Assembly (NCBI GenBank): GCA_001949185.1
Contig: BDGG01000006.1
Span: 1,532,827-1,596,826 of the forward strand
Source of the DNA: Ramazzottius varieornatus
Taxonomy: Eukaryota; Animalia; Tardigrada
DNA length: 64,000 bases
Direction: 5' to 3'
The stretch's first letter is position 1, and each line of letters begins with the position of its first letter. The notes under the pieces are model-generated. The model had not been told where the DNA came from. It saw nothing but the letters and a program-made list of their open reading frames with translations, and ran no database searches. Positions 1 to 64,000 of the stretch are shown in pieces. The translations under genes and the position numbers were made by a program.

Positions 1-257
1 TTTCTCTGGTTGTTTTTTGTGAAATAAGGAGTTTGCTTTAAACATCACATATCCAGCGGTAAGGACGGACATTCCATTTTCCGCTTCGTTCCTAATTTCG
101 CCTGGAAAATAGGAATTCCGCTCCGTTCCGGACGAGCCCGATTTGGAACGCCGGAATTTCAAATCGGAATATAAGCATCAGACCGGAATTCCGCTTGAAA
201 AATCGGTTTTCCACGGCTCGATCCCCACTTTTTGCCAATAACTGGCGTACTTATGAT

Positions 258-365
258 GCTTCATGAACTTGGCGAACTGACATCACAGTAAGTGTGAAGT
301 TTACGGGTATGATGACGCATACAACATATGCTCACCGTTACGCTAATCCGCCAAGTTCATGAAGC
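258..365. repeat. Small palindromic element (MITE-like)
   Basis: GCTTCATGAACTTGGCG at 258 and its reverse complement CGCCAAGTTCATGAAGC ending at 365. Confidence 0.6.
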
Positions 366-1782
366 AGTACAGTACATACTGTAGTTGCACTCACTGTGCG
401 GGAGCTCGGCCAACAAACTCCACCTGAATGTATTGCCATGTCGCACGCCCCTAATAGAACTAGCAGAAAGCGTGCGCCACGTAGAAACAAACTTGCTGAG
501 CTTGTCAGCTGGGGTTAAGTCGAGCTTCGGCGTGGTTAGTGCCTTCTAGACTGCCGTACTGGAATTCCGATTTTTGGTTTAGCCGTTTTAGGGAACGAAA
601 AATAGGAAAATTAGGAATTCCTTTCCAAATTTCGTTCCATGGAGAAAGTGTGGCGGAATGCCAATCCTTACGCGCACGTGCTGCGCGGACGCAGTGATTA
701 TTTACAGTAGTTCCAGACGAGAACTGCTCACAGTCTGGAAGAATCAAGAACGTTTCTGTTTACATCGGCTGATCGATCACCGCTAGCAATGACTTTTGGC
801 ATCTCGACGTATTTCCCTGTATCAACCCGCCGGTTTTCCAGTCTTTCATTCACCGAAGTGAATCGAATACGAACTGGGCTGTTCACCAGTTCGTAATTGT
901 ACAGGGGTCGTAGTGAATCCATCTTCTAGTGAGCTTTCGCAGAGAAAGTTTCGATAATGAAAACAAGCAAGTACTAGCAAGGAGACGTTTTATTAGGTGG
1001 TACAGAAAGGCGGGCGCATGCGGCTACAGGAACTTGCGAATTTGACATCTACAAATTCATTCGTTAGTGTCAAGAAGAGTCCTCAAACATGCAGAACCTG
1101 TCGACTCTGTAACCGGCCGTAAAAGTCTGGCGACGTAGGACTGCTGGAGGAGTGTCGAGCCGGACTACACTTTAGGTCATAATCGCCCTACTTACTGCTA
1201 ACATGCTACAACAACGGTAGGCAAAAACGACAATGCTTCGAGGATGGTACTTGTCACGTGGCTCCTTGTGTCGGTACCTGCGAAAAAAACACAACAGTCA
1301 TGGATCCGCATGTTAGTTCTGAAGACAAAGACATTCCATTTTTGGAGTGATATCAGCATTAAGACGAATCTTTACAGACAGTATCGGGATTTTTTCTGAA
1401 CGGCACGTGTTTGGTTGTGGTGGAGCAAAGTAGGCGACAAAACAAGTTTTGGCTAAGATGTATAGATTTACCAGTTTTGCTCCGACCAGTCACAAACGAA
1501 ACGATCGTGCGACGTCACTGGGACGACACCAACAATGTAGGCAAGTTGCATTGAGAGAAGATTACGGAAGAACGATCGCATACGAGCTCTTCTAGGTCAC
1601 CCCACGCAGGCATTAGGCGTGCTGATGCGTCACGTTTCGAACAGCCAGTCGAAAACTGAGCCCAAAACAAGCGCCTATAGAGCAAACCAAGCGCAATCAG
1701 CCTGATCTAGAGTCAGCTGTGTTTCCCTGCAAATGTTTACAACTTACTTCAGTGGTATCGTCACCGTGTTGAAGACTTTCAC

Positions 1783-2867
1783 CTATGGGCGGCGGTTGAT
1801 GCCGAAATTCAAAAAATTAGGCTAGCCGGTTGTTTCACAAAAACTAGGCTAGCCTAATTTTTCTTATTTTTCTTTTGTTCTTTGTTGCAATTTGCTGTTG
1901 CGTATGTTCAGATTGTCGAACAGAAGAATCAAAGTTAGAAAGTCTTGAAATTCTGCTGACCGAATAGGACGATTGTTTGCTAATTATCAGAAATATTAAC
2001 CAGGATACGTTCCAGTAGAATGTTTTTCAGATGCGCAACAAGACTGTTTCAGACAATGCTTTAGCCTTTTGTAACTGAATTACACTTATGTTTCTTCGTG
2101 TGAAAGTTCCAGAATAATTACATTAAACGATTGATACTGCCGTAATAGTGCAATAATTCAACAAAAAACTGCGTTAACGTGTTTTTTCAAACAAAAAATC
2201 CACGTCAGTATAATCTGCTACACAAATCGATGCAGTTTTCCGAAATTTTTTTGTGAAAAATTTAAATCAGAAATGTTGAGACATTTCGACAATTTACAAA
2301 ACTTTTTACCGAATACGTTAACGTAACCCTAACTAGTTTATAGTTTTTCCGAGATACGACAGTGTGTGGTCAGCAAAGGAATTATTTGCAACTGATGCGA
2401 ATGAAGGACAGAAAATGGATCGTCCTATATGTTGTTGACTGTTGAGTCTTTAGTACAATTGCATTAGCCTAAATTCGTCTTTTCTGCTCCAACTTTTCTG
2501 CTCGTTTTTCAAAGGCAAGATAGGCTACAAGGTGGACGGCATGGAGATTACAAGTCGGAAATTCTGGCGTGGTGACTACAAGTCTCAATCTTGACTTTCC
2601 CTGCGTCAAAATCATGTTTCTTAGTGTCTAAATCAAGAAAAACCTGTTGCCATTCTATACAAACCGTTAGAGGGCAAAACAGCAATCAAAGTGGTCAGAT
2701 GTGAGCTTTGAATGGGAGAAGGGTGTGGAGCAATGTTGAAGAGCGTATGAGGTGTACTAAGATCAAGCAAAGAAGCAATGTTGGGCTATAATCTCCATGC
2801 CGTCTACCTCGCAGCCTAGTTTTTCGAGTCTAACTGTTTGAATTTTGGCATCAACCGCCGCCCATAG
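1783..2867. mobile_element. Non-autonomous TIR element (~1.08 kb), probably TA-targeting
   Basis: ~30-bp TIRs CTATGGGCGGCGGTTGATGCCGAAATTCAAA / TTTGAATTTTGGCATCAACCGCCGCCCATAG; AT-rich interior with no long ORF. Confidence 0.8.
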
Positions 2868-2920
2868 ACGGGAGACGTGGCCGTGGCCAGTGTTATTTTA
2901 CTATGCAATCAAGATGATTA

Positions 2921-3008
2921 AAAGTCACGTGCTAATGTCAAGTCTACGTGATCAGCTGACTGCAAGTAAAATCAATTATCGCTGACGAATTTCAATTATT
3001 AAAATTTA
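2921..3008 (+). repeat. ~88-bp dispersed repeat, second copy at ~51768-51855
   Basis: Near-identical AAAAGTCACGTGCTAATG...GACGAATTTCAATT in both places; probably a transposon end. Confidence 0.75.
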
Positions 3009-3019
3009 ACTTGTTCACT

Positions 3020-3515
3020 ACTGTAACCCTTCTAACATCTTTAGTACATCACTGGTCTTTTGCTTAAGAGAAGCATTACGAAGGCAACCGCTTGGTCAGA
3101 TTACAGTTACGTCAGAGCAACCTCAGCAACAGATAAAAAACGTTGGAAACATGGAAGTATCAGCCGAGTAGAGAGAAATGACGGGAAGTAAAAAAGTGTT
3201 CAGCTTACATCATCGTCGAAGCCAACCACATTTTCTGCAAATTGAGAAATCTGTATCAGCTCAGTTTCCGACGGTTCTTCAACTGGCACAAGGAAACAAG
3301 GATCAGAAACAAGGATCAGTGGTGAACCGGGATTCTCGAAACGCATTCGGAATTTGGAAACTGGAAATTAGCTTATTTCAGCAGTCTATTGTCAGATCTG
3401 ACGTAACTGTGAGATCACTGTGGTAGGCGTGCTTGAAGCACTGCAAACTCTCTTTTTTCGCGACATGTAGATTTAACTTGAGTGACGTACTAAAGATGTT
3501 AGAAGGGTTACAGTA
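3020..3515. repeat. Inverted repeat pair
   Basis: ACTGTAACCCTTCTAACATCTTTAGTAC (~3020) versus GTACTAAAGATGTTAGAAGGGTTACAGT (~3487-3514); CAGTTACGTCAGA / TCTGACGTAACTG also pair. Confidence 0.65.
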
Positions 3516-3696
3516 CCTGTTCTGTCCAGTAGCGTTCGAAACTTTCGGTCCTTTCGGGAACGAAGCATCCAGCCTTATCCAGCAAATAGGCAAAAGAATA
3601 GCAGAAGCCACCGGCGAAACAAGATCTCTCTCGTTTTTGAAGCAAAAGCTTAGTATAGATACTCAACGTGGTGATGCTGGGAGGCTGGAAAAGTAG
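3513..3696 (+). mobile_element. 3' fragment of an RLE-type (CRE-like) non-LTR retrotransposon
   Basis: FCPVAFETFGPFGNEASSLIQQIGKRIAEATGETRSLSFLKQKLSIDTQRGDA fits the PxAxETxG...QRxSIAxQRGNA C-terminus of these elements. Confidence 0.7.
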
Positions 3697-3829
3697 ATAA
3701 TTTTTATGTTTTATCCTGGTCGACCGATCGGTCGTTTTCAGTTGCACGTTCGTAAATTCGTGTTTCTCTCCTTCTTTCCGTCTTCGATCATGTCTGTACC
3801 CCAGAGTATGCTACCTTCGTGTCGGAAAA

Positions 3830-4150
3830 GAAGGTCTGACATTCCTTGCGCAGAGAGCAGCAAGAAAAACTTTGTGACGGCTTATTAGCCGCAGCAGCGT
3901 CTCGAAAGCATCTCTTGACATCTTTGCTTCTTGTCTTCATTCCAGCCTTGGTAGAATATTACAGAGGAAGTTCTCACTTTTCGGAACTTCCGTCCAAGGC
4001 TGTAGATGCCGCGTGGACGACAGTAAATTGAACAGATGGCGAGGCGACGTAAGATCAAACACATCCTCCGCATTCGGTAATTCCTCGGAGTCATCGCATA
4101 AAAAAGGCATGGTCTCTTCAGCTACGATCAGGGTTGCCAGGTCTTTCATA
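3830..4150 (-). mobile_element. PIF/Harbinger transposase N-terminal relic
   Basis: TRHLQPWTEVPKSENFLCNILPRL*..QEAKMSRDAFETLLRLI resembles RYIHKRSFVPKSTHFVDSILSKL..EDVRISREASSNLV of the Harbinger at 50.3 kb; contains an in-frame stop. Confidence 0.6.
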
Positions 4151-4513
4151 ACAACTTGTTCCTCTTTTTGGAAAAAACATGATCTTACATGCGATGAATA
4201 ATAAGAGCGGAACAACTGAGACGATCGATCGCTCGAAACCAAATACGGAAAACTGTGGGTTCAGAAATATCTTGCATTCAATTATCATAGAAGAGGAGAA
4301 GTGATTGATTGGTCGATCGCACATAAGGGAGGTGCGATCAACTTTTTAACTTGCCCGATATTTGAATGGAATTAATGTGTTCGTCGCTTTGCAACATTTA
4401 AGTAAAGTGCGGTTGACTATCAAATATGAGATGTGGTACCATATAGGCTCATAACGAACACCTCCATTGCTCCGCGAAGAGCACTTCACTGGTCATGCTC
4501 TGGATATGGTAAC

Positions 4514-5132
4514 TGGTGCTGGCAAAAATACGATAAAATTCGATGCGATATTTTTCGATACAATATCGGCAGATATTTTATCGACGTCTTCGATATTCAT
4601 TCGATATCGATAGTTCGATACGATATTTTTTTGTTACCGTATTTTCGATATATCGTATCATATCGCAGCGAAATATCAATATTTCTGGAATTTTAGTTTT
4701 TCGGAATCCCACTGGTCCAAGCCCAAAACTCGAGAAGCCGATTTCCACATAAAGTATCAGTAAGATCGAAAGCGTCGGATGCAGCAGAGACATGATTATA
4801 CCAAGACTTCAAACACATGGCAACCTGGCCAGAATTAGTACCAGAACTGAATGGGTGGAGTGTGCTCGGTACACCATGGCCAAAATCAAGTTATGGAATC
4901 AACCATGGTCTTCCGTAAACGAGATATCGCTGGCGAGTTTGTCATTCAGCAAGACACCGACATATCGAGAATATATCGATATGGCGCGATACGATATCGC
5001 CGAATATTTTATTGCGTTTGTCGATATGAGCTTTATTTCGATATTTTCGATACGATATCTGCCGCATATTTCATCGTAAAGATTCGATATATTTCGATAC
5101 GATATCGGTATACCGTATCGTTGCCAGCACTA
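4514..5132 (+). mobile_element. hAT MITE (CGATA-rich family), copy 1
   Basis: TIRs TGGTGCTGGCAA / TTGCCAGCACTA; ATGGTAAC duplicated on both flanks (one extra A on the right); many CGATA subterminal repeats; interior matches the ends of the hAT at 28.5-31.5 kb. Confidence 0.88.
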
Positions 5133-5741
5133 AATGGTAACGGTAGTCTTGTAGTTGACCGACCTCACTTTCCAAGCCCACGTAACTCTTGCCAAACTGA
5201 GCGTAAAGCGGTACTCCGTTTGTAACCATCTACTTTCTGTGGCTGTCTGGGGGAAGGTGAAGGACAAGAAATAAATCGATCGAACTCGTTTCCGCAGAGA
5301 TTTGTTCAGTGGAGTTACGAAAAGACGTGTTCTTTCGATTATACAGATATGAACGATCCGTCGGCCTAAATTGTCTGTCCATAACTCCACGTCGTATCGC
5401 GTTCGCTTTATGGCGATATTCTTGCACTTTTGAGTGCCGACCATGACCATGTCAATCGACCATTATTCGAGTAATGCTTCGGAGAAAAAGCGGCTGTTGT
5501 TTATGGTCTCTGAAACATTCAATGTGTGGCATTTGCGGATCAAGGCCTTTGCCCGGTTACCGCTCTTTGGTGAATGTGTCCTCGTGAACCAGATTTGACG
5601 GACCACTCTTCCCGCCACGTGTTCGAAATTATGTGCGAGCAAAACTGGCAAGTGAATTCGTCACAAACGGCACGACAAGTCTGTCGTTACTTCGCACAAG
5701 CTGTGGACGCGCAAGTTCACGCAGACAGTGCGTCGGAATAT

Positions 5742-6290
5742 GAGTAAATGCCAACAGAAAATGGATACTTGGCAGGCGATTGGCTACAAAGGTGCAAAGG
5801 GCGGAGCTCGATGCCAATCGAAAATGGCCATTTGCAGCCACGCCCCCATCCGACGCGCGTTTCTTTTCAAATTTGATTTTGTTGACTTGTAGAGAAAGTT
5901 CTGGAGTGTTGCTTTCTCTTTTCACTAGAACCCATTGTCTCACTTAGGTTAGGTGTTTTTTTCTGCTGAGTGGTGCTCCCGTTAGGATGTAACTACGAAG
6001 AGTAGATGACTACTACGCAGAAGAGGCTGTGGCTGACCTACTGGACGAGCGTGGTTTATACCCAAATGTAGACGATCCACCCCATCGTCAGACCTTTTCG
6101 GCGGAGGAAGAAGCGACACTGTTGATCAGTCCGGAGGACGATGCTGAAGTTAGGGGAAACTAACTGCTTAGTCGCCTTCCTGCTTTCAATCCGGATGGAT
6201 TCGAAGATTTCTACTCGGTTGTGCCTGTACTGGCGTAATACGATAGCCCGCACGGCCCGTCAAGTCGCCATTTTCTATTGGCATCCACTC
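5742..6290. repeat. Degenerate inverted repeat around a decayed interior
   Basis: GAGTAAATGCCAACAGAAAATGGATACTTG versus CAAGTCGCCATTTTCTATTGGCATCCACTC. Confidence 0.35.
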
Positions 6291-7053
6291 GTTTTTTTGC
6301 AAAGCGTATAAATGCATTTCTCTGTTATGGCTCACTCCTTTACTGTATGATAAAGCGTGACGGATACGTTCGGCCCTTCAGAACCGTCACCTTGTCGGAG
6401 TACCGAGTTGCATCCATGGAGCTGAAACGCGCAGTCCTGGTGTACATTGGGAAGAATAACCAGTCTGCTCAAGAAGCTGGAGTTTCAGGGCCATCATGAC
6501 CGAGGCTGTCAGGCGCGAATCGGCGGACCTGGTCCAGGAACTTCTCGATCTGGCTTTTTTTTAAAGCTAGCTCCAACTTAGCCAGTTTGACGGCTTGCTG
6601 GAGAAATTTCTTGATACGAGGATTCAGTTCTATACTTTCTCGTACGTTTTACCGTAGGTACTTATGGTACTGATCCCGAACTGGTTTGTTTTCGCATTGT
6701 TTGTTTGTGAGCTGTTGTTTACGGAAAAAATCCTGAGACCCGGGCTATTCGTGACGGCGCCACTCATTTTACTTTATCAACCGTAAAACCCTTCTTCAAG
6801 GACATTCATAGTTATTCAACTGTTAGATAAGTTCCAACATTTCATGATATTTTATCACAATAAAAAAGCGAAAAAAGTTTCGGCTGCCGTATTTCGGAAA
6901 ACGAAAAACAGCTCATTGGTGAATCTTCCACTGCTGGAATTTTCGCACAAACTCATTTGCAGACCAAGAAAAGGGTTTGGACAGAGTTGCACACGATAAA
7001 ACCCACACCTATTATCTTTTCACCAGGTACAAGTTAGGGTTTGTGAGGAAGGT

Positions 7054-10000
7054 TCACTGGCTCGACGGTGCCACTCGACTAAAATAAGGCGCGGTATCAC
7101 GGTTGAGAATCGTGTGACAGACCTCGCAAACTTTGGCAGGCCTCCGATTTGGTCCACTCAGCGCTTCCTTTGAAAGACAGTCGTGACAGAAGATCTTTCC
7201 ACAGTGCCTACAGTGGATCTAGAAAAACAGCACCAGTATCAACTTCTGATCCTTTCGCAATTAACAGAAAATTAATGCTTACCTTCAGGCTTCGAAGTTT
7301 CTTCTTGGGTCCAGGAAGTTGGAAAGGTTGTTTACACGCCGTACAGTCTTCGACGTCCTCGTCGAACTGCCACCTGACTTCGTTCTCAGACTGGCGAATT
7401 TTCTCTAACTCAACCTGAACGGTCAGAACAACTTCATCCAGAATTTTCGATGACAAATAAACCACAAGTTCAACAGGAACTTGACAAACAAACTCGACAA
7501 GACCGTATTCTAAAGTGGCGCATGTCTGCGATGCTCCTGGCTGATAGCGTGCGCCACACGGAAAACAATACTGTTTTGGGGAGCTTATTTACCTAAAGTC
7601 CCAGATGGTTAATTGGTTGAGGGGCTGACTTACTTGTAAGGACTGGGAAAGTTTGACGAAGTCGCGTTGGACGGCTTCGCTGTTGTCCAGCTCCACTTGT
7701 AAGGCTTGTGCGCGAGACCTGGAATGCCGGAGATCGCTGTCGACTTTCACCTTTTCCGCTTTGAGTATTTCGAGAAGCTTCGAGAGGTCTTCGAGCTCGG
7801 TTTGCCGACTGGCCGAAGTAGCGTGGTCCGTCTCTGTTTGCTCGTTGGCGGACCTCGACCGCCTTTCGAGTTCCGACTTTTCGCTTTCTACTATACTCAA
7901 CCTTTCTCTCAGAACATCTGCAAGAACACAAAATCCGATGAACCAGGTCATCTGTCATCCCAGATAACATCCGTTCAGAAAACCGATGTCAACTTGCGCG
8001 CGGCGGATAGTCGACAAGACTGCACTCCTAACTGGCGCACGTTTCCGGTGCTGATGGCTGGAAGCGTGCTCCACTCGGCGAACAGACAAACCCGATATGA
8101 GGTGGCGCACGCTTCCAGCCACCAACGCGAAAACGCGCGCCACTTGGGAGGACAGTCCTGTCGAGTATGTCTGCCAAAAGACGAGATCTCAAAACCGAAA
8201 ATCCTTGTTTCAGCAGATAACTTAAGGACTGAGTATGCAATCTAGAATTATTTTCGAAAATCGAACTTTCCTCTCGAATTTACTTGATTTTGTGTTTGTT
8301 TTCTCTTTTTACCATTGTCTCGGGAGAGCATTTCGATGATGCCTTTCTTCTCTTCCTCTTCGCTGACGGACTGGTCCTTCAAGAACCTGATCTCGCTCTG
8401 TAAGCTTTCTTCGAGGTGTTCCCTACCCACTCTAGTCCTAATCACTTCTTCGCGATACTGGAGCAGAAGGTGATGAAGTTCGTCCATGTCGGTAGGCAGA
8501 CTGATGGCTTCTTCCTGCATCTGCTGGGCGTGATGTGTGTGTCGGTCCATCAGGCGGTCGTTCTCTTCTCCAAGGTAAGCCAGCTCTTCCGCTGCGCGTT
8601 CCCTTTCTATCATTACATCTCTCTGCGTAACAAGAAACATCCTCCATAAGAATACGAAATAAGCACAAGACGGCTTTGGATACGAGACTCAGGCAAACAA
8701 GTTCGACAAGATTACCTTCCCAAAGTGACGCACGGTTTCGGTTTCATTGGCCTGAGCCGTGCGCCACTTGGGTAAGCAAACTTGTCGAGCTGGTTGTTTG
8801 TTCAGGTGGGTCACGTTCTCGGTGTTACTATATTTGCTGCAACAGTGTGCCATTGGAAAAGAAATCTTGTTGAGTAAAACTGCTATCTTAAGTGGCGCAC
8901 GTTCTCGGCGTTGCTGGCTGAAGCCGTGCGCCACTTGAGAAGGCAATCTTGTCGGGTTCGTCTGCGGAGCTCCCATAAGCTGACTTTACGTACCAGGTTG
9001 GTTTCGAACACATTCCGAAGTCGTTCGTTATTCTCTCTCATGGAATGCAACGCACCTTCCGACTCCGTTAGTCTTTTGTACAGCTCCGAAATCTGCAAAC
9101 AAGAGAGCAGAGAAATCAATACACGCAGCTGTCCGGAATGTGAGCATGGGCAAAACTGTGGGCAGCGAAGCGAAAGCGATTAATTCATTTGGTTGGTCAA
9201 TTGTAGCTGGCCCGTGCCGCTTTCACTCCGCTGCCCACAGTTTTGGCCATGCCCGCATTTAGGCCAGGCGCGTGTACTCATGTCCATTTTGCGGAGCTCT
9301 GTACGAATCTTTTAGGTTTCGTGAATTATAATATACCTCGGCTTGGTTTTCTGCCACACTTTTCGTGATACGGTTATCCAAGTCATTTCTGAATTGTTGT
9401 TCCTGCTTGAGGTCCTCCGTCAACCTCTCAGCCGCCTTTTCTGCAGCCAGCAAATCCTTCCTAAGCTTGTTCTCGGCTTTTTGTGCTGCTTGCAACTGTA
9501 ACTCGTAGTTCGCACACATGACGCAGCCGGTATCGCCTTTTCCTTCCATCGTTCTCGACTGCGACGAAAAACAGAAACAAAATATAAAACACATGACCGA
9601 TGACGGCTTGGGACTTTACAGTATTTACGTCGGAAGTGCTGTTGTTGATCGACGTGGAGTCGTCATAGTTTGACTGTGTGGACGATTCGTAGTCGGAAGG
9701 AAGGGACAAGTCCAGTAGATGTTGGTTGTTGTTAGTCGGGGAGTCGTTTCCGTCGGCAGACCGAAGAGAGACAGTCTCGGACCTCATGAGGTCCAACGAG
9801 TCTTCCGACCGGTGCTGCATCATGCTACGGAATGGCGAGTCCATGGAAGGATTGATCGTACCTAGAGGAAACAACACCCGTCTCAAGACTCCAGAACGCA
9901 AGCAACAACAGAACAATCATACAGTAAAAGATTTTACCATTCAAACATTTCCGAAGGTAGTCGGAAACTTCTCTTTCTTGGTCGAGCTGCTTCTTCGCAA

Positions 10001-11462
10001 CATTTAACTCCCGTCGACAGTTGACAGAGTCATCCTGAAGGACGATTTTCTGAGTCTGCAGAACGCTGAGGTACTGTTCGATATCACTTTTCGATGCCGT
10101 CGACAGATCAAATTCCTGAGAAGAAACTTACTGTCAACTATCAAGCAAAGTTTTTCTACTAACCGGAAGTGAAGTTCACCTTCGAGCCAAACTTCTTGGC
10201 CAAACTATCCAGACTTTCGCTACTCGTTAAATTCAGCTTCAGTCTTTCCTGCTCGTAATGATCCAACTTTTCCGTCGCTTCTTGCAGTTTACTCTTCAAC
10301 GAGGCAATTTCTTCTTCCAGTGGTACCACAATGGCCCGCAGCACATGCGCGCCGTCTTTCGCTCTCCGCATATCTTCATTCATCAACCCTTCATGGACAC
10401 TGGCGGACTTCGAGACACTCACTGGCGATCCAGGACCTACGTTCCTTGTCGGAGAAGAAGTTGCACTGTTAAGACGCCGTCGCAGCTCATCGTTGTCCGC
10501 TTTCAGACGACTGTTGATCGTCATCAGTTCTTGACGATCAGCTTGGAAGCGTCTTTCCGCGCCTTGTTCGGCTTCTTCAATGGTACCTACAAGAAAACAA
10601 ACCTCGGTCCTTCCGTACTTTTTGGCAAGTCAAAAGAAGACTTGCTGCGCATCGCATGCTCCATGGAAGCAATTTCTTGCGTGTAGCGTTCTTTCACAGC
10701 GTCGATTTCATCCTTGTTCGCGCTTTCAGCGATCATCGCCACGGATTTCAGTTCGGCGAGTTCCTGCTGGACGGCGGAAAAATCTTCTTGGAGCCTCTGA
10801 TAGTCTCTTTCGCGTGAAGCAAGCTCATCCTGGGCTTGTTTGATCTGACCTGCAAAGAGAAGGATTGGATGGAGTCGTCGAAGCGTAAATAAATCAATAG
10901 GACAGGTAGGCTTGTGTAAGACTGAGCCAATCAGGCAAAGACTGGCGCAAACAGCTGTTTTCAAATCAAAGATACCAACATGAAAATCAGTACGTCGATA
11001 TAACGTACTGCCTCACCAAACCAATCAAGCAAACCGGGCAAAATCGGGCAATAGCTTAAACAACAGCTGTCAGCTGTACCTTCTTTCTGCATAAACATAT
11101 CCTTGAACATGGCTCGATGTCTTCCGAACTCCTCATCTCGCTCTTGTCGTTCTTTCAGAAAACGATTGGTCTGATCACGGAGTTCCGACAGCTCTTCAAA
11201 TAGCCGTTCCTGGGAAAGCCTCCCACGATCAGCTGGAGGGGGAGAATCACGAGGCGCAACGTGATCGGGTACATCTGATGGCACTGCTTCTTTAGGTCCA
11301 ATTACTGGAGTTAAAACCATTTTACCAATTTTTTCTGACACAGTTGAGCGTCTTACAACGTTCAGTTGACTTACCTGACAAAGAAGTATCCTTCGACGAA
11401 CCAACACGTCCGTTTACTCCTTCTCCTCCCTCACCAGATGTTTCCGTCATATTATCTCCCAT
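7054..11462 (-). CDS. RABEP1: Rabaptin-5 (Rab GTPase-binding effector) with C-terminal FYVE finger; multi-exon
   Basis: Coiled-coil exons with rabaptin motifs (EEFGRHRAMFKDMFMQKE, LRAIVVPLEEEIASLK, CVMCANYELQLQ, ELDNSEAVQRDFVKLSQSLQVELEKIRQSE); FYVE WQFDED..CTACKQPF..HCRHCGKIFC..KVCEVC; stop at 7054-7056; start ATG is the most plausible but not certain. Confidence 0.9.
9142..9256. repeat. Intronic hairpin / MITE in the rabaptin gene
   Basis: GCATGGGCAAAACTGTGGGCAGCG...CGCTGCCCACAGTTTTGGCCATGC inverted arms. Confidence 0.7.
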
Positions 11463-11900
11463 CTCGTCAAGGCTTTGCTTGATGACCTCCGCCAGATGGT
11501 CACCTCATTCTCCAAGCAGTAGGTGGACGTTACCTCATCCACGTGTACAACGGTCGATCGATGAAGGAAGGGAGGCGTGAATTAGCTGAGAATTCAACTT
11601 GACAGAAGAAGACGATGGCAAAATGGGGAATTTTGCTCAGCTACTGTAGCACTGTACGGTTTATGAGTGCAGTTCGATATAACAGCGTCGATGTGTCAGT
11701 CGCTTCCACGGTCGACTGAGCTAAACTGACGTAGCACGACTGGTTTCCCATCTCCTGCCGCTATAGTTTAATTAAATTTTGATTGTTGATTAGATCCGTC
11801 ATTGTAAGCAGAATTCAGAAAAAAATCTCATCCATCGATAACTTTCCGCTTTCATCTTCTTCTCCTTCTAGCATCTTGTCCCACCAGTCTTGCATAGAAA
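11463..11900. promoter_or_regulatory. Probable bidirectional promoter between rabaptin and SNAPC3
   Basis: Divergent start codons ~440 bp apart; inferred from gene arrangement only. Confidence 0.5.
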
Positions 11901-14168
11901 ATGGATGACAGTTCAGACGACGAGTTATTCGATCCGGACTTCGATGCACAGTTTGATTGGGACTCTGAGGACGACCCAGGGAGTACGAAAAGAACCAAAA
12001 GCAGCAATGGAACGTTCAATGGCACGGGAGGGAGAAACGGAGACAAGAAATCTGTCGACCCTTTCATGCCTCACCCTATCAAGCTACGGAAATTCCTCGA
12101 GGAAACCGCGGCTGTTTTGGACGAGCTGATCGACAGTCCGGAAGTCCGAGAGGCAAGAGAAATCCACGCTGCTGCTCAGAACGCTAAGACGAATGGCTTC
12201 ACCGCTGGATCTCGCAGTGGACGACAGAAGAGCTCTCATATCACCGTTCCTTCCCTCGTTCTTAACGGGTTCGAGGTTTATCAGGATGACGAGAGAGTCT
12301 TGAGGGAGCAGCATATGCAGTAAGTGCTTCAGCCCAGTAGCACATCGCACTGTCTATTTGAATATCACCACTGAGCCTCCCAGCAATGACTGACGCGATG
12401 ACGACACAGCAGTGAGATCTAACATACTGCACTCGAATGGCATTTATCGCTCCCGCGATGACGTCTAGCGCAAGTGCAAAACGTTTTCACGAAATTGATG
12501 GTTTATTGGTTGCAGGACTGTTCGACGGCGAGTGGAGGCTTCTGCCGTTTCCTTTCGCGAAAGCCATTCCTTCTCTATGACCCAGCATCTTCAAGCCGCC
12601 CCTGAGCTCAAGACGTTGAGGTACATGAAATTGTCAGAAAATTCGGTATTTTTACGGATCTAAGTTTAACCGACAGGAGTCGGAAGGCCGATATGGAGTA
12701 CGTTGATATCTCGCACACGAACCAAACACAGTATCGGCGGTCTCTGTATTCATATCCCGTCGCCAAAGAACTTGCAGTAAGGGTCCTTTGTCCATCAAAG
12801 GCTTCTCATTATTGAGGGTTGTTCTGTTTTAGTATCAAGTGGCGAATAAACAAGCAACGGAAGGAACGATGGTGCCGAGGGAGCTGATCATCAACGTGTG
12901 GGTCGGTCGGGGACGCAACCCGAAAACTCACCGAGACAGGAATATCCTCCACCAGCTGGTTCTGAACTGCTTAGGATCTCAAACGCTGAGTGATATCGCC
13001 AGTCATATCCATTGTAATGCGGACCCTGCGCTGGACCGGGAAGTGGCAGCGGTTCCAGAAGTGGTACGTGGTACAAATCTGAAACTAACTTCGCTCTGAA
13101 ACCACATACAGAAACGTTTTGTCTGCAAATGAGCCCTGAACGTCTGACAACTATTTTACTTTGTTCTCAGGCTGCGTTAAAGGATGACAAGTTCTTTTTC
13201 ATCGAGAGCACATTCTACTCAGCCCAAATGGACCAGAACGACAACAGGGCTCGGTAAATATATATTATATCGAATTAATTAAAAGAGGCATAAAACTCAA
13301 GTTTTCTTTCAAGACTTTTCTGCGAGGCAACAACACGAAGTTTCAAAAAACTACCCCATGCAAAAAACCATCTTGCGCTTTATCATGGTTTGACTTGTCC
13401 GTGAGAACCCGTGATGAGTCGTAGAAAATTGCCAAGAGCGGACCCTACGCAAATACAGTTGATCCAAACTTGCAATGCGCTGCCAATGCGCATTGAATAT
13501 TTGTCAATGCGCACAGGGTGATTTCAATGGAGAAGCATCTCGCACTAGCTGTTTTTTTCTCTTTTTTATCACCGTGCAAGTGTCAAAAATATGCTTGCAG
13601 ACATTACCATACTAGTCTCCAAACTCCCGAGTTCAGTTCGGTACTTGGAAGGGATACCACAGTGGAGAGCATCGACAGTGTGTGCTTGCTGGACATCGAA
13701 ATGTCCTTAGGCAAGCCTTACGTCTACACTCATGGCGTCACGGGCTGTGAGCACTTTGTCATCTTTTCCGATGTTCGTCTATTGCACCCCCTAGACGAGC
13801 TTGCCCTGACCAGATACCCGCGAGTCCTCTATCAGTCACGCAAACCCTACGCTTCCTGCTTCATCTGCAAGAAGTCAGCCAGGTATGTTTTCTTTCACGT
13901 GACCATTTATATGCTTTCATGGACAGTAACATTGTTGTTGTTCTTCAGATATCGCATCAGTGGATCTAAAAGGTTTCCCCATCCGGTGACTAACCTCTGT
14001 CATAACTGCCATACTAGCTTCAACCTGAACGATAATGGTCAGCCGATCGAAAGTGCGTTGGAGGTTAATGTGATACCGGGCAAAGCGGCCTGTGTGATGG
14101 ACCTTGATGAGGAAGAAGCCTCTGAGGTTGAAAATGAATCTGAAGTTGATGAAGACGAAATGGATTAA
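11901..14168 (+). CDS. SNAPC3: snRNA-activating protein complex subunit 3 (SNAP50/PTF-beta); multi-exon
   Basis: LGSQTLSDIASHIHC, FFFIESTFY, and the zf-SNAP50_C-like GKPYVYTHGVTGCEHFVIFSDVRLLH...YP...CFIC...NLCHNCH; GT-AG introns. Confidence 0.88.
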
Positions 14169-14774
14169 CCATGTGATTTTCGAATTTTGTTTCTTTTCTT
14201 TGTGTTGAGTTCTGTCTTATTAAAAAGTACGAGAAACCGTACTTGAAACCGTAGAAAAACTTTGCACTATATCCTGCTCGTAGTTCTCGAGTTCCGGTGT
14301 TCGAAGTCAGGCAAAGTTGAAAACTGGCTAACAAAAAGCACGGAGGGTACTGTTTTTCGCGAACCAGTACATAGTATCATTGCGAAAAAGCTTTAAAGAA
14401 ATTTGCTGAACGAAGATTTTAATTACTCTAATGAAAGCCAGCTAGAAGATTTCGCTTTTTGGTCTTTGATCGCTGAAATCTGGGTTGAGCGGATGAGGAA
14501 AGGAAGACGCATGTAATGGAAAGCCTGGGCACAGCGTGAAAATAGCGCACTGCGGCTGAGCGATGGCTTTAAGTGGCTAATTATTTTCCACATCGCTCAT
14601 CACGTCCGTCCCATTTAACCGGCCCTAAGCTGTGCTAGAGTTCCGTTGGCGCTCGGATGCCACTCCAGATATCTGGCAGAGTCATCCCGTGTCTCACAAT
14701 CTTTAATCAGTTGAGCGTTGAGGACTTGTTGGGCCAAGTGAAGAGCGGCAGGCTCAGAGCTGCAATCGTCGTTG

Positions 14775-14824
14775 NNNNNNNNNNNNNNNNNNNNNNNNNN
14801 NNNNNNNNNNNNNNNNNNNNNNNN
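14775..14824. other. Assembly gap (50 N)
   Basis: Run of N; flanks CGTCGTT / AACGACG are inverted. Confidence 0.99.
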
Positions 14825-17272
14825 AACGACGGAATCCCCCAACACAAATCCTTGGAGATACATTCCCTTCCCTTCCGGGCTAATGCGCGATTAGGTTCTT
14901 GGATCCCCCTAGCCACTACAGTCTACATTTCCAAGTGGCGGCTCTTTTGCTGCGAGCTGCATCTTTTCCCGGCGCTTCCTGTTCCTCGTTCGGACAGACG
15001 CACTGCCATGCTCGGTTTGGAGCCTCGGCAGACAAACTCGTCAAGATCGTTTTTCCCACGTGGCGCACGGCTTCAGCCAGAAATACCGAAAGTGTGCGCC
15101 ACTCGGCAGTACGTTCTTGTAGTTGTTTGTTTTCCTCTTGTTCCGTTTATCTCCGTCCAGACCTCAATGCTGACGCAATCACTCGACCAGGTCTGAAATC
15201 GCATGCCCTTTGAGACCTTGTCAGGCCCGCCCAAAAGGGTTTCTGTTCTGTAAAATCCACGGATCTTCATAGTTTTCTTGGCTGGTTTTTTTGGGTGGGT
15301 ACTCTATGTAGCAGTGAGTCAATCAGGTGTTCGTTTGGCCAATCGACGCTTCAATTACCTCTTGGCCATTCAACGCACGTCATTTCCTATCAAAAGTTCT
15401 ATAGACGCAGGATAAATTCAAATATGAAGTCCTGGCGAAGTTTGTTTACCCCGCCGATCGCGGTCTTTGTTGGGCGCACGAAGTAACTATTGAATGTAGA
15501 GGATGTGGACACAAAGGCTCTTCGATCGACAGCGGAGGCCTGAAAGCTATCTGCACGACGTCCCAAGTTATCGCGACTATTATACGCCGCCACGCACCAG
15601 GAGCAGCCCGATATTGCTTGCACCCTTCCGCGCCCATTATTCCACATCCACACTTTTTAATCTGGCCGAAGAGCCTTTCGGACGCTTTTCACTGAGCCAA
15701 TCCCAAACTCGCACCAGAATGTAATTTACCATTGTGTACAGTGAAGAACCAGGGCATGAAGAAGCTCTATACTTTGGCCAACCGTTTCATTGCAGAATTC
15801 AATCTCTGGGTTTTTTCCATGTGAAAAATACCGTTCCTATTGTCGTTCGAAGACCGGGTCTCAACCGCAGAAAAATGGCAAAGCTGAAAACGGCGAATTT
15901 TCGTGCTTCGCAGTGGCGTCGTTGAATTTTGTCTTGCTTGTCAATGAGAAACTGGTTTATCCTATGATCTCGCATTGTTCTTGGTTTATGCTTCTTTTCC
16001 CGATGATTCTGAAGGTGGAAGAAAGTTCTGATGAATGGGATGAAGATCTTATTTGCTTTAGCAATCAGGGGAGGAAATACTTTGTCGCCGGGAGAAATCA
16101 AGCTTGTCCAGTTCTGTCAAATTCAATTACCGGAGTTGAGCCATCCATCGCCTGCAGAGGGCAAGTGAATACGGTATAAGAGGAAGAAAAGGAGCCTGTA
16201 CGATGCTCGCCGACTCGTATACCATCAACGTCTGAAGAGGGAAGAAACAGGAAACAAGTCTTCGCCCATCGATATATCGATATCTGGGGAATGCAAAAGG
16301 CGCGTACTCCGCGTTCTGGATGAGGAAGAAAGCCCCGCCCTGGCTTCCCGTCTCATAAATACTTGAATGGGAATTTAGTTGACTATGTCAAGTTGGGATA
16401 GTGCTTTTGCCCGTCATTCGAGGGAACGAGATTGATGGAGTAGTATGTGGTAAAGTTTGTTCGTAATGGAGCGCGGAATATGATATGGTTGTGCATTAGA
16501 GGTTGTAGCCCAGATATATCCAGAAGAATGGAATTTTGGTGGGGATGCCGTTAAACGATTACTGGTTGCAGAGTGTGTTTGTCCATGTTCTGCTTGAGCA
16601 GTGATGCAGCTTCTGGCCAATGCATGTCATAACTGAACCTCCTTGTCCCAACCGCGTCACGCCACTGTAATTACTATCCCTTAATCAGGCGTAACGTCCT
16701 TATTGTGGTCAAGTGTTCCCTCTCGCCTAATCATCCCCGGATAACAGCCTCATCATCCTTCTAGATACTCAATCCGCAGCTGCATTACTTGAAAAGGTGA
16801 ACTACCGTAAACTCTCTGCTCTTCCTCGTTGCTGAATCTTGCCATTGTTTTCTGTGGACAAGCTGATTAGTTGAAAACCCTAAAACATTTTCAGATGGTA
16901 ATGAGTTTCACAAAGCGTTTCGATTCTATTGAACTCGCAAACCGAAAATCTTTTCTAACTAATAATGGGTTTAAAAAAAAGTAGAGCAATGGCCAAAGGA
17001 CGCAAGTACCTTGTGGGTGATTGAATCTGGTTGTTGTGCTGGGCGGAGAAAATTAAGTTTAGCTGCTCATTTGCGAGGCAAGTTATAATCGAATGAAGCC
17101 CCATGACTCTTCGGAAGTTGCCCCATATCCACAAATGAAAATCTCCGTTTCACTATCATCATCTTTCAAACTGTGTACTACTCAGTACTTTCGGTTATTG
17201 ATTCGTAAAAGTAAACGCGACTGCACAGTTTGTAAATCACAGTACATATTTCCATATTCAGTTCCAGACACA

Positions 17273-18020
17273 ATGCCGGCACGGGATTCCTCATCTTCCC
17301 GCTCCAGCTCGGAGTCCTCCAGCCACAACAGCTCGAACAGGTACTTCTTGTTGCCACTTGAAGAAACCTGATTCATCTCTTCATATCATTCAAAAATTTT
17401 CTTGTTCCTTTTGTACAGCCGCCACTCCGAACAATCGGAATTTGACGAACCCACGCAGTCTAGTAGCGCTAGGAGTCGTGGCGATCGCCGCTCCCACGAG
17501 TACTCGCCCCATGGCGCGCACTCCCCTTTCTCTTCCTCTTCGTCTCAAGAATCGAGTAGCACTACCACTTTAAGAAGTTCGGTAAACAGAAAGAGCTTTA
17601 ATACCATGAGAAAAAACGGCCAGTCCCATGCTCGGAAACGAACACCGAGATCGCCATCGGCCCTTAGCTCCCAAGGTAAAAGTAGACAAAGTGCGCGTTC
17701 CGCATCTTCCTCATCGGAAACCGACACGGAAGCAAGCTCCCTTTCCTCCAGCTGGTCATACGGTAGTCCTGCTAGCACTACCCACAAGCGTAGACGGAGT
17801 GATAGCCCAGACTATCGGGATGCACGCAGAATAACGAGGTATGTTGCTCATCAGTCCCGAATAATACGCCGTATTTCCTGGTGCGGAGGTAACCGGGAAC
17901 GCACTTTCTCTACCCTTCAGTATCGAAGTGATTTGTTGCAGTTCGAGAAAGTTACCAGTTCCACTGACTGCAGAAGACCGTTATCGCTATCGGCTCAAAT
18001 TTCCTGGAAAGAAGACGTGA
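17273..18020 (+). CDS. Putative 3-exon Ser/Arg-rich low-complexity protein (~195 aa), unknown function
   Basis: Exons 17273-17340, 17419-17838, 17921-18020 join in frame through GT-AG sites; no family recognised. Confidence 0.45.
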
Positions 18021-20526
18021 TGCAGTCGACCAGTGAAGAAATTTTATTGATACTCTTTCCACACTGCACAATCTGTGATACCTGAATATTTCAAACATCG
18101 AGAGCCATGCATGTTTGGGCACACGTATCCAGACTCGAGCCTTTGTTCCTAACATCACGTCCCTTTGGTTTTATGACGTTAGATGTAGTCTCACTATTTC
18201 TTTTCCTCTCGTGACAGAGGAAGACGTCCGCGATGAAGCAGCGGCGCAGTATCATGAATACGTACCAGACAACTGACATTACAGTAATGATTCTGTAACG
18301 TCGCGAATTGACGTTACAGTACCCGTAGAGTTTATGGGTATGGTAACGCATACAGCACACGCTTACTATGACGCAATGCGCGAAGTTCACGATGCATTAC
18401 ATTATTAATACTTGAGTTAGATGTGATGGCGCACTCTTACAGGGGAAGATTTATTGTCCTGTATGACCTGTATAGCGACAAAATGATCAGCATTCTTTGT
18501 GCATGACTGATCTTGCGAGTTGCAAGTGTATTCTTATCGGCATTTTGTTTCTCTCCTGCGTTGTACATGTCCACGTTTTATCGAGTCTGAGTTCTCGTAC
18601 TTTTCCTGGTTGTGGTGGCACACAGGGCGTAAATATAGTATGAGATTACGGATCTATGGGTATGCGGATCCTTGACCGGTGAACCTTCAATTCAGCGATT
18701 GTGTCTAAGATAGGTTAGTCGAGGGAGTATTCTTTGCCACTGCATATGCCAGTGTTAACCAGCTTGGGTGTAGCTGGCATCGAACTGCTTGCGCAGGCTG
18801 TCGTAAGCGTCCAAACCCTCTTCTGGAACGATTTGATAATATTTGGGTAAACATCGCGTGTTTCGAAACGTCGCTCAGTCAAAACACCTACAGTATAAAG
18901 ATTAAGTCGCCACTCCCGTCCACTTTGCAACTGTAGCTACGGCCTTGCTCCGCCCCTCTCGTGACGTGTAATCACATTTTGCTCTCCGGAGATCCCCTTA
19001 TTTTCGAAAAATAGCGTAATCGGAGTTACGGTTGGCTAGCATTGGGGAGCATGGTGGCTGCCCAACTATTCAAAGTTCTGATCAACTGCTGCGCTTATGA
19101 GTGACGTTGCAACTCATCTTAACTACAGTGGGACTTTCATCTGGCGGTGGCAACGAAATGTCTTTACTGATGGGAAATGCAGTCAGCGTTTGTTTGTCCT
19201 TCTGGAATCTGGAGAAGCACAAAATGGAACTGGGCCTCTACTTTTGTTTCCCTCCATTAGCCGATCAAAATCCTGGACTGTGGCCCGGCAGGATTTACCG
19301 GAACGTGGAGCTGAACAATGAGGTCAAACAATCGATTCCGAATGGACAAGAGAAGATCCCAAACCACCGTGCCATTTTGCAGCTCGTCAAGGGTGAGGGA
19401 GATGATGGTATTCCACCGACGCAGTACATCGTCATCGAAGATGAATCCTTCTTCGACAAATACAGTACGGATGGGCCAACCACCTGGAACATTGGCGTAG
19501 AAAAAAGTCAGACTGTCTGCTTTTTTTTCGTTGTTTTACATGAAATGTGCACCTTTTCACGTTGCTTCCGCTGAGCCATGGCTTGTTGGTATGCAGTGAG
19601 AACTCGTTTGGAAGAGTTAACTGTATTGACTTCCTGTGAGGTAGATTTTTCGGCAGGAACAAACCGGACACTCTACAACTCTATGCGCAGTTATCTTTCC
19701 CCAGTTTGATTTTAACGGAAGTAAAACTTTTCGGGTTCTTCTTAGAAAATAGAGAAGATCGCAAGAAAGTCAGACTAAGTGAGTGAATGAATTAATACCG
19801 TTGAATTCGACCATTTTGCCGGGAAACCGCTCCTCGTGGAAAAATTTATAATTTTTGTTCTTAAACAGGGGTTCCCACTTACGACTGCTGTTTGTATAGC
19901 TCAGTCATTGGAGTAGTTTCTTCAGGTGTCAGAATCGCGAGACCTTGTCAGACAGGTAAATGAGAACTTTTTGAAGTACTCTCAAAATCTCAAAAAGTTG
20001 CCGATTCTTGCAAATCCAGTTTTTGCGAAAAGCCTTCCCCCACTCAGTTTTACCCAAGTCTGCCCAAAAGCGTTTTGGATCCAGATAGGTCGATGAATTA
20101 GTTCCCCTTTAATGCTTTCAGTTGCCGAAAAAGGTTTCAAACTATCTCGAGAAACCTTGTTCCCAGGCCTGCACCCTGCATTTTGGCTCAATTCCGCCGC
20201 GGTAGCTGTATCAGTGAATCAAAACGTGATACAGAAGAGTTCGGTATTTTCCCCAGAAATCAGACTACCGTTAAACAGTTTGCAATCAGCAGTTTTAGTC
20301 TGAAAGAGCAGAAGAGAGAAAACCGATTTTTTCCGGAGGGAGAAACAGTCAAAAGTTCGCCTGGAAGCAGCTACGCGGCTGCACCCTGCGTAGTCCTGGG
20401 CTGATACTCGACTTCGAGTAGACATTCTTTCCGGGTAAGTTATTTTTGAAGGGTTGCAGCAGGGATACTAAGTTAAGAAACAATTGTTGTGAGAACCCAC
20501 CCACACACCGTCGAGAGCGCTGTGAA

Positions 20527-23500
20527 TAATGATGAGCATTACATTTTACACGACATTACAACCGCTAGGAACTTGTAATGTAAAATATAGAGATGTAAAA
20601 GTGTAGTTACAACCGTGAATACATGACGCCGCAACGAGAGAAACTCGTAACGTCAAGTGATTGTGGCACGGTTTGATTGAACATGCACGCTAAGTCTGGG
20701 TTGACTGCTTGACCAAGCTTGTAGGTGCCTGCGTCGCCAGTGCTAACTTGTCTCGTGGTTTAACGTGTTTGAACTGGCATATTTCACTTTGATCTTCGGA
20801 TCTCCGTTCTCGAGGTCGTAGTTCCAACATTTTCATCTGTTTTCACGTTTGAAAGTGTTACTACCATGTCTGACAACGAAGAAAACGACGGCGGCAGTGA
20901 CACGGAGAGAGATAAGACAGGTAATTGTTATTTGCGAACCACTTCCATGGGTATTAGAATTGTACCAGATTTTAGCCAATAACATTCTGACTATCATTGA
21001 TTGTTGATAGGAGACAGCAAGCCCGGTCGACTCGATGTATGGGCAGAATTCGAAAGAAGTTCCAAATACTGGCTCAACTCTAAACTACGCCAAGCCACCT
21101 GCAAGCACTGTGTGGAAGCTGGAGTCAAGAATGTCAAGCCTATTCGAGGAGACAAGCCACGGATGGAGCAGCATCTGAAGAAGTGTGTCCACGTTCCTCG
21201 AACCGTCCGAGAGAAGCAATTTCCGGTGACTGTCAAGCGAGCATCGGCAACTGAGACTTCCACGGAACTTGCCACTAAACGTGTGAGAAGTCAGAGCAGT
21301 TTACTGGGCTTCGTAGATCGTCCTCTAACAAAGGATAAGCAGAAACAGTTCGAAGAATTGTACGGTGATGCATGCGTCAGCTGTAACATCCCCTTCAGCG
21401 CGGCCGACGATGCCAGAATGGAACGTCTACTTAAGTTCCTCGTCCTAGTGTGGTCATTCCCAGCCGATTCACAGGTGCTCGCCGCATTGTGCCAGCACGT
21501 ATAGCAGACGCAACGTCCGAAGTAACGAGCAAGCTGACGGATCAGAAATTCGTCACGTTAACGTTCGATGGATATAAGAACGTAAACCGCGATAAAATAC
21601 TGGGTACCGAAGAGATTTCTGCAGCTTCTCTTATGGCTTGTGATGCAATGGAAAAATGGGTGTTTTGTAGGTTCCTTTTGACAGTACGAGATGAGAGCGG
21701 TACCGTAAACTTCACCCTGGGATCGGCTCTCGATATTACTGGCGTTAACTATGACGGTGAGTACGTGATGAAAGAAAGCCTTTAAAAGATTACCCAGGTG
21801 AAGAAAGAGTACAAGGCTGACGTCAGATATGTCACATGCGACTCCGACGTTGCTCATCGTAAAGCCAGGCGTCTTCTTTCGGAAAAGTCCAGTTTAGAGA
21901 AACCCTTCGTCAGAGTGATGTAGTGTCCAACTGGTTCCGCAAAAGCAGCTTGTCGCAGGGCAAGTTACGCGATCTCCAGTTCGAGTTTTACTCCAAAGAA
22001 ATTTCCATGCCTGGATGGACACAAACGCGCTGGTACTCCATTCATGTGAGCGTGCAGCGAGTACTGGATTCCAAGAGCGCATTACAGGTAACTATTGTAT
22101 GCAGTTATTGTAATTGGGTTCGTAGTAACTGAAAGTTTTGCAAGAACGAAATTTCTGTACAGTAGAATCCGGTCAGCTTTGTTTTTGTAGATGTATGGTG
22201 TCAGGTATGGTACGAACTTGGGCCTCGTTCCGTTCGAGCTGAAAGTGGTTCTGGATGACGACGATTTCTGGGCTGGCGCGAGAGAAATTGCTGTCGTGCT
22301 GAAGCCTCTGGTAGAAGCACAGAGAGAAGCAGAGTCGGATAACTGCACGATTGCTGATATGGGAGCGGCTGTCCGGAATATCTACGTAAGTTTCTCGCAC
22401 CTGAGAGACCGGGACATTTCGTGGACGCTGATGTCTCAGTTGGAAAAGCGATGGAGGAGCTTCTATCAGACCGACGTTGTTGCTGTGCCATGTTCCTCCA
22501 CCCCAAGTACAAGCTCAACTTGTTCCGCAGCGACCCAGCAAAAGTCCACAGCGGTGTCATCTACAAATGGACTAGCGACCTATATCGACAGTTCTTCCGA
22601 AAAGACCCCACGAAACTGTTAACCTCTGCCATTCATTACAGCGGAAGTAAGAACATTTTTGACGCGAAATACACCAGACAACTGAGCAATCCGTTCGACT
22701 ACTGGTCGTACGCCGAAGCTGAACACGCCGAGCTGGCTCAGTTAGCAAAGTTTCTCCTGTCCGCATGTCCTCACGCCGCAGCCGTGGAACGATTCTGGAA
22801 GAAGATGAAGGAAGTCCACACAGCCAACAGGAACCGACTGCAGCTAAGCTTGGTAAGCGGGATGTGCACACTGAAGATGAAACTTTGCCGGGAAGATAAC
22901 GTGCGAGAAGCGGAAAAGCAGAAGAAAACGGAAAAGAAAGCCGGCGAAGGTGAAACAACATCACATTGCGGAGTTCCAACAATCGAAATAGAAGGTGGAG
23001 CAATCGCCGATCAAGGTAAAGAACGGTCTTCTAATTATATGAAATATATGAAATATATGAATATCCTTCTGATCATAGTTTGAACGCTTGTACCAACCGT
23101 GATTCAAAGGCCTGTACTTATTAGAGCATTGGTTTTGCAGGGTCGCGCTCGGGTGATCTGATGAGGCTAGAGAGTCAAACATCGGAGCTGGATGAGCTAT
23201 TCGCGCAAGACAAGGAAGCGGCAGAAGAAGACGGTGATGGTGACCAACCTGCGCTTTCCGGCGAGAAGTTTTTCACGTTGGCAGAGTTGTTTAATACTTC
23301 TGGTGTCTGAGTTTAATCAGTGAACTTTATCGGTAAGCTTAAATTTATCGCGGTCAAGTGTTCTAGAGTAATATATTGTTCCGTTATTGCTCTGGGTTGT
23401 TTCGAACAGTTGTTGCAGTGTTTTCACACCGGACCCGCACTATCGACTGTAAAATGTAATTCGTGTACAATGCAATTACACGTTTGTAATTACACCATTT

Positions 23501-23551
23501 TACACGACATTTTACATTACACGGACCAGCTGCGTGTAATGCTCATCATTA
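20527..23551 (+). mobile_element. Full-length but decayed hAT transposon
   Basis: TIRs TAATGATGAGCATTAC / GTAATGCTCATCATTA; 8-bp TSD GCTGTGAA / GCCGTGAA; TTACA subterminal repeats. Confidence 0.92.
20866..23310 (+). pseudogene. hAT transposase with frameshifts and stops
   Basis: BED finger (W..F..CKHC..HLKKC), TLTFDGY, TRWYS, FLHPKY, PFDYWS..ELAQLA..AVERFW..HTANRNRL dimerisation domain; frame breaks at about 21450, 21783 and 22485. Confidence 0.85.
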
Positions 23552-23919
23552 GCCGTGAATATCATGAGGTGGTAGTCACTTGGCCCATCCACACTGTATC
23601 TCTATGAAACTCTCACTCCATAACGAGAAGCAGAGTATTTTGCCATCCCATCGAAATCAGCCAGAACGAGAAAATATAGGTTGAGAATCATACTTGCCGA
23701 TTTCTGGAAGTTCAGATTTGGTGAGGCACATAATGTAGATGCATTTCTCTGACACATAGATGGTACATAGATGTTATCCCTGGGCTTTTTGCCCGCTGCA
23801 TGCTCCCTTGCGTTGCAGCCGTCCCATTACGCAATGTTCTGGTTCAGGTGACACAGTATGGGTAACTCACAAAGCTTCCCTACAAAGGTCCGTTTTTCCA
23901 GCGAGAAGAAGCCATAGGT

Positions 23920-25430
23920 ATTGTGAAGGACGACAAGTGGATAGGTATCGAGCTGTCGGTAAAGTTCGCGGAACAAGGACAGTCGATTGAGAGATTCCAA
24001 AGACGTCGCCAATTTTCCTGTCCCAGATGCTGCGCTTTGTTTGTGCCGTTCACTTGCGTCCGTTTCACCGAAGCGACTGGCAGAAGGCAAGGAGAACGAG
24101 AATGAGGACGATCTGGACAGTGGTTCGGACCATGTTAGGCCTCTAGGGGATGATGAGAGATGAGGTGAAAAAGATGAGACTGGACGAGATAAAGTTTCGC
24201 TACCGGAAGCCAAAGACAGCTGACGGGTGTTTTCCGGGTATTTTGAGTTCATTTTCATATCTTTTCTGGGATATGTGCAATCTTCCCAAAACTTTTAGGG
24301 ATCGTATCCGGATGTAAAAACTACCTAGGTATCAAATCCGGAAGCAAAGAGATGAGTGCATATTTTACTATAAGCTTTCAATAACGATCCACAGAATTAG
24401 AATCACCCTGTACGTAGCACCAGTTCTGATACAAATTCTTATTCTTGAAGCGCCTTACTCTTCTTGACTGCCATTGGCCAAAGATAAGCCGCAAAAATAC
24501 GCCATCATAATCAGCAGACAGGTGGTTTCCGACTCCCGGACCCATATGCGTTACAGTGTAGGCAAATAAGGTACTCTAAGAGCGGGCGGGGCAGAATCGA
24601 GTTTTTGACCGGTGACGTAGGAACTAAACAGCTGACCAAGCTGCTATCCAGAGACGTGAATCCCAGCTTGATCAGCTGATTAATTTGAGCCGCAGTTTTT
24701 TACGTCACCAGTCAAAAACACGATTTTGGCCTTGCCCCCTTTTAGAGTACCTTATTTGCCCACACCGTACATGTACCAAACATCGATGTGGAAGCAAGCT
24801 TCACATAATCGAGCTGGTCCTATCGAAGTCCTGTATCCGGAGTGCACGAGTAAAGACGAAGTAACAGTCTGGACTTTCTGGACGCGCGCAGAACAACGAC
24901 CTACACGTCGAACAATACACCGTATTGCGGGTCCGAAGTTCCCTGCTGCTCGCTTCAGTCGCTTGATCTCTCTTAAGGTGTTTGCTGGGAAGTCTCGCGC
25001 GAGAGGTTCGTACTCACGCTCAAGCTGTCTGCGACTTGTTGGTTAACAAACCGCAACCTGTTACCGAAACATTTGATTCCAGAGTGGCAAATTTATCTGT
25101 TAGGCCGAGAGGCGGCGTCAAATCAGACTGCAGCAAGTACGAAAGCTACGCGGAAAATGCGAAAGGGAAGTCCAAGTAGGAAAAACCTGAGCCTGAAGTC
25201 ACCGCTATAAATTTGTTACACTCACTTCATTTTTCAGAACCAGACAAGTTTGACTGTGAGGTCTGCCTATCCAAACGACCAGCCGTTGCCTTTATCCCTT
25301 GTGGGCAACGCCATGCATGTCCAGCTTCCGCGAAAAGGATCTTCGAGAGCGACAGCAAGTCCTGCCCATCCTGCCGCGAACCGATCGGACGCTGTTGCCG
25401 CATCTGCAGTAGGTGTGATGATTTCTAAAC
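23920..25430 (+). pseudogene. Degenerate CAP-Gly/KH/RING gene, paralogue 1
   Basis: KWIGIELSVKFAEQG (CAP-Gly remnant matching MWIGIELSGKFIGKG at 48.2 kb), RIAGPKFPAAR (KH end), RING CEVC..PCGQRHACPAS..CPSC. Confidence 0.6.
24556..24762. mobile_element. Palindromic MITE (~200 bp)
   Basis: GGCAAATAAGGTACTCTAA...TTTTTGACCGGTGACGTA and TACGTCACCAGTCAAAAA...TTAGAGTACCTTATTTGCC inverted arms. Confidence 0.8.
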
Positions 25431-26244
25431 ATTGATTTCGTTTAATCGAATAGAATTAAATAATGTATCTTTTTGTTCCTACTAGCAATATCACGTCACC
25501 TGAAAACTCCCTAAATTCGACGCTCGATATGAAAACTATCCGTTTTACTCTTTTGTACTAATCATAAAAGTATTTTCCACATTAATGCGCCACTAATTGA
25601 AGATTGAACCAAGAATCCACGGCTCGCCGAATATGACATTGTTTGAAGTCTTCGAATGGTGGATGGGCGTCGCTTCCAGCGAACATTTTTATACATAACC
25701 GCAACAAAAAGTGCAGTTATCGATCACCGTTATTCGAGAAAGCGGAGAATCCATACTTGGAATGACTACTGTACCATAGATGAGCCACGTAGACATCGCA
25801 GTAAACCACTGAATGGACGAAACGGTGAGAAAGCCCAATTTTGCAGCTAGTTAGCTTGCTTCCGAAAACTGGCACCTGCTATTGACCTTCGTGTCAGTTC
25901 GTCAGTTTGGCCTAGTACTGTACATGTGCAATTTCGACGCGCACGGTTATCAACTATAATTAACTGCTATCTTCCATATAATATGCGTCCCCGGAACTGA
26001 AAGTAGTGGTTACAAGAACCCCGGGACTAATCTTCTGCAGTTGCAAGATCTCAAAGACTTTGACAGGTGGGCAAAATAATTACTAGTATGGTCGCCGGGC
26101 GAAATGACTTTCTCATTAGTAGCATGCAGGTACGGGTAGAGCTCCACATCGTCGACCTGTCTAGCACAGTGTAGGAAATCACCGTCGACACATCGACGAC
26201 ATCGCCGCCGGTTTGGCTTATGTGCCTTGCCTTACTTCCTACCT

Positions 26245-26560
26245 AGTATGGCGGCATGTACAATAGAGCGATACATTGCCGTTTGCCGACCGCTCCTGGC
26301 GAAGAAGCTTTACACGCGAGGACGAACCCGCCGGATCATCGCTGGCTGCTGGCTAGCTGCAGCCCTGAACTGCAGTTCTTGGTTTGCTATGGCGCAGGAG
26401 CATTCGGACGAACATAGTCCGGAGCTGAAGCAGTGCCAACTAGCTGTTCCAGCCAGCGTCTACTCCATCGTCTTCGGAGGCGATCTGATCTTGTTCTACA
26501 TCTTGCCTTTGCTGATCGCCATGATTGCTTACTGGCATCGGGTGGGTCTTGAAACACTTT
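26245..26560 (+). pseudogene. Class A GPCR fragment (TM3-TM5), TRH-receptor-like
   Basis: TIERYIAVCRPL..RTRRIIAGCW..DLILFYILPL; frameshift after TM5; no TM1-2 or NPxxY found nearby. Confidence 0.7.
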
Positions 26561-26744
26561 CTGGATAGAGAGTCTCACGACACTGGAGCGTGCGCCAGGA
26601 GTCAGTTGTTGGAAATCGTTGACACAATCGATCCGAACGAGGATTGGATCCTCCGCGCCCTTTGTATGCAGGAGCCATTCCGACCAGCAATCGCCTGCTG
26701 GACATCGTTCCAGGAGTGTTATTCTCGTTTCGAGAACAAGTACA

Positions 26745-27251
26745 TCTTCTTTAAAGCGAGCGTCGTTTTGCTTACTCAAAATGCTGTCCACAAAGTGGGT
26801 GCTTTTGGGAACGAAGGATCTTTTGTGGATGTATCGACACTTCTTCAAGATGCGACGTCGAGCTGTAAGTACGGTCACTTAATCGTCGCTGCTGCTCGAC
26901 TCGGCGGAAGACTGGTCACTCTCGTCTGGCGATGACACACAAAGGCCAGCAGATGAGCGTAAAAATCCGATACGATGGACAATCTTTCTGAGAATAAGGG
27001 TTCTTTCCTTCAGCTGAGGCATGTTCGCAAGAAAATCAAGAGGCGCGTTGTGCGAATAGAAATATGTGAAGTTCAAAATAGGAATCGGAATGTTTGAAAA
27101 TTTACACGTTCGGGGCTTTAGAGTCTAAAGTGAATCGTTCAACGTATCAGGAGTATCTCGAGGGTTTGATTGCTTGAAATAAATAGAGGGCGGATCCACC
27201 AACAAGATCAGGGTAATCACACCACTGAGCGAACCTTATCTTTGTAAGCTC
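26745..27251 (-). mobile_element. Truncated end of the PIF/Harbinger family also present at 49936
   Basis: Inverted near-identical copy of ~49936-50445 ending in TIR ATCTTTGTAAGCTC followed by TTA. Confidence 0.85.
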
Positions 27252-27252
27252 T

Positions 27253-27693
27253 TAATAATGAGCATTACATTTTACATTACGTAGCACTTTACATTACAAT
27301 TACACTTTTACACGACATCACAACCACGGGGAGTTCTAATGCAGATGTAAAATGTAATTACAACTTTCACCTGCCAGAATCTTCAGTATTTTTGAGTATT
27401 TTGCCGCCAGAAATCTAAAATTCAGCTGACTTACGCGGGAAAATGTCAAACTCCTTGGGCATGGTCGTTCTGCAACCGTATTTTTATCTTTGTCCAGAAG
27501 ACAATTACTAAGATCTATATTATATGCAAACATAGACATAGCTGGTTTGTCGTTTTCGTCACTCCTTGTCACTTTTAGGCGTTGCAAACCGCTCGGTCCT
27601 TAAAATATAAGATGTAATTACACTTTTACAGTTGCACTATTTTACATTACACTTTACATTACATGGACCATCTGCGTGTAATGCTCATTATTA
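27253..27693 (+). mobile_element. hAT MITE related to the 20527-23551 element
   Basis: TIRs TAATAATGAGCATTAC / GTAATGCTCATTATTA and shared subterminal sequence; no matching TSD because the Harbinger end abuts the left TIR. Confidence 0.85.
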
Positions 27694-28080
27694 ATCAGAG
27701 GCGGCTGGAGCCTCTGAAAAGGTCCGCGGTTTGGCCTTTTTCCTACGAACTTTTGAATCCCCATATTAGACTGCGTCCAAAGCATTTTCGCTTGGAACTG
27801 GCCATTTATGACATCGAGTTCCTCGTAATATTGAACCGCATCAAAGGTTCAATTTGCCGCGGTAATGAAACCAGAACAAATGGTTGAAAAAATTCGAGCC
27901 AATAAATCAAAAACCACAGGGGTATTAAGGACCAGTCTTCGCGTTGGCAACGCACTTCAGCCGGCGACGCGCACCAACGACCACGTTCGGTAGATGTTGT
28001 CCGACTAAAGGTAATGTTTGATTAAGTGACTAAGAACAGCTGCGCACATCGTATTTGACTTTTACGTGTAGAGATGGGAT

Positions 28081-28240
28081 TAGTGTGATTAAGTTCGGTT
28101 TGGTATATTTCGATTTGATAAATTCTTACACCGAATCGAAAATTTCGGTATGAATTCCACACCGATATTTTCGTTCTGGTAAGTTGCTACACCGAAATTT
28201 CGATACACCGAACCAAATCACACCGAAAAATATGAAGTTT
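28081..28240 (+). repeat. ACCGAA-rich transposon subterminal region (TAGTGTGATTAAG end)
   Basis: Repeated (C)ACCGAA / TTCGGT; the terminus resembles the reverse complement of CTTAATCACACT at ~49316-49327. Confidence 0.55.
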
Positions 28241-28493
28241 CTCTCATTAACGGGGAAAAACCACATAAAACTGGCGTAAAACGAGGCAGTTGGGTAACGT
28301 TTGGCGTGTCCTTTGATGTTGGGTGGTTTTCCTCCACCGGATGGCTGCCTGACTAAGCTCCGTTTCACGAGTGCCGTACTTCTCTGTAAGTCCAGGTACA
28401 GGTGTGCGGCCAGTCCAGTCAATCAACACAGTTGTACAATCAATGGATGTCAGTGCGGCAGCAACGACGTTTTACCCATTTCGCCAGGAGATT

Positions 28494-31400
28494 TTTGGGA
28501 ATTCCACTCGTTTAAGCCCAAGAACTCAAAAAGCCGATTTCCACATCAAGTATTAGTGAGATCAAAAGCTTCGGACTGAGCAAAGACGTGACCATACCAA
28601 GACTTCAAACACATGGAAACCTGGATAGAATGAGTACCAAGACTACATCGCGACTTCGTGATCAGTCTCCCACTTTGAGAAATCAGCGCTCGGACTCAGA
28701 CGAAGAAGCACAGACAGCAAAAATATCCATCACTAGTTTGCACAAAGTTGGAAATATCTCCCGACGTTCTTTCCACCACTGCAATGGCTTGTAATCAATT
28801 CCGTCGCCGTACCTGAATTGAAAAAGAGATCTTATTTAGCGCGCAGACTGTAAGGCAATTATTGTATCCTTGATGAACCAAGAATATTGCCTAGGTATTT
28901 GTCCACTTCGCTCTGGTCAACACTCGCATTCTTGTTCAGCAGTTTGAGGAACTCACTTCAGATGGTGCTGGTAGACACGGAAGTAAGTGCTGTCGACTTC
29001 GGAATTTAGTCACTTTCGTTTTGTAGAGCGCACAGAACTTTTTTAACAGATCCGATGTCGCAAGCTCGCCCGCCGTGTCTGGTACCAGGCTTGTCTTGAT
29101 GCAAGGATCTAAACGCAGCGCAACCTTAACCACGTCTTGCTGCCAGGAGTCAGGACTGATACGCGTCAGCTTGTCCTCCATGGCTTTTGCAGTCTTTCTC
29201 GGAATATCGGCCTGTGAATAAATCTAGGAAAAACTACAAACGTGGTTAAATACCGAACACAGAAAAAATTTACATAACTTAGAGCAACCAGATTTAAGAC
29301 ACCTACCGCCGTTGGAAGCTCTGAGCTTTGTCTCAGGTGAAGAGCCAGACGTGTCAGATAAAGCTTTCCGACATGGAATGTTGGCTCTGCTGCAGCAGAG
29401 CGGTCGACCGTAGTCTGCTGCATAGGCGTCAGGAACTCAACCAGTTCCCTTATTTCGTCCCATTCCTTCTCCAGTAGAAGAGTTTTCTTCATGTCGGTGC
29501 TGCCGTGCAGAGTGAAGTACTTCTTTAAATCGTGGCGCATCTCAAAGGCTCTTTCCACCACGTGTAACGTGCTGTTCCAACGGGTCGAACAGTTCAGCGG
29601 CGGGCCGAGCTTCTTCTTTTTGTCGTCAGTGAGCAGACTTCGGAAGATCCTTTTGGCTTCTGGTCTTTTCACGACTTTCATCAACTCGCGCACTCAACCG
29701 ATCAAGTTCTTCTCATCTACCACGCCAACCTGACACACTGTATTCACCACATGACAAATACATCGTAATTTGAATTCAGAAACTGTAAGCAGAAAAACGC
29801 AACGTCAACGTATGTTATCTCCTACAGAAATAAAACCAAGTAATTATAAAGGAAGAAATTTACCGTCGTTTTTCACACCGTGGCTTTCTCTCTCCATTCG
29901 CAGTTCAGGCAGGATGTCTTCGAAGAAGGCTGTCATGTTCGCTGCACCGTCCATTGTGTAGCCTAGAGTCTTACGAGCAATGTCGTAATCTCTCAAGACT
30001 GTCAGAACTGAGTTCTTCAGATTCTCGGCGCTCTGTTCGGCAGGCAGATCGACAAAGTCAAGCAGGACTCGGCGCAGCTCAACTCTTTGGTCACCCAGTG
30101 CGCTGCGATAGCCATGTATCCTTCTTGCGCTAGTGACGTCCATGGATCCATGGTGAGGGATATCCTTCCAGGTACTTCTGCCAGCTCCTTCTTTATCTAC
30201 AGATACAAAAAAATCGTGATCAGAGTTTTCTGAATGCAGCTACTGGTCCAGACCGTAACTGTACGAAAAATGTACCAGAATGCGGGAGTTGGGCAAACGA
30301 AACTTTAAAGATCGTTATCCTGAGTGACGTAACATTCCAGTCAATGGCAACCATAACGTACGCCACTTGTGAAAATAATTCTGTCAAGCTTCTTTCCACG
30401 TGGCGCGCTTTTCACATACTATCATCAAGGAGCCTGCGCCGCTTGGGAAAATGAACGTACCCTCTCCTTGTATTTTTCGAAGTCATCGAACAGCCAAGAC
30501 TTCAGAGTGTTTCTGGACCGTACAACATACGAAGGGTTCAGAGCCTTAACAAATTCGACAAATTCTTTGTAATCGACCATCGAGAATGGTAGAGAGCAGT
30601 TCCCGATTAGACGCTTCAGCTTGTCGTCTATTTCTCTCTGGGCTTTCTTGCTTATTGTCGGAATTCTGCAGCCTGCTTCCCCCTCCATCTTTTTACCACA
30701 CCAGTCTGGAACTCGTTCCTTCGCACTTTTGCCTACCTTCAGAATTTGGCTTAGCAAAGTAAGCTCGTCAGAAAAGTTGGACCTCTTTCCTCGTACTTAC
30801 AACAGTACTTCTTTCTTACGGCATCATGCGTCCGCTCAATGTCCTCGGCAGCTTTCCGCTTTTTCGAAGTCGTGGTGGGAGCTGTGGAGATCGAAGACGC
30901 AGCAGGTGATGGTGCTTGAACATCTTCTTCTACAACTCAGTCCTGTCTCGCTCCCGCTCGGCGTCTTCTTCTTCATGTCGACAAAGATCAGCTTCCAGAG
31001 ACTTCCGTCGCCCGAACACCTTCTCAATAGTCTTCCTACTACTACATAACGACGGGTTTCGAATTCCGCTAAAGACCGCCGAACAAACTTCCAAGACTCA
31101 CAATCGGGAAACTGTAGTATGAAAAATTCGCTACCGATATCCAGCAGAAATGAGATGATCGTTCACGCACGCTCGAGCACATAAATACATACGGCCGTAC
31201 GATTAGGCGAGTGCATTGAGATCGGTGCTGACGGCACATTCGGCACAGGACCGAATGGGCGGAGTATGTTCGGCACACCACGGCCAGAATCAAGGCTTTG
31301 AAATCAACCATAGTCTTTCGTGAACGTGTATCTTCGCCGAGTTTGTCATTCACCAAAATACCGATATATCGAAAATGTGTCGATATAGCGCGATACGATA

Positions 31401-31714
31401 TCGCCGAATATTTTATCGCGTTATTCGATACGAGTTTCACACCGATATTTTCGATACGATATTTGCTGCATATTATGCCGCAAAGATTCGTTATATTTCG
31501 ATACGATATCGGTATACCGGATCGTTGCCAGCAAAATTCCAGAAATATCGATATATCGCTGCGATATGGTGCGATATATCGAAAATACGGCATCGGAAAA
31601 ATATCGTATTGAAAAATCGATGTCGAATGAATATCGAAGACCGCAATAGAATATCCGCCGATATTGTATCGAAAAATATCGTATCGAATTTTATCGTTTT
31701 TTTGCTAGCGCTGG
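28494..31714 (-). mobile_element. Decayed hAT element, parent of the CGATA MITEs, with rearranged ends
   Basis: Transposase pieces on minus strand: BED region, LPFSMVD..F.EF...LNPSY, GYTMDGAANM, STRWNST, LDP, PLQWWK..FPTL..SESER; both flanks match the MITE interior. Confidence 0.85.
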
Positions 31715-32733
31715 TCACATGACTGTCCCATAGATTAGGCCTTGGGTGATAATGGCAAACTTCTCGCTCAGTGGACGAAATAACATGGGCCGTAAAAACC
31801 CCACCGTTACGGATTTCGGAACCCGTGGTAGCGAGACCGGATACCCGCCAGCGAAGCGCAAACGGAAAACACGGTGTAGGCTATTCGGATTCGGGTGAAC
31901 GGGTCGCTTTGCGATGCGGTAAAGCATCGCAAATCATCGAAAAATTCAATTTTTGAGCCATAAGTCTAGAGGTGATTTGCAACTTCTTGACGGCTGACGT
32001 TCGAATGCCCGAAAACTTCAATTTTTGTTAGGTTTCGGTAGGTGCATCTGCGCGGTAGTTTATGGCTTTCTGCTGTATGCTGTGCTGTGCCGCACAAATT
32101 TCTTCAGTTCTCGCGCTGTAGTGCAGCGCATGCGGCCAGATTCCGTGCTCTAGTTTGGACTCTGGCTATAATTATTTTTGGAGACTTTGGCCCAACCGAG
32201 AGACCTGACTGAATCATAATTTGCCGGCTTATAAGCGGAATCCATCTACTATGCAATACGCAACTGCTTATGATCAGAATAATGCTCTCAAGCAGAGTTA
32301 TGCTTGTCGACTCGAGAGCAACCGAAATCAGACCCGCTTGCGCTTAACACTCTGTGAACCGTGGGAACAGAACGGACCCAAAGTGGTGGTATTCTCGATT
32401 AATTGAAGGTTCCTTCAGCTTCTAATGGCGATTTCATACTACCATACATTACCCCGCTTTATGCAATTTGGCTTCTCCATGGGCATGTTGCTTTATGGCG
32501 GGGTCGTGTATGGTAGCATAAAAGCATCGCGACGTATTCCACTTTGACCGTCCAAAGTGGAGCTTACAGCGCTTGATGGGCCACCAGCTGTACGAGGAGC
32601 GAAACCCTACTTTTGCCACTGGTATACTTTACCTAGTCAAAGTCTGCAGATGGCAATGTTGGCTGCCTTGCTCCGCCAAGATCAGCTGATCACATTTACC
32701 ACCATAAGGCGACCGAGAAGGAGTGGGTAAAGT

Positions 32734-33402
32734 TAGTGATGTGTAATATGGGTTAATGAGATCTAACATAATAAAAATAAATATCCGCCGTCCATCAAAG
32801 TTCTAATAAGTGACCACTACTACAGTAAAACGTCTACCTGATTTAATAAAATATTACTATAGTAGATCTTCGGGGGTTTGATATCAAAATATAATTTAAT
32901 ATCGGAGAGCTCGACGGAAGATCCAAAGATTCAGAATCACAACCACCAGATCAGCAAAAATACTGTAGTACAGCTTGCACCCTGCACCTGCACACTGTAA
33001 CTTGGCCGGTTGAAGTGTCAGACTGTATGCAGGTGCACGGTGTTAAGGGTATTTATTTTGCAGTAGCCCTATTCTGCTGCTGTAGAGGCATCATTATGGT
33101 GTGGCGCACTTTATAAGGCGTGGTCGCACATCGAGAAACTAACGCACACGCATTAGGACTCAGCAAATCAACCAATTTTTCGAATCAGCGGTAGCGTTAC
33201 CCGTATTAAAATTTATTTTACTATGGACGATGGACAACTTAATAATAATAAAATATCGCACTTCTGGTCTTAAACTACTACAATATAAATATCGGAATGC
33301 AGTGCCCAATTCTGTCTACTAAATATTCGTTAATATAGTAGATGCTCAAACTATCTACTATCATCTACTTTAATATAATATTAATAAATTAGAACATCAC
33401 TA
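32734..33402 (+). mobile_element. hAT-type MITE (AT-rich)
   Basis: TIRs TAGTGATG / CATCACTA with perfect 8-bp TSD GGTAAAGT. Confidence 0.85.
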
Positions 33403-33918
33403 GGTAAAGTTTTAACTGTTCTGATCTAATGTAGAAATCAAGGCAGAAGCCAAAGTGCATCTGTCGCACAGACAATCTCTTTCTACTTCCCATGTCACAT
33501 ATGACACCGTTGGTCGCATTATGCGATCTTGCGACTGATCGTTTTCCCAAATGGCGCAAATTTTCAATGTTATCGGCTAGAAGCGTGCGCCACTGGAAAA
33601 TAGCGATCTACCAAGCTTGGTTTTTTTCCTCAGTGGCGCATGTTTACATTGTTACTGTCAGCAAAAGTGCGTCACGTGGAGAACGATCTTGTACGAGGTG
33701 ACAGTCGACCTTCGTGGCACACGATCTTACCGTAATTATCCGACAGCGTGCGCCATTTCGAAAAACGATCTTGCCAACTTTGTTTGCCGAGTTCCCATCG
33801 GGACAAAAAGAGAACGACTTTTACGCGAGCTTCCAGAATTTTGTTTCAAGAACATGTAAACGGATGGTACAGCTAAACAACAAAATTTTCACTACAGCGG
33901 AGTGGATCCCGTTGTTGC

Positions 33919-34688
33919 CTAGTTGTTCTTGGACTTCGACTTCACAGCAGAAACTTTATGTTTGAGTTTTGGCAGGGGAGTCGTCTTGGCTTTTGATTTT
34001 GAAGCAGACGCGGAAGGTACCTTTTTGGGAACTCTAGCGGTCTCAGCCCGTGCCTTGTCTCGTTTTGCTCTGGCCTTCGGAACGTGTCCTTCAGGAACAT
34101 CCGCCGTAGAATTGATGTTCGGCGGTGGTGCGGAGACGTCGTTTGCTATCTCCGCAGCCACTTGCTTAGCCGTCTTTCTCTGTCGCTTTGGTGTGGCTTT
34201 ACAAGGGTATCCTTGGTTAGTGGGGCTTTCATCTTCGCTGTCTGTCGCGCTTTCCACTACCAGCTCGATGCTTCGCTTTCGGCTTCTCAAGCCTTTGGCT
34301 TTCCCGCTGTTCTTTTCTATCGCGGCTTTCTTTGCACTGATGTAAGAGCTCTCTGTGAGGATTGATCCATTAGAAACATCGAGACGGGACTCTTTCTCTC
34401 GCCGTTTCTTCTGAGGAGCACTGCGCAGAAAGTTTTTGTGAAATTCCAAAGCTACCACGGAGCCTACCGATTCCCCTGTCATGATTCTCCTGATTTCCAA
34501 TAGGCAGCTAGTCGTCTCATTCTCGGTTAGGCCAATCTTTTCGCGAAGAATCTTTGTGATGTCTGCAAAATGCTCGTCACTTCCAACTTCCGTCTCTTCC
34601 ACGATTTCCAAGTGAGGATTCACTGTGCCTCTGAGCAGCTTGGTGTCAAACGGAAAACTGGAAGTACGTTCTTTCCAACGGCCCACCT
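33919..34688 (-). CDS. Exon encoding a basic K/A-rich tail; possibly the C-terminus of a pogo/CENP-B-type transposase relic
   Basis: Open ~256-codon frame after a TTTTCAG acceptor; KKRR..RLDVSNGSILTE resembles pogo-type C-termini; no DDE core found. Confidence 0.35.
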
Positions 34689-34803
34689 GAAAAGAAAAGC
34701 ATTCAGTAGGATAACATTCGCATAACAAGTATATTTGGAATCTGTACAAAAAACGCGACAAAAATGTTTATCCGAGTGGCGCACGCTTTCACCCAACAAC
34801 GGA

Positions 34804-34955
34804 GGTGGCTCGAGATATTAAAAAGGACCGCAGTTTGACCCTTTCTCTACGACGATGCTTGTCAGGTCCGTGCTCGGCACAACCTCGACTGATAATCCAT
34901 GAAACTTCGTAGAAAAATGGCAAAATTGCGGACCTTTTTAATACATCCAGCCGCC
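34804..34955. mobile_element. Small MITE
   Basis: GGTGGCTCGAGATATTAAAAAGGACCGCA / TGCGGACCTTTTTAATACATCCAGCCGCC inverted ends. Confidence 0.65.
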
Positions 34956-36530
34956 CCTGGCTAGCAATGCTGACAACGTGCGCCAGTTTATGATCTGGCG
35001 CATTTTTCCCCCTAGTTTTACTGCAGGATTTCTTGTCTGCTGACGCTTCATCGCAGATAGCCAGATATAGAAGAGTAACCTTGGCCAGTAAGCTCTTACC
35101 TAAGCTGAACGAGTACGGTGGACGATGTGAGTAGGGAAGTTGTGGCGAGAAACTTCCCTACTCACATCGTCCACCGTCCATCTACTTGATACGGCACATG
35201 TGTGGTTTACTGGATCAGCTGATCCTGGACTGCAGCGAGGCTTGCTGCGCCGTCTGAACTTCTCTAAAGAAAGCGTAATCCCGAATATCGAACGGAATTC
35301 CCGAACGACTTCCTCTCTGGGATTTCTCGCGTCATGATTTTCTACTTATTCCCACTTTTAACTGAGTAGGAATAAAGCTAAGTGTTTATAGGTACTTTTG
35401 AATTATTTTGGGTTCTTGGTAGCGGGACGTCAGCGAGAAAACGACCGTGGAAAAAGTTGTCACCAGTGCGCCAAATGGGTAAAGTTGGATCTCGCTCCTC
35501 GTACTTCAAGAATTCATCAATATCAACTTTGGTATATGTACGCGTACGTACAGCTTGATGAGTGGATTGATTGGTATTGTTCGCGCATGCAGCGCAACAG
35601 CTGATGTTATCAGCCATCGTGATGATGAGTGCTCACGATTACTCACTGTGACAACTGTAAGCTCGGAATTTCGTTCAAAAAATCAATGGCGTTTAACTAT
35701 AGTATACATCAACTCGGCATAAAGCGTACTGACGCATGATACCGCTCTTTAACTGATCTAATCAAGACTGATCATGTGTTAAGCCACGGCTCTTGGGGCT
35801 TGAGATGTTTTACTGGCACGGTGAGCAGTCTTGTTGACTCTGGTGATTTTGTGTCTTGAAGTCGCTCTTTCGACCAGCTCCGACCGAGGTTGGAGTCATT
35901 GCGGATGGCGGAGTACCCAGGCTGTCGATCGAGGCCGAGACACCGAAATCTAGAGAAGTAGTAATCATGATTCCGCCTGATACCGGCAGTCGCGATCTCA
36001 CTATTTCACTTAAAAAGTGTTCGAAGCAACCGAAAGCAACCGAAACTGACCGCAACTACACAGTTTTCCAAGCAAACACTTCACCAAGATGGATCATCGT
36101 GGTGTCACTAACACCTTAAAGACCAAATAAAAATAAGAACGATTGCTTTTCGGATCATCTTCCTCGGTCCAGTGAGCGTCGAAGCAACTCATCTCTTTTT
36201 CGATGCTTACATAGCTGACTGACACTGGATGTGCTTTCCAGTGTTTTCGAAACAAACATTGAGAACCTGCTTGAAGATGGAAGTGAGTAAGACAGGGGAT
36301 TGTGAAACGTTTATGTCAATTGCAGCCAGCATGATCTCGCGTATTCTGCTTATTGACTTGACACAATAGCGCTTCTTCCCGCTTCGCCGCGCATCAGCCC
36401 GGCTCTTCGAACCGAGAAGTTTTCTGATGGTTAGAAAGTTCCGCATTACTTTTCGTGGGTCAAGTTTCATTATAGCCAGCAGTTGTCGTTAGTTCATCGT
36501 TTGAGCTCAGCCGAACGCAGTACATCCGAA

Positions 36531-39500
36531 ATGGATACTGGGTCGGTTCCCCAGCCGAAAGAGGCGACCTTGATGAGACCGCCATACGATCCGAACGCAA
36601 CGATCTCGTAAGCTTACATGAATCTGGACCCAACTTTTCTCCAACGTGTTCACTTTCCCTCTGGGGTTGCAGGCTTCCGGCACCATGTTACCTGATTGGG
36701 CAGATGGAATTAGTCTATATTTATTTTGGCGCGGGTTTCTGGATACCCATCCTCGCATTAATCTACGTCCAGTTCGCGCGCATCAAGCGGTTTCTAGGGA
36801 AGAAGCTCCTTCAGAATCGGCTAACCCGTCAACACGTGGAAGGCGCTGTTGAAGAGGAGCTCGAACCCAAGAAGAAACTGGCGGCAACAGGGGAGGATCG
36901 CTTCAAACAGCTAATAGCGGCAAAGGCTAAGCAATCCCGGTTTACATTGGCTATGATTGAGGCGGCTTCCCCACAAAGCCTTCTCGGACAGGCTATGGTG
37001 CGTACTGTGGTCAAGATTATCAAGATTATTTCGTTTATCACAGCCGATTACTGGAAGAAAAATGGCGTGTTTAGATGGGTGTGGCTGTACTGTGCAGTGG
37101 CATATCTTTAGCCATTTATTTGTCGGCGGTCACATTGTAAGTTTTATACTGTTCCGAGATCTTCATAATCCTGAATGTGGACCATTTTCTACACCCCCAC
37201 TTTTTCCAGCCCGTCGCAAAGCGTGGAATACTGTGGAACCATGCCGAACGCGCATCAGCCGATCGATCTCCTGGCCAACATTTACCTGCTGGTCTATTTT
37301 GTGATACGCGTAAGTCTCCTGACGATAAACATGCCAGAACAAACGGGTACAGTCCAGACTCAAGACAGTATAGAAAGCAAGATTAATATTGTCTTTCAGG
37401 TTCTTGGGAACGAGAAAAAACTGGACATCGTCCTGCATTCTATGCATTCCATTGTGGATTACTTCACGATACCGGGTGTCATATTGAGCATTGTGCTTGA
37501 TCGCTATTTCATCGGTCTGCGTACTTTTCCTCATGTACTCCACCGTTCATGTTGCGCCCATATTTTTGTACATTATTTGATATCGATAGGTTTTGCGTTC
37601 TTCCGCGCATACAATTGTTTATGGATCGTTGATCTGTTGGCTAACCGCGGCATACTGCGTAACGTGAATACAATCCAATTGGCGCATTTGGTTCTGCTGG
37701 TGATTTCGGTCCTAATGATTTCCTCTGGGTTTTTGCACCTGGTGGAAAATATGGGCGATCCCTGGCTGCTGGCGACATCTGGACCGTACAATGGGCAGCT
37801 CATTTCTTTCTGGAGATGTTTCTTGTACCTGTATGGTCGTGTCACCCTTCTGGACCTGAGCGGCATGCGAATTCAGACTATGGTACGTCGGCTGTCTCTT
37901 CCTTACATCCATAGATTCACCGGACTTTTGTGTACAGCTTGGAAGGATCATTATCTACGGATTCCAGATCCTGGCGTTGGTAAGGCTTCCAGTCTTTCAT
38001 TCAATGATGGTAGATTTCGGAGATGTTCGGGGTGCTTATCCGTAGGGCATCGTCAGCAAAGCCATACCACAGATTATTCTCCGGATGAAAGTTGTACCCC
38101 AGTTTTTCGACAAGACATACCAAGTGCCGGTATTGTCCTTGTGAGTTAGTATTTCCTGTCGCAGCAGAAGTGTTTTGGGTGAAGTCGGTTGTCCGTCTTC
38201 TGGCAGGCATCTGGTTGTTTGCGGACACGTGCGAGTGGGTCCCATGACATCATTCCTGAAAGAGTTTTACAACGAGGACCGCGAGCTCAGCGAGTATTTC
38301 CAGATCGTCATACTGGACGAGTCAGAACCTGACGACGCCATGAGTCGCTTGCTGGAACTGTATTACAACCGACTCGACTACCGCAGGGGTTCCGTCATGA
38401 AGAGCAAGGACCTTCACCGAGTCAAAGTAATGGAAGCCGAAGCTGTGCTCATCCTCGCCGACCGAACGACTAGCGACATCGACGCCGAAGATGCCGCAAA
38501 CATCATGCGCGTAGTATCCATTAAGAACTACAGAGAGAATGCTCGTGTCATTGTACAAGTTCTACAATACCAAAACAAGGCGAGAAAGTCTTCTCGCAAT
38601 CTTCGAAAGCCTGGTGTGAAAATATCGGACCGAATGATTTCAGTGCGAAGATACATCACATTTTACAGGCGTACTTGCAAAACATACCCAGCTGGTGTCC
38701 GAAGCATGGTGATGTCTGTCTGTGCATCGCGGAACTGCGTTTGGGTCTTGAAGCGAGAAGTTGTCTGGTACCCGGCTTTTCTACCCTAATGGCCAATTAT
38801 TTTACAACGCGCTCGTTCAGCGAAGACAGAAAGGTAAGCTACCGTACTAATGTCATCGCATATGCCGTTCCATAGGCGGCACCGAGCGCTTTTTCAAGTA
38901 ATCGTCTGTTTACTCTAGTATACCGGTACTTGGATGGATGAATATCTGCACGGCACTTCGCTGGAGCTGTATTCAAGGACTTTTGGCCAAGCTTTCCACG
39001 GACTGACTTTCGCTCAAGCGTGCGAGTAAGATGAAGTAGTAGAGAGGCTGCAATTTACGTAGAGAAACCAAACAAACGAAAACTAATCAATTTTGAAAAT
39101 CACAGTTTGTAAAAGGAATCGCTGAAACCTTTGAGAGGTTGCAAGAGACGCGGCAGTTGGAGGAAAAAGCTAAAATAAACGACTGAGGCTAGCCATAGTA
39201 ATTAGCTTGATAGAAAGTGCTGACCAAAGTGCATTTTGAATGTCTGATTGTCTGGAGTGGAGGTCCTGCGCTAGCCGGGGACGAATTACGCTTCCCGGTG
39301 CTTATTGCCAGCCAGAGAAAAACTGAGGGCAGTTCGGGAAAATTCTAAATCGGCGGAACGCTCCTTCGGGGTTCACGAGAAACGCCCCCTCCCCCCCCAC
39401 TCGTTTCTGCAATCGCGAAGCGAATTGCTCAACTTGAATTTCGAAACATCCCTAAATCTAATCGTTTTGTCCAAACTATCGTTTGTTCAAACCATCTGCA

Positions 39501-41824
39501 CAAAGTGTAACTTCTCTAGTGTACTGCTTTACTGACTGCAGCATCATCAGCACATGCTCGTTCTGTTTAAGGTTTTGTTACCGGCGGTTGAAAGTCCTTC
39601 TGATAGCTCTCCACATCAACCCAGATGACCCTTTGACGTCCCCACAAATAAATCCACCACCTTCAGTCAAAATAACGGGGTCGACCTATGGATATTTTGT
39701 TGCTGATTCAACGGTCGAAGTTGACCGGTATGTTTAGTGCCGTGTGGCCAGGAGCAATCGCCCATTGGTTCTGCGAATAAATCCAAAAGATGACGTGGTA
39801 TTTACCTTATATTTTTTCAGTGTCTTCCACTACTGTGCGACCTGCCACAGTGATTTCTCGGATCTGGCGAACATCAAGCAGTGCAAATGTCGACGTGAGT
39901 GTCTTTCAGATTTTACAGCAACTCTCGGCATACCACCTGACCTGCGCTACGGTACTTTAGACGCTGAGGGCAGCACACTCATTTATGAATCGAAGACTTC
40001 GGTGTCCACCCCTCGTTCACCACTTCTTCGCATGCTCTCGCAACGGAAAGGAACAGAGATGGAGTCGAAGTTGTGGACTTACATGTGCCACTATCCTAAT
40101 GCGTAGGCCGCTCACCACCTGTTTTAAAATAGACCTTATGTCGCTTGAAAGCGGCGACGACAATTGTATAGTATATACCCAAGTGGATTTACTTGTCCTT
40201 CAGCGACGCAAAGCGAACAAATCAGTCGAAAGACAATCCATCGACAGACCAGTACGACTCAACCGGCAACTTTCATTGGTGCACGCCGATTCCCTTTAGC
40301 ACCTGCGTTCTGGTAAAGTGCTGCCAGGAGCGGGCTATAACAGCGTACCAGATCACCGTCAAGTAGAGGTTCACTAAGCCAAAGTTTTCTAGGATCGCCA
40401 CCAAGCAGCTCTGACGTCCTTCCGCGATCACATCGTCCTGTGCATATTGTCCCAACCGTATTCTCAGAATATTGGGATCGCTAGCTTTGTTCTACCCCTA
40501 CGCACCAGTAGCTTCCGTAGGGAAGACTTGAGAGACATAGTCGTCCTGGGCGATCCCGAATTATTGGAACGCGAATGGCCGTATCTTTGTAACCTACCCG
40601 GGATCTACGTCGTCCAGGTACCTCGAGAATGAAATGTAATTTCTTTGATGTCAAAGTGCACGCCACCTGGTGGGAAATGATTCATTGCTGATTGAATGTG
40701 TTTTTTATCAGGGCTCCGCATTGAACAGGTCGGATCTGCGGGCTGTTCACCTCAACACCTGCCAAATGTGCGTCATGCTGGGCGCACCTGGCTCAAGCGA
40801 CCCGAACGCCGCTTCCGGTAGTGCTGCCATCGACAAGTCCGTCATCTTGGCCACCTTGAATGCCCGAGCTATGCGCTTCTCGGACGAAGAAAATAAAATG
40901 CACCTCCATTCCAGAAGTGAGAAAGCCGGTACTCTGAACACAAACTAATTGCAAGGCGCGAACAGCGGACAACTTTTCTGTGGTCAAGAACTGATTGCTT
41001 GTAGGTAAATACAAAGGTGTATACGAGGATCATAAAATCACGAAAGTTCGCGAAAATGGATACGAAGTACCTTTGCTGACGGATCTGAGTAAGTCAAATC
41101 TTTCAGACATATAGACACTGTACTGACTCTAAGCATGGTCATTTGTTTCCATCTTCGCCAAATTTTAGCAAGGGAATCCAATGTCCAGTTTTTGGAGTCG
41201 GATGACATGGGGGAGGACCTGCCCGGCACAGAGTTCTACTTGACACAGCCCTACGCTGGTGGCAGGGCATTTGCCACCAGTGTGCTGGACATGCTGATGA
41301 TCACGTCTTTCTTCACCCCTTCCATTGTCAAGATCTTCCACAGCTTGGTCTTCGGTGGCGCATCACTTGAGCTCGAACGACTTCTTGCGGAGGGTGCCGG
41401 TTTGATCGGCGGACCCGGCATCTCGAAGACGACAAAGGCTGATAACCAAGTGGTAGTAAGGCAGATACCAGTCGACAGCCCTCCCTTCCGTGTCTACGCG
41501 GTAAGTTGCCACAACCGGTCCGAGCTTTAGTGAGTCTGAAACCACAGTACATTCGATCAATCTTAGGGATTGCCGTACGGTGGCCTTTTCCTGGATGCGC
41601 TGGTTAACACGAATCTACTCATTCTGGGACTTTACCGATGCATAGAGGATGGCGAAGGTGGACTACTCTGCGATAAACGTTACGTAGTTTCCAGCCCGCC
41701 AGAAAGCTTCGTTGTTCGGGCCAGCGACCTGGTTTTCGTGCTGCAGAGAGCCGACTGGCAATCTCCTGAATCGACGACCCAACAGCGATCAGTGTCAAGA
41801 CTCGCGGACGTGAATATACTTTAG
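36531..41824 (+). CDS. Divergent Slo1/BK-family channel subunit lacking the K+ selectivity filter; roughly 18-20 exons
   Basis: Exons splice in frame to give S0-S6 ([22 protein letters not shown]), RCK1 ([28 protein letters not shown]), [18 protein letters not shown]2 ([32 protein letters not shown]); the RCK1-RCK2 linker and one RCK2 loop exon were not fully resolved. Confidence 0.92.
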
Positions 41825-42639
41825 TACAACCCCTGTTGCTTGACTGCTTTCTGAGTTTTAGACAGCGCTCAACATGATATACATTTGTTTTTCAGGTTGA
41901 TTCCGTAAGGATGAGAGATGCCGCGGCAAAGGTTTCGCGCGATCCAAGCTTCAGAAGCAGCGTTAGATTATGGATGATGTAAAGGATTCACGGTGTTACA
42001 ATACCACATGTATGTCTTCTTACAGTGTTCGATTATACAGACAAGATCTAAACTTTTCAGATATTGTTGTCTTTTTACGCAGCCAACATTCCATCAGAAC
42101 GCCGCAAGCGAAAATTTACCGAGTACTTTACTCGTTTATGTCTCGATTCACTGCTTTCATGATTCTCGATCATATTAGTTTTGGCATGCAAAACACTGCC
42201 AGCTGACAGTCACGTTTTGTGGAAGTCACACTTTGAATTTCCGTACAGCTGGCATGGGTTTCCGCACCTGTGCCTGCAGTTTATGCGCGATTCTTTCACA
42301 CTGACTCGATCGAACAGCGCGCTCAAGAGGCACGGTCAAGTTTCGCCCCCCCCCCTACAACACCGCCCAATCAGTGCCTTCCCACGCGACCCGAAAATTT
42401 GCTGACCCTCCGAGCCTTCGAGTTCCACCACTGTAATGGATCATTACGTTGTGGAGAAACACTTGTTGAATTTTGCGAAGGCAAAAGAGATCGGACAAAG
42501 AGTTCGAGACTTTCATCGGGGAAAACGTTAGAGGGAAGGAGAGGAACAAGAAACCATTTGCTGGTCAAGATGACTGCGAAATCTCGATTCGATTCGCATG
42601 GATTTTATTCCCATTCCCACTGGTTCTCACTTCTTACTG

Positions 42640-43094
42640 ACGCATCGCCATAACTGCTGCGCAGTTTCAGCTTGATCCATGGCGGCGAACCATCCAAGCT
42701 GGTCGAAAAAGCACACGGCACAGTCTTGAATGAGGAAGGTTGTCCGCTTCACCAAATCTCTTTATCGGGGAAGGAACCCACCAGAAACGCTACAAAACCA
42801 GAACTCGATGCCTAAGAACCCAGCTTTGACTCCATCGGCCCAGGTACGTGCAAGCAATAAATATCACGTTTCGACGGTTCGTTCTGCGGAAAGCGGAGCC
42901 TGATTACATTCATGTCTACTCTAGAACCGCGAGTACATGTAGTAGAATGCGTAGTCTGCATGTCAAAGATGCCGAAGACAGTATTCGCTCCTTGTAATCA
43001 TCTGCACACATGTTATGTGTGCCGAGAAGCTACTGTATTCAAGAGCGATAACAGACATTGCCTGACCTGCCGTGGAGAGACTGAGCGTTGCTGA
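42640..43094 (+). pseudogene. Degenerate KH/RING gene, paralogue 2
   Basis: KH-like SLIHGGEPSKLVEKAHGTVL..ISLSG, then an intron and RING CVVC..APCNHLHTCYVC..CLTC. Confidence 0.55.
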
Positions 43095-43264
43095 CGCGTC
43101 TGGAATTGAGATAGACAGTCATCTTTGAAACGACTGAGACACCATAAAAAAGGCTCGCGGTAAAACCAATCTTTAACTGACGCGCTTTTGTTCTGTCGGT
43201 TCTCTGGTTTGGTTCTTCTGACAGCTAGGTTCACAAAGTCCGGCGTTATACCGCCTTCAGAAAG

Positions 43265-44927
43265 CTACCCTTTACGGCGCTGTAAAATCGTCTGAACTTC
43301 CTGCACCGAGCGACCTTTGGTCTCAGGCAATCGAAAGTATAAAAATGTCGAAGATACCACCAGAAAGCCGATAAAGATTAAGAAGATGTATTCTTCGGCA
43401 ACAGCCACCACCACCGGAAAGGCAAACGTTGTCACGAGTGAGCCCGTCCACGCTGACACACCTGTCCATGTCATGGCGGAAGCGCTTGCCTCAGGTCCGA
43501 ACAGCTCCGTAGGCAGGTTCCATGGCACAGAGAACGGTCCGATTCCATAGCACGCCATGAACAGGAAAACGCATGCCACACTAGCGTACTGTGTCCAGAC
43601 GTGGCCTTGTTTCGTCAGCGCCATACACATCACGAGCAAAGTCAAAGCCAATGTTTCCACTGCGTTAGCTCCCAGGAGCAATGTTTTCCTACCGGCTTTC
43701 TCCATCAGTACGGAACCTAGTAAAGAAAAAACGAGCAGCACTGCGAAAAGTCCGATAGTAGCGTAAACAGCGTCGAGTTGAGTCAGGCCGACACGGTTGA
43801 AGATTGATGTAGAGTAAAAAGCAATGCTCAAGTATCCGGAAAATTGCTGGGAAATCATGGCGACAGCGCAAAGGATGAAGGTTGACCGGCGGAAGGAAGA
43901 CTTCCAAAAGCCGAGTAGGGAGACTTGGTTCTGTACTGCGTGGTCCAGATCATACTGAATGCTTGCTAATTCTTTCTCAACGTCTTCGGTTCCTCGTAGC
44001 CAAATTAGAGCCCTTCGAGCTCCCTCAGGATCTTTGGAGTCCTTGAGTAAGAGACGTGGACTGGCAGGGCAGAATGGTAGAGCCACAGAAAAAATCAAGA
44101 CGGGTACTAGTGGAATCACAATGAGTATCGGCCAGCTGTCCTGCGATCCGAGAATCATTGGTAGGCTGAAGGTGGTCCCAAATATCATACCGGCGACGTA
44201 CATACTGTAACAACACGACAGTCCAAAACAACTATCCTGAAAGGCAGTTCTCACATTGTCGTGACTCTGTACTGGCTTACATCATAGGAATGCTCCCCAC
44301 TGTACCACGCAATGTCGGAGGCGTGAGCAGCGAGATGTACAATGGTGCTACCACGCAGATGAAGCCCATCGAAGCTCCCGCAATCAGCCGGCCAGCAATT
44401 AGCAGCTCAAAGGAAGAAGCCCATTTGGACGTTGCGAACATGACCGTCCCCGCAGTGAAGACTACATTGGTGAACAGCAGCGAGCCCTTCGTGCCTAGCT
44501 TATTAATGACCAATGTGCAACCGAAGGTAGCCACCAATCCTCCAACAGTAATGACTGACGAAGCAATCGCCCAGATGGTGTTCAGCTCTGCATTTTCTCG
44601 GAGGATATTGGCTTCGTCCTGCGGAAGGTAGTGTCGACACCACAGGTCCGTACTCTCGGAGTCGTTGTAGCTTATTCCGGTGGACCCACCTAGTCTTTCG
44701 CATTTGACCGATCGAATCCAGTTGACGATGATAGACTGAAGCCCGTTCAGAGCCACCAGCAGGTATCCCATGACAAACCATGTACCGAAAGAAACAATGA
44801 ACGCAACAGACAGCAGAGAAAATGTCAACTTATCAGCTGGCTTCTGGCTCGTCGTCATCCTCATGCCGAACCCGTCGGTGAGCGGGAGAATCTCGCTTTT
44901 CCTGATGCAGTGATGTTTTGATGACAT
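43265..44927 (-). CDS. SLC2/GLUT-family MFS sugar-porter homologue; 2 exons (intron 44205-44280)
   Basis: ELLIAGRLIAG, PLYIS..PPTLRG, PASPRLL, QQFSG, EKAGRKTL, PW..TELF, LPETKGRS; start at 44927 or 44864. Confidence 0.92.
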
Positions 44928-46049
44928 TGGAAGGGCTTCGCCGAGAAGCTAATGTTCCAGGCATCGTCTGGAAAGACTGTCCTATTTTTAATCGACGGTC
45001 AGTCGTAAAATATGTTAAAATTTCCAATTGCATGCCGAGCAAAGGTTCATGCTGCCAAGCATTCTCAGAGTCTTATCTGAACACGTCGTAAAATGATTTC
45101 TAGATAGAAAAATCAACACGTGCGAATTATCGTGGGATATTCAAAAGCGTCTCAATCTGGTTTTATCATGCTGAGAGTATCTGAATTTCCTTCGAAGGAA
45201 ACCACAATATTTTGCAAAACGAGAAATGATTGTTCTCGGATACCTGCTGAGAACGCCAGCCGGCTTTGACGCTGCTTTCGCAACTGACGACTTTCCAACC
45301 TGAAAACGGTTCGGTATCGACTTGCAGTCGACACAGTGGGAAAACTTCAAGCGGCGCACGTTTTTACTACTGTCGCCTGAAAGCGTGCGTCACCTGCAAA
45401 AAACAAAAGCAACTGGATTTTTTTTCGAAGTGACCCATGATTTCGGTGTTATTGGCTGAGAACTTAAGCCACTTGTAAAAGCAGCTTGTCGAGTTTGTTT
45501 TCCCATTGTGCCGGCACGTTTACGGCTGCCTTTGATGTTCCGGACGATTTACAAATGTAATGAGCGAGTTGCTGCGGAGGTTTCAGTCCCTTCAAAGCCG
45601 CGTCGACAGCCTTTCCTTCGCCATAATGAGCTTTCATCCAGCTGAGAAAAATGATACCTCGTTGATCGATATCTGCGGATATTGTTTGCTGCTGTGGAAG
45701 GAACGAAACATACCTTGCGGATGAGATTTTCAGATCTAGATTTTGGTCAGTACTTGACACAGTGTTGCATATGAAAGGTCTTCCACGTCGAGTTTGTTTA
45801 CTGGACTGCACTTGCTCGCCAGCAAGTGCTGTCCAGTGAATTTCGAAAGTGCCCAGCGGTACAAGAAATTCGAATGCTGAAGGACAAACACGGCACGAGG
45901 TAACGAGTATTCCGTTTCAGAAAACCACCGCCGAATTACCCATCTCATATTTCAATGATTTTGACCTCTAACAAAGGGATCAATGTAATGCTGATCCACA
46001 AAATAGGATCGCTGGTGGATAGAACAGAGTTTCTTTCATCCCCAGAGTC

Positions 46050-46218
46050 AATAGCCTAGACCCATTTCAGTTCCGGGAATACACTACAGGACGCAGAAGT
46101 GACGAAAATTTAGCCGCATTATGATTGATTGGATGACTGATTGCGCTGATTGTGTCATTATTTCGTCACTTCCGTGTCCTGTAACTTACTGCCGGAACGG
46201 CAATGCGTCTAGGTTATT
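46050..46218. repeat. Palindromic MITE
   Basis: AATAGCCTAGAC..TACAGGACGCAGAAGTGACGAAA versus TTTCGTCACTTCCGTGTCCTGTA..GTCTAGGTTATT. Confidence 0.7.
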
Positions 46219-48705
46219 AGCCCAGCGCTTACTTACGTGACAACGCTATCCCTGGGCTAGGCGCGTAGAACCAGAGCGCGTCGGTTCGATTCACCGTTCA
46301 TCCTTTTTGCTTTATCCTCCACGAAAATGTGTTAATCCAGTGAAAATCATAACTATTTTTGAGGTCTTTGCTTTCGTTTCTGTTTAAAATCTGACTTTGA
46401 ACATTCGGAAGAATTTCTTCGAGAAAGAAAGCACTTCCTATAATAGGATTCATGGACCTAGCTGCACAGAATTCGTCGCAAATTTCGAACAAGCAACATC
46501 GGAGAAATAATAATTGGCATGAATGGCATCTAGAGCCCAAGAAATCACGACTAAAAGGAAGGAAATTCAACACTGGTGGCGTCTAAAATCATCGCTGGAA
46601 GGATTTCTCCGAAATGCAGCCTAGCACGTGTCGGCCAAAGAAAGTCACCGAATTACTCCGCTCTTGCAACCGATGTAGCTGCCTCGAGCTTTCGTGAATA
46701 TCCTTCAGCGTTTCCTGTGAAAGAAGCAAATCCGAAAATTCAAAAATAGTACAGGCTTCTGTAAATGCCAGCAGTTTCCTACTTTTGATGTGATGGTGCT
46801 GTGGGGTAACAGCTTCAAAGTAACGAAGAGTTTTGCTGAGGCAGCAGCAATATCAGTCTTGAGGGAATGGAGGATGTCTCGCCGTATGTCGTTATTCTCA
46901 TGTCGAAGTGCACGGCGATGGGCAGATGGTATCCTCACAGGTTCCGTTTCTCCAATGGGAATATAGTCCGAATTAGAGAACGTACTGGAGGCGAAGGCAG
47001 ATGTCGAGGTAGTCGAAACCGAGAGATGATCCGAGTGGCGATCGTAGTCGTCTCCATCGTCGTTCACTTCGGCTGGCACGATAACAACCTTCTCGGCTGG
47101 AATGTAGTTCTCGTTCTCCATGCTCGTCCTTCTATCCCAAGGCTACAATTTCCGTCTTGAATGCCAACCAGCAATACAAGAAATCACGGCGCGGAGGTAA
47201 AAACCAGAAGCTTCAGAAATTTAGAGCGAAAAATCAATCTCGATATTGGCGTTCTCAAATCTCAAACAAGCCGAAACCAGTCTGCCAATCAGTCATAAGT
47301 TTTCTGCTGGTGCCCGCTCCGATCGACCGACGGAACCACCTGTTGCAGTTTTCGCTCCGCCCACTCACAGGGTTGAGTCAATCACCCCTCGTTCCACCTG
47401 GTTTAACCGGGCGAGTTCAAAAACTTTTGTTTTGGAAAGTGGAACTGCCATTTCTAAGACTTGAGTCGTTATAGCGCTGACGTTTTTGCCGACAACCGTG
47501 CAAACTTCTCATTTCTGCCTCCTGACCGCCAGGAAATCTGGGAGGATCAAGAAGATCGTGAGAAGTTCTAATGCCATGAACCGAAAATACTGGAACGGAA
47601 CCCTGGCCGGAGAGTACCTGTGCATCCGACCCTTCTTCACCTGCTACGCGTCAGGTTCGCAGACCAAGTTGCAGGAGCTAGAAGTGGGAGAGCTTTACCA
47701 GAACCTCAATTTGGACCTGAAATCGCGAAACTTCGTTCAAAATCGGGTTGGTCACCTCCTGGAATCGAGATGGTTTGCTGCTCTACAAAGCATTGTAACT
47801 GACAGCGAAGCTGGTCCTGTAACCCTTGAAGGTGGACAGATTGTTACTCACGAGGATCGCTTTGAACGTTGTCTCTACGGCCCTCTCAGGACAGGAGAAC
47901 TGAGGGAATATTCGTTTATCACAACGAAAAAAGAGCGATTCGAAAGATTTCTCAGCTTGTGGGCGGATTACGTTCGATCGCTGAATATCGGTAAGTGTAC
48001 TCTACCGCGGCGTTTCTTATCCTCTAATAGAATATCGCACGAACGTCAGACCAACTTATGGTATCTTACAGGGGATCTTGTGCACGTGTGGTATGACGAT
48101 ACGAACGTCAGCGGACGCTTCCGATGCAAGAGCCTGTTCTTCGACGTGCCATTCCCTCAGGGAATCACGAAGCCCGACATGTGGATAGGCATCGAGTTGT
48201 CTGGAAAATTCATCGGCAAAGGAAATTCGGACGGTACTTTCAACGGCGTTCGCTACTTTACTTGCGCTGAAAACGGTGCTTTGTTTGTTTCGTACGAAGC
48301 GATAGCCTGGAACTGCGTGAAATGCACTTGCGGTAACTCGGCAAAGCATCATCAATGCTCGATAGTCATCGAAGCGGTCAAAACAATCGACAACATGGTT
48401 CGAACGCTGCAACAAGACAAGTTCTTTCTGATGCCCAACCGCAAGTTGACCGTCGAAGTAAGTCATTCTGTCTGTAGAAAGAAAAGTCAAGTTTTGCCTA
48501 TTTCTAAGGTTTGACACAATCGATTGCAGAAACTGGAAGACGACTTGGACCAAGAGTTACCCTATGAACATACTGCACTCGTGATTTGTGTTTCGGTGGC
48601 TTAAAGTCTGATTGATGAATACGGGCAGGAGAAGCATCTGCAGAACGTAGAGGTGTCGCGAGATCTTCCAGGTGTTCGACTGCTGCGAGTAGACATGAGG
48701 GTGGT

Positions 48706-48755
48706 NNNNNNNNNNNNNNNNNNNNNNNNNNNNNNNNNNNNNNNNNNNNNNNNNN
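48706..48755. other. Assembly gap (50 N)
   Basis: Run of N; ACATGAGGGTGGT occurs on both sides. Confidence 0.99.
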
Positions 48756-49328
48756 ACATGAGGGTGGTGTGGTTTCACCACACCACACCGAAAAAACCAC
48801 TCTTTTTGGCTTCGGTGTGCTTGAAACACCAAATCGAAAAATTGGTGTCCGAGTCACAACGAATTTGCCGTTTCGGTGTCGAGGAACAGCACATCACACC
48901 AAACCGAAAAACTTTTGGTGCACCAGATTTAATGAGCTAGTCAGCTAGCTTGGGCTAGATGAGTATCGCAAACTCGCTGTTTCGCCCCGTGGTTGATTCG
49001 ACTAACTGTTGATTGTTTAAGCTGCGAAAATTTACCTGTGTGGAATGTTTTCTTCCGAATTCGTCTGTATTACATCTTGCCATCTTTCGACGGTTCTGTT
49101 CGTTCTTTCTGAATTCAGTTCGATTTGTCGATGACGGATTAATAAATTGTGAATTCGCTCTTTGAAACTTTTTTCGGTTTTTCGATTTGGTTTAATGTGG
49201 TGCACCGAAAGAGTGGTGTCCGATCCACACCACACCGGAAAAAGTGGTGTGGCTTCCGCACCGAAAAACCAGTTTCGGTGTGGAGAAGCACCGAACCGAA
49301 AAACACCACACCACACTTAATCACACTT
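48756..49328. mobile_element. CACCGAAA-rich MITE-like insertion
   Basis: Many CACACCGAAA / TTTCGGTGTG repeats at both ends; right terminus CTTAATCACACT. Confidence 0.6.
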
Positions 49329-49935
49329 TTCTCAGGTCTAGCTGCGAGCATTGACTGCACCGAACGAGTATGTGGTCATTGTGGGGCCAGAAGAGACTCA
49401 GCGGGTTCGTGAGAGCATGGAGGTAGTCCAGGTTCACATCAAAGTTCCGCCTCGACACTCGGACACTTTTCGCAAAGCTGGTGCTTTAGTTCTCAAAGCG
49501 ATGATAGAGATTTCTGGATGCGGTGTGAAGCTACAGGAAAAGAAGGGCGGTCTTGAGATTACATTGACAGGTCTGCAGAGCGAGATACTTGCAGCTCGAC
49601 TGGTGCATCTACCGGGTCACAGGTGAAAACGGAACTGATCAAACGGAAGACGTCGTGGAAAACGTGGTGGGAGAGATCAAGCGAGACGCAACTTCCGAAG
49701 GTAAGACTGACTAAGTTAAATCTCCTATTGAATCGTACCCATGTCATGAAGATCTCACTCAGTAACATATTCGCGCGGATTGTGGACTGTGTGGTCTGCT
49801 TGTCGGAACGCGCCACGGCGTCCTTCATTCTTTGTGGTCTTATGTACACTTGTCCAGCCTGCGCCGAGACGGTCCTCCAGAGCGACAGTCCAAAGTGTCC
49901 GACTTGCCGAGGAGAAATAGAAGGAGAAGGATTAA

Positions 49936-52900
49936 GGGCTTACAAAGATGAGGTTCGCTCGGTCGTGTAATTAACCTGATCTTGTTGGTGGATCCGCCCT
50001 CTATTTATTTCAAGCAATCAAACCCCCGAGATACTCCTGATACGTTGAACGGTCTACTTCAGACTCTAAAGCCCCGAACGTGTAAATTTTCAAACATTCC
50101 GATTCCTATTTTGAACTTCACATATTTCTATTCGCACAACGCGCCTCTTGATTTTCTTGCGAACATGCCTCAGCTGAAGGAAAGAACCCTTATTCTCAGA
50201 AAGATTGTCCATCGTATCGGATTTTTACGCTCATCTGCTGGCCTTTGTGTGTCATCGCCAGACGAGAGTGACCAGTCTTCCGCCGAGTCGAGCAGCAGCG
50301 ACGATTAAGTGACCGTACTTACAGCTCGACGTCGCATCTTGAAGAAGTGTCGATACATCCACAAAAGATCCTTCGTTCCCAAAAGCACCCACTTTGTGGA
50401 CAGCATTTTGAGTAAGCTAAACGACGCTCGTTTTAAAGAAGATGTCCGTATATCGAGGGAAGCCTCTTCGAATCTCGTGAACCGCTTGTACACAAATCTC
50501 GTGTTCAGTAACGCATCACGGAGTTCCCAACGTCCATTTGAGCTCCAACTGATGGTAGCACTGTTTCTTTTTGAGTGCTCAGATGATGGTGCTGCTGTTG
50601 GTAAAGTGGCACGTCATTTCGGTGTATCAGAAGGGGCTGTCGGGCTATATACCAACAGAGTTATTGTGGCGCTGCTCAGCATGGAGGAAGACGTAGTTTT
50701 CTGGCCGAATTCTACAGAGAAGAAGTACATAAAAAACGGATCTCTGAACAGCCAGCATTTCCAAACTGGTTGGGATTCGTGGATGGAACTCTTATTGCTT
50801 TCGCTAACAAGCCCAACATGGAAGGCTCGGACTACTTCAGTCATAAGTCAAGGTATGGAATCAACACGCTAATTATATGTGACGTTCAGAAGCGGATCAG
50901 GTATTTGTTCGCAGGATTTTGTGGGTCCGCGCATGACAACCGCGTATCCAACAACTCCAAGCTCTCGAGGTTTCCTGATAAGTTCGTTAGCGGCGGAAAG
51001 TTCATACTGGCTGTTAGTGCGTACACGAACACTCCCAACCTAATCTGCTCCAAGGAACCTGCTGCTTTGCGGGAGGAGAACGAGCAGTTCAACTATCGAC
51101 AATCTCAAGGTCGTATGAAGATTGAAAACTGAAATGGTATGCTGACGGGTAGATTTCAGACCCTGAACTACGAGGTGTTCTGAATAATGCTGACGACCAT
51201 CGAAAGATCGTTTACAGGATCCGGGCTTGCTGCATTCTGCACAATCTAGTGACGCAAGACTACTACAACCCTGAGTGGAATGATGACTCAAAAGAAGAGG
51301 AACACTCGGAAGGAGAAGATCATCCAGCCACCCAAATAATTTTGATAACAGAGAGGAATCAAAAGAGAGTTTATTAAACAAGTGGTGCTAGAAGCACATG
51401 GATACGTGGAATAACTGTTGTTGAAGATCTTTCTTCTCTGGCTGCTGTTTGATGCTCGCAAGTTGAATCTCTAACAAGAGATTTGCGGACTGCGCTTCTG
51501 TTCGTCTGGCTCCGGCTTCTAGTCGTTTGCAGTGCTTCTATGCGTTTTTCGTGCTGATATCCAGCTGCCTTTTCCAGTGCCAGCGTTTTCCTGGGGGATA
51601 TTACGATCTTCTCAGCTTCCAAATCCAGCTTCCTGGTCTCGTGGCCTTCTACTACCCCGTCGTAGCTGAGGAACTTCCTTCGTGTCGAAGAAGGCTTCTT
51701 GTTTCCGCTAAGAGTCATGGAACCTTCGGCTTGGTTTTTTCTCGCTTTCCACATTTTTTTTCGCTTAAAAGTCACGTGCTAATGTTAAGTCTACGTGGTC
51801 AGCTGACTGCAAGTAAAATCAATTATCACTGACGAATTTCAATTTTTCAAATTAAAGTTCGATTCCTATTAGGGATCGATAAATCAAGCGAACACCAACC
51901 CGCAGAATTAAAAGGATTTTAATTATTAAAATCGACTTCCCACTATGAAGCTTAAAATAATACTGGTAACCATCTTGGGACTGTCACGGAATACAGGATG
52001 TAAGCGGCTCGAGAAGCGACATGCTTGTTTCACCTTATCTAGAAATAAAAGACAGGTTTTCGGATGAAAAAGTGATGAAACTTGGAATTCGAAACGGTGT
52101 ACCTCTGCTTGCAATTACAAGTCCAACTTTCACCACTTCACAACCCATTGCGCTAAATCAGCAATCAACTACCCAGAACATAATCCGGAATAATCGCTTG
52201 ATTGCTTGACAAGTCTGACCAGGCTTTTTGACTGCTAAAAGCCTGGTCAGATTTGCTTGGATAGCCTGAGACTGAGCATACCTTTGCGAGTGATGATCTA
52301 CTGCTGGATATCGTCCTCTGTCACACCTTTCCCCGTTGTCCCAAACAGTACACAGGCATCAGAGCTTTCAAAGGATGTGAGCTCGGACTTGATGGAATCT
52401 ACGTACACGTTGTCGATGCCATTTGTTTTCAAATAATCCACAACCGATCGTAGTACTGCCATCTGCGTGTTTTTAGACGACTTCTGACCGGCTGCCGTTT
52501 TGGTCCCAGCGCAACGCCGCTTAGCCTAGTTGCCTCGCTCTTTGATCCGCTCCAAAAGGTAGTCCTGAGCGGCGGTGTTGGCCAATCGAAACTGTGGTCC
52601 CCGAGGCTTGGGATTGTGCTTGCCGGTGGCTCCGACAAAAGGAGCACTCGACCCCAGTTGTAACTGCGGACTTGATTGTTTAGCCCGGTTGGGCTGTAGC
52701 GGTGGCATGCTTGTTTGAGCATCACGAAAAAAGCCAGGACGGTATCAAAGAAGGGGAGACTTGGAGAAGGACTAGGTTACAGAAATAGCGTTGGTAAAGC
52801 GAAATAAAAACTGAAAATTCCGTCAGCTGGTGGGAGTACGAGTCGCGCCGGAGTAGGTCGTAATTATACCGAAAAGCTGGTGGAATGTGAGTCTTGGTGG

Positions 52901-52988
52901 ATCGTATGGCCCAATCGTGCGGTGCGGGCGGAGTCAATTCCACCAACGGTGTAATCCGACCAGCGGTGGAATCTATCTTTGTAAGCCC
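49936..52988 (+). mobile_element. PIF/Harbinger transposon with convergent transposase (+) and Myb/SANT-like ORF (-), decayed
   Basis: TIRs GGGCTTACAAAGAT / ATCTTTGTAAGCCC with TAA / TGA flanks; GFVDGTLI, YFSHKSRYGIN, GSAHDNRV, FNY..R.KIEN transposase motifs with frameshifts; minus-strand relic with TGKGV and a coiled-coil tail. Confidence 0.9.
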
Positions 52989-53364
52989 TGATTACCTCTG
53001 ATCACCTCCGATAACTTCCGTACGTCACAGCTACTTTCTCTGCTAAAACTGCAATATGGAGATCGCGATAGGTGGCGAAGCCAAAAAGCTGCTGACGTCA
53101 TGTGCGTCAAGCGTGAATCAGATGTTCGGTCAAGAATTCTCTCAACAACAAGATTTCACCTTCAAGAATCGTTTTCCAATGTCTTCTTACTCCACATACT
53201 TCGACCTACTGTTTTGGGATGCGGGTGGGCCAAAGAATCCTTTGGACATTCGCCATCGATGCGGAAGTCAAAATGTTCCTGGAAATCTAGAGACGGAAAT
53301 GGCGTAATGGATCGCCGTAGCTGATTGATCTTGCGGCTGACTCGCAAACGCCGTGAACAAAAGG

Positions 53365-53961
53365 TAGCGCTGGCAAAAATACGATACAATTCGATACGAT
53401 ATTTTTCGATACAATATCGGCGGATATTTTATTGCGGTCTTCATTCTATATCGATATTTCGATACGATATTTTTCCGATACCGTATTTTCGACATATCGC
53501 ATGATATCGCAGCGATATATCGATATTTCTGGATTTTTAGTTTTTCGGAATTCCACTGGTTCAGGCCCAAAAACTCAAGAAGCCGTTTTCCACATAAAGT
53601 ATTAGTAAGATCGAAACCGTCGGATGCAGCAGAGACATGACTATACCAAGACTTCAAACACATGGAGACCTGGACAGAATGGGCGGAGTGTACTCGGTAC
53701 ACCATGGCCAAAATCAAGTCTCTGAAATCAACCATGGTTATCCGTAAACGAGATATCGCTGGCGAGTTTGTCATTCAGCAAGACACCGATATATCGAGGA
53801 TATATCGATATGGCGCGATACGATATCGCCGAATATTCTATTGCGTTATTCGATATGAGCTTCATTTCGATATTTTCGATACGATATCTGCCGCATATTT
53901 CATCGTAAAGATTCGATATATTTCGATACGATATCGGTAGACCATATCGTTGCCAGCACTA
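53365..53961 (+). mobile_element. hAT MITE (CGATA-rich family), copy 2
   Basis: TIRs TAGCGCTGGCAA / TTGCCAGCACTA; perfect 8-bp TSD ACAAAAGG. Confidence 0.92.
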
Positions 53962-55393
53962 ACAAAAGGATCGATGTGACGTACAGAAATTATCGCAGGT
54001 ATCAAATACAGTAAATGTCAGCTGATGAGCTTTCGGTACCCGCCTCCAGGTCATAATGAAATGCGTACTCGTACTCCATTTGGATCAGTCCACCATATTC
54101 TCGAGAACTTCCGACGCCTATCTACCCTCACTGGAAAGCGAACACGGATCGAACGGCGGATTAGAAGCCGTTCGTGTGCTTTGATGTCTTCACGACACCC
54201 TTTGTTGGAGTGGGGGGAATGGCCGCTCATGTAATTGGATTGGACGTTTTTTTTACCCGAGACATGGGTATGATAGGGACATGAGGCAAAAACCCATAAA
54301 ATCGGCCAAAGACCGCAAAATAGCCCAAAAATCTCGAAGGTAAATCTTGTTGACCAGAAGAACGAGACATAGGAGTAAAATCAGCATGCAGAAATTTTTT
54401 GCAGTCATTCCAGTTTCCGTTTTAGACATGCTTAATCTCCCCAAAACGGTACCCACCCTCCAAAACATCAGGCAGAGAGTTACGAGAATAGGTTAAGCAT
54501 GATACTTTACTGGGAACAGCCCCTCAGCACCGATCTCTTTGCCGAATGAAGGTCTTATGATGTACACCATGGCAGCTTCCAACTTTGACCCGTCCAACTG
54601 TGCCTCCGTCAGGATTCCCTCTCAGCTTCTTCGAGTCTCGACGACAAATACTTGACCTGCTGGAAAGACAAGAAGATTACAGAATGAAACGGAAAGCAAA
54701 GGCTTGCTAAAATACAGCACTCTCCGCCAGCCGCGTCAAGGCCGTGGCAAGGCCTTAGGCACAATCAACAATCCAGCTCTGATTGTCAATTGTCCGAGAG
54801 CAAAGGCAGGCATGATTTGGAAACGGGAGCCGCACGTTGGAGCTTACCTTCTTCTGCCGCAACACTCTCCAGACGCCCAGCGCTGACAGGAACGTCCAGA
54901 AGCGTCCCAATTGTAACAGGAAGGAATACTATTCGTTAAGAACCCTCAATTAGGCGCAAAAAACTGTACCAGCGAGCGATTTTTCACAGCTTGCTTTGGT
55001 TGGCACTAACATCTTTAGCTGGTTCGATCATCATTGTTGCTGCTTTCTTTCATCGCTAATAGCATGGCCAGTCAGGGGAACATACTCTACAAGATAGAAG
55101 ATAGGCAGGTTCGAAACACACCAGGCAGCAAGAGCTGGCATTCAAGGGCGAATTTCAAGATGCATTACCTGACAATGGGCAACAGCTGTCACAGCCGGGG
55201 AGATCCCCTCCGCTCACACAAACAATTCCTCCGACTCCTATCCATCCTCGGTCTTCATTTCCACGTTGACGGCTTCGGATGGCAGCAACAGAACTTGGAG
55301 TGAAGGAAGAGAAACGAAGACTGAACGAGAACAAACAAAACGTCCAGCTGTTGAAGTTGAAATTCAAAAATAAATTCCAATTTTTAAAATTCA

Positions 55394-57482
55394 CGAGGGG
55401 ATTATGCCTGTCCCCACCTCTTTTTGGTCAAACTGTCCTGGCGGAACGAGAGAGGAGAGTCTCTTCAAGGATCTGAGCCAGTGAGCTAAATCCCGCGTCG
55501 ATCCTGGAACAAACTACAGGGACTCGGAAGTGACGTCAGAAATTTATTTCAATAACGTAGAAATGTAATGTCTTGTAGGTCCACGTTAGACCTAACAAAC
55601 AAACCCTGAAACCCATCAGTAAACAAACTTGTTACGGCAAATAGATAGTACAGAAATAATGAGCGTCATAAAAGTGATGGAAGCAAAGACGGGCCTTACA
55701 CCACCCGCAAACCAGAAGAACAATGTCTCCGCAGTTCTCGTGAAGACAACTGCCTTTCAGCTTATCAAACATAAACTTGGCTGGATTAACATACATGAAA
55801 CGTTCGTCGGTATATCCCCACTTATGCCAAGCTTCAGCTATCAAATTTTCGAACCTGGGCGACTGAAACTGTTGGTACAGCAAAGAGTGCAATCTCAAAA
55901 TCACATCGCGATGATGCCCTGGAACGGGTAAATCGTGCAAAAAGACAAAGTCGGATTTCTTGAAGCAGCCTTTGTACATCCTAAAGCATAACACATCCAG
56001 CGGTTGAATTTGACCGGTAACTTTCGGTGGGATGGTCAGCATTTCGTACTCCAGCTCTTCCGGTTTCAGTTCAATCACAGAATCTTGATCGGTGAAGGTC
56101 TTCCACGGGTCGGCCAAGAAAATGCACCGCTCTTCCATATGAGGAAAAAACTTTTTCTGACCACTCTAAGTAGAGCTTCTTGGTCATCTTCCCGGATGTC
56201 GAAGCAGTGACATACAGATTATCAGCCTTGAACATCGTTCTCGACACGATTGGACCAAAGACTTCTTCCTCTTCCTTCAGCGTTGGGAAAAGAACAGGAA
56301 GAAACTTACGCCTGCCCGGGGAGACCGCCATCATCACACTGTAGCTATATGTCATGGAATTCTCCGACCGAGTGATCGCTTCCACGTGTTTTACTCCAGC
56401 AGTTTTCAAAGTTCTTCTTGGTCTCATCTCATATTCAAAGCCTGATTGATCCGCATTCCACAGACAGTCTAACCCGTACTCTGCGATCCTTGATCTGACA
56501 AGCGCAACGCAGGCTTCAGCACTTTCCTTGACGTGAGGCGCTTCTTGTATGGATTTCTTGGTGACGAACTTGGTTATTTTCCGGTCAACGATCCCATAAT
56601 ATCTGGAAAATATTAATTTCGTTTTTGAAGGAAATCGAAGCACAAGTGGCCAACGTGAGACGCTTCTTCTTCACGGCGTTTCTCCAGTATGTAACCGCAC
56701 GTTCCTTGTACTCCAAGTTGACTAACTGATCCACTGGAAGCTTAGGGTTAGGAAGTCGTGGGATGTATAGCTCATGGGAAGAAGGTTCAGTTCCGCTGGA
56801 AACAGGCTCAAGCAGTCTATCAGGTTCCGTAACGTCGAAGTCAGCTTCACTTCGGCTATTCAGCAGGTTGCACTGGACAACAGATGCTTCGTGATCTTCA
56901 AATGACTCGACGCGGATCTGCAGATCATACTGGAGGTCTTCTTCAACGGCATATACAGGAGTAACACTTTGGGTGATCTTCGAGTCGATGAAATCTAGGA
57001 AAGATTACGAATCAAATTAGTATCGTTTTTATTTTCGAGCTCCAGTGCACAGCAAGATTACCTTTAACTATGTCCTTGAACTGCCTGTCAGCTTTGCTTG
57101 GAAAGTCGTCGATACGGTAGTGCAGTTTGTAGTCCCATTGCAGCAGCTTGATAACATTCAGCAAGTTGATGGATTCCATTTCAGAGAAGTGCAGGAATGA
57201 ATGAGAAAATGAGAGAAGGTTGAAAAACAACAGAAAACTTGATAAGCAGGAAGCACAGGCTCAATCAACAACCGAATCAACCATCGAAAAATCAAGTCTT
57301 GATTGTTTATTACTCTGCTTATATACCGCCCTACTTTTGACGTCACTCCCGAGTCCCTGTAGTTTGTTCCAGGATCGACGCGGGATTTAGCTCACTGGCT
57401 CAGATCCTTGAAGAGACTCTCCTCTCTCGTTCCGCCAGGACAGTTTGACCAAAAAGAGGTGGGGACAGGCATAATCCCCTCG
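55394..57482 (-). mobile_element. Tc4/Tc5-like (pogo-related) DNA transposon
   Basis: ~143-bp nearly identical TIRs starting CGAGGGGATTATGCC; 3-bp TCA on both flanks; transposase WNADQSGF..SGKMTK..IPPKVTGQIQPLDV with a frameshift at ~56145. Confidence 0.9.
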
Positions 57483-59892
57483 TCAGCCAGGCTGCACTTG
57501 AACTGCTCAAGCTGAGCCAGCACGAGTGACGTCACAAGCGATCAGCATGATGGCTTGATCGGCTTGATTGGCCAAAACGCCGTGTCTCGAAGATACACGG
57601 TGTCGAGGAGACTTTGCACTGCAGGTAGTAGCCAACGTTTTCGTGGTGTGGAAAGTTTCTGTTTTCGGTTTCCAGTGAGGGTTAATACATCTCCAAGATG
57701 TTTGAACAAAACAGCAGGTTTTTGTGAATACCACTTTGTTCAAGGTAGCAACAAATTTTTGGGCCATCATAATTACCTTGAAGGTCGCAACCATCTTAGA
57801 ACCGTGAATATAGAAAGACAATGTGTTTGAGCGGAGTAATTCAACTGCAATTGCTTTCATAGAGGTGAAAACAGGCTGGTTATTTCGCCAATGTTATGTC
57901 ACTTCGATCCAGACAGGTCGACTAAGATTCATACCGACGCAAGTGGAGTCGGGAAAAGCACTGTTGTCATTCAGAGAGATCAAATTTTACGGACGACACG
58001 AGGGCCAGCAGAGACTTAAGAGCATCCCTACGAGGTAAAGGACATGGTAAAGGACTCGTAGTGAAATTCACGACCGCCGGGAAAACATTAATCAAGGCGG
58101 ATCCGTGGTCTAAGCATGTACGAAGCACTTCCCTTTGCACGCCCAAGATGTTGAGCTACAAACCCATACAGTATGCATATCGACCGTACACCGCTGGCCG
58201 CCTAGCCATAAAAATATGGGAGACCTTAAAGCGCAGTGATTCAATGAGAAGCTTTCGAATGTGCATCGCAAGTTGCTCTCACATGGTGCGGAATTGCACG
58301 GGCTACAAACATAGGAACACTTTTAGCTACAAAATATTTTTCCTGAATCTCCAAGCAGGCTAAACCCCGTTTTGAAGTTCATAATTGTGCGTTTCTGAAT
58401 GGATTTGGATTTTGTTCAGCATCGTCTGAATAGGAACGGATATACGAATGAAGTGATTAGGGATACCTGTAGCGAATAGGATCAGCTGTACATGTGCGAC
58501 AGGAATTATGGGCCAATTCTCAAAGTTCTGAATATAATATTTCGAGATATCGCGATCGGAACTGAGGCAGAGAGGAGGAAGAGGGTTCTCTAACTTCTCT
58601 CTCGCCTCTTTCGGTGAGCTCATATGGTTCACCAAGCCTAGCTGAACATTGCGTGACTTGACCGGTGGCTAGCACTGATTACTCGAGTCACTCTTCAGCA
58701 TCCCTCTGAAACTCGATAGATGATGTCAGCAACTGAATTTACGCAGATCTTTAAACCAAGTGGCGCACGCTCTCAGCAAAGGATAGTGGAGACGTGCGCC
58801 ACTTGAAACAACCATCTGCATCAAGCCATCTGCCGACTTCCCATATACTCCGACCAAACACTCCCATGTTTACCGACTCGCCGAGCATTCGCTAGCCTCC
58901 AATTAGTATTTTCAATATTCAGAATATTAATAAAAATGAATGAAAAGCCAAGAAAATACGAAATAAAGTGAAACGCAAGCAACTGCACCGCTTCTAATGA
59001 AGTGCACGTAAGTATACGATGTTTTGATCAGTGAAAACAAAGCCTCCTTTGATCAGTGACTCGACTGCAGTGACCAGTGAGTAGGTCACACTGAGGCGAG
59101 TAGCCGCTGGTCTCTCTGTTTACTTTTCATGGCAGGCAGGGACGGCATGACAAAATGCCTCACAGACAGTCGACCGATCATCATTTATCAGTTTTCATAT
59201 TTTGTGAGTGGACTCAATCATCAGGTTCTTATTTTGTAGAGGTAGAGGGATGTCTATTCTACAGGAATATGATATTGCCGAAATCTGAATATTTTGTCGG
59301 AATATTCACGCTTGGGGTGGCCTTAAGAACCGAGTAGTCCCATACGGGCTGAACAATGGCTCCATGCATTCCAAATTGTGGCTCCAGGAAGTGGTCACTG
59401 GTCAGTGCCTCAGAGGCATTTCATCCCAATAGTTCGGAGAGAGCTATGACTGTTAGCTACCGCGTAAAAACATTGGTGCCATGATCGGCGTATGACATGG
59501 TCTGAAAGTCCTCTCGTTAGGGTTTGATCCGAATTTTCAATCCTCAAAGCTACTCTTGTAATAGTTGCGTCCAAGTGTTAGAGATTTAGAGTGCTATCTG
59601 TCATTAGGTTTATGTCCTCAAATAGTCTCGCGTTAACGTACAGTATATGCAGGGTCTGCGTGGAACGCTAACGTCAGACCGATCATGTTAAAACACTGAA
59701 GGCTAGTCATAGTCTGAGACAGACCTAGTCCTGTATCAGGAAAAACGGCGTCACACGAATCCATCGCTGTTTTTACTTGTAAAATTCAGGATTGGGCGGA
59801 ATGGAAACCCGAAGCACACTTTCTTGTGAAAGTAATCAAACAACTTGAATACCGCACGAACTGCGAAAAACTTATGATAAACTTTTTGTACA

Positions 59893-61971
59893 TCACTTCA
59901 CGAGAGCCGATCTTGCTTCAGCAGGTTTCGCCGCGTTGCCGACCCATTTGAAGAATCCGCACCGGGCATTCACATCGTTCTTCTCGCCTTCCGGTCTAGC
60001 GCACATGTAAAACTGCCGCTTCCGGTTCGGGCCCTGCTTGTTCACCGTCTTGAGGATACATGGCTCTTTGTGCCCCGAACACAACGGCATCGGATCGGGT
60101 CCCCGTAGGAGGCTCTTCCACTGAGTCGCCGCTCTCTCAGCCTTTTCGGTTCTATCCTTCTCTTCCTGCGCCAAAAACTCCACCACAGTAGTTTCTGACG
60201 CATTCAAACTAACGCTACTGTCCAAAGACGACAACGCTCCACTTTCCACGATTTCGGTATCGTCAGGTACTGCCAGCTTTCCTTGTTGTTCATATTTCTG
60301 GACAATCGGAACTTGCTTCTTCACAAAAAAGTCTGCTAAGGTTTTTTGCCCAGCTGATATTTTAGCGGAACTCAACTTTGAAACTGGTAACGACTTCTTA
60401 GAATTATTCTTAACTTTAGAAAACATTTTGCCGACGCTTTGATTCGTCAAAGAAATCGTGTCTTCGAGCCGAAGCTTTTTGTTTGGTGGATCAACCAGAG
60501 ACGCTGTTTCTCCGCGATCGACCTCCGAAACTTCGTCGGATGTTGACTGCTGCGAAGTAGGGTCGTTACCAAGTTTCTGGAAGAACGAAGGGATCTTCTG
60601 TTGTTTCCCACTGAATTCTGGCATGTATTTCGCGCAATGTGACGGTAATCTCTCCGCTGGCACCACTTCTACGTCGAAGTCTGCTCGGACAGGACAGTGG
60701 TCCGAGCCGTTGATTTCCGGTAGAATATCACAGTCACGGAAGTAATCTTTGACGAATAGAACATCAGCTAGAATGTAGTCGATCCGTGTGCCGTAGTTGA
60801 GCGAACGAGCGCCGGTCATGACTGACCAACACGTGTAGGCCTTTCGTCGAGTAGGGTGTTGGTAGCGGAACGTGTCGATCATGCGGTGGCCGGGTTCTGC
60901 GGACTGGTAGTCAGCCGTGAGGTTCGTGGAGGGTGAGTCCCTGGTGGCTTCGAAGAGAAACGAGTTCAGCCAAAGCCGAGGTGGAGCGATGGCCCAGTCA
61001 ACTTTGGAGCAATCGCAGGTATCGATGGGACGATGCGAAATGTTCATGTCACCGACGACCATCACATGCCTGGCGAAGGAAACGTTGATGGTTAGAGCGG
61101 TCCAGGTAACAACGCATATCGTCACGACATAACGAGATCCGAACTGATGACGTAAAGAAAATATTCACGGACACCGTAAAACTCAAGACGCCACAACAGC
61201 CTTTTTCCAGCCACAAAGACAGATGCCGTTCCGTCGTTGATTGTTTGAATCGGAAAATTCGCTCTGAATAATTCGACACAAGTACAAGATGACGTCATCA
61301 GATATTTCGAAAACAGTACAAATTCCACGCGGCACAAAGCATAACCGTGACGTAATGCGCCCTGTTAAACGGAAAACACAAATCATCCCAAGGCAACATC
61401 TATTTCCGTTTCGAGCTTACTTTCCATGTGCCAGAAGAGCTTCCACTCGGGCCTGGAGCATCTGACAGAACCAGATTTTGTAATCTTTCCGGTCTTCTCG
61501 ATCAGGAGCAACTCTAGGACAGTAGACGTTGAAGATGCACACGGACTTCCGTTGAATCCGCTCTCCGTCCTTTTCGTCGAACGCATGCTCCGTGATGATC
61601 ACGCGTCCTTCTTCGTCCAGCCGTTGCTGTTCCGCGGGTAGCTCTTCCCCCACTGCTCCATAACATCCCACTTTGTCATTCCACGCTGAGGGTACGAGTG
61701 AAGCATAGTAGCCAGAGATGCCTTCTTCCGCTGCAACAGGTCGAACAGCATCACGACAGTAGGTGGCCACGCCAGAGTAGCCACCTCGCTTTCTGGAGCA
61801 GGAGAAGTAGGCCGAGTATCCGTCTACTTCAGCGATGGTCTGGTCTAACATGCTACGCGCTACTTTGGTCTCTTGGAGGCAGATAACGTCGGCATCGAAG
61901 CTGTCCAGAAGGGATTTGAGTGGTCCACGCGCAGTACGGATTCCGTTGATGTTCCATGTCACGATCTTCAT
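59893..61971 (-). CDS. APEX2: DNA-(apurinic/apyrimidinic) endonuclease 2; 2 exons (intron 61070-61420)
   Basis: TWNINGIR, CLQETK, GYSGVAT, NVYCP, GDMNISH, YTCWS, NYGTRIDY, GSDHCPV; PIP boxes; C-terminal zf-GRF CSGHKEPC..GPN..FYMC..CGFFKW. Confidence 0.96.
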
Positions 61972-62605
61972 AGCGTCAAAACTCTGGAGTACTACAGAAG
62001 AGCGATTCTTCCTTAAGGCTTGCTCTCCTCAAGCATCCGTCAGACCTGCAGGACAAGGAGCAATCGTCCACGAATATGCGAAAGTTTCTAAAATCAGGAA
62101 TAACTATCGGCATTAGGATTCAGGAAACGAGATGACATACTGTAACTGACATTGTTATGTTTTATGACGTTAGGCAACACGTGGGTACAGGTAATGCTCC
62201 GATTGATTGACAGATTGAATGACATGTCAGTTTACGTAATGTGACATTACATTCAAACAGCTGTTCCACTGGCCCTACTCAGAATTCAGATTTATTTAAA
62301 TCCACAGATTTAGCTCAGCTAAATTCGCGTGCAGATTGGCCCATAGCCTAAATGTAGCCCGCCCATCGAGCTAAATCTAATGCACCGAAACAGGTCGATT
62401 TAGCTAAATCCAGCGGCGTAAATCCAGTTGTGACGTCACATGGCTTACTGTTTTCCACCGAAAACAGCTGTTTTGCACTCGTCACCCGGTACTTCAGAGA
62501 CGTGTTCTGGCGCGAAGACGGAAACATTTTCAACGTTAGTTTCATGATACTTTTATTTTGATTCACTTTATGTTAGGTCGCTGAAGTTCGTTTTTTCTTT
62601 CGGAA

Positions 62606-63969
62606 ATGTCTTCTTGCGACGCTCCTTCGATACTCTACAGAGGACAGCTGCTTCCTAAACCAGCAGTTCAGCAAGTTCTTGTACAAAGTAGGATGGCAGA
62701 AAAGTGTACGGTTCAAGCCACGAAGAGGGAAGGATGGACTAAGCAAGCAGAAGAAAGCCTCCTCCAGTGGTTAGAAACACCTGGAAACTACGACAAGTTT
62801 CGGTCTGCTCCGCAAGACAAAGGAGATGGAAGGAAGAGAACTAGCTCCAACACCAGGATGGACATCACGCGGAAGATCGTGGAGCATCTTGCAAAGTCGG
62901 GTGCTGTAAAGACGGAAAAACAAGTAACCACTAAAGTCCATAACCTTGTTGGGAAATGGAAAGAGGCTCATCTAGCCAAGACTGGGACTGGTTTCGGTGT
63001 CAATGGCGAAGGAACCAAAAACGGAAAAGCGCTACGGGGTAAGACGAACTTTCAATTTACGGAACTGTAAAAAAACATTTCATCTTGCTTTCAAATGAAC
63101 GATTTGCTCACTTTCGAGTTTTCGCTGGTGGTTAGACAGTTCTGATTGGTTGATTATTTCAAAGCGCTATAAGGTAAGATGAGGCTGTCAAAATACGAAA
63201 GTGTGTAAATACGGTTTGTTTAAGCTTTTACCGAACGATTTGCTCACTTTCGTGTTTTCGGTGATGGCTCAGCAGCTTTGATTGGCTGATTATTGCAGAG
63301 ACCATACTCGACATTTGCAAGTACTGGGACCGTCTTGATCCTGTTTTCCGCGATCGTGCTGGGATGTCTGCACCTTTTACAGGTGATAACGAAGATGGCG
63401 TGGCGACCAACGTTTTCACACTAGCCGTAACAGATAACACGGAAAAGACTATGGAATTTCCCGAAGGGACAGCCGAAGTTTCAGCAGAAGTACCGAAAGA
63501 CAGACCGACTTCTCGCTACTCTGAATTAGAGGACCATCGGTCGGTTGCTGATAAGATGCTTGACGGTGATTATGTTCCATCAGACGACGAAGAAACTCTC
63601 ACTGGATCACCTGGCTCAGCTTCAAAGAAACGTCCAAAAAAATTCAAGTCTTTGTGTGACGGCATGGATAAAAAGCCAAAAGAGAAAACAATGGATCTGG
63701 TAGGGATACTCGTGGCTAGCGGGAAAGAAAGGAATGAGCGTGCAGCGGCTAGGAACGAGGTCATGGAACGACGATTCACCCGAGAGTTGGACTTGAAAGA
63801 AAAAGAACTGAGACTGAACGAACAGCGACAGAAAGATGATCACGAGACGAAGATGGAAGAGCTCAGAATTCGACACCAAGAGATTGATCTACGCAAAGCC
63901 GAAATGGAATTCAAACGGACGGAGATGCTTCTAGAGTTGGAGAGATTGAAGCAGCAGCGTTTACAGTAG
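62606..63969 (+). CDS. Intact Myb/SANT-like (trihelix) protein of PIF/Harbinger type; 2 exons (intron 63039-63298)
   Basis: LLQWLETPGNYDKFR..KTEKQVTTKVHNL..WKEA..TGFGV..ILDICKYWDRLDPVF and a coiled-coil tail; exons join in frame (367 aa); GATTTAGCT / AGCTAAAT repeats upstream. Confidence 0.75.
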
Positions 63970-64000
63970 TGGTTTCCACCATGAACACCAAGACACGAAA

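Follow-up and report, generated by a model that had tools for sequence, protein, structure and literature searches.

BK/Slo channels are among the best-studied of all ion channels, and to our knowledge every characterised member of the family is a K+ channel. The Slo1-like gene at locus RvY_11543 of the tardigrade Ramazzottius varieornatus, located within the 64,000-nucleotide stretch of DNA analysed here (the window), encodes an S0-S6 membrane domain and a tandem RCK1-RCK2 gating ring, as judged by Pfam, a PDB match (E 2e-31), Foldseek, and full-length alignment, and yet had been described in an earlier note as lacking the potassium selectivity filter. This raises the question of whether the gene is intact, from where it derives, and what its pore could conduct. 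That note proposed a Slo paralogue that is maintained and that either conducts without K+ selectivity or does not conduct, and every refutation test that was run supports this proposal.

Gene structure, transcription, and maintenance

RvY_11543 comprises 21 exons and 1112 codons (Table 1), with no stops and no frame break in any exon, all exon joints being in frame, as the earlier note had found for the exons that it traced. Spliced transcript contigs from four studies cover the gene with GT..AG junctions, a single contig spanning S2, the pore exon, and RCK1. Contig pieces in runs X1 and X3 place pore exon 6 in the mRNA, and the contigs carrying strain differences (X1, X3, X5) show none at 37847-37864. 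Spliced contigs place 19 of the 20 introns, 15 via a printed joint table and the remainder via contig piece ends and one loose end; the intron at 36998-37074 was inferred from its GT..AG boundaries, the reading frame, and gap-free alignment to orthologues, which extends to exon 3. The last intron (41824-41895, GT..AG) was read from the sequence, contig pieces in four runs ending at or before 41823, and the stop codon is TAG whether this intron is spliced out or kept. At the 5' end, contig depth starts near 36497, and the frame of exon 1, which can be aligned with clade members, continues into exon 2. Introns are retained in some contigs. The public models RvY_11543-2 and -3 are truncated (~500 aa), and comparison with P0001 and P0059 reveals that they lack exon 12.

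Table 1. Coordinates of the RvY_11543 gene model in the window.
Feature	Position	Strand	Content and evidence
Exon 1	36531..36607	+	Start codon, N-terminal tail up to conserved LPAPCY motif; ATG at 36531, donor GTAAGC at 36608
Exon 2	36673..36997	+	S0 helix, S0-S1 linker; contig pieces in runs X1, X5; donor GTGCGT after 36997
Exon 3	37075..37136	+	S1 helix; acceptor TTTAG before 37075, frame restored; run X13 loose end joins 37136 to 37210
Exon 4	37210..37309	+	S1-S2 loop, S2; D174, R188 kept; contigs in 4 runs; joint 37309>37400 GT..AG
Exon 5	37400..37514	+	S3, S4 start; D208 kept; pieces 37400-37513 in 4 runs; GT..AG after 1-base shift
Exon 6	37590..37882	+	Rest of S4, S5, turret, pore helix, new pore loop; pieces 37589-37881 in X1, X3
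Pore loop LLDLSG (L313-G318)	37847..37864	+	Replaces TVGYGD; spliced model, alignment
Exon 7	37938..37979	+	S6 start; LGR, Y331, F333, Q334 conserved; joints 37882>37938, 37979>38046 GT..AG
Exon 8	38046..38140	+	Rest of S6, C-linker; K343 codon 38058-38060
Exon 9	38207..38579	+	RCK1 N-lobe; E 2e-31 to Drosophila Slo 7pxe
GC-AG intron	38580-38668	+	Joint in 3 runs; donor GC after 2-base shift
Exons 10-11	38669-38833, 38919-39025	+	RCK1, BK_channel_a region; contig joints; Pfam PF03493 on public partial protein P0059
Exons 12-14	39572-39727, 39821-39894, 39961-40102	+	RCK1 end, RCK1-RCK2 linker; joint 39025>39572 in 3 runs
Exons 15-18	40204-40312, 40393-40617, 40712-40916, 41005-41088	+	RCK2; GT..AG joints in 3-4 runs
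Exon 19	41169..41500	+	Calcium-bowl region, RCK2; contig pieces in 4 runs
Calcium-bowl segment Q923-Y940	41186..41239	+	Acidic cluster, 2-residue insertion; alignment
Exon 20	41567..41823	+	RCK2 C-terminal lobe; ends in TA of stop; pieces 41566/41595-41823
Exon 21	41896..42200	+	Stop-codon G, 3' UTR extending beyond 42200; pieces in 4 runs resume at 41896

Strain differences in the gene number 12 synonymous and 8 non-synonymous, corresponding to a pN/pS of 0.20 (binomial p = 5e-4) and thus not near 1. Among the five R. varieornatus paralogues described below, 11 of 20 pore-motif residues are invariant, with more than one codon used at nine of these. RvY_11543 almost certainly belongs to a tardigrade subfamily derived from Slo1, is intact and transcribed, and is maintained by selection. 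A pseudogene reading was rejected on the open frame, the spliced contigs, the pN/pS value, and the synonymous codons underlying invariant residues.

The rewritten pore and its surroundings

The codons at 37847-37864 (CTT CTG GAC CTG AGC GGC) encode L313, L314, D315, L316, S317, and G318. In MAFFT alignments with insect, fish, annelid, and tardigrade Slo1, W301-R327 aligns without a gap to the pore helix, filter, and S6 start, placing these residues at Slo1 T287, V288, G289, Y290, G291, and D292, in agreement with the gap-free reading of the earlier note; the HMMER alignment to human Slo1 covers 204-281, ending immediately ahead of the filter. Across the clade sharing this pore (hereafter the LDLS clade), T312, L313, D315, L316, S317, and G318 are invariant within the motif Y-G-[RK]-[VIL]-T-L-[LI]-D-L-S-G-[MIL]-[RK], which is glycine-free at both required filter positions. 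Single substitutions in GYG already abolish K+ selectivity. Judged from its sequence, the LDLS clade cannot form the canonical four-site K+ filter because both backbone-critical glycines are absent.

The changes extend beyond the filter. Where one pore-helix arginine had been noticed before, there are two, R302 replacing E276 and R310 replacing T284. In S6 (38067-38081), VPEIIE of Slo1 is replaced by IPQIIL, with P346-Q347 and L350 occupying the places of P320-E321 and E324, so that the acidic ring is lost, as had been claimed; with G318 at the place of D292, the acids of both the inner and outer mouths are gone. Slo1 owes its large conductance to these acids, E321 and E324 on the inner side and D292 on the outer. 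Conserved basic residues are found instead: R320 replaces Y294 at the outer mouth, and K343 occupies Slo1 S317, a named deep-pore position (PMC5677106) that is Lys or Arg across the LDLS clade. The net charge from pore helix to S6 end is +5/+6 per subunit (+6 in RvY_11543) versus -1 to -4 in canonical Slo1, a shift of about +8. A new motif, P..YDK.Y, follows S6 in a C-linker of canonical length. The reported loss of the RKK linker stands in that VPQ occupies the vertebrate RKK place, however it carries little weight, as invertebrate canonical Slo1 also lacks a strict RKK (RPK in tardigrades, RCK in a wasp).

In S4, A229, R232, and N235 lie at R207, R210, and R213, with only R210 of the three arginines kept and the Asn at R213 invariant in the clade. 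RvY_11543 retains D153, R167, D186, R210, P320, and N449, and the alignment shows loss of D99 and E374, which are Mg2+ ligands in Slo1. The two-residue calcium-bowl insertion is peculiar to RvY_11543; of the other full-length clade proteins, six in all, every one but P0002 aligns an Asp with both D895 and D897.

Pfam finds both RCK halves in RvY_11543, bearing out the earlier claim of conserved RCK domains. Slo-like_RCK, BK_channel_a, and Slowpoke_C are matched in its product and orthologues, with Slowpoke_C of the orthologues falling in the exon 20 region; Slo-like_RCK matches twice in each of the full-length relatives P0002 and P0064 and once, at RCK1, in the truncated P0059. Ion_trans (PF00520) and Ion_trans_2 (PF07885) have no match at E <= 0.01 in P0059, P0002, and P0064, whereas both are matched in canonical RvSlo1 (P0065) and P0035, and precomputed domains split likewise. 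The AlphaFold2 model of P0059 has S5 spanning 109-138 and a pore helix spanning 157-169, which ends at the conserved Thr; residues 170-180 form the loop and 181-209 form S6. Block pLDDT is 76-86 from the pore helix through the loop to the start of S6. The top 40 Foldseek matches to this model are all Slo1.

A tardigrade subfamily derived from Slo1

The same altered pore is present in four further full-length R. varieornatus paralogues, and the motif in six full-length proteins of Hypsibius exemplaris and Paramacrobiotus metropolitanus. As the motif recurs in this way at other loci and in two other tardigrades, the altered pore is not a product of chance. An exhaustive HMMER scan of 1.84 billion proteins returned no named protein with the motif outside tardigrades, and a literature search found no paper on the LDLS family. 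The family, of at least five such genes, is tardigrade-specific, derived from Slo1/BK, and previously undescribed.

In a quick tree, with SH-aLRT values as its only support, the LDLS clade is monophyletic (SH-aLRT 100) with a stem length of 1.31, and at least three of its subclades contain both Hypsibioidea and Macrobiotoidea species. Inside the clade, the pore loop and S4 have the greatest mean identity (0.70), ahead of RCK1 (0.59) and RCK2 (0.54), and these two segments are also the least similar to canonical Slo1 (0.16 and 0.34). The K+ filter and its surroundings were rewritten on the subfamily stem, and the resulting motif has since been nearly constant. The best-conserved parts, namely the polar loop residues and S6, hold across at least four old paralogue lineages. 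Both the conserved subfamily with its invariant motif and the reversal of net pore charge go beyond the earlier note.

A canonical slo-1 and further filter-less paralogues were both found, in this and related genomes. The canonical gene, RvY_11161, occupies another part of the contig that carries RvY_11543, and the R. varieornatus genome also has several Slo-like genes with GYG. Tardigrade canonical Slo1 (P0065-P0067) clusters with insect slowpoke, with the LDLS clade located within a separate tardigrade expansion; RvY_11543 was therefore rejected as a slo-1/slowpoke orthologue. It was likewise rejected as Slo3 (KCNU1), since turtle Slo3 and a gar relative form a clade of their own, apart from the tardigrade one, and its pore loop differs from the GFG filter of Slo3.

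Sister to the LDLS clade (SH-aLRT 91) is another clade of Slo-like proteins, tardigrade-only among named hits, whose filter reads T-[IL]-G-S-[PA]-D. Its members include P. metropolitanus XP_055333001.1, H. exemplaris OQV20958.1, and a R. varieornatus sequence near 279 kb of contig C2. Both clades have lost the GYG tyrosine and R213, but in the sister clade the first glycine of the filter, D292, and the acidic end of S6 remain, the Pfam ion-channel models still match, and the net pore charge is -2.

Possible permeation and relation to known channels

The sequence suggests that RvY_11543 probably carries a current other than a K+-selective one. A Ca2+-regulated conductance, either non-selective for cations or permeable to divalents, is the leading reading, a serious possibility that falls a little short of probable. 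Such a channel would still assemble as a Slo-like tetramer in which S5, pore helix, extended loop, and S6 follow one another as predicted, and would retain a canonical-length C-linker and a tandem RCK ring with most calcium-bowl ligands. Binding of a ligand, probably Ca2+, to the gating ring would pull S6 open in a BK-like manner, with voltage sensing presumably weakened because R210 is the sole survivor of the three S4 arginines. The opened pore would be short and not K+-selective, its narrow part formed by T312-L313-L314-D315 with a ring of four aspartates. This suggestion stems from the resemblance of T-L-L-D to T-I-I-D of TRPV6 and to the filter Asp of CASTOR, a likeness that is a motif-level analogy rather than filter homology. 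Several further observations count against it: the pore segment is net positive where that of canonical Slo1 is negative, R320 and K343 should disfavour cations and would fit a blocked or anion-preferring pore, and the inner acids E321 and E324 are lost. The calcium-bowl insertion and the missing Mg2+ ligands of RvY_11543 also speak against it.

The main rival is a subunit that does not conduct, its positively charged pore permanently closed. It would then be a scaffold that senses Ca2+, or would join Slo1 or Slo-like subunits as a modulator or dominant negative, analogous to the electrically silent Kv subunits. We regard this as possible, though doubtful. The +5/+6 pore region, the Lys/Arg ring at the deep-pore S317 position (PMC5677106), the Arg ring at the outer mouth, the failure of the Pfam ion-channel models to match, and the availability of slo-1 and the GYG-bearing Slo-like genes as possible partners are all consistent with it. 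However, a dead pore would leave the conservation of T312, D315, S317, G318, and S6 without obvious reason, and five paralogues seem more than a simple modulator needs. Silent Kv subunits, furthermore, retain GYG. If the charge reversal were itself adaptive, the pore might pass anions or another permeant that is not a metal cation, and R310 or R320 would neutralise D315 through a salt bridge. The size of the charge shift would suit such a channel, as would the conserved R302, R310, R320, and K343 and the loss of E321, E324, and D292. We nevertheless consider it unlikely, as D315 is invariant in the loop and the pore-helix dipoles of the K+ channel P-loop fold favour cations, and no anion channel with this fold is known to us.

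Retained K+ selectivity through an unconventional filter appears very unlikely. Whilst the remainder of the protein is clearly Slo1-like and T312 sits at the pore-helix end, the usual place of the filter Thr, the changes of G289 to D, Y290 to L, and G291 to S replace both glycines and the Tyr, in a motif where one change suffices to abolish selectivity in K+ channels. The truncated public models and the intron-bearing contigs could point to a decaying or recently inactivated copy, or to an exon-choice artefact concealing a GYG exon, but there is next to no chance of this and it is already contradicted by the 1112 open codons, the mRNA spliced in four studies, the pN/pS of 0.2, and a motif common to orthologues in two other genera. 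Moreover, a search of every frame across 18 kb that include the gene (30-48 kb of the window) found no GYG-like exon, and the introns on either side of the pore exon measure only 75 and 55 bases.

Returning to a Ca2+-regulated cation pore, we would only tentatively, and with considerable reserve, extend it to the whole LDLS clade as a new class of RCK-ring-gated channels with a T-L-L-D pore passing Ca2+ or other non-K+ ions. If so, these channels would depolarise or signal rather than hyperpolarise, would parallel plant CASTOR within the Metazoa, would have converged on the filter of TRPV6, and might tie to the Ca2+ signalling proposed for anhydrobiosis. The lineage is a natural experiment, old, multi-gene, and maintained, in which the gating ring and voltage-sensor shell were kept, the filter swapped, and the pore charge reversed, and it shows that the Slo scaffold may have other uses. 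The database label “calcium-activated potassium channel” probably misstates LDLS function and inflates counts of tardigrade K+ channels. A 2017 comparative genome paper reported duplication of the tardigrade calcium-activated potassium channel family and tied it to anhydrobiosis signalling, with nothing further on the family (PMC5531438); if part of this expansion does not encode K+ channels, that link needs a second look.

Of known channels, Slo1/BK (KCNMA1, Drosophila slowpoke, C. elegans SLO-1; 5tj6, 6v22, 7pxe) provides the nearest scaffold, with the same S0-S6 layout. RvY_11543 shares with it S5, the pore-helix tryptophan, the S6 proline, C-linker length, BK_channel_a, Slowpoke_C, an acidic calcium-bowl segment, and residues D153, R167, D186, and R210, with 47% identity in RCK1 and 42% in RCK2. 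In contrast to Slo1, it lacks TVGYGD, R207, R213, E321, E324, D292, D99, and E374, and its pore is net positive. CASTOR, which has an RCK ring and no TVGYG, is a Ca2+-selective, Ca2+-regulated channel that needs its filter Asp (PMC6697748). The plant nuclear channels CASTOR/POLLUX/DMI1 resemble the LDLS proteins in their K+-channel-type pore domain, RCK ring, and conserved Asp in the predicted filter, and differ in having four TM segments, the filter A-D-S/A-G-N-H-A, and a plant origin. Membership of this group was rejected, as RCK1 of RvY_11543 matches DMI1 marginally (E 6e-4) and the filter motif differs, leaving a functional analogy.

In TRPV6 the filter consists of T538-I539-I540-D541, and the ring of Asp residues is the main site for Ca2+ (PMC5890290). 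TRPV5 and TRPV6 are, as proposed here for the LDLS proteins, tetrameric P-loop channels, and the clade carries T-L-[LI]-D straight after the pore helix; they are otherwise unrelated save for the pore fold, and the flanks differ, arginines surrounding the loop in the tardigrade proteins. By analogy, the TRPV6 resemblance is a lead rather than a test. UNC-58 is a K2P channel rendered Na+-permeable, and depolarising, by a change in its filter (PMC11513965). Together with other atypical C. elegans K2P channels, it exemplifies a lineage-expanded K+ channel family with non-canonical filters, as in tardigrades; however, UNC-58 carries single-residue changes in a TxGYG-type filter, whereas in the LDLS clade the entire filter and the pore charge have been replaced on a Slo scaffold.

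The pore domain and its predicted fold

Window positions 37847-37864 (CTT CTG GAC CTG AGC GGC) encode LLDLSG in the Slo1/BK-like gene RvY_11543, in place of TVGYGD. This replacement had been proposed in an earlier note on this DNA from a gap-free pore alignment, and a MAFFT alignment of the window gene with the canonical Slo1 proteins of wasp, gar, leech, and three tardigrades bears it out, with residues W301-R327 running without a gap along the pore helix, filter, and beginning of S6 in Slo1, and with T287, V288, G289, Y290, G291, and D292 of Slo1 facing L, L, D, L, S, and G. The Arg described in the pore helix is likewise seen, with two arginines present, at the places of E276 and T284, and the S6 motif VPEIIE reads IPQIIL in the alignment, as expected from the proposed change of PEIIE to PQIIL. 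Solved Slo1 structures are strongly matched by single exons of the window gene, with the RCK1 exon (38178-38579) matching a Drosophila Slo structure at an E value of 2e-31, and the membrane exon matching human Slo1 residues 204-281, a match that ends immediately ahead of the filter.

The altered pore is shared by a group of tardigrade Slo1-like proteins, the LDLS clade, with at least five genes in R. varieornatus. Both RCK halves, described as conserved in the earlier note, are retained in this clade, as are the S5 motif HL.EN.GD, the pore-helix Trp and Cys, the S6 Pro, the length of the C-linker, N449, and, in the alignment, D153, R167, D186, and R210. The calcium-bowl residues aligned with D895 and D897 are kept in all but one of the six other full-length members, the calcium bowl of the window gene carrying a two-residue insertion, and the Mg2+ ligands D99 and E374 are absent from the clade. 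The whole filter has been replaced and then fixed, together with changes of E276, T284, and Y294 to Arg or Lys, of S317 to Lys or Arg, and, in S4, of R207 to a small or polar residue and of R213 to Asn. S317 is a deep-pore position accessible to MTSET (PMC5677106). E321 has become Gln, and E324 is replaced by variable residues. The segment spanning the pore helix through S6 carries a net +5/+6 per subunit, compared with -1 to -4 in canonical Slo1.

An AlphaFold2 model of P0059, a public partial protein of the window gene, was obtained from a 20-row alignment, with a mean pLDDT of 70.8 and block pLDDT values of 76-86 from the pore helix through the loop to the S6 start. The model comprises, in order, S5, the turret, a pore helix (157-169) ending at the conserved Thr, and then the loop and S6, with L-L-D-L-S-G borne on the extended loop 170-180. 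The best Foldseek matches of the model are all Slo1 structures, and these matches, along with the modelled S5, pore helix, loop, and S6, lead to the prediction that the re-entrant P-loop architecture persists. A predicted complex of four copies of P0059 residues 100-215, the pore domain, scored 0.00 and is evidence neither way.

Gene structure and transcripts

The window corresponds to C6:1532827-1596826 of the R. varieornatus assembly. The window gene consists of 21 exons on the forward strand, extending from 36531 to beyond 42200, and its spliced model of 1112 codons contains neither stop nor frame break, consistent with the in-frame exons traced previously. This joined 1112-aa model was used for local alignment, trees, and the classing of nucleotide differences, with single exons or public proteins serving as queries in database searches and the partial protein P0059 serving for the fold. 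Transcripts, which the earlier note had proposed seeking, are present, with contigs of four runs from four studies skipping introns at GT..AG borders across 36300-42200 and therefore deriving from mature mRNA. Approximately 40% of the window's sampled words are present in public runs labelled R. varieornatus. A single contig of X1 spans S2, the pore exon, and the sequence into RCK1, and the LLDLSG codons are identical to the reference in X1, X3, and X5 (public transcript runs of 2022-23) despite 33 differences elsewhere.

The TAG stop codon is split by the last intron and reads TAG even with that intron retained. The public proteins P0001 (GAV00740.1, RvY_11543-3) and P0059 (GAV00739.1, RvY_11543-2) are exact matches to the gene, both partial at ~500 aa, with models that are missing exon 12 (39572-39727) and end at exon 14. 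Introns 40103-40203 and 40313-40392 are retained in contigs of X1 and X5, and translation continuing past exon 14 meets an immediate stop in the first of them, matching the end of both public models.

No alternative GYG-type pore exon occurs in the six frames of window positions 30000-48000, and the introns beside the pore exon, in which none had been noticed earlier, measure 75 and 55 bases. The sole match to [ST].G[YF]G in these 18 kb, on the minus strand at 44879, reads TDGFG; its frame and context are unrelated, and it was rejected as a channel exon.

Tardigrade relatives, phylogeny, and selection

When the RCK1 and pore exons were used as queries against the R. varieornatus genome (55.8 Mb in 200 contigs), four more loci with the altered pore were uncovered, each colinear with 968-1067 of the 1112 model residues, together with several Slo-like loci that have TVGYGD, among them the canonical slo-1 (RvY_11161, protein P0065; contig C6 near 425 kb); both further filter-less paralogues and a canonical slo-1 had been suggested as objects of search. 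Two of the paralogues, L015 (LDLSR) and L018 (LDLSY), deviate from the otherwise invariant Gly that follows LDLS in the clade, the latter also having M for L ahead of the Asp and standing on the clade's longest branch. The 10 kb surrounding L018 (C1:5523800-5533799, locus L032) contain 427 consecutive N, either an assembly gap or withheld sequence, and the intactness of this paralogue can be judged only partly. Across the five R. varieornatus genes, 11 of 20 residues of the pore motif are invariant, and gene conversion was rejected as the source of the shared motif since 9 of these 11 use differing codons; this pattern points instead to purifying selection on the protein.

Introns of the window gene and altered-filter sequences related to it (C1, C2, and C6 are R. 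varieornatus contigs)
Feature	Location	Strand	Remarks
GC-AG intron	window 38580-38668	+	GC donor after 2-base shift of the joint; contigs of three runs
Intron	window 36998-37074	+	inferred from splice signals, restored frame, and gap-free orthologue alignment; missing from the joint table
Paralogue KVTLIDLSG	C2 near 544 kb		genome search
Paralogue RITLLDLSR, L015	C1:3698620-3698769 (near 3.698 Mb)		genome search
Paralogue RVTLLDLSG	C6 near 88 kb		genome search
Paralogue RVSMLDLSY, L018	C1:5530778-5530927 (near 5.530 Mb)		genome search
R. varieornatus copy TMATLGSAD	C2:277485-280443 (near 279 kb)	minus	loci L035, L037, L038
Logan/ENA fragments carrying the LDLS motif			P0003-P0006, P0012, P0025, P0030, P0041

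The pore exon was also run in an exhaustive HMMER scan against 1.84 billion representative proteins, which returned 58 matches, a few of them short or fragmentary and without any pore motif. The LDLS motif is carried among these matches by tardigrade proteins and Logan/ENA fragments only, and the other pore-spanning matches have GYG or GFG, bar two tardigrade proteins with T-[IL]-G-S-[PA]-D. Filter-less paralogues in related genomes, also proposed earlier as a check, were recovered by a word-indexed search with the full-length Paramacrobiotus protein P0002, giving six full-length LDLS proteins, namely P0002, P0061, P0062, and P0063 of P. metropolitanus and P0060 and P0064 of H. exemplaris. All six are named calcium-activated potassium channel at their source; Pfam Ion_trans and Ion_trans_2 are absent from them, and both are found in canonical tardigrade Slo1. 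P0063 (1872 aa) has ~880 extra N-terminal residues, with precomputed domains that include Pfam PF02104, which we take to be the SURF1 family, and P0060 (1432 aa) is extended at its C-terminus by ~200 residues that include extra hydrophobic helices. Fusion with adjacent genes seems likely in both public models, which were trimmed before tree building.

The second altered filter was found by the pore-exon scan in P0035 (P. metropolitanus, XP_055333001.1), as TMATIGSPD, and in P0056 (H. exemplaris, OQV20958.1), as TMATLGSAD. Members of this clade keep their Pfam ion-channel matches, have a net pore charge of -2, and have lost R213. Quick IQ-TREE trees, with support given by SH-aLRT only, place the LDLS proteins together in a single clade (100), whose long stem measures 1.31 changes per column and which is sister (91) to the T-[IL]-G-S-[PA]-D clade, with both nested in a tardigrade-only expansion (82), and with canonical tardigrade Slo1 placed with insect slowpoke (99). 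An extended tree, in which the other R. varieornatus loci were represented by approximate products assembled from tblastn segments, contains at least three LDLS subclades that each include Hypsibioidea and Macrobiotoidea species, and pairs the window gene with P0063 of P. metropolitanus, at 58-59% identity; on this topology, the pore change is old and has been retained across several duplications. A description of the LDLS family was not found in searches of the literature on tardigrade K+, BK, and Slo channels and the selectivity filter, nor in that on Slo-family and invertebrate channels without GYG, and a 2017 comparative genome paper notes only the duplication, in both tardigrades, of a calcium-activated potassium channel family (PMC5531438).

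Over window positions 36300-42200, 33 sites (~0.6%) distinguish X1, X3, and X5 from the reference, and X13, a run of 2016, is identical to it; the data labelled R. varieornatus therefore comprise at least two strains or lineages. The dN/dS check put forward in the earlier note, run here between strains, rests on 20 coding differences, 12 synonymous and 8 non-synonymous, and yields a pN/pS of 0.20, not near 1, with a one-sided binomial p of 5e-4 against a neutral expectation of 76% non-synonymous. Identity within the LDLS clade is highest in the pore loop and S4 (0.70), compared with 0.59 in RCK1 and 0.54 in RCK2, and the pore loop and S4 are also among the segments least similar to canonical Slo1. 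Conserved within the clade yet divergent from Slo1, these segments bear the mark of a new function having become fixed, not of decay.

Possible functions of the altered pore

The backbone of a K+ channel filter requires both glycines of GYG, and with D, L, and S at those places a canonical K+ filter cannot form. The reading we favour, tentatively and with slightly less than even confidence, is a pore that would lack K+ selectivity, be under gating-ring control, depend only weakly on voltage, and contain four Asp arranged in a ring. The strongly positive surroundings of the pore tell against an easy path for cations, and two other readings stay alive because of them. One is a non-conducting subunit acting as a modulator or sensor, which we regard as rather unlikely, although more likely than the other, a pore that prefers anions, which we consider improbable.

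The non-K+-selective pore with four Asp is favoured on the strength of two precedents for what pores of the K+ channel type can become. CASTOR, which is without TVGYG and possesses an RCK ring, is a Ca2+-regulated Ca2+ channel that relies on a filter Asp (PMC6697748), and TRPV6 selects Ca2+ by means of T538-I539-I540-D541 (PMC5890290), a sequence that resembles the T-L-[LI]-D of the LDLS clade.
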